This document shows positions 1-52,353 of a DNA stretch of 52,353 nucleotides, piece after piece (position 1 is the stretch's first letter; each line of letters opens with the position of its first letter). The stretch covers positions 1 to 52,353 of the forward strand of contig CALNEX010000001.1 of the NCBI GenBank assembly GCA_939791845.1, given 5' to 3'. Under the pieces are notes generated by a model. It did not search any database. It was not told the origin of the DNA and saw nothing but the letters and a program-made list of their open reading frames with translations. The translations under genes were made by a program, and so were the position numbers. This DNA is from an uncultured Mediterranea sp. GTDB lineage: Bacteria > Bacteroidota > Bacteroidia > Bacteroidales > Bacteroidaceae.

Positions 1-196
1 GGTGCTCGTAGAAGGACTCCGGGCGCAGGATTTCGCTCACCAGCGAGTAAGCGTCTTTCTCAATCATCAGTGCGCCCAACACGGCTTCTTCCAGTTCTGT
101 CGCCTGCGGCTGGATGCGGCCATAGTCATTCACGGGTTGTACAGCCTTGCTCTTCGGCGTGCGGCTTCTTCTGTTATTTGTATTGTTTTCTACCAC
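1..196 (-). CDS. dnaB: Replicative DNA helicase, 5' portion (runs off window start)
   Basis: Manual minus-strand translation from GTG at 196: MVENNTNNRRSRTPKSKAVQPVNDYGRIQPQATELEEAVLGALMIEKDAYSLVSEILRPESFYEH, the typical DnaB N-terminus (PQ..ELEEAVLGALM). Not in the ORF track. Confidence 0.92.
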   Translation of the reverse strand, partial: MVENNTNNRRSRTPKSKAVQPVNDYGRIQPQATELEEAVLGALMIEKDAYSLVSEILRPESFYEH

Positions 197-301
197 GGGA
201 TTACTTGTTTTATTTCGGTCATTTTCCCTCGAAAAGGGGGACAAAGATACAACTTTTATTCGTCTTTTCGAGGGGAAAAGGGAAAGAATGTGCCGGGAAA
301 A

Positions 302-333
302 TTTGGAAGAAGTTAATGAATCCGTTACCTTTG
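302..333 (+). promoter_or_regulatory. Bacteroidetes sigma-A promoter for TA module 1
   Basis: TTTG (302-305), 20-nt spacer, TACCTTTG (326-333): canonical -33/-7 consensus. Confidence 0.7.
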
Positions 334-354
334 CAGGTGGAAACAAAAAGAGCC

Positions 355-699
355 ATGGAATACGTCAGAAAAATAAAAACGTATAAGACTTATTACAAGG
401 AGTTCTATATTGCCCAAAGTGACGAAGTCCGGGCGAAGATAGACTATGTGATTGAATTGATAAAAACAACGGTAAGGGTACCTGTCACCTATTTGAAACA
501 AATAGAAGGCGTACCGGGACTTTACGAAATCAGAGTGCAACACGCAGGAAATATCTACCGGATATTTTGCTGCAATGACAAAGTCCAATTGGTTATCTTG
601 TTCAATGGCTTTCAAAAGAAGACACAAAAAACGCCTCTGAATGAAATAAGAAAAGCTACGGCTATCATGAAAGAATATTTTGCAACCCAACAAATTTGA
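355..699 (+). CDS. RelE/HigB-like (Gp49/DUF891-type) type II toxin
   Basis: MEYVRKIKTY...GLYEIRVQHAGNIYRIF...LFNGFQKKTQKTP..EI.KA. ATG at 355 lies downstream of the promoter. Confidence 0.85.
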   Translation: MEYVRKIKTYKTYYKEFYIAQSDEVRAKIDYVIELIKTTVRVPVTYLKQIEGVPGLYEIRVQHAGNIYRIFCCNDKVQLVILFNGFQKKTQKTPLNEIRKATAIMKEYFATQQI

Positions 700-703
700 C
701 AAT

Positions 704-1021
704 ATGACAAACGAAGAAAAAAACAAAGCTATCATGGAATGCGGAGATGACTATGATGACATTCTGAACATCCAATACGGCCTCAAAGGCACTCCCGAAC
801 GCGACCAGTTCGACCGCGATGCCGAGGCCTTCATACTGGCCGAACGCCTCAAGGAAGAGCGCAAGAAAGCCGGATTGACCCAAGCGCAGCTCGCCGAGAA
901 GATAGGAACCAAAAAATCCTACATCTCGCGGCTGGAGAACGGACATGCCGATGTGCAGCTCTCCACACTCTTCAAGATTTTCCAAGGCCTCGGCAAACGG
1001 GTAAGTTTGAGGATTCTCTAA
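704..1021 (+). CDS. XRE-family HTH antitoxin (HigA-like)
   Basis: LKEERKKAGLTQAQLAEKIGTKKSYISRLENG HTH, directly downstream of the toxin (toxin-first order). Confidence 0.85.
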   Translation: MTNEEKNKAIMECGDDYDDILNIQYGLKGTPERDQFDRDAEAFILAERLKEERKKAGLTQAQLAEKIGTKKSYISRLENGHADVQLSTLFKIFQGLGKRVSLRIL

Positions 1022-1120
1022 GTTTTCCCGAAAAAAGCGCAGCGCGAATGTGATTTTTTCATAGCTTTGCTTACTGATAAGCGAAAAACACTTTATTCAC
1101 CAATTTAGTATCACAAAGTT

Positions 1121-4027
1121 ATGAAGACATCCAAGCTGCAAGCCATCCTTCTGCTGGCCATCATCACCTTGATGTCCCTCCCCACCTTCGGACAGGGACT
1201 CAAGGCGTTCAAGCTGAAGAACGGTCTTTCCGTGTACATATGGGAAGACAACACCAAACCCGACGTATTCGGCATCGTCGCCGTGCGGGCGGGCTCCGTC
1301 AACGAACCCGCCGAATACACCGGCCTCGCCCACTACCTGGAGCACGTCATGTTCAAGGGCACCGACCAGATAGGTGCCTTGGATTGGGCCAAGGAGAAAC
1401 CCATCTACGACCAAATCATCGCCAAGTATGACGAAATGGCCGCCACCGCCGACCCCACCCAAAAGGCTGCCATCGGACAGGAAATCAACTCTCTCACCGT
1501 GGAAGCCGGGAAAATCAGTGTCTCCAACGAATTCTCCGACCTCATGGAGAGCATCGGCGGGAAAGACCTGAACGCAGGCACCAGCTACGACCTGACGTAC
1601 TACCACAACTCCTTCCCCGCCTACCAAATCAACAAGTGGCTGGAGATTTCCTCCCAACGCTTCATCAACCCCGTCTTCCGCACCTTCCAGTCGGAGTTGG
1701 AGAATGTGTACGAAGAATATAACATGTACCAGGACAACCCCGGAAGCCGGCAAAGCAATTTCCTCCGCTCCAAAGCTTTCGAAGGGCATCCCTATGCAAG
1801 AGATATCATCGGCCTGCCCGAACACTTGAAGAACCCGCACCTGAGCAAGCTCATCGACTTCTACAACGAATGGTATGTGCCGGAGAACATGGTGCTTATC
1901 CTCGTGGGCAACGTCAACGCACAGCAGATAGCCGGACGCATCGCGGGCACCTTCGGACGCCTGGAAGCCAAGCCCCTGCCCACGCGCAAGACCTATCCCG
2001 ACCTGGAGATAAAAGGGCGCACCCAATACTCCGCCAAGGTGGGCATCTACCCCAGCGTCTGCCTCGTCTACCCGGGTGTGCCCGCCGGACATCCTGATGA
2101 ACTGCCGCTGGAAATCGCCATGTCCCTCCTGAGCAACGGCGACCAGACGGGCACATTGGACAAGCTCACCCTGGACGGGGAACTGACCGGATGCGCCGCA
2201 TCGCCCATGACCATGCGCGAGCAAGGCCGCAACATCGTGCAATGCATCCCCCTCTACGACGAGAACCAACGCCGCTTCGAGTCCAACAAGGGCACCGAGA
2301 AGAAAGCCTTGCAAGCCATCCGGCAAGTGGCCAACGGAGAGTTTCAGGATTGGCAGGTGGAGGCCATCAAGATGAACATGTGCCGTGACTTCGACGTGCA
2401 GATGGAGTCCAACACCTTCAAGGGAGAACTGCTGATGGACGCCTTCATCAACGAAAAAGACCTGGCACGCGTGCTCAACTACAAGGATGAGGTGATGGCC
2501 GTCACCACCGACGACATCAAGCGAGTCGTCAAGCAATACCTGGGCGACAACTACCTGGCACTCTACATCGAGCAAGGCAAGGCCAAGAAAGGCGAGAAGA
2601 TCCAGAAGCCCGGCTACAAGCCCATCGAACCGCCCGTGGGCAAGCAATCGCTCTACGCCATGCAGTTCAAGAACATGGGCATCGGACAGGTGGAGGAGAC
2701 ATTCATCGACTTCAGCGACGTCCGAATCCAAGCCTTGAACGACCGCTCCAAGCTCTACTACACGCCCAACACGGAAAACAATGTATTCAGCCTCACCCTG
2801 CGCTACGGGGCGGGCGAACGCGAATTTCCCAAGCTGGGCATTGCCGCCGAGCTGATGAACAATGCCGGCGTGATGGGTGCCTACGAGCCGCAGCAGCTCA
2901 AGGAGGAACTCAGCAAGCTGAACGCCACCTGCCAGGTATGGGCCAGCGACGACTACCTCTACATCATGATGCGCGGCTATGAGCCTACCTTAGCCCAGGC
3001 TTGCCAACTGCTCTCCCGACAAATCCTCATGCCCCAGCTGGATGACAAGCAGCTGAGCCGTATCAAAGGCTCCGTCCTCGGCTCGCGCCAGCAACGCAAG
3101 GACAACGTCAGCACCCTGGCCGACGCCCTCTCGCAATACGTGCGCTATGGCGAAAAGTCCGCTTACATCGATGAGCTGACAGACATGGAGATGCTCGAAC
3201 TGCAGATTTCCGAACTGACGGGCGACATCAACCGCGCCGCCAACTACGAGGCCGAAATCTTCTACTGCGGCACTTTGCCCTTTGAACAAGTTACCCAAGT
3301 GCTCAGCACCAACCTCCCCCTCGTGGCCAACGAGCGCCCCAGCACCTCGCCGCAGGACAAGCCCCTGGCTCCCGTCACGGAGAACACCGTCTACTTCCTG
3401 CCCAACAACGATGCCGAGCAGGCGCAAATTTTCTTCTACATGCCCATGGGCGCCTATGACAAGAAAGATGACGTCCTGCGCGATGCCTTCAACCAATACT
3501 TCTCCGGAGGCTTCGGCGGACTGGTGATGAACGAGATACGCGAGAAACGCTCCATGGCCTACTATGCCGGCGCGAATGTGGTGACACCTGCCCTCCCCGG
3601 CAATCCCACCTACATGTACGGCCACATCGGCACGCAAAACGACAAGGTGAACGATGCCGTGGACGTGTTCATGGGCTTGGTGAACGACATGCCCCGCAAC
3701 CCCGGGCGCATCGACAACATCAAGGGTTACCTGCGCCAGGAGGCCCTGAGCAGCCACCCGGACTTCCGCAGCAAGTCGCAATACCTGCGCTCCATCCAAC
3801 GCATGGGATACACCGGCGACCCCGCCCGCGAGAACCTGCCGAAGATTGACGCACTCACCTTCGACGACATTGTCAGCTTCTACACGCAGCACATCCAAGG
3901 CAAGCCCTACGCCATCGGCATCATTGGCAACCCCAAGATGATAGACCTGGAAAGGTTGGAAAAGTATGGCAAGGTGGTGAAGCTCAACGAAAGGAAGCTG
4001 TTCAACACCAAGGACGCACTGTTCTGA
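1121..4027 (+). CDS. Secreted M16 (insulinase/PqqL-like) zinc metallopeptidase
   Basis: Signal peptide; LKNGLSV; GLAHYLEHVMFKGT (HxxEH); NAGTSYDLTYY; VYEEY; C-terminal half with IREKRSMAY. TAGCTTTG promoter element at 1062-1069. Confidence 0.92.
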   Translation: MKTSKLQAILLLAIITLMSLPTFGQGLKAFKLKNGLSVYIWEDNTKPDVFGIVAVRAGSVNEPAEYTGLAHYLEHVMFKGTDQIGALDWAKEKPIYDQIIAKYDEMAATADPTQKAAIGQEINSLTVEAGKISVSNEFSDLMESIGGKDLNAGTSYDLTYYHNSFPAYQINKWLEISSQRFINPVFRTFQSELENVYEEYNMYQDNPGSRQSNFLRSKAFEGHPYARDIIGLPEHLKNPHLSKLIDFYNEWYVPENMVLILVGNVNAQQIAGRIAGTFGRLEAKPLPTRKTYPDLEIKGRTQYSAKVGIYPSVCLVYPGVPAGHPDELPLEIAMSLLSNGDQTGTLDKLTLDGELTGCAASPMTMREQGRNIVQCIPLYDENQRRFESNKGTEKKALQAIRQVANGEFQDWQVEAIKMNMCRDFDVQMESNTFKGELLMDAFINEKDLARVLNYKDEVMAVTTDDIKRVVKQYLGDNYLALYIEQGKAKKGEKIQKPGYKPIEPPVGKQSLYAMQFKNMGIGQVEETFIDFSDVRIQALNDRSKLYYTPNTENNVFSLTLRYGAGEREFPKLGIAAELMNNAGVMGAYEPQQLKEELSKLNATCQVWASDDYLYIMMRGYEPTLAQACQLLSRQILMPQLDDKQLSRIKGSVLGSRQQRKDNVSTLADALSQYVRYGEKSAYIDELTDMEMLELQISELTGDINRAANYEAEIFYCGTLPFEQVTQVLSTNLPLVANERPSTSPQDKPLAPVTENTVYFLPNNDAEQAQIFFYMPMGAYDKKDDVLRDAFNQYFSGGFGGLVMNEIREKRSMAYYAGANVVTPALPGNPTYMYGHIGTQNDKVNDAVDVFMGLVNDMPRNPGRIDNIKGYLRQEALSSHPDFRSKSQYLRSIQRMGYTGDPARENLPKIDALTFDDIVSFYTQHIQGKPYAIGIIGNPKMIDLERLEKYGKVVKLNERKLFNTKDALF

Positions 4028-4043
4028 CAAATGTTTGTTTCTT

Positions 4044-4069
4044 GTAGAGACGCGGCCGTGCCGCGTCTC
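4044..4069. repeat. GTAG-family REP palindrome
   Basis: GTAGAGACGCGGC-CGT-GCCGCGTCTC; same family as 10842-10936. Confidence 0.8.
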
Positions 4070-4200
4070 ATTCATTCACACCATCAAGCACGCCCCGACT
4101 GCCCTTTCGGCACATCCGCACACATCTATTAATATTAGGTACGCGCGTACATTTTTATAAGATTACCATGTAAAGACTTCTCTTTTTCGCACCCAAATAT

Positions 4201-4273
4201 TAACTTTGCACTTTTTTTATAACAGATTGCCCTTTTTTTATAACGCAGGTTTGAAATATTTGTTGTAACTTTG
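4201..4273 (+). promoter_or_regulatory. Pilus operon promoter region with 21-bp-spaced direct repeat
   Basis: TAACTTTG at 4201 and 4266; TTGCnCTTTTTTTATAAC at 4206 and 4227. Confidence 0.6.
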
Positions 4274-4312
4274 CCGCCGAAAACAAAAGAATGAACGGTC
4301 ATATATTGCAAC

Positions 4313-4861
4313 ATGCGTAAGAAAAGAAGCATTTACTGCATACTATGCAGTCTTGCGCTCTTTGCCCTCACGGCAAAAGCCACTGCACAAGACGTTGGAC
4401 TCAAGACCAACGCCCTCTACTGGCTCACCACCACCCCCAACCTGGGCGTGGAGGTGGCCCTCAACAACCAATGGACGCTCGACCTCTCCGGCGCCTACAA
4501 CCCCTGGACATTCAAGGACGACAAAAAGATGCGCTTCTGGCTCGCCCAGCCCGAGGCACGCTACTGGCTGTGCGAAAAGTTCGAAGGACACTTCGTCGGG
4601 CTGCACGCCCACGGCGGACAGTTCTACGGCGGCTTCCACTCCAAGCGCTATGACGGCTACCTGGCCGGAGGCGGACTGACCTACGGATACGACTGGATCC
4701 TCTCCCCCCACTGGAACCTCGAGGCGGCCATCGGCATAGGATACGCCTACCTCTGGTACAAGGAAAGTCCCCGCATACACTGCATCAAGTGCGAGGTGGA
4801 CAAGGACAAGCACTACTTCGGCGTCACCAAGGCCGCCGTGTCGCTCATATACATATTCTAA
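4313..4861 (+). CDS. DUF3575 outer-membrane beta-barrel protein of the type V pilus locus
   Basis: KTNALYW..TTPNLGVE, YNPW, QPEARYWLCEKFEGHFVGLH, YFGVTKAAVSLIYIF with C-terminal Phe. Confidence 0.88.
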   Translation: MRKKRSIYCILCSLALFALTAKATAQDVGLKTNALYWLTTTPNLGVEVALNNQWTLDLSGAYNPWTFKDDKKMRFWLAQPEARYWLCEKFEGHFVGLHAHGGQFYGGFHSKRYDGYLAGGGLTYGYDWILSPHWNLEAAIGIGYAYLWYKESPRIHCIKCEVDKDKHYFGVTKAAVSLIYIF

Positions 4862-4872
4862 GGATGTTGATC

Positions 4873-6657
4873 ATGAAACAAGCAAACCTCATACCTCTCA
4901 TTGCCCTGACGGCCACCGGCCTCCTGGCCGGTTGCGCCGCCCATCGCGACACTGCCGGACGGGCCGTCACGGCCACCCTTGCGGACACCGTCCTGACGCC
5001 CGACAGCGCAGACCGCATCGACGTGGACCTCACCTTCCACATCCCCGCGCAGAGCCTGGCACGCCGTGCGCGACTCATCATCACCCCGCAACTCGTCTCC
5101 GGCGACACCGTCCGCGAGGAATACATGCCCCTCGTGGTGGACGCGGACATCTACGGCAAGAAGACCCGCCGCAAGGAAGTCCTCGAAGGCTACCAAGATC
5201 CCTACGCCGGCACCCGCCGGGCACACCCCGACCGTAAGGCGGACATCGACCTGCCCTACCACCACACCGCCGTCATGCCCCAAGGCATCGAGACGGCACG
5301 CCTCCGCGCCATCGTCAGCGAGGACGGATGCGGGCAGTGCACCGGCATAGACACCCTCCTGCTCGCCTCCGTGGCCAACCCCGTCACCCTCGTGGACGAG
5401 GAAGCCGTCAAGGAGAGCTTCGACCTGGCCTGGATAGAACCCGAATTCGTCGTGCGGCCCAAGGTGCGACAGGGCAGCGGCACCGCCCGCCTGCAGTTCG
5501 TCATCAACAAGTATGACATACGCCCCGAGCTGGGCAACAACCGCGCCGAACTGGAGCACATGGTCGCCGACCTCGAGCCCGTCCTCCGCGACTCGCTCGC
5601 CACGCTCACCTCGCTCAGCATCTACGGCATGGCCTCGGCCGACGGTCCCTACCCCTTCAACGACGCCCTGGCACAACGCCGTGCCCGCGAGGCCAAACGC
5701 TGGCTCACCGCCCGCCTCGGTCTGGACAACGACCAGCAAGACCTGATAGAAACCGGTTCGCGCCCCGAAGGCTGGTGGCCCGTCTACGAAGCCATGTGCC
5801 GCGACGGACATCCCGACAGCCTGGCCGTACGCCGCATCCTCGAGACCTATACCGAGGGCAACGACGACCGGCAGGAATACCACATCCGCCGCCTGGCCTG
5901 CTGGCCCGACATCCGCGCCAAGTATCTCCAGAAGGACCGCATGGTGGAATACGTCTACACCTACACCCTCCGCAGCTTCACCGACGACGCCGAGATGCTC
6001 CGCCTCTATGAGACGCGCCCCGACGCCTTCAACGAAGACGAACTGCTGCGCGTGGCCTACCTGGTGCGCGACGACGAGGAGAAGATGATGGACGTCTACC
6101 GCACCCTCCAACACTACTTCCCGCAGAACGAGGTGGCCGCCAACAACCTGGCCGTTCTACACCTGCGCCGCGGCGAGACCGACAAGGCCCGCGAGGCCCT
6201 CGCCCTGCCCGGGCAATACAGCCCCGAGATGCTCAACGCCCTGGCCGCAAGCTATGTCTGGAAGGGCGACCACGAGCGCGCCATCGAGCTGCTGGCCACC
6301 GTGGACACGCCCCAGGCAAGGTATAACCTGGGACTGCTCAAGGCCTTCAGCCGGCGACTGCCCGAAGCCTACGAGCTGCTACGCCCCTACCGTGACCTCA
6401 ACGCCGTCATCGCCGCGCTCAGCGTGGACCGCAACCGCGAGGCAGACGACATCATGAAGGACCTGACGGACAACAGCCCCAAGGCATACTACGTCCGCGC
6501 ACTCATCGCCGCACGCCTGAACCGCCCCGGCGAAGTCTGCGCGCACCTCAAGCCCGCCCTGGCCGACCCCGCGCTCAAGGCACGCGCCCACGACGACCCG
6601 GACTTCGACCCCTACCGCGACTCCCCGCAGTTCAAGGAAATGATGAAGACTGAATAA
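4873..6657 (+). CDS. DUF3868/OmpA-like plus TPR lipoprotein of the pilus locus
   Basis: Lipobox LLAGC; LIITPQLV; IYGMASADGPY.FN..LAQRRA (OmpA-like); ANNLA/ARYNLG TPR-like helices. Confidence 0.8.
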   Translation: MKQANLIPLIALTATGLLAGCAAHRDTAGRAVTATLADTVLTPDSADRIDVDLTFHIPAQSLARRARLIITPQLVSGDTVREEYMPLVVDADIYGKKTRRKEVLEGYQDPYAGTRRAHPDRKADIDLPYHHTAVMPQGIETARLRAIVSEDGCGQCTGIDTLLLASVANPVTLVDEEAVKESFDLAWIEPEFVVRPKVRQGSGTARLQFVINKYDIRPELGNNRAELEHMVADLEPVLRDSLATLTSLSIYGMASADGPYPFNDALAQRRAREAKRWLTARLGLDNDQQDLIETGSRPEGWWPVYEAMCRDGHPDSLAVRRILETYTEGNDDRQEYHIRRLACWPDIRAKYLQKDRMVEYVYTYTLRSFTDDAEMLRLYETRPDAFNEDELLRVAYLVRDDEEKMMDVYRTLQHYFPQNEVAANNLAVLHLRRGETDKAREALALPGQYSPEMLNALAASYVWKGDHERAIELLATVDTPQARYNLGLLKAFSRRLPEAYELLRPYRDLNAVIAALSVDRNREADDIMKDLTDNSPKAYYVRALIAARLNRPGEVCAHLKPALADPALKARAHDDPDFDPYRDSPQFKEMMKTE

Positions 6658-6660
6658 CCC

Positions 6661-6805
6661 ATAGTTAGTATAGGCGCGGATTACGCGGATTTCACGGATT
6701 AAGCATCAGCATAATCAATGAAATCCCCAATAGGTTATAACAATGAAAGTTATCCGTGAAATCCGCGTAATCCGCGCCAAAAAACGCTGATAAATTATCA
6801 TTTAC
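6661..6805 (+). repeat. 9-bp-triplet hairpin element, CGCGGATTA family, copy A
   Basis: Perfect 27-bp IR GGCGCGGATTACGCGGATTTCACGGAT (6673-6699) / 6752-6778 around a 52-bp AT-rich spacer. Confidence 0.9.
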
Positions 6806-6809
6806 AACA

Positions 6810-7718
6810 ATGAAACGAACCCACACATACCTCCTCCTGCTCCTGGCCCTCCTCACGGCCTCGTGCATACGCGACGACCTCGAGCCCTGTCCCCCCCTGA
6901 GCATCATGCTCAGCATCGAGGACAAGAACTACGGGAACGTAGCCCAAGTAGAGGAAGCCACCGGCCTCAACCTCGCCCTGCCCGAGGACCAGCCCTTCCG
7001 CTACTACATCCAGCGGCTGTACTACACCCTCTACAACCGCGACACCCAAGAGCTCATCACCACCCGCCGCCTGCACGACGTACAGGGCGACGCACAGATG
7101 GCCACCGTCTATGACATCCCCGCCGACCTGCCCTACGGCAACTACGCCCTGGTGGTCTGGGGAAACATCGCCAGCGACGAAGGCATCATGGGCAACGGCG
7201 GCAGCTACGACCTGCACCAGGACCGCGTGGAAGGCTACGACGTCTACCACGGCCTGCTGACCTTCACCTACGACGAGTACAACGCCGAGTTTGTCTGCCC
7301 CCTGCAGCGCGTCAAGGGACAGCTCCTCATCCTGGCCGAGCAGCTGCCCGCCGATGTCAACTGGAGCCGCAAGGCCGTCACTGGCGTCAGCGGCAACGTC
7401 TCCTACGGCCTGGCCTACACCGAGGGCGATGCGGAGACCGTTGTCACCGAACGCAACTGGGAGGCCGGACTGACCGCCACCAACAGCGAGACCAGCCTGG
7501 CGCCCACCGTCACGGACAAGAGCACCGTCTACGTCCGCTTCTTCGACGATGCGGCCATGGAGACCCCGGCGGCCGAGCCGCAACCCGTGGACGTCACCAT
7601 GCGGCGCAACGAAATCACCGCCCTGCGCTATGTCTACGACGCCGCCACCGGAGGATTCCACATCTACCTCCTCGTGGACGACAGCTGGCGCGTGGTGCAC
7701 GACATGGGCATCGAATAA
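6810..7718 (+). CDS. FimB/Mfa2-family anchor pilin (lipoprotein)
   Basis: LTASC-IRDDLEPCP N-terminus typical of Mfa2-like proteins; LPYGNYALVVWGN; no T[RK]-small processing site. Confidence 0.8.
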   Translation: MKRTHTYLLLLLALLTASCIRDDLEPCPPLSIMLSIEDKNYGNVAQVEEATGLNLALPEDQPFRYYIQRLYYTLYNRDTQELITTRRLHDVQGDAQMATVYDIPADLPYGNYALVVWGNIASDEGIMGNGGSYDLHQDRVEGYDVYHGLLTFTYDEYNAEFVCPLQRVKGQLLILAEQLPADVNWSRKAVTGVSGNVSYGLAYTEGDAETVVTERNWEAGLTATNSETSLAPTVTDKSTVYVRFFDDAAMETPAAEPQPVDVTMRRNEITALRYVYDAATGGFHIYLLVDDSWRVVHDMGIE

Positions 7719-7783
7719 ACCGAGAAACTGTATTTTCCTAGAGATACTTTAAACACTTATTTATTAACTAAATTATTTACAGT

Positions 7784-9301
7784 ATGAAGAAGAATTATTT
7801 ACTCGTTGCCGGTCTCGCCTCCATGATGGCGTTTACGGCATGTAGCAATGACGATGACCTGGGCAACTTCGAGGTCACCCCTGGCACGTTTGAAGTAGTA
7901 GAAGGTGCGACCTTCGAAATCAGCATCAACGGTGCACCCTCAAAAGACACGAAAGCTGTTCGCCCCGTAGGCAGTTCGGCTGCAGACAACAGTGTAAACG
8001 TTATCAAATTGATGGCTTACTATTGGGACGAAGATAAGTCAGGCGGTGCTGATTGGGTTGCTTGCACGCTTCTTGATGCTATACCTTCAGAGGGTACAGC
8101 TGCAGAAGAAGGCAAAATCGGTTTTGTGTATACCGGTATAGGTGATGCCACCAATCCTAAGGGGATTATAGAAGGCGGTATGCTTTACTATGGCGCAGAT
8201 ATCGAAGAAGGCGTACCGGGCACAGATGTACACATCAACAAGAAAGCACAAGTACAGGTAGTAGGCCTGTCTGAAGAAACAAAGTACCAATTCGTGGCTT
8301 ATGGATTTAACAATGAAAAACAAGGTACTTACCAGACAGAAGGACTCTATCCGTATAAGGAACCCATAGCAGCAACTGAAACCAATTTTGAAAACGGAAT
8401 ATTCCAAGCTGGAGTATCAACTGTCACTATCGCAAATCCCTATGAATTGCAGGAAATCTTCGCCGCTACCGACGTGGTTGCAACAACGAAGAACGACGCT
8501 AACCAAACCGTGTTCACACAAGCACCCAGCCTGACGCTGGAGCGCCAGGTAGCCGGCATCTTGGCTTACTTCAAGGCCATTCCCGCCCGTATGAACAAGC
8601 AAGACAACCCCACTCACGATGCTTACAAGGTAGAAGAACTGCGCGTGGTAGCCAGCCACAAGTCCAAAGACTTCTATTTCCCCGCTATTTTGCTGGATGA
8701 CCCCGACTTCAACGGTATTGCAGCCGACAATGACGAAACCGAGGACTTGATTGTGTTCGACTTCTCTGAGATTGCAACCAACTACGCTACTTCCACCTTG
8801 GACGAACAAAGCAACTATGAATTTTATGGCGTAGAAGGCGCAATAACAGCTGAAGGTGCGGTTCAAGTAGGTGACAAGAAGCCTTTTGCTGAAAACTATG
8901 CTGCTCCCGCAGGTTTGGCTTTGAAAGAAGGTTCCATCTTCGGTGCACGCTATATCATGCCGTATGACAAGCACTATTCCGACGAGACGACCCTGAAACT
9001 GCAATTCTGGGGAACTTCTACGGTGGCTGGTGAAGATAAAACCACACTCGTTCTCCTGGAAGAGCGCGACATCACGACACCCAACACCGAACTCTTCGAT
9101 GCCTACACCTACGACATCCGTTGCAACAACTTCTACTCCATCGGTCAGAAGTTGGAAACCGATGACACGGATGGTCCGGACGATGAAGATGATACCGATG
9201 ATGATGACGAACCCATCGACCTGCGCAGCGACAAAGTCAACGTCCGCATCAACGACGCTTGGGCCGTGCTGCACAACATGGGCGTGGACAACATCGAATA
9301 A
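7784..9301 (+). CDS. Major (stalk) type V pilin, FimA/Mfa1-like lipoprotein
   Basis: Lipobox FTAC-SNDD; TKA processing site; LERQVAG; RCNNFYSIG; C-terminal W-containing strand. Codon usage (GCT/GGT/ACT-rich) suggests high expression. Confidence 0.78.
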   Translation: MKKNYLLVAGLASMMAFTACSNDDDLGNFEVTPGTFEVVEGATFEISINGAPSKDTKAVRPVGSSAADNSVNVIKLMAYYWDEDKSGGADWVACTLLDAIPSEGTAAEEGKIGFVYTGIGDATNPKGIIEGGMLYYGADIEEGVPGTDVHINKKAQVQVVGLSEETKYQFVAYGFNNEKQGTYQTEGLYPYKEPIAATETNFENGIFQAGVSTVTIANPYELQEIFAATDVVATTKNDANQTVFTQAPSLTLERQVAGILAYFKAIPARMNKQDNPTHDAYKVEELRVVASHKSKDFYFPAILLDDPDFNGIAADNDETEDLIVFDFSEIATNYATSTLDEQSNYEFYGVEGAITAEGAVQVGDKKPFAENYAAPAGLALKEGSIFGARYIMPYDKHYSDETTLKLQFWGTSTVAGEDKTTLVLLEERDITTPNTELFDAYTYDIRCNNFYSIGQKLETDDTDGPDDEDDTDDDDEPIDLRSDKVNVRINDAWAVLHNMGVDNIE

Positions 9302-9337
9302 TCCCCCTAACAAACTTTTTTCATAACTAAACAATCC

Positions 9338-9380
9338 GGATGCCCGCAGGGCGGGACCCGTTCCCCCCTCGCGGGCATCC
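9338..9380 (+). terminator. Strong hairpin after the major pilin (terminator or 3' stabiliser)
   Basis: GGATGCCCGC...GCGGGCATCC 10-bp stem; no U-tract. Confidence 0.55.
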
Positions 9381-9414
9381 TATCATTAACCATTAACTAT
9401 TAATCAATAACCTC

Positions 9415-10215
9415 ATGTCAGACGAAATCACCTACCGCATCGACGCCTTCCTGCAGGACAACAGCCTGACCACGGACAACACGGAAGACGTCTACGCCGT
9501 GCCCGCCTCGCGCGAGCCCGCCGACGAAGAGCGCATCCTGGCCGAGATGAAGGCCGAAGACACCGGCCTGCGCCGCGAGACCCTGCTCCACGTGTTCGAA
9601 CTGGAGAAACGCGTCATCAAGCGCCTCCTGCTCAGCGGCCACGCCGTCAACACCGGACTCTACCATGCCTCCGTCGCCTTCCGCGGCCTCGTCAAGAACA
9701 GCCAGTGGAACCCCGACGAGAACGAAATCGTCATCAACTTCAACCCCGGCGCGGACCTCCGCGAGGCCGTCCGCCAGACCCAGGTCAACATCCTCGGCGC
9801 CAAGCCCGCAGGCATCTCCGTCACCGGCGTGCAGGATGTCGCCACCAAGGCCGACAACGCCAGCGCCACCGCCGGACGCGCCTTCACCCTGACGGGACGG
9901 AACATCCGCATCGCCGGCGACGACCCCGCCGTGGGCCTCACCCTCATCGCCGAAGGCGGCACCGAGACCCCCGTCACCAGCGACCTCTGGGTCATCAACA
10001 ACCCCTCGACGGTGACCTTCATCATCCCCGCCGGACTGGAGGCAGGCACCTACACCCTGCGGCTGACGACACAGTTCGGAGGCAACAACCGGGACTTGCG
10101 CAAGGCCACCCGCACAGTGGAAAAAACGCTCTACATCGGCACAGAACCGCCCCAGTCGGGAGGCACCACCCCCGGCGGCTCCGATGAAGAAGGCGAAGAA
10201 GGAACCTTCGGATAA
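9415..10215 (+). CDS. HU-like DNA-binding protein with DUF4469 Ig-like domain
   Basis: LQDNSLT.DN..D; GHAVNTGLY; FNPGADLR; LTGRNIRIAG; NNPS...FIIP..L..G.YTL.LTTQF; Gly/acidic tail ending in FG. Confidence 0.8.
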   Translation: MSDEITYRIDAFLQDNSLTTDNTEDVYAVPASREPADEERILAEMKAEDTGLRRETLLHVFELEKRVIKRLLLSGHAVNTGLYHASVAFRGLVKNSQWNPDENEIVINFNPGADLREAVRQTQVNILGAKPAGISVTGVQDVATKADNASATAGRAFTLTGRNIRIAGDDPAVGLTLIAEGGTETPVTSDLWVINNPSTVTFIIPAGLEAGTYTLRLTTQFGGNNRDLRKATRTVEKTLYIGTEPPQSGGTTPGGSDEEGEEGTFG

Positions 10216-10218
10216 TCC

Positions 10219-10299
10219 ACGACCGTCGTAGATACTCCTCTATGACACCCGTAGATACTCCTCTACGACCATCGTAGATACTCCTCTACGACCGTCGTA
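10219..10299. repeat. 23-bp-period tandem array with TACGACnGTCGTA-type palindromic core (about 3.5 units)
   Basis: GTAGATACTCCTCT at 10228, 10251 and 10274. Confidence 0.9.
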
Positions 10300-10508
10300 T
10301 AAAATAGAACTTACAAATCATAAACCAACATACCTCGCTCTTTGACATCTTGAGACGCACAGGAAACTGTGAGAACCAAGGGAATCCGTACACAATCTTC
10401 TCCCCTCTTCTTTCCTCATCTTCGGATAATTTGCGTATCTTTGTGGCGTGCAAGCACGGACATCATCAATCAAGCCATCAAATTATTAATTAAAGAAAGG
10501 AGAACATC

Positions 10509-10778
10509 ATGGATGACCAATTCAAACCCTGGAAGACGGACGATCCCGTCGAAAAGAAGAAAAGACTCCTCGCCCTTCGGAAAAGAAACCTGCAGGGACA
10601 AGAGGAAATTTACCCCGAACTGAACGTGCTGCTCGACCCCGACATCGACCGGAAGACCTACGACGAACTGATAGAAAAGTTCTGGCGGGAAGGCAAGCTG
10701 AAACTCAGCAAGACCGCCGAGGCGATGATCAAGTACAGAGGCAGCATCATTGTCAATGACCCCGCACTGATGTACTGA
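10509..10778 (+). CDS. Small hypothetical protein (89 aa)
   Basis: ATG ORF with AT-rich leader; upstream TATCTTTG (10436-10443). Confidence 0.6.
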   Translation: MDDQFKPWKTDDPVEKKKRLLALRKRNLQGQEEIYPELNVLLDPDIDRKTYDELIEKFWREGKLKLSKTAEAMIKYRGSIIVNDPALMY

Positions 10779-10841
10779 GCTTCGCCTTCTACCGCGGCCA
10801 GGGCCTGGACCTGGTCTGGAACGAACGCTGATTCCCCCGCT

Positions 10842-10936
10842 GTAGAGACGCGGCACGCCGCGTCTCCTGACACACGACCAACCCCAAAACGGGGAGACGC
10901 GGCACAACGGGGAGACGCGGCACGCCGCGTCTCTAC
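10842..10936. repeat. GTAG-family REP doublet (REPIN/BIME-like) with an internal partial copy
   Basis: GTAGAGACGCGGCACGCCGCGTCTCC ... GGAGACGCGGCACGCCGCGTCTCTAC in inverted arrangement; partial GGAGACGCGGCAC near 10893. Confidence 0.85.
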
Positions 10937-11041
10937 AACGGCGACCATCCCCCCATTGTCCCCCCTTTCCTATGCGTCCCAAGATGCCGGCGGGCACCGA
11001 GACAACAACCATTAACGTAGAACGCATAGAACGGAATGACA

Positions 11042-14000
11042 ATGAAAACATTACGCCACACCCTCACCACCCTCAGCCTCGCGCTGACCACCCTGCTGAC
11101 ACCCGCACTGACGACGGGGTGCCAGGACGACCCGCTGTTCTCCGCACCGGGAATGGACGGAGGAGGGACGGCGACACGGGCGGAAGTGACGAATCCGGGG
11201 GCGCTGCGAAAAGAAGGAAATTACTGGGTGGCAGACCAGCGTGTCCCCTTGGTAGGTGTGGGACGCGTCATTGACGACTTGAATCCAGGACTGGTTAGTG
11301 CCAATGGCGGACAAGGTACTTTCAGCAATGTTACAGACCTTAATTTGGACAATGCCGCCTCCATTGATGGTATCACCGTAGGAGATTTGCTCTACACCCC
11401 CATTTTCTCTGTCAAAGACATGTATCGTACCTATGCCGGCGGACAGACCGTCGGCTTCGTATTAGGCGAAGGCGATGGAGCTTCCCTGCTGGATGCTGAC
11501 GTGTTGGGTATGTTGGCCATCATTACCTATCGCGACAATGAGAATGCCAAAGTATATAAACTCAGTGAACAAGGTGAACTACTGAATCTAGGACTGATAG
11601 GCACTACATCCGGCAATACCAAGCAGACGCTCAGCGTGAAAGTAACAGAACCATTCGACGAGATTATGCTATGCACGACAGGCGTGAATGCTAATATCGG
11701 AAAAGGAGAAAAATTTTACTATGCTTTTGTGGGGGAAACGCCCGAAGTGAAGATTACCAACACAACGGAAGGAACATTTCCCAAAGCATCTTTCTCAAAT
11801 ACAACTCTAATTAATGACCCGGAAGATATTTTGAAACCGGGTCCGGAACCGCAAGGCTATATCGGTGCCGGATTTATCCAAATCCCCATCTTGGGAGCAC
11901 TCGTAGATTATCACAGTACCAAGCTGAACTTAGGGACTACCATAGAACCCTGGACTGAAATAGGCTTCGTCTACCAAACCGGTACCGTAGCCGACGTAGC
12001 CGTTGGCACCAATCTCACCCTTACCCCGTATGATGCCGATGGATACAAAATCGAAGAAGATATTTATGAGCAAACAGGCATCTTGGATGTAAAAGCCTTT
12101 GGCGGAGGCTCAGGCAAATACGCCCTTATATCTGACGAGAAGGTCAGTGCCATTGAGCTTAAAGTGCTTTCCGTCCTGAACGTAGACCTTTCAGGCACAT
12201 CGCTCCTGCGTGCCTATACCCGTGACCCCATCGTGATAGACCCCACCAGCTATTTCACGGTTCCTGAAACGGTGCAGACCACCTCGGCATCTTACCACTT
12301 CATGAAGCCAAGCGATGGAAAGATTGTAAGCATCAACATAGTGGACAATCCTGGCGGGGCAGCCACACCCGTACTGCCCGGTTCTTCCAGCAACTATGGA
12401 TATATCACCAATATGGAGGAAGGCAAAACATATCAAGTGGAAATCCTCTATCAAGGACCTGACGGAAAACAATTTGTCACCACCACGGCCATCACCCATG
12501 TGGCCGGTCCGGAAAAGACCTGCCGCACACACTACATGACAGGGGATGGATTCAGCGTAGCCAACAGCAATGACTTCGCCGGCATCACCATATTGGGCAT
12601 CATGGAGAATACCGACAACATCACAGATAATGACTATACCACGAATTATGCCAGTGTGATGAATGGCGTAACCGTCTTCCAACATGGAAGCTATGCCGTC
12701 GTGGCATCCGATGAAGTGTTACGGCCGGCTGCCGGCGAAACCTGGCGAGTAGGCTTCACCATTCAGGGAGGTCCCGGGCTATTGGGCTTGAATGCCCTCA
12801 AATTCTTTACCATCGCCCTCTATGACGAGCATGGAAATAAGATAGACTCGCAAGTATCGGCCACCAACAATACCATTTCCCTTGGCTTGGTAGACATTGG
12901 CTCGGAGAAAATGAGGGTCAGCATCGAAACCACGCAAGCTTTCAAATATGTATCCTTGGAAACTGCCGGGTTACTGGACGTCGGACTGAATACATTCCGC
13001 ATCTATAACGCTTTCTATGAGGATGCTTCCTGCGAGGAAGAGGACGTGATGGACGAATGCTCGCAATTGATGAGTGCCGCGTTGGACAACCTGAAACTTG
13101 ACATTGACGGTTTCAGCGGCATCAAAGTGTCAAGCATCAGTACTTCGCTTGCCGATGTCGTGGACGAAGACAGTGAAACCTGTGCCACCATGTACACTGT
13201 GGCCAATATCGGCGAGTTCAGCCTTACCTTCACATTCGACGAGAAACCTGCCGGTCAATGGATCGGTCTGTTAATGAGAGAGCCGGAAGGCATCCTAAGT
13301 GCAAACCTGCTGAATAATATAGAAGTAAAGACCATTGGCGAAGATGGACAAGAAGAGATATTTCAAAATCAGTTTGAAGGACTGTTGGGCCTGGACCTCA
13401 TCGGTTTCGGCGAAAAGACCTACATTGAAGCTTATCCTACAAAACCTTATTGCAAACTGGTAGTGACCTTCAGCGGTATAAATGCAGCTGGCACTTGGCA
13501 GTTCTACGGTCTTTACACCACCAAGGACATGAACAACAACGGAAAGCCTGACTGCACGGAACCCGATCCCGAAGTGATACGTTATGTAAACCTCTCTACC
13601 GACACGGAACACCAATGCTTGGATGTGAATGGAAGCGCAGACCTGAGTGTCCGCGTGGAGTATGAAGGCATCAGCACTGAAGAAACCTACTTTTTGGGTT
13701 GCTTCCCTACCGGAGGAGACAAAATTGTCATCCCAGTCAAGTTCAGCGGGAACAGACTAATTGCAGCAAATGCAAACGAACCGCTCCGCTTGAACGAAGC
13801 AGACATCTATACTTTACGTATATATGAGAACGAAGCATGCACCAATGAGTATGAAATAAGCAATGCACCCCTACTACTCTACGTCCACCCCCGCCTCACC
13901 ACTTGGACCGGCAACGCCAACGACCAAAACTGGAACAACTGGAGCAACTGGTCCGAGGGTTCGCCTTGGGGCTGTACCGACGTCATCATCCCCGGCGACC

Positions 14001-15385
14001 TGGGCAGTAATTATCCTTTCCTGACCGAGGACGACTACAACTCCGGAGAGAACAACTGCGCCCACATCTACATCGAGGATGGCGGACAGATAGTCAACAC
14101 CCGCTACCTCAACACCTACGAGGGTGCCTGGATGGACATCCGGCTGAAGGGCGGACGATACTATATGCTCTCCTCCCCGCTGGAAGACATGGTATCCGGC
14201 GACTGGTTTATCTCGCCCGACATGACCTTGGCAACAAGTGACGAGCATACAGAAGATGGATTGTCCTACTTCAGCAACCTCAACGAAGTTAGCTATCCCG
14301 AAGCACGTACGAGCCCCATTGTCTACCAACGCCTGTGGAGCACCAATGCCCCGGTAAAGAACCCCGACGGCTACAACGCCACTGATGAAGTCACGCCCGA
14401 CGAGACGCAATGGACACCGCCCTACAACGCCGTAGGACAGGAATATAGCCTCGGCATGGGCTTCTCACTCATGGCTGGCAAAGACAACAGCGGAGAATAC
14501 CTCTTCCGCTTCCCCAAACTGCACGGGACGTATCATTACTACAACCTGGCAGGCAATGTCACAGGCAGCCCGGAATGCATCGGCCGACAATATAACTACG
14601 GCAAATTCCTGGACGACAACGACCATGCAGACGAAGAGGAATTGGTATTCGAACAGACAAATCAGAAAGCCAACCGATACTTCCTGGTAGGCAATCCGTT
14701 CGTCTCCTGCCTCAACCTGTCCACTTTCATGGCTACCAATGGCATCCGCGAAGTGAAACTGTTCGACGGCACCACCAACACCAATAACCCACTCATCTTG
14801 ATAGACGGCGAACTGGTGTCGAGCAACGGAAGTGCTCCCCGCAACATAGCACCGATGGAAGCCTTCTTCGCCCTGACTCCGGATGGGACCGAAACAACAG
14901 AACTGACCGTCCGCTTCACGCCGGACATGCAGACCAGCGACTACGGCACCCCCGCCTTCACCCGCTCCGCCGCCCCGGCCCTCCCCTCCGCCGCCCTGCG
15001 CCTCACCGCCAGCCGTGACGGACACGAGGCCCACGCCCTGCTGCGCATTGCCGACGACGCATCGGCGGACGTGGTGCCCGGCGAAGACACCCAATTACTG
15101 GTTGAGGGCGAGGCACGTCCCGCCGTGGCCGTCTACACCGTGGCAGGCGGGCGTGCCCTCGACATCCAGCAACGGCCCGGCGGACCCGCCGCCATCCCCC
15201 TGGGCTTCTACCTGCCCGGCGGCAAGGCCGACATCCGCCTCACCCTGGACTTCACCGACCCGCAGTGGACCGACTGGTTCCTCGTGGACCAACGCACCGG
15301 GCAACGGCAACGCATCACGCACACCACACTCACCCTGCACGATGTGGAGAGCGGAAGCGGACAGTATGTTTTAATGAAGAATTGA
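11042..15385 (+). CDS. Large lipoprotein adhesin / putative pilus tip protein (1447 aa)
   Basis: Lipobox LTTGC-QDD; ATRA site; repeated beta-sandwich units (xGFV....LL..xxL..x.I..Y); W..NW..G.PW..TDVIIP region. Confidence 0.75.
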   Translation: MKTLRHTLTTLSLALTTLLTPALTTGCQDDPLFSAPGMDGGGTATRAEVTNPGALRKEGNYWVADQRVPLVGVGRVIDDLNPGLVSANGGQGTFSNVTDLNLDNAASIDGITVGDLLYTPIFSVKDMYRTYAGGQTVGFVLGEGDGASLLDADVLGMLAIITYRDNENAKVYKLSEQGELLNLGLIGTTSGNTKQTLSVKVTEPFDEIMLCTTGVNANIGKGEKFYYAFVGETPEVKITNTTEGTFPKASFSNTTLINDPEDILKPGPEPQGYIGAGFIQIPILGALVDYHSTKLNLGTTIEPWTEIGFVYQTGTVADVAVGTNLTLTPYDADGYKIEEDIYEQTGILDVKAFGGGSGKYALISDEKVSAIELKVLSVLNVDLSGTSLLRAYTRDPIVIDPTSYFTVPETVQTTSASYHFMKPSDGKIVSINIVDNPGGAATPVLPGSSSNYGYITNMEEGKTYQVEILYQGPDGKQFVTTTAITHVAGPEKTCRTHYMTGDGFSVANSNDFAGITILGIMENTDNITDNDYTTNYASVMNGVTVFQHGSYAVVASDEVLRPAAGETWRVGFTIQGGPGLLGLNALKFFTIALYDEHGNKIDSQVSATNNTISLGLVDIGSEKMRVSIETTQAFKYVSLETAGLLDVGLNTFRIYNAFYEDASCEEEDVMDECSQLMSAALDNLKLDIDGFSGIKVSSISTSLADVVDEDSETCATMYTVANIGEFSLTFTFDEKPAGQWIGLLMREPEGILSANLLNNIEVKTIGEDGQEEIFQNQFEGLLGLDLIGFGEKTYIEAYPTKPYCKLVVTFSGINAAGTWQFYGLYTTKDMNNNGKPDCTEPDPEVIRYVNLSTDTEHQCLDVNGSADLSVRVEYEGISTEETYFLGCFPTGGDKIVIPVKFSGNRLIAANANEPLRLNEADIYTLRIYENEACTNEYEISNAPLLLYVHPRLTTWTGNANDQNWNNWSNWSEGSPWGCTDVIIPGDLGSNYPFLTEDDYNSGENNCAHIYIEDGGQIVNTRYLNTYEGAWMDIRLKGGRYYMLSSPLEDMVSGDWFISPDMTLATSDEHTEDGLSYFSNLNEVSYPEARTSPIVYQRLWSTNAPVKNPDGYNATDEVTPDETQWTPPYNAVGQEYSLGMGFSLMAGKDNSGEYLFRFPKLHGTYHYYNLAGNVTGSPECIGRQYNYGKFLDDNDHADEEELVFEQTNQKANRYFLVGNPFVSCLNLSTFMATNGIREVKLFDGTTNTNNPLILIDGELVSSNGSAPRNIAPMEAFFALTPDGTETTELTVRFTPDMQTSDYGTPAFTRSAAPALPSAALRLTASRDGHEAHALLRIADDASADVVPGEDTQLLVEGEARPAVAVYTVAGGRALDIQQRPGGPAAIPLGFYLPGGKADIRLTLDFTDPQWTDWFLVDQRTGQRQRITHTTLTLHDVESGSGQYVLMKN

Positions 15386-15411
15386 ACATTAATAATTGAC
15401 CATTACATAAG

Positions 15412-16770
15412 ATGTTGAACAACAGACTCAGACATGCCACCCTCGCGGCCACCCTGCTGCTCCTCGCCGCCTGCGGACAGGACGAACTGCCCACGACCGA
15501 CGTGCCGCAGCCCGAAAACACCACCGTCACCTTCACCGTGGATGCAGGGGCAGCCGCCACGCGCTCCGTGCCGGAGAACCCGCAGACAGAACAAGGTGCC
15601 GTCCAGCACGTCACCGCCGTGCGCCTCTACGTCTTCCGGCATGGGGGCGATGGAAAGACCTACTTTGCCGGATACGAGGATATTACCAATGACGAATGGG
15701 CAGACCTCCCCGTTTCCGAAGGCAAAGAGGGCGAGACCGTCACCAAGACCTACACCATGACGACCCGGATGCTTTCCTTCACGGAATACACGCTGCTGGG
15801 GGTGGGGTATGAGGCAAGCGACGACAACAATACCGACCAGACCTTGGATGCCTATAAGGAAAAGTATGGCGATGACCTACTGTCCGATTTGGATAAAGAC
15901 CAACTCCCCGACGCCACCACCCAGGCCGATGGTCAGACGGACCTCAAGCCCGGCGCCGAAGTCGACCTCTCCGCCATCGTCACCACCCTGAGGGGCGGCA
16001 AAGACAAGGACCACATCGCCCACAACGAATACTTCACCGGCACCTTCCGCGCCATGACCAACGGCAGCGGCCGCCTGACCGATGCGAAGGTGGAGATGCG
16101 CCGCCGCGTGGCGGGCCTCAGCGCCAGCTTCAAGCTGCAGGACTTCGCCGAAGAGCCCGCGGGCGTCGCCATCATGCTCTACCAAGCGCAGAACAAGTCC
16201 GTCCCCACCCTCCCGAAGAACTGGCAAGCACCCTTCTTCGAGGACTATAAGGACGACCCGCTGACAGGAAATAATACCCAGACAGGTCTGGCCTCCGTCA
16301 AGGACAACCCCCAATGCATTCTCTTCGTACCCACGATATCAACAGATAATAACGGAAACGCCGGAGACGGGACAACCACCGCCGCCGACGGAGAGGGTTC
16401 GACCGCGGGAGGGCAGGGAGAGGTGACGACCGAAGAAGGCGCCGCCTACCTGCTCCCCATTCCCGCCCCGGCCTATGATGCAGAGAAGAACTACACCCTG
16501 GCCGCCGTGGTCTACAACCAGGCAGGACAGGTCATCTGCACCAAGCGCGCCGCCCTCAATGTCAAGGATGGTGACGACATAGGGCACCTCATCTTCGCCA
16601 CGGACCTGGGCACGGGCATCGTGGACGACGAGTCCTACTACCGCTACCCCATCGTGGCCAACCGCTTCTACCGCTTCGACGGCCTGGAGCTGACCTTCGA
16701 CCCCAGCAACCCCTTCGAAATCGAGGTGGAGAAAGGCTGGGAAGGAAACCCGGACCTGGACTTCCAATGA
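15412..16770 (+). CDS. Minor type V pilin lipoprotein
   Basis: LAAC-GQD; ATRS site; VRLYVF; MRRRVAG; PIVANRFY; C-terminal EKGWE. Confidence 0.8.
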   Translation: MLNNRLRHATLAATLLLLAACGQDELPTTDVPQPENTTVTFTVDAGAAATRSVPENPQTEQGAVQHVTAVRLYVFRHGGDGKTYFAGYEDITNDEWADLPVSEGKEGETVTKTYTMTTRMLSFTEYTLLGVGYEASDDNNTDQTLDAYKEKYGDDLLSDLDKDQLPDATTQADGQTDLKPGAEVDLSAIVTTLRGGKDKDHIAHNEYFTGTFRAMTNGSGRLTDAKVEMRRRVAGLSASFKLQDFAEEPAGVAIMLYQAQNKSVPTLPKNWQAPFFEDYKDDPLTGNNTQTGLASVKDNPQCILFVPTISTDNNGNAGDGTTTAADGEGSTAGGQGEVTTEEGAAYLLPIPAPAYDAEKNYTLAAVVYNQAGQVICTKRAALNVKDGDDIGHLIFATDLGTGIVDDESYYRYPIVANRFYRFDGLELTFDPSNPFEIEVEKGWEGNPDLDFQ

Positions 16771-16784
16771 CCGGACTCAAATAT

Positions 16785-16903
16785 AGTTTAGGCACGGATT
16801 ACGCGGATTTCACGGATTTAGTAATTGCATAACCCATGGAATCTGGTGTTTACACCTTAAAGATTATCCGCGTAATCCGCGCCAAAAAACAACCCGATAA
16901 ATT
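16785..16903 (+). repeat. 9-bp-triplet hairpin element copy B (right arm has 2 units)
   Basis: GGCACGGATTACGCGGATTTCACGGAT (16791-16817) / ATCCGCGTAATCCGCGCC (16866-16883). Confidence 0.88.
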
Positions 16904-16931
16904 AGCTGTAAACCCATACAACATACTCAAT

Positions 16932-19427
16932 ATGATGAAGACCCTTATACACACCCTCCTCCCCGCGGCCCTGCTGCTGCTGACGGCCACCGCCTGCGAG
17001 GACACCCTCAACGCCCCCGCCCTGCCCGCCGGCAACGGCGACGGCCCCACCCTGACCCTCGCCCTGGACAACAACGAGGAGAAGGCCGGCACACGCTCCA
17101 CCCTCAACGACGGCGCACCCGTCAACCATGTGGAGACGGTGCGGATACTCGTGTTCAAAGGCACGGGCGACGATGCCACCTATGTGGGCGATGAAGTCTA
17201 TGCCGACAACACCCTGAAAGCCATCAGCTGGCCAAAAGCAGAAGAAGGCCAGGAGAAGCCGGACAAAATCACCTACCGAATGAACTACCCCTTTGTGGAG
17301 GGCGAGACCTATACCCTGCTGGGAGTGGGGATGGATTCGCATACAGATGAGACAATCACCGAACCGGAAGAGTGGAATGATGTCTATGACATTTCATTGA
17401 AAAAGGATGAGACCAAACTTTCCGAAGCCTACGCCACGCTGAAAGCCGATAAGACCAAGGAGCACATCGCCCGCCACGACTTCTACACCGGCACCACCAC
17501 CTTCACCCACGCGGGCAAGAAGACCCACATCGACGACCTGCTGATGAAGCGGCGCGTGGCGGGGGTGATGCTGTATGTCAACGAAATACCGGCCGATTTG
17601 CCTCACAACAATACGAACTACCGTACCACCCGCGTAGACCTCAAACTGGGCCGCACGCAGAAGAAGTCCGTGCAGTTGTATCGCAACTTCCTGGCAGAAA
17701 ACTGGACGGAACCCGAAGGAGATGATTTGACTGATAGCAACGTACTGCTGTCCATCGACCTGAGCGAATTAAACTACGAGGATAAAGACGCACAAGGCTT
17801 CTACACCATTGACAATACGACCAGTGCCAACGGCCTGCAAGACGGCGCACTGAAAGCGGCCTGCTATATGCTGCCGCTGAACGTACCTACGGAAAATGCA
17901 GCCGACTATAAGACTTTCACCGTGGAGATATATGGCGTGGAGAACTCAGATGGACAAGGCAGCATTGCGACTGAAAATGGGGACGGTACCATCACTCCCA
18001 AAACACCCGAACTGCTCAAGTCCTTCACCGTCGAGCAGCGCGATGACGACGGCACATCCGTCACCTCCTTCCCCATCCGCAGCAACTACCTCTACAGCAT
18101 CGGCAAGTATAACCCCGCCGAGGGCGTGGACGAGCCCATCAGCCTCTCCGGCGACCCCATCTACCTGGAGGTCCTGCCGTTCCAAAAGCTGAATGTCAAC
18201 CATGAATTCGGGGAGGCAAGGGTGCAGGCGTTGTTCAATCCGGACTTCAATGAGGAGACGAAGATATTCAACTGCATGAACGGATGGGTAGACATAAAGA
18301 TATTGCCCCCCTTAACGACCATTAGAAAAGATGTTACCAAAGTGACTGCCACAATCATAGAGAATGACCCTATAGAAGGAGATTCAGAAGGTGAAAAGTA
18401 TCTCCGCAGTTGGCTATATATGAGGGAACATACCAATGATAACCCCGAGAATGACACATACACTCAAAACAATCTTGAATTATATTCATCTGAGAAGGAT
18501 CAAAATATGGACTGGAACAACATGTCCATCACTCTCTTCATGGAGGATTATGCCCGCCGCCGTACATGGGGCTGGACCGATAAAGGAGAATGGAGCCCAT
18601 CCAATGATGACATTGAGAATATAAAGAATGATGTACGCAATGCAACGGTTATCCTTACGACCACCATACAACAAGAGGACGGACAAACCATCGAAAGAAC
18701 AGATGTCCTGCAAATCAAACAGTACAACACCATCACCGTCCGCTACCAAGGTCGGGACGAAGTGGATGACGATGACTTAGAAAACGCATTTGCCGACTGT
18801 GGTTTCAGCCGGGAAGATATGGTAGATGAGAATGGGAATCTGTTTTATGATGGATGGGGCTTTTGGAAAACAACTAATATTAGCGTATATTCAGGTGACG
18901 GTGTTGGCAGCCGAGGCAATGGCTCTTGGAATCTCGAAAACATACAAGACAATAGCGGTTGGACAGGCACTGCTGTCATAAGAGCGCAATATACTTTTAA
19001 AGAAATACAGACGGATGAATCGAATGCCGGAAAAATGAGATGCAGTATACGAACAACGGACAAAAACAGCCGGACCAATACTGGCTGGTATTTGCCCGCT
19101 GAATTTGAAATGGAAGGATTCATGGAACTCTCAGCTGATTGCTCTGACAAAGGATATAATACCAATTATCCTAATCTGATGAATACTATTACTAATCTAA
19201 CTTACAATAGAGATTTCTGGACCTCTACAACAGCAGGTACATATAGTGCCTCTGAAACAGACAGAAACAAAAAATCGTATGCTTATAAAATAACGAAGAA
19301 TAACACTGATTATAGCTGGAAACGCAATAAATTTATTCGAGATACGAATAATAGTGACATTCCAATAAATAAATGTTATATCCGCCAAGCGCGAAAGTTC
19401 TCGGATAAATATGACGGCCAATGGTAA
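16932..19427 (+). CDS. Tip pilin: N-terminal pilin domains plus C-terminal DUF1566/CLec-like domain
   Basis: ATAC-ED; GTRS site; MKRRVAG; RSNYLYSIG; C-terminal GWYLPA..E...FWTST...AY...YIRQARKF. Confidence 0.75.
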   Translation: MMKTLIHTLLPAALLLLTATACEDTLNAPALPAGNGDGPTLTLALDNNEEKAGTRSTLNDGAPVNHVETVRILVFKGTGDDATYVGDEVYADNTLKAISWPKAEEGQEKPDKITYRMNYPFVEGETYTLLGVGMDSHTDETITEPEEWNDVYDISLKKDETKLSEAYATLKADKTKEHIARHDFYTGTTTFTHAGKKTHIDDLLMKRRVAGVMLYVNEIPADLPHNNTNYRTTRVDLKLGRTQKKSVQLYRNFLAENWTEPEGDDLTDSNVLLSIDLSELNYEDKDAQGFYTIDNTTSANGLQDGALKAACYMLPLNVPTENAADYKTFTVEIYGVENSDGQGSIATENGDGTITPKTPELLKSFTVEQRDDDGTSVTSFPIRSNYLYSIGKYNPAEGVDEPISLSGDPIYLEVLPFQKLNVNHEFGEARVQALFNPDFNEETKIFNCMNGWVDIKILPPLTTIRKDVTKVTATIIENDPIEGDSEGEKYLRSWLYMREHTNDNPENDTYTQNNLELYSSEKDQNMDWNNMSITLFMEDYARRRTWGWTDKGEWSPSNDDIENIKNDVRNATVILTTTIQQEDGQTIERTDVLQIKQYNTITVRYQGRDEVDDDDLENAFADCGFSREDMVDENGNLFYDGWGFWKTTNISVYSGDGVGSRGNGSWNLENIQDNSGWTGTAVIRAQYTFKEIQTDESNAGKMRCSIRTTDKNSRTNTGWYLPAEFEMEGFMELSADCSDKGYNTNYPNLMNTITNLTYNRDFWTSTTAGTYSASETDRNKKSYAYKITKNNTDYSWKRNKFIRDTNNSDIPINKCYIRQARKFSDKYDGQW

Positions 19428-19448
19428 CATCGTGTAAACCCTTTTTTA

Positions 19449-19556
19449 TACGACACCCGTAGATACTCCTCTACGACCACCGTAAGGGAGCACTTACGAC
19501 CATCGTAAGGGAGTACTTACGACACCCGTAAGGGAACGGTTGCGACACCCGCAACC
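19449..19556. repeat. 23-bp-period tandem array (5 units), related to 10219-10299
   Basis: TACGAC at 19449, 19472, 19495 and 19518; TGCGAC at 19541. First unit shares GACACCCGTAGATACTCCTCTACGACC with the 10.2-kb array. Confidence 0.9.
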
Positions 19557-19596
19557 ACAGAAGAACGAAACAGAAACATATAAACCTATGATAGGA

Positions 19597-22020
19597 ATGA
19601 AGAAAATACTGACCATCCTCTGCGCCCTCGCCACACTGGCCGCCTGCCAGGACGACCTCGCCCCCGACACCGGGACGGGCACCACCGCCGAGGGCCTGAC
19701 AGACATCTACCTGGCGCAGACGGGCATGCCCGTCATCGTCACCCGCGCCGACGACGCCGCCACGCAAGACGACAACCGCGTGGAGAGCGTCATTCTCTTC
19801 GTGTTCAGCGAACAAGGCGAACTGCTCAACACGCCCGTGCAGCAGAGCGTGACGCAAGTGGCCGCGCCCGATGGTGCCACCAATCCAGAGAATACGTTCT
19901 ACCGCTTCCGCGCCTACCTGCCGAAAGACAAGTACTCCCTCTACGCCGTGTGCAACTACGAGGCGGACGGGGTGGAAACACTGATTAACTCCGTCAGCGG
20001 GGAACACGAGAGCGACCAATCAGACCTGGACGCCTTGAAAGCCTTCACCTACAGCATCAGTTCCGTGGACGAGGCCTACAAGGGCGTGTTCGTCATGGAG
20101 GGAAGCACCGAGTTGTCCACTGTTTCGGAAGGCAACCCCCTCATCATCCCCGTGAAGCGCGTCGTGTCGCGCCACACGTTCCATATCACGTTCAATCCGG
20201 AAAAGGCCGGCGACCTGTTCAAACTCAGCAGCGTGTCGATATTCAACGTGCCTAAAAAGAGTTACCTGATAGGACGGGCAGATGATGCTGAGAACAAGGA
20301 TGCCGCCACCACGAATGACGATTACTTGGGCGGAGACCCCGCCCCCCTGGACGGCAGTACTTCCGGCACGCCCATCGAACTGGACGTGCAGAGCGACGTG
20401 GCAGACAGCTACACCGCCACCACCCATCTGTTCGAGAACCGCCGCGGAGCCGTGTCACAAGATGATGTGGACATCGCGCTGGACATCACGAGCTACCCCG
20501 ACGAGGAAAAGCAGCGCATCCGCCAGCTCTTCAAGCGGGATTTGGCGTATGGCACCAATGCCTACAAGGACAAGGAGGGCCCATTCTCCCACGCCACCTG
20601 CCTCCTGATACAAGGCCTCTACGAGGACAACAATGACCCGACGTTTACAGAGGGAAAAGCCTATGAGGTAAGCTACTACGTCTACCTGGGCCACGACAAT
20701 TTCGGTGACTTCAACGTGAAGCGCAACACGGACTACCAATATGAAATCACCATCCGCGCCTGCGACGAGATAGACACCCGCGTGAATGCCGAGGCCGTCG
20801 GACAAATCAAGTTCGACGTCAGCAAGCAGAGCCAGCCCTTCGATGCCCACTACAACGTGCGCGAGGCGTTGCTCTACAGCACCACCGATTGGGAAGTCTA
20901 TGTGGAGAACCCCGATGAGACGCCATGGCTGGAAATCTCCACCTCGCCCGTCTACAAAAAGCGTGAGCTGGGCGCCTCCGCCGCGGACAACGAGTATGCA
21001 CAGTTCCGCCTGACGGGCAGCGAGAGCCTGCGCTACATCTACATCCACACGGACGAATATGTGCCCCACATTACGGATGTCAATAAAAACAGCACACTGC
21101 CACCCCGCACGGGCTACATCTGCTTCAAATACAAAGGACAAGATGAAGACGAGGTACAAGCAGCCAAATTCAAGGTAGTCCAGTACCCCGCCCAGCTTGT
21201 CATGGTGCAGGAGAACAACATCGCCGGCATGGGCGATGGCCGGCAACGCTACTTCTTCGTGGAGCGCATCACCGAGGAGAAGTACAAGGACTGGGGCTTC
21301 CGCGGCTTCTGGAACCTGACGCTGGACAACCTCATCTCCACCGGCTTCTACGACGGACTGTCCAACACCCGCAAGGAATACGTCTCCGCCATCTGGGGCG
21401 ACAAGGACAGCGATTCATTCAAGGCACGCACGCAACCCCAAACCAACGGAGGCCTGCTGGCCACCCCCGACTCCGCCCCGCTGGAGCTGGACGGCGCGCA
21501 GGATGCCGCCTACTGGCAGGCGTATGACGAAGAGACGGGCGACTTCATCCAGCCGGAAGGCGACCCCATCTTCAACCTCTCCACCTCCTTCGCCCTGGGC
21601 TACGCCCTCGCCAAGAACCGCGACCGCAACGGCAACGGGCGCATAGACTACGACGAAATCCTGTGGTACCTGCCCGCCCGCAAGCAGCTGCAGGCCATCG
21701 CGAAGGCCATCAACAACAATCAGTTGTACGGCACGGACACGGATGACAAAGGCGGCATGTTGCCCCTCACCCTCGACGGCAGCTACTGGAGCAGCACCCC
21801 GTCCGTGTCCGACAAGTACGGCATCACCACGGGCCGCGCCTATTATGTCAAGATGGACGCGGAGGGCAGCGAGGCCATCGGCCTGCGCGACCAGTCGTTC
21901 AACGTCATTGTCTGCCGCGATGCTGACGGCTGGCTCGGCCCCGAGACCGGAAGCGGACAGGGCGATGTGAACCTCAACCCCGGCTGGGAGGACGATGATG
22001 AGAACATGCCGGGAAGATAA
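19597..22020 (+). CDS. DUF4906-like tip pilin with C-terminal CLec-like domain
   Basis: LAAC-QDD; VTRA site; FENRRG; YYVYLGHDNFGDFNVKRNTDY; PFDAHY; KNRDRNGNGRID..EI.WYLPA..QL; YWSST. Confidence 0.8.
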   Translation: MKKILTILCALATLAACQDDLAPDTGTGTTAEGLTDIYLAQTGMPVIVTRADDAATQDDNRVESVILFVFSEQGELLNTPVQQSVTQVAAPDGATNPENTFYRFRAYLPKDKYSLYAVCNYEADGVETLINSVSGEHESDQSDLDALKAFTYSISSVDEAYKGVFVMEGSTELSTVSEGNPLIIPVKRVVSRHTFHITFNPEKAGDLFKLSSVSIFNVPKKSYLIGRADDAENKDAATTNDDYLGGDPAPLDGSTSGTPIELDVQSDVADSYTATTHLFENRRGAVSQDDVDIALDITSYPDEEKQRIRQLFKRDLAYGTNAYKDKEGPFSHATCLLIQGLYEDNNDPTFTEGKAYEVSYYVYLGHDNFGDFNVKRNTDYQYEITIRACDEIDTRVNAEAVGQIKFDVSKQSQPFDAHYNVREALLYSTTDWEVYVENPDETPWLEISTSPVYKKRELGASAADNEYAQFRLTGSESLRYIYIHTDEYVPHITDVNKNSTLPPRTGYICFKYKGQDEDEVQAAKFKVVQYPAQLVMVQENNIAGMGDGRQRYFFVERITEEKYKDWGFRGFWNLTLDNLISTGFYDGLSNTRKEYVSAIWGDKDSDSFKARTQPQTNGGLLATPDSAPLELDGAQDAAYWQAYDEETGDFIQPEGDPIFNLSTSFALGYALAKNRDRNGNGRIDYDEILWYLPARKQLQAIAKAINNNQLYGTDTDDKGGMLPLTLDGSYWSSTPSVSDKYGITTGRAYYVKMDAEGSEAIGLRDQSFNVIVCRDADGWLGPETGSGQGDVNLNPGWEDDDENMPGR

Positions 22021-22200
22021 GAATTTAGTTTAGGCGCGGATTACGCGGATTTCACGGATTTATTATTTGTATAATCAATGGAATCCAGCGTTTTACAGTG
22101 AAAAGATTATCCGTGACTATTCCTTAGCATAATCAAACGATGTTTTGAGCGAAGCTAAATCCGCGTAATCCGCGCCAAAAAACGCCGATAAACAATCATT
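22021..22200 (+). repeat. 9-bp-triplet hairpin element copy C with about 41-bp insertion in the right arm
   Basis: Left arm 22033-22059; right arm ATCCGTGA|insert 22117-22157|AATCCGCGTAATCCGCGCC. Confidence 0.88.
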
Positions 22201-22206
22201 TACATC

Positions 22207-23199
22207 ATGAAACAGAAACTGACATACCTCTGCACCCTGGCCGCCCTGCTGACGGCCACCGCCTGCACCCACGACGACGCCCCCGCCCCCGGCGGCACGA
22301 CGGAAGGCACCGCCTCCGCGGCCTTCCACATACAGACCCGCGCCGACGGCACCGGCATCGGGCAAAACCAGCACGCCTACCTCTACCTGGCCGAACGCCT
22401 GCCCCAGCTGCCGGACGACGAAAAGCTGTATTGCGACAAACGCTACAACGTGGGCAACGGCGCCTACCTCATCGAGAACCTCACCGCGCAATGGTACAAG
22501 ATGGCGTTCATCTGCCTGCCAGAAGGGGTGGAGGCACCGGAACCGGCGGAAAGCAACCATGAGTTCAACGACTATGTGATTGACTACAGCCCCGTGCTGA
22601 TAAATCAGGATGCCCAAAATCCCAACAAGAAGGACCTTGCCATCTACCGCCAGGTTATTGACCGCTGGCTCCTGCCCGATGAAACGCTGAGGGAGGACGT
22701 CACCCTGACCCGCATCACGGGACAGCTGGTGCTGGACATGGGGATACTGAAGGACCAGTTCCCGGGCACGGTGAGCAATATCACCGTCAATTTGGGCAAG
22801 ATGCCCCAAAAGGTGTACCTGCACGACAATGTGGATGAGTACCCGGACGATGCGATTATGACCAACTCCTTGTCCTACTCATTCGACATCAGTCAGGAGA
22901 CCTGGGAGAGCAACGACCACTTCCGCGTCTACCTCGACCTGCTGCCGTACGATTTGACAGATGCCACGGTGAAGGTGAAACACGAAGATGAAACAGAAGA
23001 CGGAGCCACCATTGAGTTCCCCCTCGTCTCCGGCACCCATGGCAGCGATGTCAATACCGCCCAGATTGAAATCAAGGCAAACACCCGCACCACCGTCTAC
23101 TTCCGCGGCATGGAGGACACCGAGTTCGAGGTCCGCTACGCCGGCTTCGACAACTTGTCCATCGACGTGGACGGCGACGATTGGAACGGATGGAACTGA
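22207..23199 (+). CDS. Minor type V pilin lipoprotein
   Basis: ATAC-THDD; QTRA site; LTRITGQLV; IKANTRT; C-terminal DWNGWN. Confidence 0.75.
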   Translation: MKQKLTYLCTLAALLTATACTHDDAPAPGGTTEGTASAAFHIQTRADGTGIGQNQHAYLYLAERLPQLPDDEKLYCDKRYNVGNGAYLIENLTAQWYKMAFICLPEGVEAPEPAESNHEFNDYVIDYSPVLINQDAQNPNKKDLAIYRQVIDRWLLPDETLREDVTLTRITGQLVLDMGILKDQFPGTVSNITVNLGKMPQKVYLHDNVDEYPDDAIMTNSLSYSFDISQETWESNDHFRVYLDLLPYDLTDATVKVKHEDETEDGATIEFPLVSGTHGSDVNTAQIEIKANTRTTVYFRGMEDTEFEVRYAGFDNLSIDVDGDDWNGWN

Positions 23200-23214
23200 T
23201 TGTAAAAATAAGAC

Positions 23215-23350
23215 TTTAGTTTAGGCGCGGATTACGCGGATTTCACGGATTTATTATTAATATAGTCAATGGAATCCAGCGATTTAGAATAAAAATATCC
23301 GTGGAATCCGCGTAATCCGCGCCAAAAAACAATCCGATAAATTATCATTT
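23215..23350 (+). repeat. 9-bp-triplet hairpin element copy D
   Basis: Arms 23224-23250 / 23297-23323; spacer identical to the reverse complement of copy E's spacer. Confidence 0.9.
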
Positions 23351-23365
23351 AACATACTTATTGCA

Positions 23366-25000
23366 ATGAAAACCCTATACCCCACCCTCTGCACCGCCGC
23401 CCTGCTGATGCTGGCCGCGTGCACCCAAGACCCCGTGGAGGACCTGGTGTCCTCCGGCAACACCCAGTCCGGTGACCTGCCCGAAGGCACCTTCATCGTG
23501 GACTACCTCCCCTCCGCCGACCTCCCCGCCACGCGCGGCCTCGGCGAAGGCGAAGCGATTCTGTCCCTGGACTACCTGCTGTACACCAGCACGGACGGCA
23601 GCGCCTACACCCTGACAAAACATAAGGAAATCTCCGACATCGACGCCAACACTTCCTGGCCCCTGAAGCGCGAAAACATGACGTGGGCACAACGCCAAGA
23701 ATTGAAGGACACGCTGAGCACCGAAAGCAAGTACAAGGTGGTGTTCGTGGCGAATGCGGACAAGGACAAGGTGTGGGCGGATGATAAAGAGTTCCAGCCC
23801 ATGACCGGCATTGATGCTAAAAACAATTTCGATGACGCCCGCCTGCTCCTCCCGCCCAACGGCGACTTCCAGCAAACTAACGGGACCTATACCTTCTATT
23901 ATATGTGGACGGGGGATATAGACCCGGCCAACGGATATAACAAGAATACACCAGCACAGATGAATGTGGTGCTGCAAAGGGTGGTGAACAAGGTGGAGAT
24001 TAGGCTGGAAGAAGAGGTAGTGAATGAACTGAAAGAAGCTACCAGCGTGGAGGAGTATGTGAAGGGGAAATTGGATGAATACTTCAGGGCTAATTATGTT
24101 ATTGACACTGAGGGAACGATGAGCGGAACTCTATATAATGTAGTGAATGAATATTTGGAAGGGATAGCAACAGAGAAGATTGGAATTACTCAGAAACCTG
24201 ATTCTTGGGATACTAATGAAAAAAAAAGCAAATATACATTTCAAGAACTTCTGAAAGCCTCTGACAGCAAAGAAAAAGTCGTAAACAGCATAAGTGGAAT
24301 ATCAACTTCAACTCCATGCACCACAGAAGGAACAGCTTGTTGCGTAAGGCATCAATTCATCAACGAGTGTAAGGATTACTTCATTACCCGTTGTGATTGG
24401 AGCAATCTTACCTCGGTATCCGTCAATTACGCTCAACAAGCTTTTCCATACGCCATAGACTTCAATATGAATACGAAAGCGGAAACTCCGCAGAATCAAA
24501 GTTGTACAATAACTGCCAAGAAAGAGACAACAGAAAATAGCTTCGACAACCGCTATGTCTTCTATACCTTCAGCAATAAGGGAGGTGCAGAGAACATTAA
24601 CAATATCAGTTCGATAACATTTTATAAGGATGACACCGAAGCATTTACTGTAACATCCAGTATTACACCAGGCAATAGTCCAACAGAGGGAAACAATCAT
24701 TATTTCCTCACTTACCAACCTATCACAGGCAGCGCCGTAAACGAAAGCAAAACATTCACATTTCAACGCGAGCAGTATAATTTGCAAGATGTTATTGGAT
24801 GGAACTGGGACGATGATATTTGGTCATTTGCTCTTACAGATTTAGGATGGTGGCCTACCAAAATGACAACATGGGTAAATAGCCTCTTCAGCGGAAAAGA
24901 TACTGATTCTGCTTTTGAGCCATATACCTTAGAACTTGATATTCCAAAAGTCGAAATCGCCACTCCTTGGAGCACCGAAAATGCCAGTCAAACAGAATAA
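23366..25000 (+). CDS. Minor type V pilin lipoprotein with variable C-terminal region
   Basis: LAAC-TQD; ATRG site; YKVVFVAN; LQRVVNKVEI; AT-rich C-terminal two-thirds. Confidence 0.75.
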   Translation: MKTLYPTLCTAALLMLAACTQDPVEDLVSSGNTQSGDLPEGTFIVDYLPSADLPATRGLGEGEAILSLDYLLYTSTDGSAYTLTKHKEISDIDANTSWPLKRENMTWAQRQELKDTLSTESKYKVVFVANADKDKVWADDKEFQPMTGIDAKNNFDDARLLLPPNGDFQQTNGTYTFYYMWTGDIDPANGYNKNTPAQMNVVLQRVVNKVEIRLEEEVVNELKEATSVEEYVKGKLDEYFRANYVIDTEGTMSGTLYNVVNEYLEGIATEKIGITQKPDSWDTNEKKSKYTFQELLKASDSKEKVVNSISGISTSTPCTTEGTACCVRHQFINECKDYFITRCDWSNLTSVSVNYAQQAFPYAIDFNMNTKAETPQNQSCTITAKKETTENSFDNRYVFYTFSNKGGAENINNISSITFYKDDTEAFTVTSSITPGNSPTEGNNHYFLTYQPITGSAVNESKTFTFQREQYNLQDVIGWNWDDDIWSFALTDLGWWPTKMTTWVNSLFSGKDTDSAFEPYTLELDIPKVEIATPWSTENASQTE

Positions 25001-25024
25001 CCGAATAATAACAAATATACAACA

Positions 25025-26440
25025 ATGAAAACCAACCACCTCATACCCCTGCTTCTCGCCCTTCTGACGTTGGGCGCCTGCGTCTCCCCGCAGGACGAGG
25101 CAACCGATTGCCAGGAATGCAACGAACAGCAGATCGTCATCAAGCTGGCCAGCGACAACGCCCCCGCCACCCGCGCCGGACGACCCCTGACCAGCAACCA
25201 ACCCAACCAGGACGTGGACCGCGTGATGCTCATCGTCTGCAATAAAAACGATAATAAAATCGTCTACACTAAACTCCTGACCGACTGGATGACCACCAGC
25301 GACATCTACATCGACCAAAACGACCGCCGCGGCCGCGAAGACGTGGTGAAGCTGGAGGGGGAAGAACTGCTGCCCGTAGGAAACTACAAGGTCTACGCCA
25401 TTGCCTATACCTATAAAGGAGAAAACAATGGCAAGAATACACAATACACAGTGAAAGGAAAGGCAGATGACGGCACAGATCCAGACATGAATCTGAACGA
25501 CTATTGCGAAGGCTTGAAGAACTTTGAAGATGGCAGCAAATTCACCGACAACTTCACCCTCACCGATGCCCCGGGCGAAGAGCTCTTTGCCGGCTCGCAG
25601 GAGTTCACGGCCAACGCCGCCGGCTTCGCCACCGAAGTGGTGCTGAACCGCCAGGTGGCCGGCGTCTACCTCTACGTGAAGGACATCCCCTATTATGACA
25701 ACCTCGCCCAGTTGCGCCTGATGCCCGCCACGGACAATGACGGGCTGGTGCTGGGACGGTTCGCCAACGAGGACATTGCGGAGAACGGCGAGGGACAGAA
25801 TGAACTGTATGTGATGAACGGAACAACTCCGGCTACGCCGGTAAAGCCCCTCTGCGAAATCAATCTGACAGACTGGTTCACAGACGGGAAAATTACACAA
25901 GAAGGCAACTTGATTTCCACAGAGGGATGGAAACAGCCGGATTCTTACCCCAAAGACAAATATACATTCCAAGAAGGCAGCTTCTTCGGGGGCAGCTTCG
26001 TGATTCCCTTTGCGGCCTCGGCAACAGAGAGCACAAACTCGCTGGAAATACAACTGGTCAGCAATACAACGGAGAATGGTGATAAAATAGAAAAAAGATG
26101 GTCAGTAAAGCTGCCGCAAAAAGACTTAACCGCCCAAAGCGGCAAGATTTGGCATTGGGATGCCAACACTGAGGAATTCCTTGACCCCACAATAATGCCC
26201 GCACCCGTCACTGAAACCGTCACCAACTACTCCCTGCTCCGCAACCACCTCTACTGTATCGGCAACAAATTCACGGACACGGGCGAGGACCTGCCCCAAT
26301 CGCTGTACACGAAGCAGGACATCCTGCTGACGGTCATCGCCGAATGGGACATCATTTATGACATGGTGCTGGAGCCGGGATCCGAACAAGATCAATCCCT
26401 AACACGCGAGAGAGTCAGTCAATCAGGCAAGTCAATTTGA
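25025..26440 (+). CDS. Type V pilin lipoprotein, paralog of the major pilin
   Basis: LGAC; ATRAGRP site; ELFAG; LNRQVAGVYLYVKDIP; LRNHLYCIG; WDIIYDM. Confidence 0.8.
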   Translation: MKTNHLIPLLLALLTLGACVSPQDEATDCQECNEQQIVIKLASDNAPATRAGRPLTSNQPNQDVDRVMLIVCNKNDNKIVYTKLLTDWMTTSDIYIDQNDRRGREDVVKLEGEELLPVGNYKVYAIAYTYKGENNGKNTQYTVKGKADDGTDPDMNLNDYCEGLKNFEDGSKFTDNFTLTDAPGEELFAGSQEFTANAAGFATEVVLNRQVAGVYLYVKDIPYYDNLAQLRLMPATDNDGLVLGRFANEDIAENGEGQNELYVMNGTTPATPVKPLCEINLTDWFTDGKITQEGNLISTEGWKQPDSYPKDKYTFQEGSFFGGSFVIPFAASATESTNSLEIQLVSNTTENGDKIEKRWSVKLPQKDLTAQSGKIWHWDANTEEFLDPTIMPAPVTETVTNYSLLRNHLYCIGNKFTDTGEDLPQSLYTKQDILLTVIAEWDIIYDMVLEPGSEQDQSLTRERVSQSGKSI

Positions 26441-26538
26441 AACGCCGTGAGGCGGAGTAACCTACCGTTTGCCCGGCCATAGCGATAAGCCGGGTACTTG
26501 TCAGCCAAGACCACGCTGCGAAGCGGGGTGGCGCAAGT
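26441..26538 (+). ncRNA. Candidate structured RNA with three GNRA-capped hairpins
   Basis: CGCC-GTGA-GGCG; GCCCGGC..TA-GCGA-TA..GCCGGGT; ACTTG..CCAC-GCT-GCGA-AGC..GTGG..CAAGT. Family not recognised. Confidence 0.5.
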
Positions 26539-26556
26539 TTGTTTGTTTTGTTTATA

Positions 26557-26593
26557 GGAACCACGACTTTCGGGCCGTGGTTCCGCTTTTTTT
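26557..26593 (+). terminator. Rho-independent terminator of the pilus operon / RNA candidate
   Basis: GGAACCACG..TTCG..CGTGGTTCC followed by GC and T7. Confidence 0.85.
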
Positions 26594-26673
26594 GCCATCT
26601 TTTCGCCACAAAGTTGTCATATTTGATTTATTCTTATTACTTTTGTGCTCTATAACACAGTTTTGCAGCAGTT

Positions 26674-27375
26674 ATGGTAAAATCGAGCATCCCCAACATC
26701 CGCATACCGGAGCTGATAGCCGACATGTGGTCACGCCTCAACGAGGAACAGCGCGCCTACCTGTCCGGCCAATTCACCCTCCAAAACTACAAGAAAAACG
26801 AGGTCATCCACTGCGAGGGCGAAACCCCCACGCACCTGATGTGCCTGCTGAGCGGAAAGGTGAAGATCTACAAGGACGGTGTGGGGGGCCGCAGCCAGAT
26901 TATCCGCATGATCAAGCCCGTGGGCTACTTCGGCTATGCCGCCTACTTCGCGGGCAAGGACTATGTGACGGCGGCGGCGGCCTTCGAGGCATCCACGGTC
27001 TGCCTCATCCCCATGGCCGCCATCCGCACCCTGATTGCGCAAAACAATGACCTGGCCCTGTTCTTCCTCAACCTGCTGTCCGTGGACCTGACCGTGGCGG
27101 ACGAGCGCACGGTGAACCTGACGCAGAAGCACATCCGCGGCCGCCTGGCCGAGTCGCTGCTCTTCCTGAAGGAGAGCTATGGCCTGGAGGAGGACGGCTC
27201 CACGCTGAGCATCTACCTCTCGCGCGAGGACCTGGCCAACCTCTCCAACATGACCACCTCCAACGCCATCCGCACGCTGTCACAGTTCGCCACCGAGAAA
27301 CTCATCACCATCGACGGCCGCAAAATCAAAATCATAGAAGAAGAAAGACTGAAGAAAATCAGCAAGATAGGCTGA
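26674..27375 (+). CDS. cur: Crp/Fnr-family regulator, probable Cur (BT4338) ortholog
   Basis: cNMP-like domain plus LSREDLANLSNMTTSNAIRTLS HTH; recalled similarity and synteny with trxB-lolA-ftsK. TACTTTTG promoter element at 26638-26645. Confidence 0.82.
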   Translation: MVKSSIPNIRIPELIADMWSRLNEEQRAYLSGQFTLQNYKKNEVIHCEGETPTHLMCLLSGKVKIYKDGVGGRSQIIRMIKPVGYFGYAAYFAGKDYVTAAAAFEASTVCLIPMAAIRTLIAQNNDLALFFLNLLSVDLTVADERTVNLTQKHIRGRLAESLLFLKESYGLEEDGSTLSIYLSREDLANLSNMTTSNAIRTLSQFATEKLITIDGRKIKIIEEERLKKISKIG

Positions 27376-27528
27376 ACATTCCCCGCCTCCGGACAGGCGT
27401 GCCGCCGCCCGCGGACGGGGGTACGGGCGGACACGGGCGGGGGCATGGGCGGACACGGACGGAGATACATAGAAATAAATGCCAAGAAAGTTGCTCAAGT
27501 AATAAACTTTCTCTATCTTTGCCACACC

Positions 27529-27873
27529 ATGAGACGAAAAATCATAGCATACGAACATTATTATAAAGACTTCTTCGACACACTGGATACAGGAACCCAG
27601 GAAAAAGTCTTATACGGCTTGCTCTTACTGAAAACACAGGAGAGACTGCCAGCCAAATATGTCAAGTTCCTGAAAGATGGCTTGTATGAATTGAGAATAG
27701 AATGGCAAGGGAACATCTATCGCATCTTCTTTTGTTACGATGAAGGACAAATTGTCATCCTGTTCAACGGTTTTCAGAAGAAAACCCAGAAAACACCCAA
27801 CAAGGAAATCAACAAGGCTTTGAAACTAAAGGAAGAATATTATGAACGGAAAAGAAGAAATAAAGATGTTTGA
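27529..27873 (+). CDS. RelE/HigB-like toxin (second paralog)
   Basis: MRRKIIAY...GLYELRIEWQGNIYRIFF...LFNGFQKKTQKTP.KEI.KA; TATCTTTG at 27514-27521. Confidence 0.85.
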   Translation: MRRKIIAYEHYYKDFFDTLDTGTQEKVLYGLLLLKTQERLPAKYVKFLKDGLYELRIEWQGNIYRIFFCYDEGQIVILFNGFQKKTQKTPNKEINKALKLKEEYYERKRRNKDV

Positions 27874-28147
27874 TGTCGATGCACAGCTGGATGCTGCATT
27901 CGGCAAGGAAGGCACTGAAGAACGAAAAGCCGCGGAAGACAAGGCCTATGCTTTCTTCACAGGCCAGATCATTGAAGAGGCCAGAAAGAAAGCCCGCATG
28001 ACCCAAGAAGAACTTGCCGAGAAAATCGGCACAAACAAGTCTTACATTTCCCGTGTGGAAACAGGAAAGACAGAACCCAGGATATCCACATTCTACCGCA
28101 TCATCAATGCTTTGGGGCTGAATATGGAACTCACTCCTGCCCTATAA
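27842..28147 (+). CDS. XRE-family HTH antitoxin (second paralog)
   Basis: IEEARKKARMTQEELAEKIGTNKSYISRVETG; overlaps the toxin 3' end (alternative start 27866). Confidence 0.85.
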   Translation: MNGKEEIKMFDVDAQLDAAFGKEGTEERKAAEDKAYAFFTGQIIEEARKKARMTQEELAEKIGTNKSYISRVETGKTEPRISTFYRIINALGLNMELTPAL

Positions 28148-28166
28148 AGAAAGACTTGACACAGAG

Positions 28167-28204
28167 AAAGGGCGCACCCGTCTTGATGCGGATGCGCCCT
28201 TTTC
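28167..28204. terminator. Bidirectional terminator between convergent genes
   Basis: AAAGGGCGCA..CCG...CGG..TGCGCCCTTTT; a REP-like GGAGACGCGATGAATCGCGCCTCT follows near 28223-28246. Confidence 0.75.
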
Positions 28205-28260
28205 ATATTTTCCCCATGGCAGGGAGACGCGATGAATCGCGCCTCTTCCTGCGGTCTGGT

Positions 28261-31608
<3,348 letters not shown>

Positions 31609-31663
31609 TTAAAAGGTAAATAAGTGTTTAAGTGTTTAAGTGTTTGAGTTTATAAATGGATAT

Positions 31664-32602
31664 TCATCCGTTCAACAGGTAACGCTCGGCTTCGATGGCC
31701 GCCATGCAGCCCGATGCGGCGGCGGTGATGGCCTGGCGGTAGTGCGGGTCGGCCACATCGCCTGCGGCAAAGACTCCCGGCACCTTGGTGCGCGGCGTGC
31801 CCGGCTCGGTGAGGATGTAGCCCACCTCGTCCGTGTCCAGCCACGGCTTGAAGATGTCCGAGTTGGGCCGGTGGCCGATGCCCAGGAAGAAGCCGTCGAT
31901 GGGCAGGTCGTAGCGTTGCTCGTCGGCCTCGCCCATGCGCTTCACGAGGTGCACGCCCTCCACGCCATTCTCGCCATAGAGACCCACGGCGTTGTGTTCG
32001 AAGAGGACTTCTATCTTGGGATTGCTGAAGACACGCTGCTGCATCACCTTGGAGGCGCGCAGGAAAGGCTTGCGCACCAGCAGATACACCTTCGAGGCGA
32101 GACCGGAGAGGTAGGAGGCTTCCTCGCAGGCGGTGTCTCCGCCGCCCACCACGGCCACCACGCGGTTGCGGTAGAAGAAACCGTCGCACGTGGCACAGGC
32201 ACTGACACCCATGCCGGCATACTTCTTCTCATCGTCCAGGCCCAAGTACTTGGCCGTGGCGCCCGTGGCGATGATGACTGTCTTTGCTTCGACGACCTTG
32301 CCGTCGTCCATCGTGACCTTGTAGGGCGAGGCACTGAAGTCAGCAGACATGGCCACGCCATAGCGGATATCCGTGCCGAAGCGTTCGGCCTGCTTGCGCA
32401 GGTCTTCCATCAGTTCGGGGCCTCCGATGCCGGAGGGATAGCCGGGGAAGTTCTCCACCTCGGTGGTGGTGGTCAGCTGCCCGCCGGGTTGCAGGCCGGC
32501 ATAGAGCACCGGCGAGAGGTTGGCACGCCCGGCATAGATGGCGGCCGTGTATCCGGCGGGGCCGGAGCCGATGATCAGGCATTTCACTTGTTCTGTTTCC
32601 AT
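31664..32602 (-). CDS. trxB: Thioredoxin-disulfide reductase
   Basis: IIGSGPAGYTAAIY; CATCDG; VGGGDTACEEA; GVFAAGDV..YRQAITAA. Confidence 0.97.
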   Translation of the reverse strand: METEQVKCLIIGSGPAGYTAAIYAGRANLSPVLYAGLQPGGQLTTTTEVENFPGYPSGIGGPELMEDLRKQAERFGTDIRYGVAMSADFSASPYKVTMDDGKVVEAKTVIIATGATAKYLGLDDEKKYAGMGVSACATCDGFFYRNRVVAVVGGGDTACEEASYLSGLASKVYLLVRKPFLRASKVMQQRVFSNPKIEVLFEHNAVGLYGENGVEGVHLVKRMGEADEQRYDLPIDGFFLGIGHRPNSDIFKPWLDTDEVGYILTEPGTPRTKVPGVFAAGDVADPHYRQAITAAASGCMAAIEAERYLLNG

Positions 32603-32620
32603 TGTTCTATTCGGTTATAT

Positions 32621-32760
32621 AAATGATAATTTATCGGTGGATTTTAGGCGCGGATTACGCGGATTTCACGGATATTTTTATTCTAAATCGCTGGATTCCA
32701 TTGACTATATTAATAATAAATCCGTGAAATCCGCGTAATCCGTGCCTAAACTAAATTCCT
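32621..32760 (-). repeat. 9-bp-triplet hairpin element copy E (reverse orientation, between lolA and trxB)
   Basis: Reverse complement is near-identical to copy D, including spacer TTATTATTAATATAGTCAATGGAATCCAGCGATTTAGAATAAAAAT. Confidence 0.9.
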
Positions 32761-32763
32761 ATT

Positions 32764-33396
32764 TCATCTCAAATCAATCACCTCCGCCGTCGGATACTCC
32801 CGCGGATTGAAGGCAAACATCGCATCGGCATACGTCTGCCCCGTGCGGTAGTTCCCGACGGTGATTTCCGTCGGCTCCACACTGCCTGCCAGGGTGAGAC
32901 TGAACTTCACAGGCTGCAAGCCGGACTTGTCCAGCCAAAGCACCAAACGCGACACTTGGGCTTCGGGCGAACGGGCCACCATCTCCACCTTGTATATATC
33001 GGAAGCATCCGCCGGCAACGACTTCAGGTCATAGCCCCGGTCGTAGAGCGAAAGCCAGGCGTAGGGATTGAGCGTCTGCAACTCCTCGTCCGTCGGCTCG
33101 GAGATGTTCACCTCGTCGGACGAGGGCAGGTAGGTCCACTGCGTATGCCCGTCGAACCACGTGGTCATGCCCCCGGCCTCCAGCACGAACTTCTCCCCCC
33201 TCAGGCGGATGACGCCCGTGGAGTTGCCCTCGGGCGAACGGACGGAGAACGAGGCGGCCACGCCCCCCGCCCGGCGGAAAGCATCGGCCGCGCGGCGCAG
33301 GATGTCCCTCGCTTCTCCTTGGGCCCATGCAGGCATTGCCCAACAAAGCGTCCACACGGCCAGCCAGCAAATAAAGATTCTCTTCCTGTCGTTCAT
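32764..33396 (-). CDS. lolA: LolA-like outer-membrane lipoprotein carrier
   Basis: Signal peptide; G.I.L.GEKF.L....TWFDGHTQWTY....EVNIS.P; YPTAEVIDLR; downstream of ftsK. Confidence 0.82.
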   Translation of the reverse strand: MNDRKRIFICWLAVWTLCWAMPAWAQGEARDILRRAADAFRRAGGVAASFSVRSPEGNSTGVIRLRGEKFVLEAGGMTTWFDGHTQWTYLPSSDEVNISEPTDEELQTLNPYAWLSLYDRGYDLKSLPADASDIYKVEMVARSPEAQVSRLVLWLDKSGLQPVKFSLTLAGSVEPTEITVGNYRTGQTYADAMFAFNPREYPTAEVIDLR

Positions 33397-33410
33397 GTCA
33401 ATTCTCCTTG

Positions 33411-35879
33411 TCAAAAGTTATTCAAATATTCCTCCAGGGCCACGATGTCCACGAAGAGCACCTCGCGCGGCTTGCTGCCTTGGGCGGGTCCCACAATGTT
33501 GGCCTTCTCCAGCTGGTCCATGATGCGCCCCGCACGGTTGTAGCCGATGGAGAACTTGCGCTGGATGAGCGAGGTGGAACCCTGCTGGCTGGAGACGATG
33601 AGCCGCGCGGCATCCTTGAAGAGGGGGTCCAGGCGATCCATGTCCACGTCGTCCAGATTGCTGGCACTTTCGTCCTCCACCTCGGGCAGGAAGAAAGCTG
33701 TGGGATAACCCTGCTGGCGGGCGATGTATTCGGTGATGTTGGCCACCTCGGGCGTGTCGATGAAAGCGCACTGCACACGCACAGGGTCGGCCCCTTGCAG
33801 GAAGAGCATGTCTCCGCGCCCGATGAGCTGGTTGGCGCCCGGACGGTCGAGGATGGTGCGCGAATCCACCATCTGCGACACGCGGAAGGCGATGCGTGCC
33901 GGGAAGTTGGCCTTAATGGTACCCGTGATGATATTGGTCGTGGGGCGCTGCGTGGCGATGATCATGTGGATGCCCACGGCGCGGGCCAACTGGGCAATGC
34001 GGGCTATGGGCAGCTCGACGTCCTTGCCAGCGGTCATGATGAGGTCGCCGAACTCGTCGATAACCACCACGATATAAGGCATATACTTATGTCCCTTCTC
34101 GGGATTGAGCTGGCGGTTGATGAACTTTTCGTTATATTCCTTGACGTTGCGCACATGGGCCATCTTCAAGAGGTCGTAGCGCGTATCCATCTCCACGCAA
34201 ATGGAGTTGAGGGTCTGCACCACCTTAGTCACGTCCGTGATGATAGGGTCGCCATCGCCTGGCAGTTTGGCCAGGAAATGATGCTCGATGACGGAATAGA
34301 TGCTGAACTCCACCTTCTTGGGATCCACCAGCACGAACTTCAGTTCCGCCGGATGCTTCTTATATAATAAGGAGGTGATAATGGCGTTCAGGCCGACAGA
34401 CTTACCCTGGCCGGTAGCGCCCGCCACGAGGATGTGGGGCATCTTCGCCAAGTCCACCATGAAGACTTCGTTCGTGATGGTCTTGCCCAGGGCGATGGGC
34501 AGGTCATAAGTAGATTCCTGGAATTTCTTGCTGCCGATGATGCTCCGCCCGGACACGATGCGGGGCTTCTTGTTGGGCACCTCAATGCCGATGGTCCCCT
34601 TGCCCGGTATGGGCGCGATGATGCGGATGCCCAGGGCGGAAAGGGCCAGGGCAATGTCATTCTCCAGACCCTTGATGCGCGAGATGCGCACGCCACGCTC
34701 CAGCGTGATTTCATAGAGCGTCACCGTGGGACCCACGGTCGCCTTGATGCTGTTTATCTCGATGCCGAAGCTGCGGAGGGTGTTGACAATCTCGTCCTTG
34801 TTGGCATTCTGCTCGTCCATGTTCACCACCGGCTCGGACTCGTCAAACTCTTTCAGCAAATCCAGCGTAGGGAAATGGTAGTTCTCCAAGTCCAGGCGGG
34901 GATTGTAAGGCTCCTGCAAGTGCGGGGCGTATTCATCCTTGTTGACCTCCACGTTGAAGGCGGGTTCGGAAGATGCCGTGGCGGGCCGGACAACCGGGGC
35001 AACAGGTTCTTCGGGTTGGGGCACCTCGATGTCCAAGGCCACCTCACCATCCTTGGCCTTGCGAGGCTGCTGCGGCTCCAAGGGCAGGTCTATGGGGCCT
35101 TCGGATACAGGGTCAGGCTCAGGCTCGGAGACAGGCTCTTGCCGGGGTTCGCCCCTCTTCTTCCGCTTGAAGCCCCACGAGGCATCAAACTCCTCCGGGG
35201 TCTCGCCGGGCTCGGAAGGCTGTTGCCCCACGCCCGTTGCCTTGCCCTTCTTCAAGTAGCCAAACGAGAGGAGGCGGCGCATCCATACCACCGTGCGCGT
35301 GCTGACATACACCAGGAAGCATATCGCCGTGGCCAGCAGCACGAGCCACACGCCCGGCGCACCCACCTGCGACTCCAGCCAAAGGCCCACGTTGTAGCCG
35401 TGCAGGCCGCCCAGGTAGACGAACGAGTCCTCGTAGACGTGCCGGAAGGCATAGCCCAGAAAGACAGAGAACCACACCAGCAACGCGGTGCAGACGATGA
35501 ACCAACGCCACAGGCGCAAGCGGCCCACCTTCATCAGCCGGAAGCCCGCCGCAGCCAGGAAGACGATGATGAAGAACGATGCCACGCCGAAGCAGTCGTT
35601 GATGAGGTAGCTGGCCAACTGGGCGCCGCGCGAACCGGCATAGTTCTTCACGCCATTGTCCACCGCGGCCAGCTCGGCCTCCGTGGCATTGTCTATGATA
35701 CTTTGGTCCGCCGCGCCGGTGAAGAAGAACGACGTGAAGGCCAACAGCAGGTAGACCGAAAATATGACGACCAGCAGGCCGGCGATGAAGCGGACGGTCT
35801 CACTCCGCAGCACCCCCGTCGCCTTGTCCCAAAAAGACATCAGCGCGGCCTTGTCCTTTGTTTCTGTTTTCTTTTCCAT
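33411..35879 (-). CDS. ftsK: DNA translocase FtsK
   Basis: N-terminal TM region; PHILVAGATGQGKS Walker A; VIDEFGDL; ATQRP; gamma domain IGYNRAGRIMDQLE. Confidence 0.96.
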   Translation of the reverse strand: MEKKTETKDKAALMSFWDKATGVLRSETVRFIAGLLVVIFSVYLLLAFTSFFFTGAADQSIIDNATEAELAAVDNGVKNYAGSRGAQLASYLINDCFGVASFFIIVFLAAAGFRLMKVGRLRLWRWFIVCTALLVWFSVFLGYAFRHVYEDSFVYLGGLHGYNVGLWLESQVGAPGVWLVLLATAICFLVYVSTRTVVWMRRLLSFGYLKKGKATGVGQQPSEPGETPEEFDASWGFKRKKRGEPRQEPVSEPEPDPVSEGPIDLPLEPQQPRKAKDGEVALDIEVPQPEEPVAPVVRPATASSEPAFNVEVNKDEYAPHLQEPYNPRLDLENYHFPTLDLLKEFDESEPVVNMDEQNANKDEIVNTLRSFGIEINSIKATVGPTVTLYEITLERGVRISRIKGLENDIALALSALGIRIIAPIPGKGTIGIEVPNKKPRIVSGRSIIGSKKFQESTYDLPIALGKTITNEVFMVDLAKMPHILVAGATGQGKSVGLNAIITSLLYKKHPAELKFVLVDPKKVEFSIYSVIEHHFLAKLPGDGDPIITDVTKVVQTLNSICVEMDTRYDLLKMAHVRNVKEYNEKFINRQLNPEKGHKYMPYIVVVIDEFGDLIMTAGKDVELPIARIAQLARAVGIHMIIATQRPTTNIITGTIKANFPARIAFRVSQMVDSRTILDRPGANQLIGRGDMLFLQGADPVRVQCAFIDTPEVANITEYIARQQGYPTAFFLPEVEDESASNLDDVDMDRLDPLFKDAARLIVSSQQGSTSLIQRKFSIGYNRAGRIMDQLEKANIVGPAQGSKPREVLFVDIVALEEYLNNF

Positions 35880-35954
35880 TGCATGAATCTCATGAAGACG
35901 GATGCAAATGTAAGCATAATCCGCCAAGTGTCCAAATGTATTTCCCCGTATCCC

Positions 35955-36587
35955 CTACTCCTTCTCCTTCTCCGCGTCCTCATGCCCCGAAAGGATGGGC
36001 AGGCAGATGTTGTACTTCACGGACAGCACGCGCGCCAGGAACACCGTGACGCCGCCCGCCACCTGACACACCACAGCATCCGCCCCGCACACACCACAGG
36101 CCCAGTAGACCGTGCCGCCCACGACGCACGCCATGGCGTAGATTTCCTTGCGGAAGATGAGTGGCGTCTCGTTGATGAGCACATCGCGGATGACGCCGCC
36201 CGCCGCGCCCGTGATGCTGCCCATGATGATGGCCACCCAGAAAGGATGCCCCAGCGCCAGTGCCTTGCCGCAGCCCACCACTGTGAACAGGGCCAGCCCG
36301 ATGGCGTCGAACGTGAAGAGCGTGTTGTTCAGATGCACGATGTGCTTGCCGAAGATGATGACCCACACCAATGCCAGCCCCGTGCAGAGCAGGTAGATGG
36401 GATCTGTCATCCACGCCGGGGTCACGTCCAGCAGGACATCGCGGATGGTACCTCCACCCACGGCCACGGCAAAGCCGCACACATAGGCGCCAAACCAGTC
36501 AAACCTCTTGGCCGAAGCCAGGCGGATGCCGCTCACGGCAAACGCGAAAGTACCGATGAAATCGAGTATCTGAACAAATGTAGGCAT
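35955..36587 (-). CDS. TRIC/UPF0126-family membrane protein
   Basis: GTFAFAVSG; GGGTIRDVLL; DAIGLALF; GGVIRDVL.NE.P.IF..EIYA. Confidence 0.9.
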   Translation of the reverse strand: MPTFVQILDFIGTFAFAVSGIRLASAKRFDWFGAYVCGFAVAVGGGTIRDVLLDVTPAWMTDPIYLLCTGLALVWVIIFGKHIVHLNNTLFTFDAIGLALFTVVGCGKALALGHPFWVAIIMGSITGAAGGVIRDVLINETPLIFRKEIYAMACVVGGTVYWACGVCGADAVVCQVAGGVTVFLARVLSVKYNICLPILSGHEDAEKEKE

Positions 36588-36774
36588 GTCTGTCTCGTCA
36601 TTAAAATGAAAACTCCGCGCAAAGGAACGAATTTTCGGGCAAATATCGTCCACGTTGCGCGGATTTTATTTTTCGTCGGCATCCGGGCTGTATGCTATTC
36701 TGTCTTTGCAAACATCCTTTCGTCCGCAAACAAGGTGTAGGGCTGGTCGTTTTGATTGTAGCGAGGCATTGGCA

Positions 36775-37020
36775 TCAGTCTTTCAGCAGCAAATCCTTGT
36801 ATGACTTCAATCCCAAACTCGGATTTGCCTCCGCTTTTTCCCGCCACCGGGCTGCTTCCTGCTCATCCGCTTCTACTCCATAGCCATGTGCATACAGATA
36901 GGCCAGGTTCATTTGAGCTGCGGCATTGCCCTGCAAAGCGGACAGGTAGAACCATTCACGTGCCAACCGATAGTTTTGCGAAACGGCTTCACCCTGATAA
37001 TATTCTTGGTTGACAAGGCT
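36775..37020 (-). pseudogene. Truncated SEL1-like repeat protein
   Basis: Frame reads YYQGEAVSQNYRLAREWFYLSALQGNAAAQMNLAYLYAHGYGVEADEQEAARW; an in-frame stop lies immediately upstream (37021-37023) and there is no ATG. Confidence 0.6.
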
Positions 37021-37414
37021 TCAGTTGACGAAGCAACTGAGATGAAATAATCTGGACCTATCAATCCTATCTGAAACAACCCGCACAATCGCCTTGTTGG
37101 ACTTGTCACTCGTCAGTTACAACTTGATCCCGGCGAAAGTTGTATATATGTAATAAGGTGTAGGAAGGTAGGGGTGTGTTCAGGCGATGAAGGTCTCTGC
37201 TGAGGCAGAGCGCTTTCTGAATTGTTGATGTCTCAATGATGACGTCATGATGCCCGTCACCTCGGTATTGATGGTTTTGCAACTGAAAATTGCATGTTTA
37301 TTGGGATCCAATGCAGTTTGTGGTATCATTTCCTTATAAAAATATTTTTGTACGGATTTTACTTAATATGGATTACTGACAATCAGCCGAATGCAATTTC
37401 TAATATTTCCTTTA

Positions 37415-37520
37415 AAAAACACTTAAGTATTTTGGTCATAACTCTTAAGTATTTTTGCAGAAAGACTTAAGGATAACGGAAAAAATACTTCAGTGTTTTT
37501 CCAGTAACTCTTGACAGTTT
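37415..37520. repeat. 22-bp-period array with ACTTAAGT-type palindromic core (5 units)
   Basis: CTT core at 37422, 37444, 37466, 37488 and 37510. Confidence 0.8.
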
Positions 37521-37711
37521 GTTTGGGAAGCCTTTAACCTGCGGACTGAACCATACCGCAAGATTCATTTTATCGGACATTTCTGAATCTGTTGCACCTG
37601 AAAGCCATATCCTTATATCGGATTAAAACAGGCAAGTTGAACTTGCGAAACTTGAATTAATTACGCATCTATAATCAAGACTACATTCCCTCGTACACAT
37701 CCCTCTGCAAA

Positions 37712-37796
37712 TGATCAACTGAACACTACCCGAGCTTTCAACTGATCACTACCCCCAGCCGTCAGTTGAAGGGACAGACAGCCGTCAACTGATCAC
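37712..37796. repeat. About 23-bp-period array with TCAACTGA/TCAGTTGA core (4 units)
   Basis: Cores at 37715, 37738, 37762 and 37785. Confidence 0.75.
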
Positions 37797-37893
37797 TTGG
37801 GAAGCCTTCAACAAGGCTATTTCAGACTTTTTGCCTATCTTTACGCCGGATTGCCGGAGAAGCATCGGCAGAGACTGACACAGTTTATATAAT

Positions 37894-38247
37894 ATGGAGG
37901 TGGTCTTCTGCTTTTGGATGGTGGACGAGGAACAGGGCAGCGCGGTCTTCCGCCAAGCCAAGGAACAACAGGCGGAACAGACGGAATTGCAGGAGGAATA
38001 CCAACTGACCGACGTGCAAATCAGCCGCACCCGCTTTGCCCTCTGCGTGGAACATCAGGGCAAAGCCCTGCGCTACGAACTGCCCATAGACGCCTACGAT
38101 TTCCTGTCCGAAATCAATCCCTCCCAATGCATCCTGCTGACCCGGAACTGGAAGGACAACCAGGTGTACGTGATGTGGCCGGACCTAGGGTACATGATAC
38201 GGTTGGAGGAGTTTTCCGTGACTGACCAGCCAACCGGGCATGGGTGA
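37894..38247 (+). CDS. Hypothetical protein (117 aa)
   Basis: ATG ORF with host-like codon usage; no recognised motif. Confidence 0.6.
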   Translation: MEVVFCFWMVDEEQGSAVFRQAKEQQAEQTELQEEYQLTDVQISRTRFALCVEHQGKALRYELPIDAYDFLSEINPSQCILLTRNWKDNQVYVMWPDLGYMIRLEEFSVTDQPTGHG

Positions 38248-38300
38248 TACACGGATAACAAGAAAAATCCGCGTCATCCGCGTCATCCGCGTCTAAAAAA
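38248..38300 (+). repeat. 9-bp-triplet half element (ATCCGCGTC x3 plus TAAAAAA)
   Basis: Units at 38267, 38276 and 38285; left arm reduced to ACACGGAT. Confidence 0.8.
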
Positions 38301-38337
38301 TCATACCTTTGCACCAACATATTATATAGCAACGCGT

Positions 38338-39423
38338 ATGAAAACAACCATCATCGCGGGCGCACGCCCGCACTTCATGAAGATAGCCCCCATCTGCCGC
38401 GCCATGGACGCCGCGCGCGAGGCGGGCAAGGACATCGCTTACCGCATTGTCTACACCGGACCACAGGACGACCCCGCCTTGGAGCCGTCGCTCTTTGCCG
38501 ACCTGGACATGCCGCACCCGGACACTTGCCTTTGCGTCACGGGGCATGACCACTCGCAAATCACCGCCGACATCATGCTGGCCTTTGAGCGCGAACTGGA
38601 CGCGCACCCCGCGGACACGGTGCTGGTGGTGGACGACATGACCGCCACCATGAGTTGTGCCATCGTGGCCAAGAAACGCGGGCTGAAAGTGGCACACGTC
38701 ATCGCAGGCACGCGCTCGTTCGACATGAACATGCCGCGCGAGGTGAACCGCACCATCGTGGATGCCATCTCGGACTACCTCTTCACCGCCGGCATGGTGG
38801 CCAACCGCAACCTCAACCAGGAGGGTATGATACCGGAGTATATCCATTATGTGGGAAACATCCTCATCGACACCATCCGCTACAACCGCCACCGCCTGTT
38901 GCAGCCCTTGTGGTTCGACTCGCTGGGCCTGCGCAAGGGCGGCTACCTGCTGTTGACGCTGAACCGCCACGACCTGCTGGCGAAGCGCGCCGTGCTCCAC
39001 TCCCTGCTGCAGACGTTGCTGCAGAAAGCCGCAGGCACCCCGGTGGTGGCACCGCTGCACCCCTATGCCGAACAGGTGGTGGCAAGCCTGGGGCTGGACG
39101 CACCCAACCTGCACCTGATGCCCCCGCAGAGCTACCTGCACTTCGGCTTCCTGGTGAACCAGGCACGGGGCATCGTGACGGACTCGGGCAACATCGCCGA
39201 GGAGGCCACCTTCCTGGACGTGCCCTGCATCACGCTCAACACCTATGCCGAGCATCCGGAGACGTGGCGCATCGGCACCAACGAGCTGGTGGGCGAGAAC
39301 ACCTTCGCCCTCTCCGCAGCCCTGGACAAGTTGATGCGCGGCGGCTGGAAGCACGCCACCCTGCCCGAACGCTGGGACGGACGAGCCGCGGAGCGCATCG
39401 TGAAGGTGTTGCTGGAGGGATGA
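38338..39423 (+). CDS. UDP-N-acetylglucosamine 2-epimerase-like protein (divergent WecB/NeuC family)
   Basis: GARPHFMKIAP; YTG; VGNILIDT; VTDSGNIAEEA..L.VPCITL; WDGRAAERIV. Confidence 0.82.
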   Translation: MKTTIIAGARPHFMKIAPICRAMDAAREAGKDIAYRIVYTGPQDDPALEPSLFADLDMPHPDTCLCVTGHDHSQITADIMLAFERELDAHPADTVLVVDDMTATMSCAIVAKKRGLKVAHVIAGTRSFDMNMPREVNRTIVDAISDYLFTAGMVANRNLNQEGMIPEYIHYVGNILIDTIRYNRHRLLQPLWFDSLGLRKGGYLLLTLNRHDLLAKRAVLHSLLQTLLQKAAGTPVVAPLHPYAEQVVASLGLDAPNLHLMPPQSYLHFGFLVNQARGIVTDSGNIAEEATFLDVPCITLNTYAEHPETWRIGTNELVGENTFALSAALDKLMRGGWKHATLPERWDGRAAERIVKVLLEG

Positions 39424-39424
39424 T

Positions 39425-39520
39425 TTTCTGACGCAGATGACACAGATGACGCAGATTCTTTATTTTTTTGAAATTCACCCCAGGAAAATCAGCGTCATCT
39501 GTGCCATCTGCGTCTAAAAA
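39425..39520 (+). repeat. 9-bp-triplet hairpin element, GACGCAGAT family
   Basis: GACGCAGAT GACACAGAT GACGCAGAT (39430-39456) / ATCAGCGTC ATCTGTGCC ATCTGCGTC (39488-39514) followed by TAAAAA. Confidence 0.85.
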
Positions 39521-39603
39521 TTATAAAGATAAAGTATCATTCTTAAAAGAAAGCAAGCACCCGCGGCAGATTCGCGCCGATTTCTTACCTTTGCATCTTG
39601 AAT

Positions 39604-42204
39604 ATGAAGTATATGAAGCAAAGATTCCGTATATATTACGTTCTTTTCCTGCTGTTTACGCTTCTTCCGGCCGGTGCATGGGCGCAAATCAGGGGGGTGG
39701 TCACCGACTCGGTGACGCACGAACCGCTGATGCTGGTGAGCATACAATACAAAGGCACCGCCTACGGCACACGCACCAACGAGGAAGGCGAATACCGCCT
39801 GACGGTGCGGCAGGGACTGGACGAGGTGACCTTCTCCTACCTGGGATACGTCACCAAGACCATCAAGTTGAAGCCCGGCACCACAAAGCTGGACGTGCAA
39901 CTATGTCCGGACAACATCGTACTCAACGAGCTGGTGGTGAAGCCCAAACGGGAGCGGTATTCGCGCAAGAACAACCCCGCCGTGGACTTCATGCGCAAAG
40001 TCATCGAGCACAAGAAGGCCCTGAAACTGGAGGAAAACGACTACTACCAGTACCAGAAGTACGAGAAGATGAAGATGTCCCTCAACGACATCACACCCGA
40101 GAAGATGGAGAAAGGCATCTACAAGAAATTCGCCTTCTTCAAGGACCAAGTGGAGGAATCCGCCCTCTCCGGCAAGCTCATCCTGCCCATCTCCATCAAG
40201 GAGACCGCCAGCCGCACCCTCTACCGCAAGGATCCCAAGAGCAAGAAGACGCTGATTGAGGGCATGAACTCGACGGGCATCGAGGAGTTCTTCAACACGG
40301 GCGACATGCTGGGCACCATCCTGAACGACGTGTTCTCCGACGTCAACATCTACGAGGACAACATCCGCCTGCTGCAACGCTACTTCACCAGCCCGATAGG
40401 GCGTGGAGGCATCGCCTTCTACAAGTATTACCTGGAGGACACCGTGATGGTGGACGGGCACGAGTGCGTCCATCTGACTTTCGTCCCCCAAAACTCGCAG
40501 GACTTCGGCTTCACGGGACACCTCTACGTGCAGAAGGATTCCACGTATGCCGTGCGCCGCTGCACCATGAACCTGCCCAAGAACACAGGCGTCAACTGGG
40601 TGGAGTCCATGAGCATCGTCCAGCAGTTCGAGCAGTTGCCGGACAGCAACTGGGTGCTGACCGACGACGACATGACCGTGGAGCTGGGCATCACCAAGGG
40701 CATACAGGGACTGGAGGTGCAGCGCACCACGAAGTACACCGACTATAAGTTCGACCCCATCGAGGCACGCTACTTCCGCCTCAAGGGCAGCATCATCAAG
40801 GAGGCCAACATGTTGTCGCGCTCCGACGAGTATTGGGCCAGCGTGCGCCAAGTGCCGCTGACCAAGAAGGAAAGCACGATGGACCTCTTCATGAACCGCA
40901 TCGAACAGATACCGGGCTTCAAGTATGTCATCTTCTTCGCCAAAGCCCTCATCGAGAATTTCGTGGAGACGGGCGGCAAGAAGCATCCCAGCAAGGTGGA
41001 CATAGGCCCCATCAACACGATGATCACCAGCAACTACCTGAACGGGACGCGCTTCCGCCTCAGTGCCATGACCACGGGCAACCTGCATCCGCACTGGAGC
41101 CTGAGCGGCTATGGCGCCTATGGCACAAAGGACAAGAAATGGTTCTACTCCGGGCAGGTGGCCTACTCGTTCAACAAGCGGGAGTACGTGCTGTGGGAAT
41201 TTCCCAAGCACTACCTGGCCTTCAAATACACCTACGACGTGATGAACCCGATGGACAAGTACCTGGCCACGGACAAGGACAACATGTTCGTGGGATGGAA
41301 ATGGACAAAGGTGGACCAGATGTCCTACATCCGCGACGCCACGCTGACCTACGAGCTGGAAACCAACTCGGGCTTCTCCATGCAGGCCATGGCACGCCAC
41401 CGCAATGACCAACCGGGCGGCAAGCTGGAATATTGGAAGAACGACGGACAGACCCCCGGCGTGCTGGACGAAACCAACACGCGTGTACACGACATGACCA
41501 CCACCGAGCTGGGCGTCACCCTGCGCTATGCTCCCGGCGAGACCTTCGTCAACACCAAGCAGCGGCGCGTGCCCGTATCGTTGGATGCCCCGGTGTTCAG
41601 CCTTTCGCACACAGCGGGTTTCAAAGGATTGCTGGGCGGGGAATACAACTTCAACCTCACGGAGATAAGCCTGCGCAAACGCTTCTGGTTCGGCTCGTGG
41701 GGCAAGCTGGATGCCACGCTCCGTGCGGGTGCCCAATGGAACAAGGTGCCCTTCCCCTTGCTCAACCTGCCCATGGCCAACCTGTCCTACATCACGCAGA
41801 ACAACGAGTCGTTCAACCTCATCAACAACATGGAGTTCCTGAACGACCGCTATGCCTCGGTGGCCCTGAGCTATGACCTGAACGGCAAGTTCTTCAACCG
41901 CATCCCCCTCATCCGCAAGCTGAAATGGAGGGAGATGTTCCGCGTGCGGGCCCTTTGGGGAACGCTGACGGACAAGAACAACCCGTACAAGAACCACGAT
42001 GCGGGCATCTTCCTCTTCCCGATGCGCGACGGGGTGCCCACCAGCCACGTGATGGACCACCAGACACCTTACGTGGAGGCCAGCGTGGGCATTTACAACA
42101 TCTTCAAGCTGCTCCACATAGAGTATGTGCGAAGACTGACCTACACGAACATACCGGGCACCACCAAGTGGGGCATCCGGTTCATGATACTGACGATATT
42201 TTAA
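39604..42204 (+). CDS. DUF5686 outer-membrane protein with N-terminal carboxypeptidase-regulatory-like domain
   Basis: Signal peptide; GVVTDS.T.EPL; YSRKNNPAV; PYVEASVGIYNIFK..HIEYVRRLTY; C-terminal Phe. Confidence 0.85.
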   Translation: MKYMKQRFRIYYVLFLLFTLLPAGAWAQIRGVVTDSVTHEPLMLVSIQYKGTAYGTRTNEEGEYRLTVRQGLDEVTFSYLGYVTKTIKLKPGTTKLDVQLCPDNIVLNELVVKPKRERYSRKNNPAVDFMRKVIEHKKALKLEENDYYQYQKYEKMKMSLNDITPEKMEKGIYKKFAFFKDQVEESALSGKLILPISIKETASRTLYRKDPKSKKTLIEGMNSTGIEEFFNTGDMLGTILNDVFSDVNIYEDNIRLLQRYFTSPIGRGGIAFYKYYLEDTVMVDGHECVHLTFVPQNSQDFGFTGHLYVQKDSTYAVRRCTMNLPKNTGVNWVESMSIVQQFEQLPDSNWVLTDDDMTVELGITKGIQGLEVQRTTKYTDYKFDPIEARYFRLKGSIIKEANMLSRSDEYWASVRQVPLTKKESTMDLFMNRIEQIPGFKYVIFFAKALIENFVETGGKKHPSKVDIGPINTMITSNYLNGTRFRLSAMTTGNLHPHWSLSGYGAYGTKDKKWFYSGQVAYSFNKREYVLWEFPKHYLAFKYTYDVMNPMDKYLATDKDNMFVGWKWTKVDQMSYIRDATLTYELETNSGFSMQAMARHRNDQPGGKLEYWKNDGQTPGVLDETNTRVHDMTTTELGVTLRYAPGETFVNTKQRRVPVSLDAPVFSLSHTAGFKGLLGGEYNFNLTEISLRKRFWFGSWGKLDATLRAGAQWNKVPFPLLNLPMANLSYITQNNESFNLINNMEFLNDRYASVALSYDLNGKFFNRIPLIRKLKWREMFRVRALWGTLTDKNNPYKNHDAGIFLFPMRDGVPTSHVMDHQTPYVEASVGIYNIFKLLHIEYVRRLTYTNIPGTTKWGIRFMILTIF

Positions 42205-42210
42205 GGATAT

Positions 42211-43479
42211 ATGCAACCTCTCGCAGAAAGACTTCGTCCCAAGACCTTGGACGAATACATCGGCCAGAAGCACCTCGTAGGCCCGGGTGCCGTGTTGCGC
42301 CGCATGATAGATTCGGGCCGCATCTCCTCCTTCATCCTCTGGGGACCTCCGGGGGTGGGGAAAACCACGCTGGCGCAAATCATTGCACACAAGCTGGAGA
42401 CCCCCTTCTACACCCTGAGCGCGGTGACCAGCGGGGTGAAGGACGTGCGCGACGTCATTGAGAAGGCAAAGAACAACCGCTTCTTCTCGCAGGCCAGCCC
42501 CATCCTCTTCATCGACGAGATACACCGCTTCAGCAAGTCGCAGCAAGACTCCTTGCTGGGAGCCGTGGAGCAAGGCACAGTGACGCTGATAGGCGCCACC
42601 ACGGAGAATCCCTCATTTGAGGTCATCCGCCCCCTGCTCTCCCGCTGCCAACTCTACGTGCTCAAGTCGCTGGAGAAGGAAGACCTGCTGGAGCTGCTGC
42701 ACCGCGCCATCAGCACGGACATCCTCCTGAAGGAACGGAAGATAGAGTTGAAGGAGACGAACGCCATGCTGCGATACAGCGGAGGGGACGCCCGCAAGCT
42801 GCTCAACATCCTCGAACTGGTGGTGGAGGCCGAGGCACAAGACCCCGTGGTCATCACCGACGCCTTGGTGACCGACCGCCTCCAGCAGAATCCCCTGGCC
42901 TACGACAAGGACGGGGAGATGCACTACGACATCATCTCCGCCTTCATCAAGTCCATCCGCGGCTCCGACCCCGACGGCGCCATCTACTGGCTGGCGCGCA
43001 TGGTGGAGGGAGGCGAGGATCCAGCTTTCATCGCCCGCAGGCTGGTCATCAGTGCGGCGGAGGACATCGGCCTGGCGAATCCAAACGCCCTCCTGCTGGC
43101 CAACGCCACGTTTGATGCCGTGATGAAAATCGGTTGGCCAGAGGGACGCATTCCCTTGGCGGAGTGTACCGTATACCTGGCCACCAGTCCCAAGAGCAAC
43201 TCCGCCTACATGGCTATCAACGATGCGCTTGCCTTGGTACGCCAGACAGGTAATCTGCCTGTACCCTTGCATTTGCGTAACGCCCCCACGAAGCTGATGA
43301 AGGAATTGGGCTATGCCGAAGGCTACAAATATGCCCACGACTATCCCGGACACTTCGTCCGCCAGCAGTTCCTGCCTGACGAACTGAAGGAGCACCGCAT
43401 CTGGCAACCCCAAGAGAACGCCGCCGAGGCTCGCCACAAGGAGCGGATGCAGGCGTTGTGGGGAGAACGGTTCCAATGA
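42211..43479 (+). CDS. rarA: Replication-associated recombination protein A (AAA+)
   Basis: PLAERLRP; WGPPGVGKTT; FIDEIHRF.K.QQD; GATTENPSF; SAFIKSIRGSDPD. Confidence 0.95.
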   Translation: MQPLAERLRPKTLDEYIGQKHLVGPGAVLRRMIDSGRISSFILWGPPGVGKTTLAQIIAHKLETPFYTLSAVTSGVKDVRDVIEKAKNNRFFSQASPILFIDEIHRFSKSQQDSLLGAVEQGTVTLIGATTENPSFEVIRPLLSRCQLYVLKSLEKEDLLELLHRAISTDILLKERKIELKETNAMLRYSGGDARKLLNILELVVEAEAQDPVVITDALVTDRLQQNPLAYDKDGEMHYDIISAFIKSIRGSDPDGAIYWLARMVEGGEDPAFIARRLVISAAEDIGLANPNALLLANATFDAVMKIGWPEGRIPLAECTVYLATSPKSNSAYMAINDALALVRQTGNLPVPLHLRNAPTKLMKELGYAEGYKYAHDYPGHFVRQQFLPDELKEHRIWQPQENAAEARHKERMQALWGERFQ

Positions 43480-43597
43480 AGCACGTTACAAGAGCATTGT
43501 AGCAGTATTCATATAGATATAGAATTACATTTTCAGCCTACAATTTGCAAGCATAAAGAATAAATTCACTATCTTTGTGCCGTCAAAACAAAAAGAT

Positions 43598-45823
43598 ATG
43601 GAAACAAATGCATTCTTCACCCTCGAGGAACGGGCACAGCTCTTCTCCCTCTACCGCAAATTGTTGCAACTCTCCGGAGACACCCTCCAGAAGGAGGATT
43701 GCCGGCAATTGAAGGCCCACCTTGTCCACTCCATCCAGGCCAACCCCCTGCCCCGCGACGTGTTCGGGCTGAACCCCATCATCAAGGACATGCAGACGGC
43801 GGTCATCGTGGCCGAGGAAATTGGGATGCGCCGCGCGTCCATCCTGGGTGTGATGCTGCACGACTCGGTGCGCATAGGCACCTACACGGTCGAGGAAATC
43901 GGGCAGGAGTTCGGTGAGGACGTGGCGGGCATCATCCGCGGCCTCATCCGCGTGCAGGAGCTTTACCTGAAAAGCCCCAGCATCGAGTCGGAGAACTTCC
44001 GCAAGCTGCTCCTGTCCTTTGCCGAGGACATGCGCGTCATCCTCATCATGATAGCCAACCGCGTCAACATCATGCGCCAGATAAAGGATGCGGAGAACAA
44101 CGAGGCACGCCTCCGCGTGGCCAACGAGGCGGCATACCTCTACGCCCCCCTAGCCCACAAGCTGGGCCTGTACAAGCTGAAGTCGGAACTGGAGGACCTT
44201 TCGCTGAAATACACCGAGCACGATGTATATTACCATATCAAAGACAAGCTGAACGAGACGAAAGCCTCGCGCGACCGCTACATCGCCAACTTCATCGCCC
44301 CCATCCAACGGAAGCTGGAAGAGGCCGGGCTGCACTTCCACATCAAGGGACGCACCAAGTCCATCCACTCCATTTACCAGAAGATGAAGAAGCAGAAGTG
44401 CCCCTTCGAAGGCGTGTACGACCTCTTCGCCATCCGCGTCATCCTCGACTCGCCGCTGGAGCGGGAGAAGCAGGAGTGCTGGCAGGTCTACTCCATCGTC
44501 ACCGACATGTACCAGCCCAACCCGAAGCGGCTGCGCGACTGGCTGTCCGTGCCCAAGAGCAACGGCTACGAGTCGCTCCACATCACCGTGATGGGTCCCG
44601 AAGGCAAGTGGGTGGAGGTGCAGATACGCACCGAGCGCATGGACGACATCGCCGAGCGCGGACTGGCCGCCCACTGGCGCTACAAGGGCATCAAAGGCGA
44701 AAGCGGGCTGGACGAATGGCTGACCTCCGTCCGCGAGGCGCTGGAGAACTCGGAGAGCGACCTCGAGGCGATGGACCGCTTCAAGCTGGAGCTGTACGAG
44801 GACGAGGTGTTCGTCTTCACCCCGCGGGGCGACCTCTTCAAACTGCCCAAGGGAGCCACGGTATTGGACTTCGCCTTCCACATCCACACGGCCTTGGGAA
44901 GCCGGTGTATCGGCGCGCGGGTCAACGGCAAGAACGTCCCCCTGCGCCACCATCTGCAGAGCGGCGACCAGGTGGAGGTGATGACCTCCGCCACGCAGAC
45001 GCCCAAGCAGGACTGGCTGAACATCGTCACCACGTCGAAGGCGCGCACCAAAATCCGCCAGGCCCTGAAGGAGATGGCCGCCCGGCAAACGGACTTCGCC
45101 AAGGAGATGCTGGAGCGGAAGTTCAAGAACCGCAAGATAGACTATGACGAAGGCACGATGATGCGCCTCATCAAGCGCATGGGCTACAAGGTGGTGACCG
45201 AATTCTACCAGGCCATTGCCGACGGCGCGCTGGACGTGAACGACCTCATCGACCGCTACCTGGAGCAACTGCGCCACGACACCGCCGACACCCGCGACGC
45301 CGCCATCTACCGCAGCGCCGAAGCCTTCAACCTGACACCCGCCACACCCGATGAAGCCACGACGGGCGGCAAGGAAGATGTCTTGGTCATCGACCAGAAC
45401 CTCAAGGGCTTGGACTACAAGCTGGCCCGCTGCTGCAACCCCATCTACGGCGACGACGTATTCGGCTTCGTCAGCGTCACGGGCGGCATCAAGATACACC
45501 GCACGGACTGTCCCAACGCCCCGGAGATGCGCCAACGCTTCGGCTACAGGATAGTCAAGGCACGCTGGGCGGGCAAGGCCGAGGGCACGCAGTATCCCAT
45601 CACCCTGCGCGTGGTGGGCCACGACGACATCGGCATCGTCACCAACATCACGTCCATCATCAACAAGGAAGATGGCATCAGCCTGCGCAGCATCAGCATC
45701 GACTCCAACGACGGCCTCTTCTGGGGCAACCTGACCGTCATGCTGGGCGACACGGGACGGCTGGAGGCGCTCATCAAGAAGCTCCGCACGGTGAAAGGCG
45801 TGAAACAAGTAACCAGAAACTAA
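43598..45823 (+). CDS. relA: RelA/SpoT-family (p)ppGpp synthetase
   Basis: YAPLAHKLG; KGRTKSIHSI..KM; PKSNGYESLH; EVQIRT; TGS (VFTP.GD..LPKGAT.LDFAF.IH); ACT. Hydrolase motifs look degenerate (IANRVNIMR). Confidence 0.9.
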   Translation: METNAFFTLEERAQLFSLYRKLLQLSGDTLQKEDCRQLKAHLVHSIQANPLPRDVFGLNPIIKDMQTAVIVAEEIGMRRASILGVMLHDSVRIGTYTVEEIGQEFGEDVAGIIRGLIRVQELYLKSPSIESENFRKLLLSFAEDMRVILIMIANRVNIMRQIKDAENNEARLRVANEAAYLYAPLAHKLGLYKLKSELEDLSLKYTEHDVYYHIKDKLNETKASRDRYIANFIAPIQRKLEEAGLHFHIKGRTKSIHSIYQKMKKQKCPFEGVYDLFAIRVILDSPLEREKQECWQVYSIVTDMYQPNPKRLRDWLSVPKSNGYESLHITVMGPEGKWVEVQIRTERMDDIAERGLAAHWRYKGIKGESGLDEWLTSVREALENSESDLEAMDRFKLELYEDEVFVFTPRGDLFKLPKGATVLDFAFHIHTALGSRCIGARVNGKNVPLRHHLQSGDQVEVMTSATQTPKQDWLNIVTTSKARTKIRQALKEMAARQTDFAKEMLERKFKNRKIDYDEGTMMRLIKRMGYKVVTEFYQAIADGALDVNDLIDRYLEQLRHDTADTRDAAIYRSAEAFNLTPATPDEATTGGKEDVLVIDQNLKGLDYKLARCCNPIYGDDVFGFVSVTGGIKIHRTDCPNAPEMRQRFGYRIVKARWAGKAEGTQYPITLRVVGHDDIGIVTNITSIINKEDGISLRSISIDSNDGLFWGNLTVMLGDTGRLEALIKKLRTVKGVKQVTRN

Positions 45824-45837
45824 GCTCTCCAAGGAGC

Positions 45838-46002
45838 CCGCAGGCAGGTCTGGAGGAGGCCTGAAACTAGGACTAGTCCTCGACCCCACCGAGGACTAGT
45901 CCTCAACACCGTCTAGGACTAGTCCTCAACACCGCCTAGGACTAGTCCTCAACGCCGCCTAGGACTAGTCCTAGTTTCAGCCCTCCCCAAGACCGCCTCC
46001 GG
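45838..46002. repeat. MITE-like element: five AGGACTAGTCCT palindromes at 23-bp period inside inverted termini
   Basis: Cores at 45869, 45892, 45915, 45938 and 45961; CTGAAACT...AGTTTCAG ends plus about 20 bp of further imperfect IR. Confidence 0.9.
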
Positions 46003-46029
46003 AAGGAGAAAATCATCCATGTGACCATT

Positions 46030-46401
46030 ATGAAATACGATTACAAAAAACAACTCCGCAGCTTCCGCTACGCCTGGCAGGGCATCCGCCAATGCGTGGG
46101 ACGGGAGCAGAACCTCAGCTTCCACCTCATTACTACCGTGCTGGTGATTGGGGCTGGCTTCGCCTTCGGCATCACGCGGGGCGAGTGGACAGCCATCTGC
46201 CTCTGCATCGGGATGGTCATAGGCGCGGAATTGTTCAACACGGCCATCGAGCGGCTGGTGGACCTCGTGTCGCCCCAGCGCAACCCCTTGGCCGGGCAGG
46301 TAAAAGACATCGCCGCCGGGGCGGTGTTGGTGTGCGCCCTGGCGGCGATTGCCGTGGGATTGATCATCTTCGTGCCCTATCTGACACGCTTCTTCTTGTA
46401 A
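46030..46401 (+). CDS. dgkA: Diacylglycerol/undecaprenol kinase
   Basis: SFRYAWQG; EQN; ELFNTAIERLVD; KDIAAGAV. Confidence 0.9.
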   Translation: MKYDYKKQLRSFRYAWQGIRQCVGREQNLSFHLITTVLVIGAGFAFGITRGEWTAICLCIGMVIGAELFNTAIERLVDLVSPQRNPLAGQVKDIAAGAVLVCALAAIAVGLIIFVPYLTRFFL

Positions 46402-47309
46402 TAAACGCGGGTGACGCAGAGGTACATCGCCCCGGCCAACGCCATCCACGCGAAAGGCTCCCACAGGGGGAATGCCCCCACGGCCTGCGCATACGCCACG
46501 CCGAACAGCAGGCCCGCGTCCACAAACAGGTTGAACGTCACATTGCCCGTGGCCCGCTGGCAATGGTGGGACAGCTTGACAAACATCCGCACCAGCCACG
46601 GTGCCAACACCGTCAGGAGGAGCAACCAGGCCATCCCGCCCTGCATGGGCAACACCAGCATCCCGCAGGCAAAGGCCAAGATGCCCACGTTCAGCCCCGG
46701 CAGGAGGGCACGCACCAGCAGGTAGCGGTCATTGCTCATCACCGGCAGGCCGATGGGCGCGCGGAAAGGCACGTACATCCACGAAGCCGCCAGCACACCC
46801 GCCGCACCGGCCAGGACAGGCCCCAGCCAATGGTAGGTGCTGAGGGGCATCAGCCACAAGCCGGCCGTCCCGCCCACGACCATGCCCAGCCGGCTGACGA
46901 AGGCATAGACCATGTTGGCCTGCGTGCGGTTTCCCGTATGCACCACGTCGATGCTCAGCGTCAAGGCCGCCGACGTGGCCAGCCCGAAGCATATCCCGTG
47001 CAGCAAGGCCAGTGCCATGTATTGGTGGGGCGTCGAGGCGTATGCGTAACCCACAGCCACGAGCAGCATCCCCGCGAACGGATAGGCCAGCACGTGCCTG
47101 CGGCGGAACTTGTCCGCCAGCCAGGCGTTGAACGCCCCGGCCAACTGTATCCCTACCACGAACGGGAAGCAGATGTCCGCCGCCAGCCCCGAACGCATCA
47201 GGGGCAGCAGCACCGCGTAGGCCGTGGCATAGAGCAGGAAACCCGACACGCACACCAGCCCGAAGTTGCGGTTGTACAAGGGCTTGTTGTCAATACTGTT
47301 CTTTCTCAT
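46377..47309 (-). CDS. MFS-type membrane transporter
   Basis: LYNRNF; WLADKFRRR motif-A-like; multiple TM helices; overlaps the panB end. Confidence 0.75.
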
Positions 47310-48111
47310 TGGGGAAATCCAGGTTCTTCACATCGCTGACATAACGGCTGATGGCATCCGTCATCACCGTGTACAGGTCGGCATAGCGGCGCAGGAAGCG
47401 GGGGCGGAAACCGTTGTTCATGCCCAGCATGTCCTGGACCACCAACACCTGCCCGTCCACGTCGCCCCCGGCACCGATGCCGATGACGGGTATGGTCAGC
47501 TCGTGGGAGACGCGCCCGGCCAATGCGGCGGGAATCTTCTCCAGCACCAGGCCGAAACAGCCTGCCTCTTCCAGCAGATGGGCGTCGCGCACCAGCTTCT
47601 CGGCCTCGGCCTCGTCCTTGGCGCGGACGGTGTAGGTGCCATACTTGTTGATGCTCTGCGGCATCAGGCCCAAGTGTCCCATCACGGGGATGCCCGCGCT
47701 GATGATGCGCTTCACGGTGCCGATGACCTCTTCGCCGCCCTCCAGCTTCAGGGCGTCGGCGTGGCTCTCCTTCATGATGCGGATGGCCGATGCCAGGCCC
47801 TCCAGTTCATTGCCCTGGTAGGAGCCGAAAGGCATGTCCACCACCACCATGGCACGCTTCACGCCGCGCACCACGCTCTTGCCGTGGTAAATCATCTGGT
47901 CGAGGGTGATGGGCAGGGTAGTCACGTTGCCCGCCATGACGTTAGAGGCGGAGTCGCCCACCAGGATGACGTCCACCCCGGCACCGTCCACGATCTGGGC
48001 CATGGTGTAGTCATACGAAGTCAACATGGATATTTTTTCGCCCCTCTGCTTCATCTCTACGAGGCGATGGGTAGTTACTTTACGATTGTCTTCTGAAATG
48101 TATCCAGCCAT
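47290..48111 (-). CDS. panB: 3-methyl-2-oxobutanoate hydroxymethyltransferase
   Basis: MLTSYD; LVGDS; DMPFGSY; KLEGG; GHLGLMPQ; IGIGAG..DGQVLV. Confidence 0.97.
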
Positions 48112-48129
48112 GATTATAATGATTAGTGT

Positions 48130-48786
48130 TTAGCGATTAGTGTTTGACAATGTATCACACAGATTTTCGTAAGTGAAACCGCGGAAGTCGTCTATGACCC
48201 GATGGCTCAACGGGGCGATGGCTTCGCGGGGATTTGTCGTGGCCACGCCGATGACGAGTGCGCCCGATGCCATGCCAGCCTTCAGCCCGTTGAAGGAATC
48301 TTCGAACACGCAAGTATCGGCAGGCGTGGTGCCGAGGGTACGCATCCCCAACTGGTAACAATCAGGGTCGGGCTTGGAGCGACGGAAATGCTCGGCGGTA
48401 AGGATGCGGTCGAACAAGGCGGGTATCTCCGGACGATGGCGATAGACAGCAGCCATCTTCTGTTCGTTAGAGCTGGTAACTACCGCCATACGCACGTCGT
48501 GGCGGCGCAGGTCGGCCAGGAAATCGAGGATGCCGGGCACGTAGTCATAGGTCATCTGCTCCTCATAACGGACAAGGGCATCGGTCAATGCCGGCCTCAC
48601 CTGCGGGTCGGGAAAGAACTTGTCGTAGATATAGGTCAGCGTCTGTCCTTTGACGCGGTCTCCGAAGCCGGGGTCGCCCAAGTAGTCTTCGCCTATCTTA
48701 TTCCAGAAGAGGCTGTATTGCCCCTCGGTGTCCACTATCACGCCGTCGAAGTCAAAGAGGACGGCCTTACAAAGCGTGTTATCCAT
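48130..48786 (-). CDS. HAD-family phosphatase (beta-PGM-like)
   Basis: FDFDGVIVDTE; VTSS; KPDP; FEDS.NG. Confidence 0.9.
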   Translation of the reverse strand: MDNTLCKAVLFDFDGVIVDTEGQYSLFWNKIGEDYLGDPGFGDRVKGQTLTYIYDKFFPDPQVRPALTDALVRYEEQMTYDYVPGILDFLADLRRHDVRMAVVTSSNEQKMAAVYRHRPEIPALFDRILTAEHFRRSKPDPDCYQLGMRTLGTTPADTCVFEDSFNGLKAGMASGALVIGVATTNPREAIAPLSHRVIDDFRGFTYENLCDTLSNTNR

Positions 48787-48925
48787 AAAACATTGCATTG
48801 TTGTTAAATCGGGCACAAAGGTCTGAAATCTATCCGACAGATGCAAGATATTTCGTACCTTTGCACGGTTTTTTATCCACGGTCAACTCCTATACATTAT
48901 ATAATATATAACGAGACATAAGCGT

Positions 48926-50278
48926 ATGAACCACAACAATCCTCATCTCATGGGCACGGAGCCCATCGGCAAATTGCTGTTGCAATACTCCATTCCTGCC
49001 ATTATTGGCATGACCATTGTTTCGCTCTACAACATCATCGACAGCATCTTCATCGGCCACGGCGTAGGTCCGATGGCCATCGCTGGCTTGGCTATCACCT
49101 TCCCGATGATGAACTTGACGGCGGCCTTCGGCAACCTGGTGTCGGCTGGCGGCTCCACCATTTCGTCCATCCGCTTGGGACAGAAGGACCTGGTGGGCGT
49201 CAACAAGGTGCTGGGCAACACGTTGATGCTCTGCATCGTCAACTCTATCATCTTCGGAGGGCTGTCCTTCCTCTTCCTCGACTACATCCTGCGCTTCTTC
49301 GGCGCAAGCAGCGAGACCCTGCCCTATGCCCGGGACTTCATGCAAATCATCCTGGCAGGCACCCCCTTCGCCTACGTGATGATCGGCATGAACTACGTGA
49401 TGCGTGCCACGGGCCATCCCAAGAAGGCCATGCTGACGTCCATGACCAGTGTGCTGGTCAACGTCATCCTGGCACCCCTGTTCATCTTCCAGTTCGACTG
49501 GGGCATCCGCGGCGCCGCCCTGGCCACGGTGTGCTCGCAGTTCATCGGCATGTTGTGGGTGCTGAACCACTTCCTGAACAAGAAGAGCGACATCCGCCTG
49601 CAACGCCCCTACCTCAAGCTGGAGCGGCGCATCGTGGGGGACATCTTCTCCATCGGCATGTCGCCCTTCCTGATGAACGTCACGGCCTGCGTCATCGTCA
49701 TCATCATCAACAACGCCCTGAGCAACCACGGGGGCGACCTGGCCATCGGCTCCTACGGCATCATCAACCGCCTCTTGATGCTCTACCTGATGATTGTCAT
49801 GGGCCTGACCATGGGCATGCAACCCATCATCGGCTACAACTTCGGGGCCCGCAAGCCCGAGCGGGTGAAGCAGACGCTGCGCCTAGCCATCACCTGGGGC
49901 GTGTGCATCACCACCAGCGGCTTCCTCATCTGCGAATTGTTCCCCCACGCCGTGTCGGCCGTGTTCACCAGCGATGATGTCCTCATCGACATGGCGTCGC
50001 ACGGGTTGCGCATCTGCGTGGCGATGTTCCCGGTCATCGGGGCGCAGATAGTCATCGGCAACTTCTTCCAAAACATCGGCCTGGCCAAGATGAGTCTCTT
50101 CCTCTCCCTGACGCGCCAGCTCATTTTCCTGCTGCCCTGCCTGCTCTTCTTCCCCGGCATCTGGGGCCTGGACGGCGTGTGGGTCAGCCTGCCCGTCAGC
50201 GACCTGCTGGCCTTCCTGACGGCAGTGGCGGCGTTGCTGTGGTATATGAGGAGGCAAAAGCGGGCGGTGACAGATTGA
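48926..50278 (+). CDS. MATE-family efflux transporter (MepA-like)
   Basis: YSIPAIIGM..SLYNIIDSIFIG; NVILAPLFIF; GIRGAALAT; QPIIGYNFGA. Confidence 0.92.
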   Translation: MNHNNPHLMGTEPIGKLLLQYSIPAIIGMTIVSLYNIIDSIFIGHGVGPMAIAGLAITFPMMNLTAAFGNLVSAGGSTISSIRLGQKDLVGVNKVLGNTLMLCIVNSIIFGGLSFLFLDYILRFFGASSETLPYARDFMQIILAGTPFAYVMIGMNYVMRATGHPKKAMLTSMTSVLVNVILAPLFIFQFDWGIRGAALATVCSQFIGMLWVLNHFLNKKSDIRLQRPYLKLERRIVGDIFSIGMSPFLMNVTACVIVIIINNALSNHGGDLAIGSYGIINRLLMLYLMIVMGLTMGMQPIIGYNFGARKPERVKQTLRLAITWGVCITTSGFLICELFPHAVSAVFTSDDVLIDMASHGLRICVAMFPVIGAQIVIGNFFQNIGLAKMSLFLSLTRQLIFLLPCLLFFPGIWGLDGVWVSLPVSDLLAFLTAVAALLWYMRRQKRAVTD

Positions 50279-50700
50279 CATAAGGATATTTTTTAGACAT
50301 AAGAATATAGGGACATATATTTATTTTAGACATAGGAACAGAGGAACATATTTTCAAGTAGGTTTTTAAGGACATAGGAACATAAGAACATATTCTTAAT
50401 AGACAGGAAGAAATGAAAAATACAGAGGATATTATCAGGACCATCATACGATGTGCTTCAAAAGTAAGAAGGCAACTGGCTGCAGGCTTTTTAGAATCAT
50501 CTCACAGCTACACACATAGACGATGGTCTCTTAATCAATTTCGGGGAGAGAAGCTGGAAATCAAAAGGAAATACCGCATATATCGTCCCCCACTCCCTTA
50601 AAGGCATATCCCTATGCCCTATTAAAATATGTCCCTATGTTCCTATGTCCTTAAAAACCTACTTGAAAATATGTCCCTATGTTCCTTTGTCTAAAATAAA
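50277..50700 (+). mobile_element. IR-bounded element (GACATAGGA 9-bp-triplet family) carrying a GxxExxY remnant
   Basis: 75-bp IR 50320-50394 / 50626-50700 with 5 mismatches by manual alignment; extra units at 50277-50319. Confidence 0.75.
50413..50601 (+). pseudogene. Internally deleted, frameshifted GxxExxY (PD-(D/E)XK-like) protein
   Basis: N-terminal IIRCASKVRRQLAAGFLES, then in a shifted frame LTATHIDDGLLINFG, then GEKLEIKRKYR; the central part is missing. Confidence 0.82.
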
Positions 50701-50746
50701 TTTGTTACCTTTGCCCGTGAAACCCTAACTAAAACATCTTAATCTT

Positions 50747-50974
50747 ATGAACGTACAAAGCATCGGAGAAAACGCCGGCATCGTTTGGAAACAGCTGGCA
50801 AGCGAACACCGCAAATGGGAATACGCTGAAGTGAAAGCGGGCACCGGCCTGGCCGACCGCGACTTGAACGCCGCCATCGGATGGCTGGCACGCGAAGGCA
50901 AAGTGGAAATTGAGGAAAGCAAGGTGGGACGCAAGACCATCATCTACCTCACGCTGTGCTACTACATCAGCTGA
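50747..50974 (+). CDS. Small winged-helix protein (DUF2582-like)
   Basis: IGENAGIVWKQL...LNAAIGWLAREGK; TACCTTTG at 50706-50713. Confidence 0.85.
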   Translation: MNVQSIGENAGIVWKQLASEHRKWEYAEVKAGTGLADRDLNAAIGWLAREGKVEIEESKVGRKTIIYLTLCYYIS

Positions 50975-50995
50975 CACACGCCTGTGGATAAGAAC

Positions 50996-51026
50996 AAGGG
51001 GAGCTCCTCGCGGGGTTCCCCTTTTC
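50996..51026 (+). terminator. Rho-independent terminator
   Basis: AAGGGGAGCTCC-TCGC-GGGGTTCCCCTT followed by TT. Confidence 0.75.
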
Positions 51027-51029
51027 TAT

Positions 51030-51212
51030 TTTTAAGACATAGGAACATAAGGACATATTTATAGTTAGATCATTTTTTAGACATAAGAACAAAGGAACAT
51101 ATTATTCATTAGACATAGAAACATAGGGACATATTCGTTTCATCTCACCGTAATACGAGCAAAAATATGTTCCTTTGTTCCTATGTCTAATAAATATGTC
51201 CCTTTGTCAAAT
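51030..51212. repeat. Empty (ORF-less) hairpin element of the GACATAGGA family
   Basis: Three left triplets (for example AGACATAGGAACATAAGGACATATT) and inverted right units AATATGTTCCTTTGTTCCTATGTCTAA. Confidence 0.85.
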
Positions 51213-51215
51213 AAA

Positions 51216-52353
51216 TCACTCTGTCTTGATACTCTCCACCGGATTCTCGTTGGCAATGCTCCAAGCCTTGAGGATGACGATGACAACAATGAGCACCAGC
51301 AGCACCACGGCCAGCAAGACGAAGTGCAGGACGCTGACCTCGGCTTGCCCGGCAAACTGCGTCAGCCACTCCGTGCCCACATACCAGGCCACGGCAGTGC
51401 CCAACGCCACGCAAGGAAACGCCACCCAGAGGATGCCGCGCGAGAGCAACGCCAGGATATCGCCCGCCGTGGCCCCGTTGACCTTGCGGATGGCTATCTC
51501 CTTGGCGCGGCGACCCGTCTCGTCGTTGACGTAGCCGATGAGACCCATCAGCACGATGAGGACGATGAAGAGCGAGGTGAGCATCACGGAGTTGCGGAAG
51601 CGGGAAACGTCCCAGTACATATTGCGGTGCAATTCATCCACACTGACAAAGTGCAGCCCCACGTCGGGGAAAGCCTCCTTCATAAAGGCATTCAGCTGCT
51701 TCAGGTTATCGTCGTAAGGCTCTTTCAAGCGGACGTTGAAGGCGTGGTAGACAGTGGCATACGCTAGAGCGATGGGATTCTGTCCATTGGCAAAACCGGA
51801 GTTGCGCACATCGCGGAAGACACCCACGATGGGATAATCCTCCTGCCGGCCAGGACGGAAGTTGTTCAGCCGCTTACCGATGGCACCATCCGTCCAGCCC
51901 ATGAGGCGCACCACTTCCTCATTGACTATGACTTCTCCCAATCGCTCAGGGGCATGACCTTCGAGCATTTGGATGCCAGTCACTTGCACGTAATCCTTGC
52001 CACAGGGATTCCAGTTGAGGATAGCGATGCGCTTGCCGCTGTTGTCTATCAGCCCTTGCGTCCAGTAATCCCACAAGATGCCGTTGGCGGCTGTGGTGAC
52101 ACCCTCCACGTAGGGTTGGCGGCGGATATAGTCGCAGACGGATTCGCCTTGTTCCCCATCCATCCAATTCTCCGCCTGCACGAGGCCGGGGATACGGAAA
52201 CCCATGTCGGCGTTGATAAGCATGGTGTATTGCATCGCAGTCACCAGCAGCAGCCCCAACACAAAGCTGACGCCCGCGAACTGCACGGCCAGCAGCCCGC
52301 GCTTCCAGCCCTTCTTGCCATCGGTGTAGCGGCGGAACACCTGCGTGACGGGT
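51216..52353 (-). CDS. ABC transporter permease (MacB/FtsX family), 3' portion
   Basis: KRGLLAVQF; DMGF; VIVNE; IVGVFRD; RRAKEIAIRKVNGA; ANENPVESIKTE. Confidence 0.9.
   Translation of the reverse strand, partial: PVTQVFRRYTDGKKGWKRGLLAVQFAGVSFVLGLLLVTAMQYTMLINADMGFRIPGLVQAENWMDGEQGESVCDYIRRQPYVEGVTTAANGILWDYWTQGLIDNSGKRIAILNWNPCGKDYVQVTGIQMLEGHAPERLGEVIVNEEVVRLMGWTDGAIGKRLNNFRPGRQEDYPIVGVFRDVRNSGFANGQNPIALAYATVYHAFNVRLKEPYDDNLKQLNAFMKEAFPDVGLHFVSVDELHRNMYWDVSRFRNSVMLTSLFIVLIVLMGLIGYVNDETGRRAKEIAIRKVNGATAGDILALLSRGILWVAFPCVALGTAVAWYVGTEWLTQFAGQAEVSVLHFVLLAVVLLVLIVVIVILKAWSIANENPVESIKTE

Follow-up and report, generated by a model that had tools for sequence, protein, structure and literature searches.

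In enterobacteria, CpxQ and MicL are envelope small RNAs (sRNAs) that are derived from 3'-UTRs, single-copy and Hfq-dependent. Bacteroides is without Hfq (PMC13370968), and two repressor RNAs have been tested in B. thetaiotaomicron. MasB (BTnc201, Rfam RF04177) has a tested pairing site at positions 41-50 (PMC10994844), while BatR (BTnc167, TSS 3787748) has a published seed window at positions 86-109, represses the translation of cell-surface genes at their initiation regions and has its seed freed by 5' processing (PMC10861873). A 2026 review treats MasB and BatR as separate entries (PMC13750123). Type V pili, the adhesion structures of gut Bacteroidales, are encoded by several cassettes in each of the genomes compared here, and the control described for them is promoter inversion (PMC12940148). 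In the largely open-access literature that was searched, a link between the MasB and BatR seeds, the core motif that they share with the element reported here and structured RNAs behind pilus operons are undescribed, and an earlier mention is possible.

We analysed a window of 52,353 nucleotides, which is contig C1 of an uncultured Mediterranea genome (G000, completeness 63%), and followed up a structured RNA candidate at the end of its pilus operon. Our analyses show that this element belongs to a real, uncatalogued RNA family of the Bacteroides group, which lies outside RF04177 but carries the RF04177 3' module; the family at operon 3' ends is new, and its 3' module was already known, from MasB. 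An RNA that shares a seed at operon ends, with matching sites in the leaders of regulators and first genes, would offer a specific and testable coordination of pili. It also ties MasB and BatR to one seed, together with several further paralogues per genome, and affects how their deletion phenotypes should be read.

The element and the pilus operon before it

A series of same-strand genes at 4313-26440 encodes a DUF3575 protein, one of OmpA/TPR-like type and a set of lipoproteins whose type V pilin matches range from weak to clear (Table 1). The last lipoprotein matches NCBIfam FimD weakly (E 0.0018) and its L091 orthologue at E 1.6e-7, both under the curated cut-off, and a Pfam search of the window protein gave no match. 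The original prediction, made from the letters alone, had this reading frame running beyond its conserved tail into the hairpins. The overrun is real, with 24 residues after the YDM motif against 11 and 10 in two orthologues, and orthologues of the gene end 13-14 codons earlier than the window's frame; it does not reach the hairpins, since the frame stops at 26440. In run X1 the window allele occurs beside another that is longer by five bases near 26377 and would bring the TAA at 26400 in frame; because this second allele would restore the earlier stop, the overrun looks like an allele-level frameshift.

Table 1. Coordinates of the element, its parts and the surrounding features within the window
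Feature	Position	Strand	Basis
First operon gene, DUF3575	4313..4861	+	Pfam PF12099, E 3.4e-72
Predicted target site, partly complementary to the seed, in the leader of the first operon gene; just after TAACTTTG box at 4266	4280..4298	+	pairing energy
Last pilus-type operon gene, 471-aa lipoprotein, stop 2 nt before hairpin 1	25025..26440	+	ORF
Whole element, one of five copies in G000	26443..26593	+	motif and covariance model
Hairpin 1, CGCC-GTGA-GGCG, 4-bp stem and GUGA tetraloop, 5' landmark of the family	26443..26454	+	fold, covariation
Linker containing CTACCGTTT	26455..26470	+	sequence
Hairpin 2, 7-8 bp stem, loosely closed loop with UAGCGA, the family's RGYG-type apex	26471..26495	+	fold, family alignment
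Hairpin 3, apex CGCU-GCGA-AGCG at 26514-26525	26496..26538	+	orthologous loci, Rfam BTnc201 alignment
U-rich single strand, core GUUUGUUUUGUUU at 26541-26553, predicted seed	26537..26554	+	conservation, fold, BatR identity
Intrinsic terminator, UUCG loop, 7 U	26557..26593	+	fold
Neighbouring Crp-family regulator (gene 26674-27375) and its TACTTTTG promoter box, outside the element	26638..27375	+	Pfam cNMP_binding and HTH_Crp_2

Downstream stands a Crp-family regulator, which we take to be Cur, whose 5' region is kept in 29 of 36 genus genomes, where BLAST did not find the element. The relatives of G000 that carry elements are named Bacteroides, Mediterranea and Caecibacteroides genomes. The regulator is preceded by glnA in 22 of the 28 relatives' loci, and in genome G022 the order is glnA-AraC-DUF3575-pilins-element-Crp regulator. 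This order makes the AraC gene there a member of the cassette and, taken with the usual position of glnA, identifies the pilus cassette as an insert that separates glnA from the regulator. The piece bearing glnA and AraC is, in G000, on a different contig from the window. Ten genomes each have 2-8 DUF3575 genes, that is, several pilus cassettes. The TAnnTTTG sequence is the -7 box of Bacteroides promoters, and none occurs within 26000-26637. Six RNA runs cover the Crp regulator gene and none of the six covers the element, judged by contigs only and with the organism at low depth.

Every sequence named in the original prediction is present at its position, including the U-rich linker and the UUCG terminator that follows it, for which a generic terminator scan gave no call. 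In the fold of 26441-26593, pair probabilities are 0.79-0.86 for hairpin 1, 0.98 for the hairpin 2 stem, 0.92 for the hairpin 3 apex and 0.99 for the terminator. The GNRA loops of hairpins 1 and 3 are solid, but that of hairpin 2 is not: its GNRA closure (TA-GCGA-TA) has a probability of 0.29 and the corresponding apex across the family is RGYG, so that three GNRA loops, which had been offered as a strong signature, overstated the evidence. Hairpins with a GNRA loop and a 4-bp Watson-Crick stem number 513 on both strands of the 3.85 Mb of G000, with seven adjacent pairs within 100 nt. The CTACCGTTT of the linker stands, in three other G000 copies, before the U-rich core as TACCGTTT.

An RNA family at operon 3' ends

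Family members are 110-200 nt long and run from a GNRA hairpin, through one or two hairpins that vary and a single-stranded stretch with GUUUGUUUUGUUU, to an intrinsic terminator. A covariance model built from 32 sequences, with the window copy in and the four other G000 copies out, finds five copies in G000 at E 5e-25 to 6e-5. The other four, which the core motif had picked up first, lie behind a DUF6562 lipoprotein that ends a DUF3575 cassette (C14), behind a gene that is uncatalogued, ends like a tip pilin and has only the contig edge upstream of it (C20), behind an HU-like gene that itself follows two fimbrillins (C41) and behind a secreted protein, also uncatalogued, that the contig start truncates (C55). 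At gathering score an Rfam scan, ribozymes included, gave no match in the window or in 19 family loci, in keeping with the novelty that had been proposed. BLAST, put forward as a route to relatives, returned nothing beyond 24-nt scraps, and the family is found by motif and model searches alone.

The two-gap pattern found 45 loci in named species genomes, 42 of them in Bacteroides, Mediterranea or Caecibacteroides (the three outside this genus group were without terminators and were dropped); Mediterranea massiliensis, Caecibacteroides pullorum and Bacteroides clarus are among the isolates that carry the element. In metagenomes it found 88 stretches, with 50 distinct among the 80 retrieved, and in viral contigs none. 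The covariance model matches 53 of 151 genus genomes at E<=0.01, 17 of them with E<1e-10. With 20 candidates scored per genome, it matches 21 of 151 genomes at the level of the order at E<=0.01 (best non-genus match 1.8e-5) and three genomes of other genera at the level of the family (E 5e-6 to 7e-5). The full architecture was not found in the four non-genus weak matches inspected (L155 and L176-L178), and among these 20 candidates per genome the matches outside the genus are weak only.

Copies typically end type V pilus and other surface-protein operons. Among 37 of the 42 genus-group loci, those with a callable upstream gene, hairpin 1 begins a median of 17 nt after the upstream stop, within 60 nt in 33. 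These upstream genes comprise ten of pilin families, five DUF5106, one DUF3575, one HU-like and 20 without a Pfam match, and 27 of the 37 have a lipobox-like motif. An OmpA label at first given to the secreted protein of about 590 aa upstream of some copies was abandoned, there being no match in Pfam, NCBIfam or PDB.

That the structure is selected as RNA, beyond the needs of a terminator, as was originally proposed, is supported by covariation, by folding of the middle part and by strand bias. The search for homologues with compensatory changes succeeded: in 40 model-found sequences all four pairs of hairpin 1 have two-sided changes and 100% of cells are paired, in an alignment fitted to the model and with many sequences redundant with its training set. 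Individual stems read, for example, CACC/GGTG, CGTT/AACG or CGCT/AGCG. Across 41 distinct pattern hits the variable pair of hairpin 1 is CG in 32, TA in seven, TG in two and CA in none, and its loop is GTGA (27), GCGA (7), GGGA (4), GAGA (2) or GTAA (1), the GNRA class itself being imposed by the pattern. The middle part, which the pattern leaves unconstrained, has a median folding z of -3.45, with 33 of 41 below -2, and its internal G-U pairs and A-C mismatches stand at 65:8 on the sense strand against 21:33 on the antisense strand (this set excludes two near-duplicates as well as the three non-genus loci).

Hairpin 2 has as its apex a four-base RGYG loop closed by a covarying pair; in this register 84% of cells are paired and four of four pairs show two-sided change, against 32% of cells in the GNRA register. 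Its apex retains GCUU/AAGC over a variable base in the alignment of pattern hits. At the orthologous loci of the window, L091 and L116, the hairpin 3 apex, the core and the UUCG loop persist and the stems, that of the terminator included, are rewritten with pairing kept. The architecture is also flexible: the L116 and C14 copies are without hairpin 1, and those at C41, C55, L067 and L083 have only one middle hairpin. From a MAFFT alignment RNAalifold recovered no stem but that of hairpin 1, since the others differ in length. The U-rich strand, at first passed over as a linker, is instead the most conserved part of the element and its link to MasB and BatR; the core is (nearly) invariant in the pattern-hit alignment, where the pattern imposes it, and is retained in model-found copies too.

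Predicted pairing sites of the U-rich strand

The leader of the operon's own DUF3575 gene pairs with the seed at -13.5 kcal/mol, in the top 2.7% of 1367 G000 leaders. With the family seed, two cassette-type AraC leaders of G000 rank first (-25.2, with two near-perfect sites) and fourth (-19.0) of 1334, of which 16 reach -16.5. AraC leaders elsewhere give -16.9 in G022, -16.5 in G127, -19.8 in G029 and -17.2 in one of two in G071. Thus six of seven AraC leaders in genomes with strong copies are at -16.5 or better (G000 twice; G022, G127, G029 and G071 once each) against none of 35 from other genomes, many of which also carry seed-bearing RNAs; the AraC lead, the -16.5 cut-off and the -60 to -4 window were all chosen post hoc, and related genomes do not count as independent. 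None of 300 permuted seeds, and none of 300 sets of shuffled leaders, reached the mean of the first five such leaders (G000 twice, G022, G127 and G029). In the leaders the sites immediately follow the -7 promoter box, and two AraC leaders contain them twice.

For DUF3575, a first test on 28 callable DUF3575-domain leaders over -150 to +30 fell short of significance (p 0.12). When 21 full-length, operon-first DUF3575 genes were taken over -60 to -4, 11 leaders, the window's own included, fell in the top 5% and ten outside it. This corresponds to p 7e-5, or 8e-4 when A-matched, values that overstate the significance because the genomes are kin and that refer to background leaders from G000 only, with crude gene calls; shuffled leaders did as well in 0 of 200 trials and permuted seeds in 5 of 200. 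The last genes before the element, taken as a negative set, placed two of 32 in the top 5%.

Outside these two groups the signal is slight. Over 1367 G000 genes, a scan in which two AraC-family genes stood near the top, the seed is modestly above permuted seeds (4 of 40 as good, by top-20 mean); in the same genome lipoproteins are unenriched among predicted targets (6 of 50 against 5.6) and the 7-9-mers of the seed complement are unenriched in leaders. Exact 11-mer complements in eight genomes occur in the leaders of a DUF3575 gene, a TPR lipoprotein, a flavodoxin and a HEAT-repeat gene, and equally often inside coding regions. An AraC profile found no match in 13 of 18 element-bearing genomes, some of them 92-100% complete. 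Human-gut-type Bacteroides have the seed in cassettes and weak AraC leaders (mean -11.8, with 13 of 200 permuted seeds as good), and in these leaders the native seed variant has no pairing advantage over the alternative one; a covariation of the seed flank with clade-specific targets is unsupported. Judged by predicted pairing, then, complementary sites in AraC and DUF3575-first leaders are shown to exceed chance, under post hoc cut-offs and with a weak human-gut clade.

Candidate function, its alternatives and known regulatory RNAs

A 3'-UTR-derived sRNA, one of three options originally entertained, fits best: the element (26443-26593) shares its terminator with the mRNA that has its stop at 26440, which is a trait of such RNAs. 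On balance we lean towards a 3'-UTR-derived repressor RNA that would provide feedback and cross-talk among pilus loci through its predicted targets. Transcription of the operon would continue to the element's terminator, and a nuclease cut near hairpin 1, suggested because no TAnnTTTG box precedes the element, would release, or leave behind, a stable small RNA from the pilus message. The hairpins may then protect its 5' end and keep the seed open. Modelled folds are compatible with such processing: the seed has an unpaired probability of 0.91-0.98 when the RNA begins at hairpin 1 or later, and of 0.28 in the single case with 60 nt of upstream sequence, the pilin tail, attached. Across 40 family members, the median for the core is 0.69 and only 11 exceed 0.8. 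The U-rich strand is predicted to pair with the A-rich 5' leaders of cassette AraC and operon-first DUF3575 genes and to repress them; pairing 20-45 nt before the start codon would mask an A-rich initiation region, as with FopS, BatR and MasB. If the AraC proteins activate pilus operons, an expressed operon would limit its own activator and dampen the other pilus loci of the cell.

The placement of copies just past the last stop codon is strict, and the window element has no promoter box of its own and a partial complement in its own operon's leader, all of which would also suit a cis-acting 3'-end module whose hairpins and U-rich strand stabilise or position the pilus mRNA, with no free trans-acting sRNA; MasB is, moreover, a strong ligand of RbpB (log2FC 5.6). 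Such a module might be a barrier to 3' exonucleases, a landing site for protein or a partner of the 5' leader of its own transcript. We consider it rather unlikely, given that in G000 the strongest complementarity falls on AraC transcripts that are unlinked and come from other contigs, that stand-alone BatR and MasB have this very core as their tested seed, and that a decay barrier needs no exact core sequence. An RRM_1 protein was not found in any of five near-complete element-rich genomes, nor in G000; RbpB is therefore unnecessary for the persistence of the element.

It is improbable that CAAAC-AAAA-CAAAC is a DNA site for a transcription factor such as the cassette AraC, with the copy before the terminator as a second operator inside an otherwise unexceptional structured 3' UTR. 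The motif has a fixed and opposite orientation in the two settings, the transcribed strand being U-rich in elements and A-rich in leaders; it is kept in the 13 of 18 genomes that are without that AraC; and the hairpins beside it have a G-U bias of RNA type. Operators are often doubled and promoter-proximal, and in this respect the leader sites, placed right after the -7 box and doubled in two AraC leaders, and the motif's form as a short direct repeat do conform to one.

Docking of a GUGA loop on CU:AG pairs is known from group I introns, and hairpin 1 could in the same manner dock on the conserved CU:AG pairs of hairpin 2 in a tertiary-folded RNA, ribozyme-like or a processing signal. Hairpin 1 keeps a GNRA loop (a class that the pattern imposes) and hairpin 2 its GCUU/AAGC apex despite a variable base, yet copies dispense with hairpin 1 or with a middle hairpin, there is no Rfam ribozyme match and no junction nucleotides are conserved; we give this reading very little credence. 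The ribozyme-like motif and mobile RNA of the original prediction likewise find no support, as copies differ in how many middle hairpins they have and in the sequence of these, and a search of five element-rich genomes revealed no reverse transcriptase in four.

The element might also be a plain terminator that serves termination only, its upstream hairpins being incidental and passed on with the cassettes. Such a reading would account for folding of the whole region that is only moderately above shuffles (z -1.1 to -1.8 on the + strand, where the region alone gave -1.78, and -3.16 on the - strand) and for the descent that relates the cassettes. It is highly improbable in view of the two-sided changes seen at every pair of hairpin 1, the survival of hairpins whose sequence has turned over completely and the much stronger conservation of the core than of the terminator stem. 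Many copies do follow large tip-pilin-like genes, a class diversified by Bacteroides diversity-generating retroelements (DGRs; 10.1101/2024.11.15.621889), but a DGR target stem-loop in DNA, or part of a mobile retro-RNA, is scarcely credible when RVT_1 is found in one of five element-rich genomes and not in G000 (63% complete), copies also follow DUF5106, HU-like and other genes, the strand bias is RNA-like and the two-gap pattern has no match in viral contigs.

MasB, BatR, FopS/GibS and the enterobacterial envelope sRNAs are the described systems nearest to the repressor RNA that we favour. In both the element and MasB a CU-GYGA-AG hairpin precedes GUUUGUUUUGUUU and then a terminator, the match here being 26496-26593, and the hairpin 3 apex CGCU-GCGA-AGCG resembles the CU-GUGA-AG apex of MasB. 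The Rfam model aligns the U-rich linker of the window base for base, at 18.7 bits and E 0.78; it gives 30-49 bits in 10 of 18 non-MasB family loci and 117-126 bits at true MasB loci, and with a gathering score of 105 bits neither the window element nor the family belongs to RF04177. MasB is without the element's hairpins 1 and 2 and is a single, promoter-driven gene of 100 nt at a fixed ABC-ATPase locus, whereas the window element lies at an operon end and is without a promoter box. Shared synteny was also rejected, as MasB loci lie elsewhere and the slot before the Crp regulator usually follows glnA (22 of 28). The tested MasB site 41-50 falls in the core stretch if the Rfam consensus begins at position 1.

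Positions 86-109 of BatR read AATATTGTTTGTTTTGTTTGTGTT, preceded by GTGA and followed by a terminator (the sequence was taken from position 72 in the supplement row of PMC7366714, with positions counted by hand). The element matches the core GUUUGUUUUGUUUG of this seed window at 13 of 14 bases by these hand-counted positions, the last base here being A. At the level of sequence, the U-rich core coincides with BatR's seed window and overlaps MasB's. BatR further resembles the element in its length of about 150 nt, its structured 5' part, the GUGA hairpin before a seed that contains GUUUGUUUUGUUUG and the terminator directly after it; it differs in having its own promoter and in being presented as a single stand-alone gene (PMC10861873). 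Identity with BatR by promoter or synteny was rejected, the element having no promoter box and a pilus operon 3' end as its context. Element copies reach at least seven per genome, with predicted targets unlike those of BatR.

FopS/GibS is likewise a multicopy Bacteroides family with a common U-rich single-stranded seed before the terminator, and it represses surface-protein operons by acting on the initiation region of their first gene. Its members differ in being 65-70 nt long without upstream hairpins, promoter-driven in 13 of 14 cases and directed at glycan-utilisation targets (PMC11697453). The seed differs as well, FopS-10 beginning with GTGTTTTTCATAGTATTAG, and membership was rejected on comparison with the FopS-10 primer sequence, the R1/R1' 5'-end seed (GUGUUUUUCAUAG...) being absent from the element. 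The likeness to CpxQ and MicL is one of logic, in that the message of an envelope gene would give rise, from its end, to a regulatory RNA that keeps other envelope proteins in check.

A looser pattern (GNRAAG, spacer, core) matches 48 of 151 genus genomes with up to eight matches each, against eight control matches in total, and one class of its matches is MasB itself (probe sequence; 117-126 bits). A tentative possibility is a second, hitherto overlooked paralogous sRNA superfamily of Bacteroides, defined by a GYGA hairpin and a GUUUGUUUUGUUUG seed, that would include MasB and BatR and whose pilus-borne members, each given off at the 3' end of an expressed type V pilus operon, would repress that operon's own AraC activator and rival pilus operons. 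Were this so, an RNA layer of pilus choice would lie above promoter inversion, and redundancy would mask single deletions of masB or batR.

Element subfamilies and flanking genes

Directly 3' of the stop codon of the gene for a conserved secreted protein of ~590 aa, the element, a hairpin and terminator RNA, recurs at the loci listed in the table; searches of Pfam, NCBIfam and PDB returned no match to this protein. A longer subfamily, present in 1-8 copies in human-gut-type Bacteroides, is ordered as CGCU-GUGA-AGCG, a long hairpin, GCCU-GUGA-AGGU, the U-rich core and the terminator, and a divergent AraC gene lies ~10-15 kb away from several copies. One B. thetaiotaomicron copy directly follows an annotated primary transcription start site of BT_1004, so certain members could be leaders or have a promoter of their own. 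Outside the genus, a locus 3' of glnA (L177, genome G340) combines a perfect hairpin, GACGCT-GTGA-AGCGTC, with a degenerate U-rich stretch and is without a terminator; this is perhaps a remote relative.

Predicted seed sites and features of the window

A two-gene unit of AraC and a HEAT-repeat protein adjoins a polA-like gene in the source genome (G000) and in G029, and contains three seed complements, the A-rich predicted pairing sites of the U-rich core. All three occupy the same position in both genomes despite diverged leaders.

In sequencing run X1 the tail of the last pilin (window 26360-26440) occurs as two coexisting alleles; the window allele is 5 bases shorter and its reading frame runs 24 residues beyond the conserved YDM tail. 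The variant 26448 T>C, found in the same run, retains a GNRA loop. Gp49/RelE-like toxin genes border the pilus region on either side, the first listed in the table being paired with an HTH_3 gene.

Locations of the features described
Feature	Location	Remarks
Seed complements, AraC/HEAT-repeat unit	G000:C12:1453-1461, 2558-2566, 2668-2676	
Seed complements, AraC/HEAT-repeat unit, second genome	G029:C49:22358-23520	
~590-aa secreted protein with element	L068, L078, L081, L103, L110, L134, L137, L139, G000:C55	
Longer-subfamily loci	L142-L147, L151, L152, L043, L056, L066	
Oppositely oriented CCGTTAC-N7-GTAACGG pairs	L297, L321, L322, L324, L330, L332, L335	genomes G010, G029, G015, G174, G158, G078
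GTAGATACTCCTCTAYGAC, short direct repeats	window 10225-10300	3 times; 3' of HU/DUF4469 gene
GAGACGCGGCACGCCGCGTCTC, repeated palindrome	window ~4046, 10846, 10914	last two within 10820-10940
Gp49/RelE-like toxin genes (two)	window 27445-28147 and 70-699	

Repeat pairs at DUF3575 operon starts

At the loci listed in the table, the start of an operon headed by DUF3575, the first gene of type V pilus operons, is surrounded by CCGTTAC-N7-GTAACGG repeats, paired in opposite orientation with a few hundred bases between them; a search of the source genome for such pairs found none. The pairs are probably invertible promoters, and a comparable motif is described for invertible pilus promoters in PMC12940148.

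What the first reader, a model, noticed from the sequence alone, without database searches (positions are those of the whole stretch)
50277..51212. GxxExxY nuclease remnant inside long 9-bp-unit inverted repeats, beside an empty copy: a RAYT/REPIN-like system with a PD-(D/E)XK-type enzyme?
Seen: a deleted and frameshifted GxxExxY gene (GFLES | LTATHIDDGLLINFG | GEKLEIKRKYR) sits inside a 75-bp IR built of GACATAGGA-like 9-bp units in triplets. About 330 bp downstream the same units form an ORF-less hairpin (51030-51212). Known: GxxExxY proteins are a small uncharacterised PD-(D/E)XK-like family, and RAYT genes show the same pattern of gene-in-REP plus empty REPIN copies. Inference: GxxExxY may be the mobilising enzyme for a class of non-autonomous hairpin elements, and this locus would show the decay path from full to deleted to empty element.
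Basis: partly seen in the sequence, partly recalled or inferred. Interest (0 to 1): 0.85.

Follow-up and report, generated by a model that had tools for sequence, protein, structure and literature searches.

The report
Decayed nuclease cassette with matching hairpins
A broken copy of a small nuclease-like gene sits inside mirror-image repeats next to a gene-less hairpin built of the same repeats; across gut bacteria each gene lineage goes with its own repeat word and the cassettes are swapped at fixed gene junctions, so the enzyme likely spreads both itself and the hairpins, though its activity is untested.

Summary
The feature is real, with two corrections. The units are 8 bp, not 9, and the gene-less hairpin is not the end of the gene's decay. 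The remnant is a 197-bp plus 1-bp deletion of a GxxExxY (PF13366) gene that is full length at the same junction in three relatives (two intact, one with a stop). Across relatives, 91 of 102 non-redundant GxxExxY genes have flanking inverted repeats (controls 3 of 85), and the repeat word follows protein clade. In 250 genomes of the genus, dispersed boxes go with their own clade: 9 of 12 box-rich genomes for the 8-bp family, 32 of 50 for a second family, no cross-association. Exceptions exist and kin are not independent. Cassettes are swapped at fixed junctions; one is 100% identical over 549 bp between genomes about 80% alike downstream. Gene-less hairpins favour convergent junctions and show no target duplication. 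Best reading: a Cas4/RecB-like nuclease that recognises its boxes, homes between alleles and seeds hairpins. It works like RAYT/REPIN and Ssn but is neither. Activity is untested. I found no description in print; this scan has reported the class on other DNA several times.

The parts
48926..50278 (+). MATE-family transporter gene, upstream host gene; its last codons and stop overlap the first degenerate unit of the left arm
   Evidence: ORF; Pfam MatE; the four filled genomes share the same last codons, unfilled ones differ
50269..50410 (+). Left arm: degenerate units at the MATE stop, then three boxes of three 8-bp units (50296-50317, 50329-50350, 50371-50392) separated by AT-rich spacers
50413..50601 (+). 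GxxExxY (PF13366 / TIGR04256) pseudogene: codons 1-29 kept, 197-bp deletion after about 50498 that removes the catalytic core, 15 out-of-frame codons, 1-bp deletion in the G run near 50543-50546, native last 18 codons and stop
   Evidence: catalytic columns from alignment A3
50605..50701 (-). Right arm: degenerate inner unit, then two boxes (50628-50649, 50670-50691); 50626-50701 is 93% complementary to 50319-50394, spacer included
50747..50974 (+). DUF2582 winged-helix gene, host gene between the two elements
   Evidence: Pfam PF10771, E 3e-19
50996..51023 (+). Terminator-like stem-loop after DUF2582; shared with G073, G188 and G019, not part of the repeat element
51027..51212 (.). Gene-less hairpin at a convergent junction: three boxes on + (51036-51057, 51080-51101, 51112-51133), one box (51166-51187) and a half box (about 51195-51208) on -
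51216..52352 (-). MacB/FtsX-type ABC permease, convergent host gene whose stop abuts the hairpin (5' end beyond the window)

Best explanation
The window holds a dead copy of a selfish gene-plus-arms cassette and a separate gene-less hairpin of the same repeat family; the intact GxxExxY protein is a predicted PD-(D/E)XK nuclease that likely recognises its own boxes, likely moves the cassette between alleles of a fixed gene junction by break-and-copy repair, and likely seeds the gene-less hairpins at other gene ends. SHOWN: the gene is framed by clade-specific arms; cassettes fill a whole intergenic space, co-oriented in operons; they are exchanged between species at the same junction; gene-less box pairs with a shared spacer sit at many sites; they replace local intergenic DNA without a target duplication; they co-occur with the matching clade; the gene is conserved at this junction and then decays. 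PREDICTED: Cas4/RecB/lambda-exonuclease-like fold with a full catalytic set in intact copies. INFERRED: that the protein binds boxes, that it cuts, that host recombination copies the cassette or a box pair into the break, and that arms are remodelled by copying from each other.
For: Arms: 91 of 102 non-redundant genes beat the best of 100 shuffles, against 3 of 85 control windows; 60 of 70 usable loci from other phyla. Repeat word changes 12 times on a 172-protein tree (138 labelled rows), against 73 or more in 200 shuffles; one word spans four or more phyla. Two-way specificity in 250 genomes: 8-bp boxes (10 or more) in 12 genomes, 9 with clade A (19 of 250 have it), 2 with clade B; CACAGAG boxes in 50 genomes, 32 with clade B (48 of 250), 3 with clade A. 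Same junction, different hairpin, each matching that genome's own gene: window site 2 in G091; one G165 site in G012. Eleven G165 copies share arms and spacer with unrelated flanks; one site is empty in G016 and G017, whose left flanks are 94-97% identical. Exchange: G004 and G165 are identical over 549 bp from left arm to codon 15 of the next gene, then 68-87% per 60-bp window. Of 509 same-site pairs, 11 have both flanks at 88% or more but genes at 70% or less, with the break at the flanking stop and start codons. The four filled genomes at the window site are not one clade on the MATE tree, p-AU 1.3e-6. dN/dS 0.05-0.08 among the three full-length copies. Model pLDDT 94; best Foldseek matches Cas4 SSO0001 (E 1e-4), MGME1, lambda exonuclease; VIA-align top rows are PD-(D/E)XK folds, Z 8.5, rmsd 2.9, 95 aligned.
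Against: No activity was or could be measured. 13 of 50 CACAGAG-rich genomes have no GxxExxY match and 5 more have only other clades; 3 of 12 genomes rich in 8-bp boxes have no matching gene or remnant, two of them 99-100% complete. 10 of 19 clade A genomes have fewer than 10 boxes. Some clade B genes have CACAGATT arms in genomes rich in CACAGAG boxes. Genomes are kin: the 9 positive genomes are about six lineages by my reading of flanks, so the Fisher p values overstate. Arm labels were defined after seeing the arms, and linked inheritance alone gives few changes on a tree. No control was run for how often other short genes show identical tracts between these species. A left arm beat the best arm from another genome at its site in only 18 of 39 cases. 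The MATE tree cannot tell repeated gain from repeated loss. No near-identical gene was seen at two different junctions.
Confidence: 0.55

Rival explanations
1. The protein recognises the boxes but serves the host, as SsnA does in Neisseria: it filters incoming single-stranded DNA or processes box-containing nucleic acid, and hairpins multiply as a by-product.
For: Purifying selection like the neighbouring host gene; usually 1-4 copies per genome in the genus; rare on plasmids (8 of 72,556 records) and not found in phages (0 of 50,697); Ssn precedent (PMC11893778, sections 7 and 12 read).
Against: Only 89-90 of 250 genomes have a gene; broken copies recur, two of four at this junction; cassettes replace each other at fixed junctions. 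Selfish homing genes are also conserved while they spread.
Confidence: 0.2
2. The repeats spread by their own slippage, template switching and ordinary recombination; the gene is a passenger between arms, and the association reflects shared ancestry and co-transfer.
For: Box-rich genomes without the gene exist; box number and spacers change fast even among strains; boxes in G019 bracket an unrelated 132-aa membrane-protein gene; no target duplication.
Against: Two-way clade specificity; sub-clade match, GG-type units around the window's gene and in G073/G019 hairpins versus AAG-type in G165; the same word stays with a protein clade across phyla; catalytic columns are kept.
Confidence: 0.15
3. 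The arms act in RNA: they pair in the operon transcript, loop the gene out or are cut by RNase III as in rRNA intervening sequences, which makes the insert harmless; gene-less copies act on mRNA ends.
For: The cassette folds into one long stem as RNA, z = -11.9; 61 of 81 cassettes are co-oriented with both neighbours; contigs from three RNA runs cover the gene (may be DNA).
Against: No strand bias in arm mismatches: 89 G-T type against 73 A-C type, p = 0.24. It does not explain why the repeat word follows the protein clade or how hairpins disperse. It can hold alongside the best explanation.
Confidence: 0.1

Closest known systems
RAYT / REPIN, REPtrons and TIRtrons (10.1101/2021.07.10.451892 and PMC3733652, passages read)
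   Same: Low-copy enzyme gene framed by inverted cognate repeats; gene-less inverted pairs dispersed between genes; fixed sites; rare on plasmids; preference for tandem and convergent junctions.
   Different: Enzyme is PD-(D/E)XK, not an HUH tyrosine transposase; repeats are non-palindromic triplets of 8-9-bp direct units, not GTAG/CGTC palindromes; cassettes are exchanged between species and decay, whereas RAYTs are described as vertically inherited.
Ssn nucleases with NTS/SRM repeats (PMC11893778; abstract, sections 7 and 12 read)
   Same: Small single-domain nuclease gene flanked on both sides by its own repeat, with further copies genome-wide and gene-repeat pairs that vary together.
   Different: Ssn is GIY-YIG and each SRM is itself a hairpin; here each box is a direct triplet and hairpins form only between boxes. 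Ssn cutting is shown in vitro; nothing is shown for GxxExxY.
Free-standing homing endonucleases of T4-like phages, intronless homing (PMC2988022, passages read)
   Same: Promoter-less gene in a fixed intergenic site, transfer between alleles with co-conversion, replacement of one cassette by another, decay and loss.
   Different: Those are GIY-YIG or HNH genes in phages, without repeat arms or dispersed gene-less copies; here the host is a bacterial chromosome and the vector is unknown.
PF13366 PDDEXK_3 / TIGR04256 GxxExxY family (PMC3424549, one table row read)
   Same: The remnant's orthologues are members (E 3e-37); the paper lists function unknown and multiple transfers.
   Different: The row says nothing on repeats or on the cassette form.
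Insertion sequences and MITEs (established knowledge, recalled)
   Same: Inverted ends around an enzyme gene; non-autonomous short copies.
   Different: No target duplication, no multi-copy autonomous element, and gene-less copies are not internal deletions of the cassette.

Membership tests
GxxExxY / PF13366 | Profile match over the family | tested here: met
   Full-length orthologues at the same junction: PF13366 E 3e-37, TIGR04256 over cut-off for G073. The remnant alone scores E 0.09.
GxxExxY / PF13366 | Intact catalytic set (E, D, ExK, QxxxY) in the window copy | tested here: not met
   The deletion removes about codons 30-95, with the D, ExK and QxxxY columns.
RAYT/REPIN | HUH Y1 tyrosine transposase | tested here: not met
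   Pfam, Atlas and fold searches all give PD-(D/E)XK.
RAYT/REPIN | Gene flanked by inverted cognate repeats | tested here: met
   91 of 102 and 60 of 70.
RAYT/REPIN | Dispersed gene-less inverted pairs that match the resident gene | tested here: met
   exceptions 3 of 12 and 18 of 50.
RAYT/REPIN | Repeat unit is a short palindrome with GTAG or CGTC tag | tested here: not met
   Boxes are direct triplets of 8-bp units.
RAYT/REPIN | Vertical inheritance, gene tree follows host | tested here: not met
   Swaps and identical tracts at the same junction.
Ssn / SRM | GIY-YIG domain | tested here: not met
   Only PF13366 matches the intact protein.
Ssn / SRM | Sequence-specific cutting of single-stranded DNA at the repeat | not testable with these tools
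   Needs purified protein.
Free-standing homing endonuclease | Fixed site, filled and empty alleles, transfer between alleles with a short co-converted tract | tested here: met
   sequence signature only, no control on ordinary genes.
Free-standing homing endonuclease | Cuts the empty allele and spares the filled one | not testable with these tools
   Needs an assay; a box-like 12-mer in one empty allele is only suggestive.
IS / MITE | Target-site duplication at insertions | tested here: not met
   Four G165 sites against 9 other alleles (a tenth comparison failed): intergenic DNA and sometimes terminal codons are replaced, no duplication seen.
IS / MITE | Non-autonomous copies are internal deletions of the autonomous element | tested here: not met
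   2 hits of 13-14 nt among 34 spacers against 14 clade A gene regions.
ORF-bearing intervening sequence (RNA stem, RNase III) | Stem selected on the transcribed strand and processed | tested here: inconclusive
   Strong fold, no G-U bias, only contigs available for RNA runs.

The most novel reading that the evidence does not exclude
GxxExxY genes are a third, large class of nuclease-plus-cognate-repeat elements beside RAYT/REP (HUH) and Ssn/SRM (GIY-YIG): a 125-aa Cas4/RecB-like enzyme with many clade-specific 8-9-bp recognition words that both homes its own cassette between alleles of fixed operon junctions and writes gene-less hairpins into gene ends by replacement, without target duplication. 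It would account for up to 150 repeat boxes per Bacteroides genome and give a natural library of very small sequence-specific nucleases.
Probability: 0.45. Interest if true: 0.85.

Novelty: new variant of a known kind. Interest (0 to 1): 0.68.

Why it matters
GxxExxY is a widespread family with no assigned function. The clade-to-word pairing gives each protein a candidate substrate, so the function is directly testable with short oligonucleotides. If right, it explains an abundant unannotated repeat class in gut Bacteroides, joins two lifestyles known separately (homing and REPIN-like seeding) in one element, and adds a small programmable-by-clade nuclease family. The window's own copy is dead; its value is as one step of a documented intact, stop-containing, deleted series at one junction.

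Tried and rejected
Rfam: no match reaches a gathering score; the BTnc060 hit (35.6 bits, cut-off 228.9) is hairpin plus terminator shape only; 18 related loci gave only miRNA-shape hits. Assembly artefact: rejected as the sole cause. Deleted-to-empty decay path: rejected. Target duplication: a shared TAAAT at one G165 site looked like one, but the adjoining letters belong to the host gene end and four other sites show none. RNA-stem bias: not found. Promoter-like hits inside boxes (8 found, 2.9 expected) use a sigma-70 consensus that I recall does not fit Bacteroides; not used. No solved-structure relative by sequence. No relative in viral contigs with the clade A protein as query; 2 viral contigs hold the box, not examined. 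No remnant of a clade A gene found by DNA search in G019, G041, G231, G016, G272. No earlier finding on look-alike stretches. No complex prediction was obtained, so the oligomeric state is open. RNA contigs cover the gene but cannot show transcription. The script stopped with an error before its last three profiles. PMC4692102 (abstract and outline only) concerns G-quadruplex heptamers and was not used further; PMC5771137 (passages) concerns other MITEs.

Full report
OBSERVATION. Between the stop of a MATE transporter gene (48926-50278) and a DUF2582 gene (50747-50974) lies a 76-nt inverted repeat, 50319-50394 and 50626-50701, 93% complementary. A second, gene-less hairpin lies at about 51027-51212 between DUF2582 and a convergent ABC permease. 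Both are built of boxes of three direct units. The box pattern has 9 matches in the 52-kb window, all here, and none in 100 shuffles. The period is 8, not 9. The 9-bp version exists in this genome, but around its other, intact GxxExxY gene between sufC and sufD.

THE REMNANT. The same junction holds a full-length gene in three relatives: G073 (one premature stop), G188 and G181 (intact). Against G073 the window lacks 197 bp and 1 bp. This removes about codons 30-95 and the conserved D, ExK and QxxxY columns. Of four DNA runs laid, one contig in X9 bridges the deletion; X1, X4 and X7 have full-length alleles. X9 may be the source sample. The three full-length copies have dN/dS 0.05-0.08, like MATE at 0.04-0.10. 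Arms differ in box number and spacer among the four genomes and among runs. Other relatives have a short empty junction (G045), other inserts or other neighbours. On a tree of 17 MATE genes the four filled genomes are rejected as one clade (p-AU 1.3e-6); gain and loss cannot be told apart.

THE PROTEIN. The intact orthologue matches only PF13366; the Atlas gives only GxxExxY clusters. The model (pLDDT 94, 22 sequences) matches Cas4 SSO0001 at E 1e-4, then MGME1, AdnAB and lambda exonuclease. The wide structural search gives PD-(D/E)XK folds at Z 8.5 and below, with no standout. A shared fold shows no activity.

ARMS ARE THE RULE. From 195 loci with full flanks, 102 genes remained at 90% identity; 91 have an upstream/downstream inverted match above the best of 100 shuffles, against 3 of 85 control windows further out. 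This set leans to the window's genus and to clade A. In a separate set from other phyla, 60 of 70 usable loci (of 80 fetched) pass. The repeat word changes 12 times on a tree of 172 proteins (138 labelled, 34 left unlabelled), against 73-plus in 200 shuffles. The window's 8-bp family is confined to one branch (clade A) whose sister group has GACAGGAT arms in Verrucomicrobiota, Pseudomonadota, Bacteroidota and Lentisphaerota. This shows that gene and arms travel together, not that the protein reads them.

GENE-LESS HAIRPINS. In 250 genomes of the genus I counted two box families and two protein clades (table). 8-bp boxes reach 10 or more in 12 genomes: 9 have clade A (19 of 250, four of them broken), 2 have clade B. 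CACAGAG boxes reach 10 or more in 50 genomes: 32 have clade B (48 of 250), 3 have clade A. Reversed-pattern controls gave 2 and 0 hits. Against this: G019, G041 and G231 are box-rich with no clade A gene or remnant; 13 of the 50 have no gene and 5 only other clades; 10 of 19 clade A genomes have under 10 boxes; kin are not independent. Two same-junction contrasts point the same way as the table: window site 2 carries a different hairpin in G091 that matches G091's own gene arms, and a G165 junction carries a CACAGAG hairpin in G012 that matches G012's gene. One contrast does not: G016 and G017 carry a CACGGATT hairpin without a matching gene found. Eleven G165 copies share arms and a 60-bp spacer with unrelated flanks, so whole units were copied. 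Compared with other alleles at four sites, the element replaces the intergenic DNA, sometimes with the last codons of the flanking genes, and shows no target duplication. 16 of 28 non-redundant gene-less pairs lie at convergent junctions, against 22% (291 of 1341) and 28% (59 of 212) in two backgrounds, by a crude ORF caller; 61 of 81 gene-bearing cassettes are co-oriented with both neighbours.

NO DELETED-TO-EMPTY PATH. The window's hairpin is at another junction and is present in G073 and G188 beside full-length genes, absent in G181. 34 spacers give 2 hits of 13-14 nt against clade A gene regions. In 9 hairpin-rich, gene-less genomes (10 searched, one without a radA match) the radA junction has no arms.

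CASSETTES MOVE BETWEEN ALLELES. Within the genus most genes sit at a few junctions (27, 16, 8, 5, 4 and 4 loci at the six commonest flank pairs). Among 509 same-site pairs, 11 have both flanks at 88% or more and genes at 64-70%; the extreme is 98.6/98.5% flanks and a 67% gene. Identity breaks at the upstream stop and downstream start. Conversely G004 and G165 are identical over 549 bp covering arm, gene, arm and the first 15 codons of the next gene, then 68-87%; G004 keeps a dead stump of its own gene start upstream. One CRCGGATT branch occupies three different junctions, so new sites are taken occasionally. The gene was found in 8 of 72,556 plasmid records and 0 of 50,697 phage records. I ran no control on ordinary genes, so general recombination could give part of this signal.

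MECHANISM. I commit (0.55) to a nuclease that recognises its boxes, with host break repair copying the cassette into the same junction of a relative and copying box pairs into other gene ends. The pattern is shown; binding, cutting and repair route are inferred. Rivals: domesticated Ssn-like role (0.2), passenger gene (0.15), RNA stem (0.1; folds at z = -11.9, but mismatches are 89 G-T to 73 A-C).

COMPARISON AND NOVELTY. It works like RAYT/REPIN (10.1101/2021.07.10.451892, 12 passages; PMC3733652, 12 passages) and Ssn/SRM (PMC11893778, abstract and sections 7 and 12), and its cassette behaves like free-standing homing endonucleases (PMC2988022, 12 passages). It fails defining tests for RAYT, Ssn and IS/MITE. 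Searches for GxxExxY, PF13366, PDDEXK_3 and TIGR04256 found 3 and 5 papers; I read the one table row in PMC3424549 (function unknown) and saw the others only as listings. Combined searches found no description of these arms. The library lacks most subscription papers, and I opened no supplements; those of the Ssn paper could list further gene-repeat pairs. The scan's own notes report this class on other genomes at least ten times, including a homing reading that I saw after reaching mine; they are unchecked leads and gave me the Ssn, heptamer and T4 papers and the RNA rival.

VERDICT. Real; first reading partly supported; new variant of a known kind (nuclease gene plus cognate repeats) with a third enzyme fold and a homing signature. 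Interest 0.68; 0.85 if the enzyme is shown to read its boxes and drive both movements (probability 0.45).

Noticed in passing
L280 (G004), L276 (G017), L275 (G144), L282 (G258); empty alleles L438-L442, L428, L429: At a tRNA_SAD (AlaX-like) gene the clade A cassette sits inside the gene's 5' end: a dead stump of the recipient's first 20 or so codons is left upstream and a different allele's N-terminus follows the right arm. The left junction falls in a 12-mer that is 10 of 12 identical to a box. That second N-terminus also occurs in cassette-free genomes (L436, L449), so it is a carried host allele.
   Followed up: partly
G000 C6:3395-3757 (L001:1449-1887): The genome's one intact GxxExxY gene lies between sufC and sufD with a 33-nt inverted repeat of 9-bp CRCGGATT units: another clade, another word.
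   Followed up: yes
G000 C44:284-460, C105:4506-4610, C23:19397-19418: Further gene-less copies of the 8-bp family in this 63%-complete genome.
   Followed up: partly
window 50499-50546: The 197-bp and 1-bp deletions sum to 66 codons, so the remnant ends at the native stop. Chance or selection against read-through into the arm; not tested.
   Followed up: no
L136 (G164), L135 (G091), L343 (G016), L374, L375: Convergent junctions are shared by several small element families: window site 2 holds other palindromic repeats in G164, and a small CCGCAAGG...CGCTACGCCCC element recurs beside or in place of GxxExxY-type hairpins.
   Followed up: no
L331:1622-2141 (G019): An inverted pair of 8-bp boxes brackets a 132-aa membrane-protein gene in what looks like a prophage lysis region.
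   Followed up: partly
L028, L272: In some cassettes the inverted repeat runs into the start codon, so the gene's start could pair with its own 3' end and be held silent.
   Followed up: no
window 51216-52352: The ABC permease is only about 52% identical to that of G073, G188 and G019 but 84% to G252's, while DUF2582 is 93-100% identical: allele exchange right beside the hairpin.
   Followed up: no
L462 / L032:1890-2650 (G019): The MATE-DUF2582 junction holds an unrelated insert of about 750 bp, and site 2 holds only a 13-nt half box; a 7-bp direct repeat fits either a deletion scar or a pre-existing target.
   Followed up: partly
G033: One genome of another Bacteroidales family has 13 GxxExxY matches, far above the 1-4 usual in the window's genus.
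   Followed up: no
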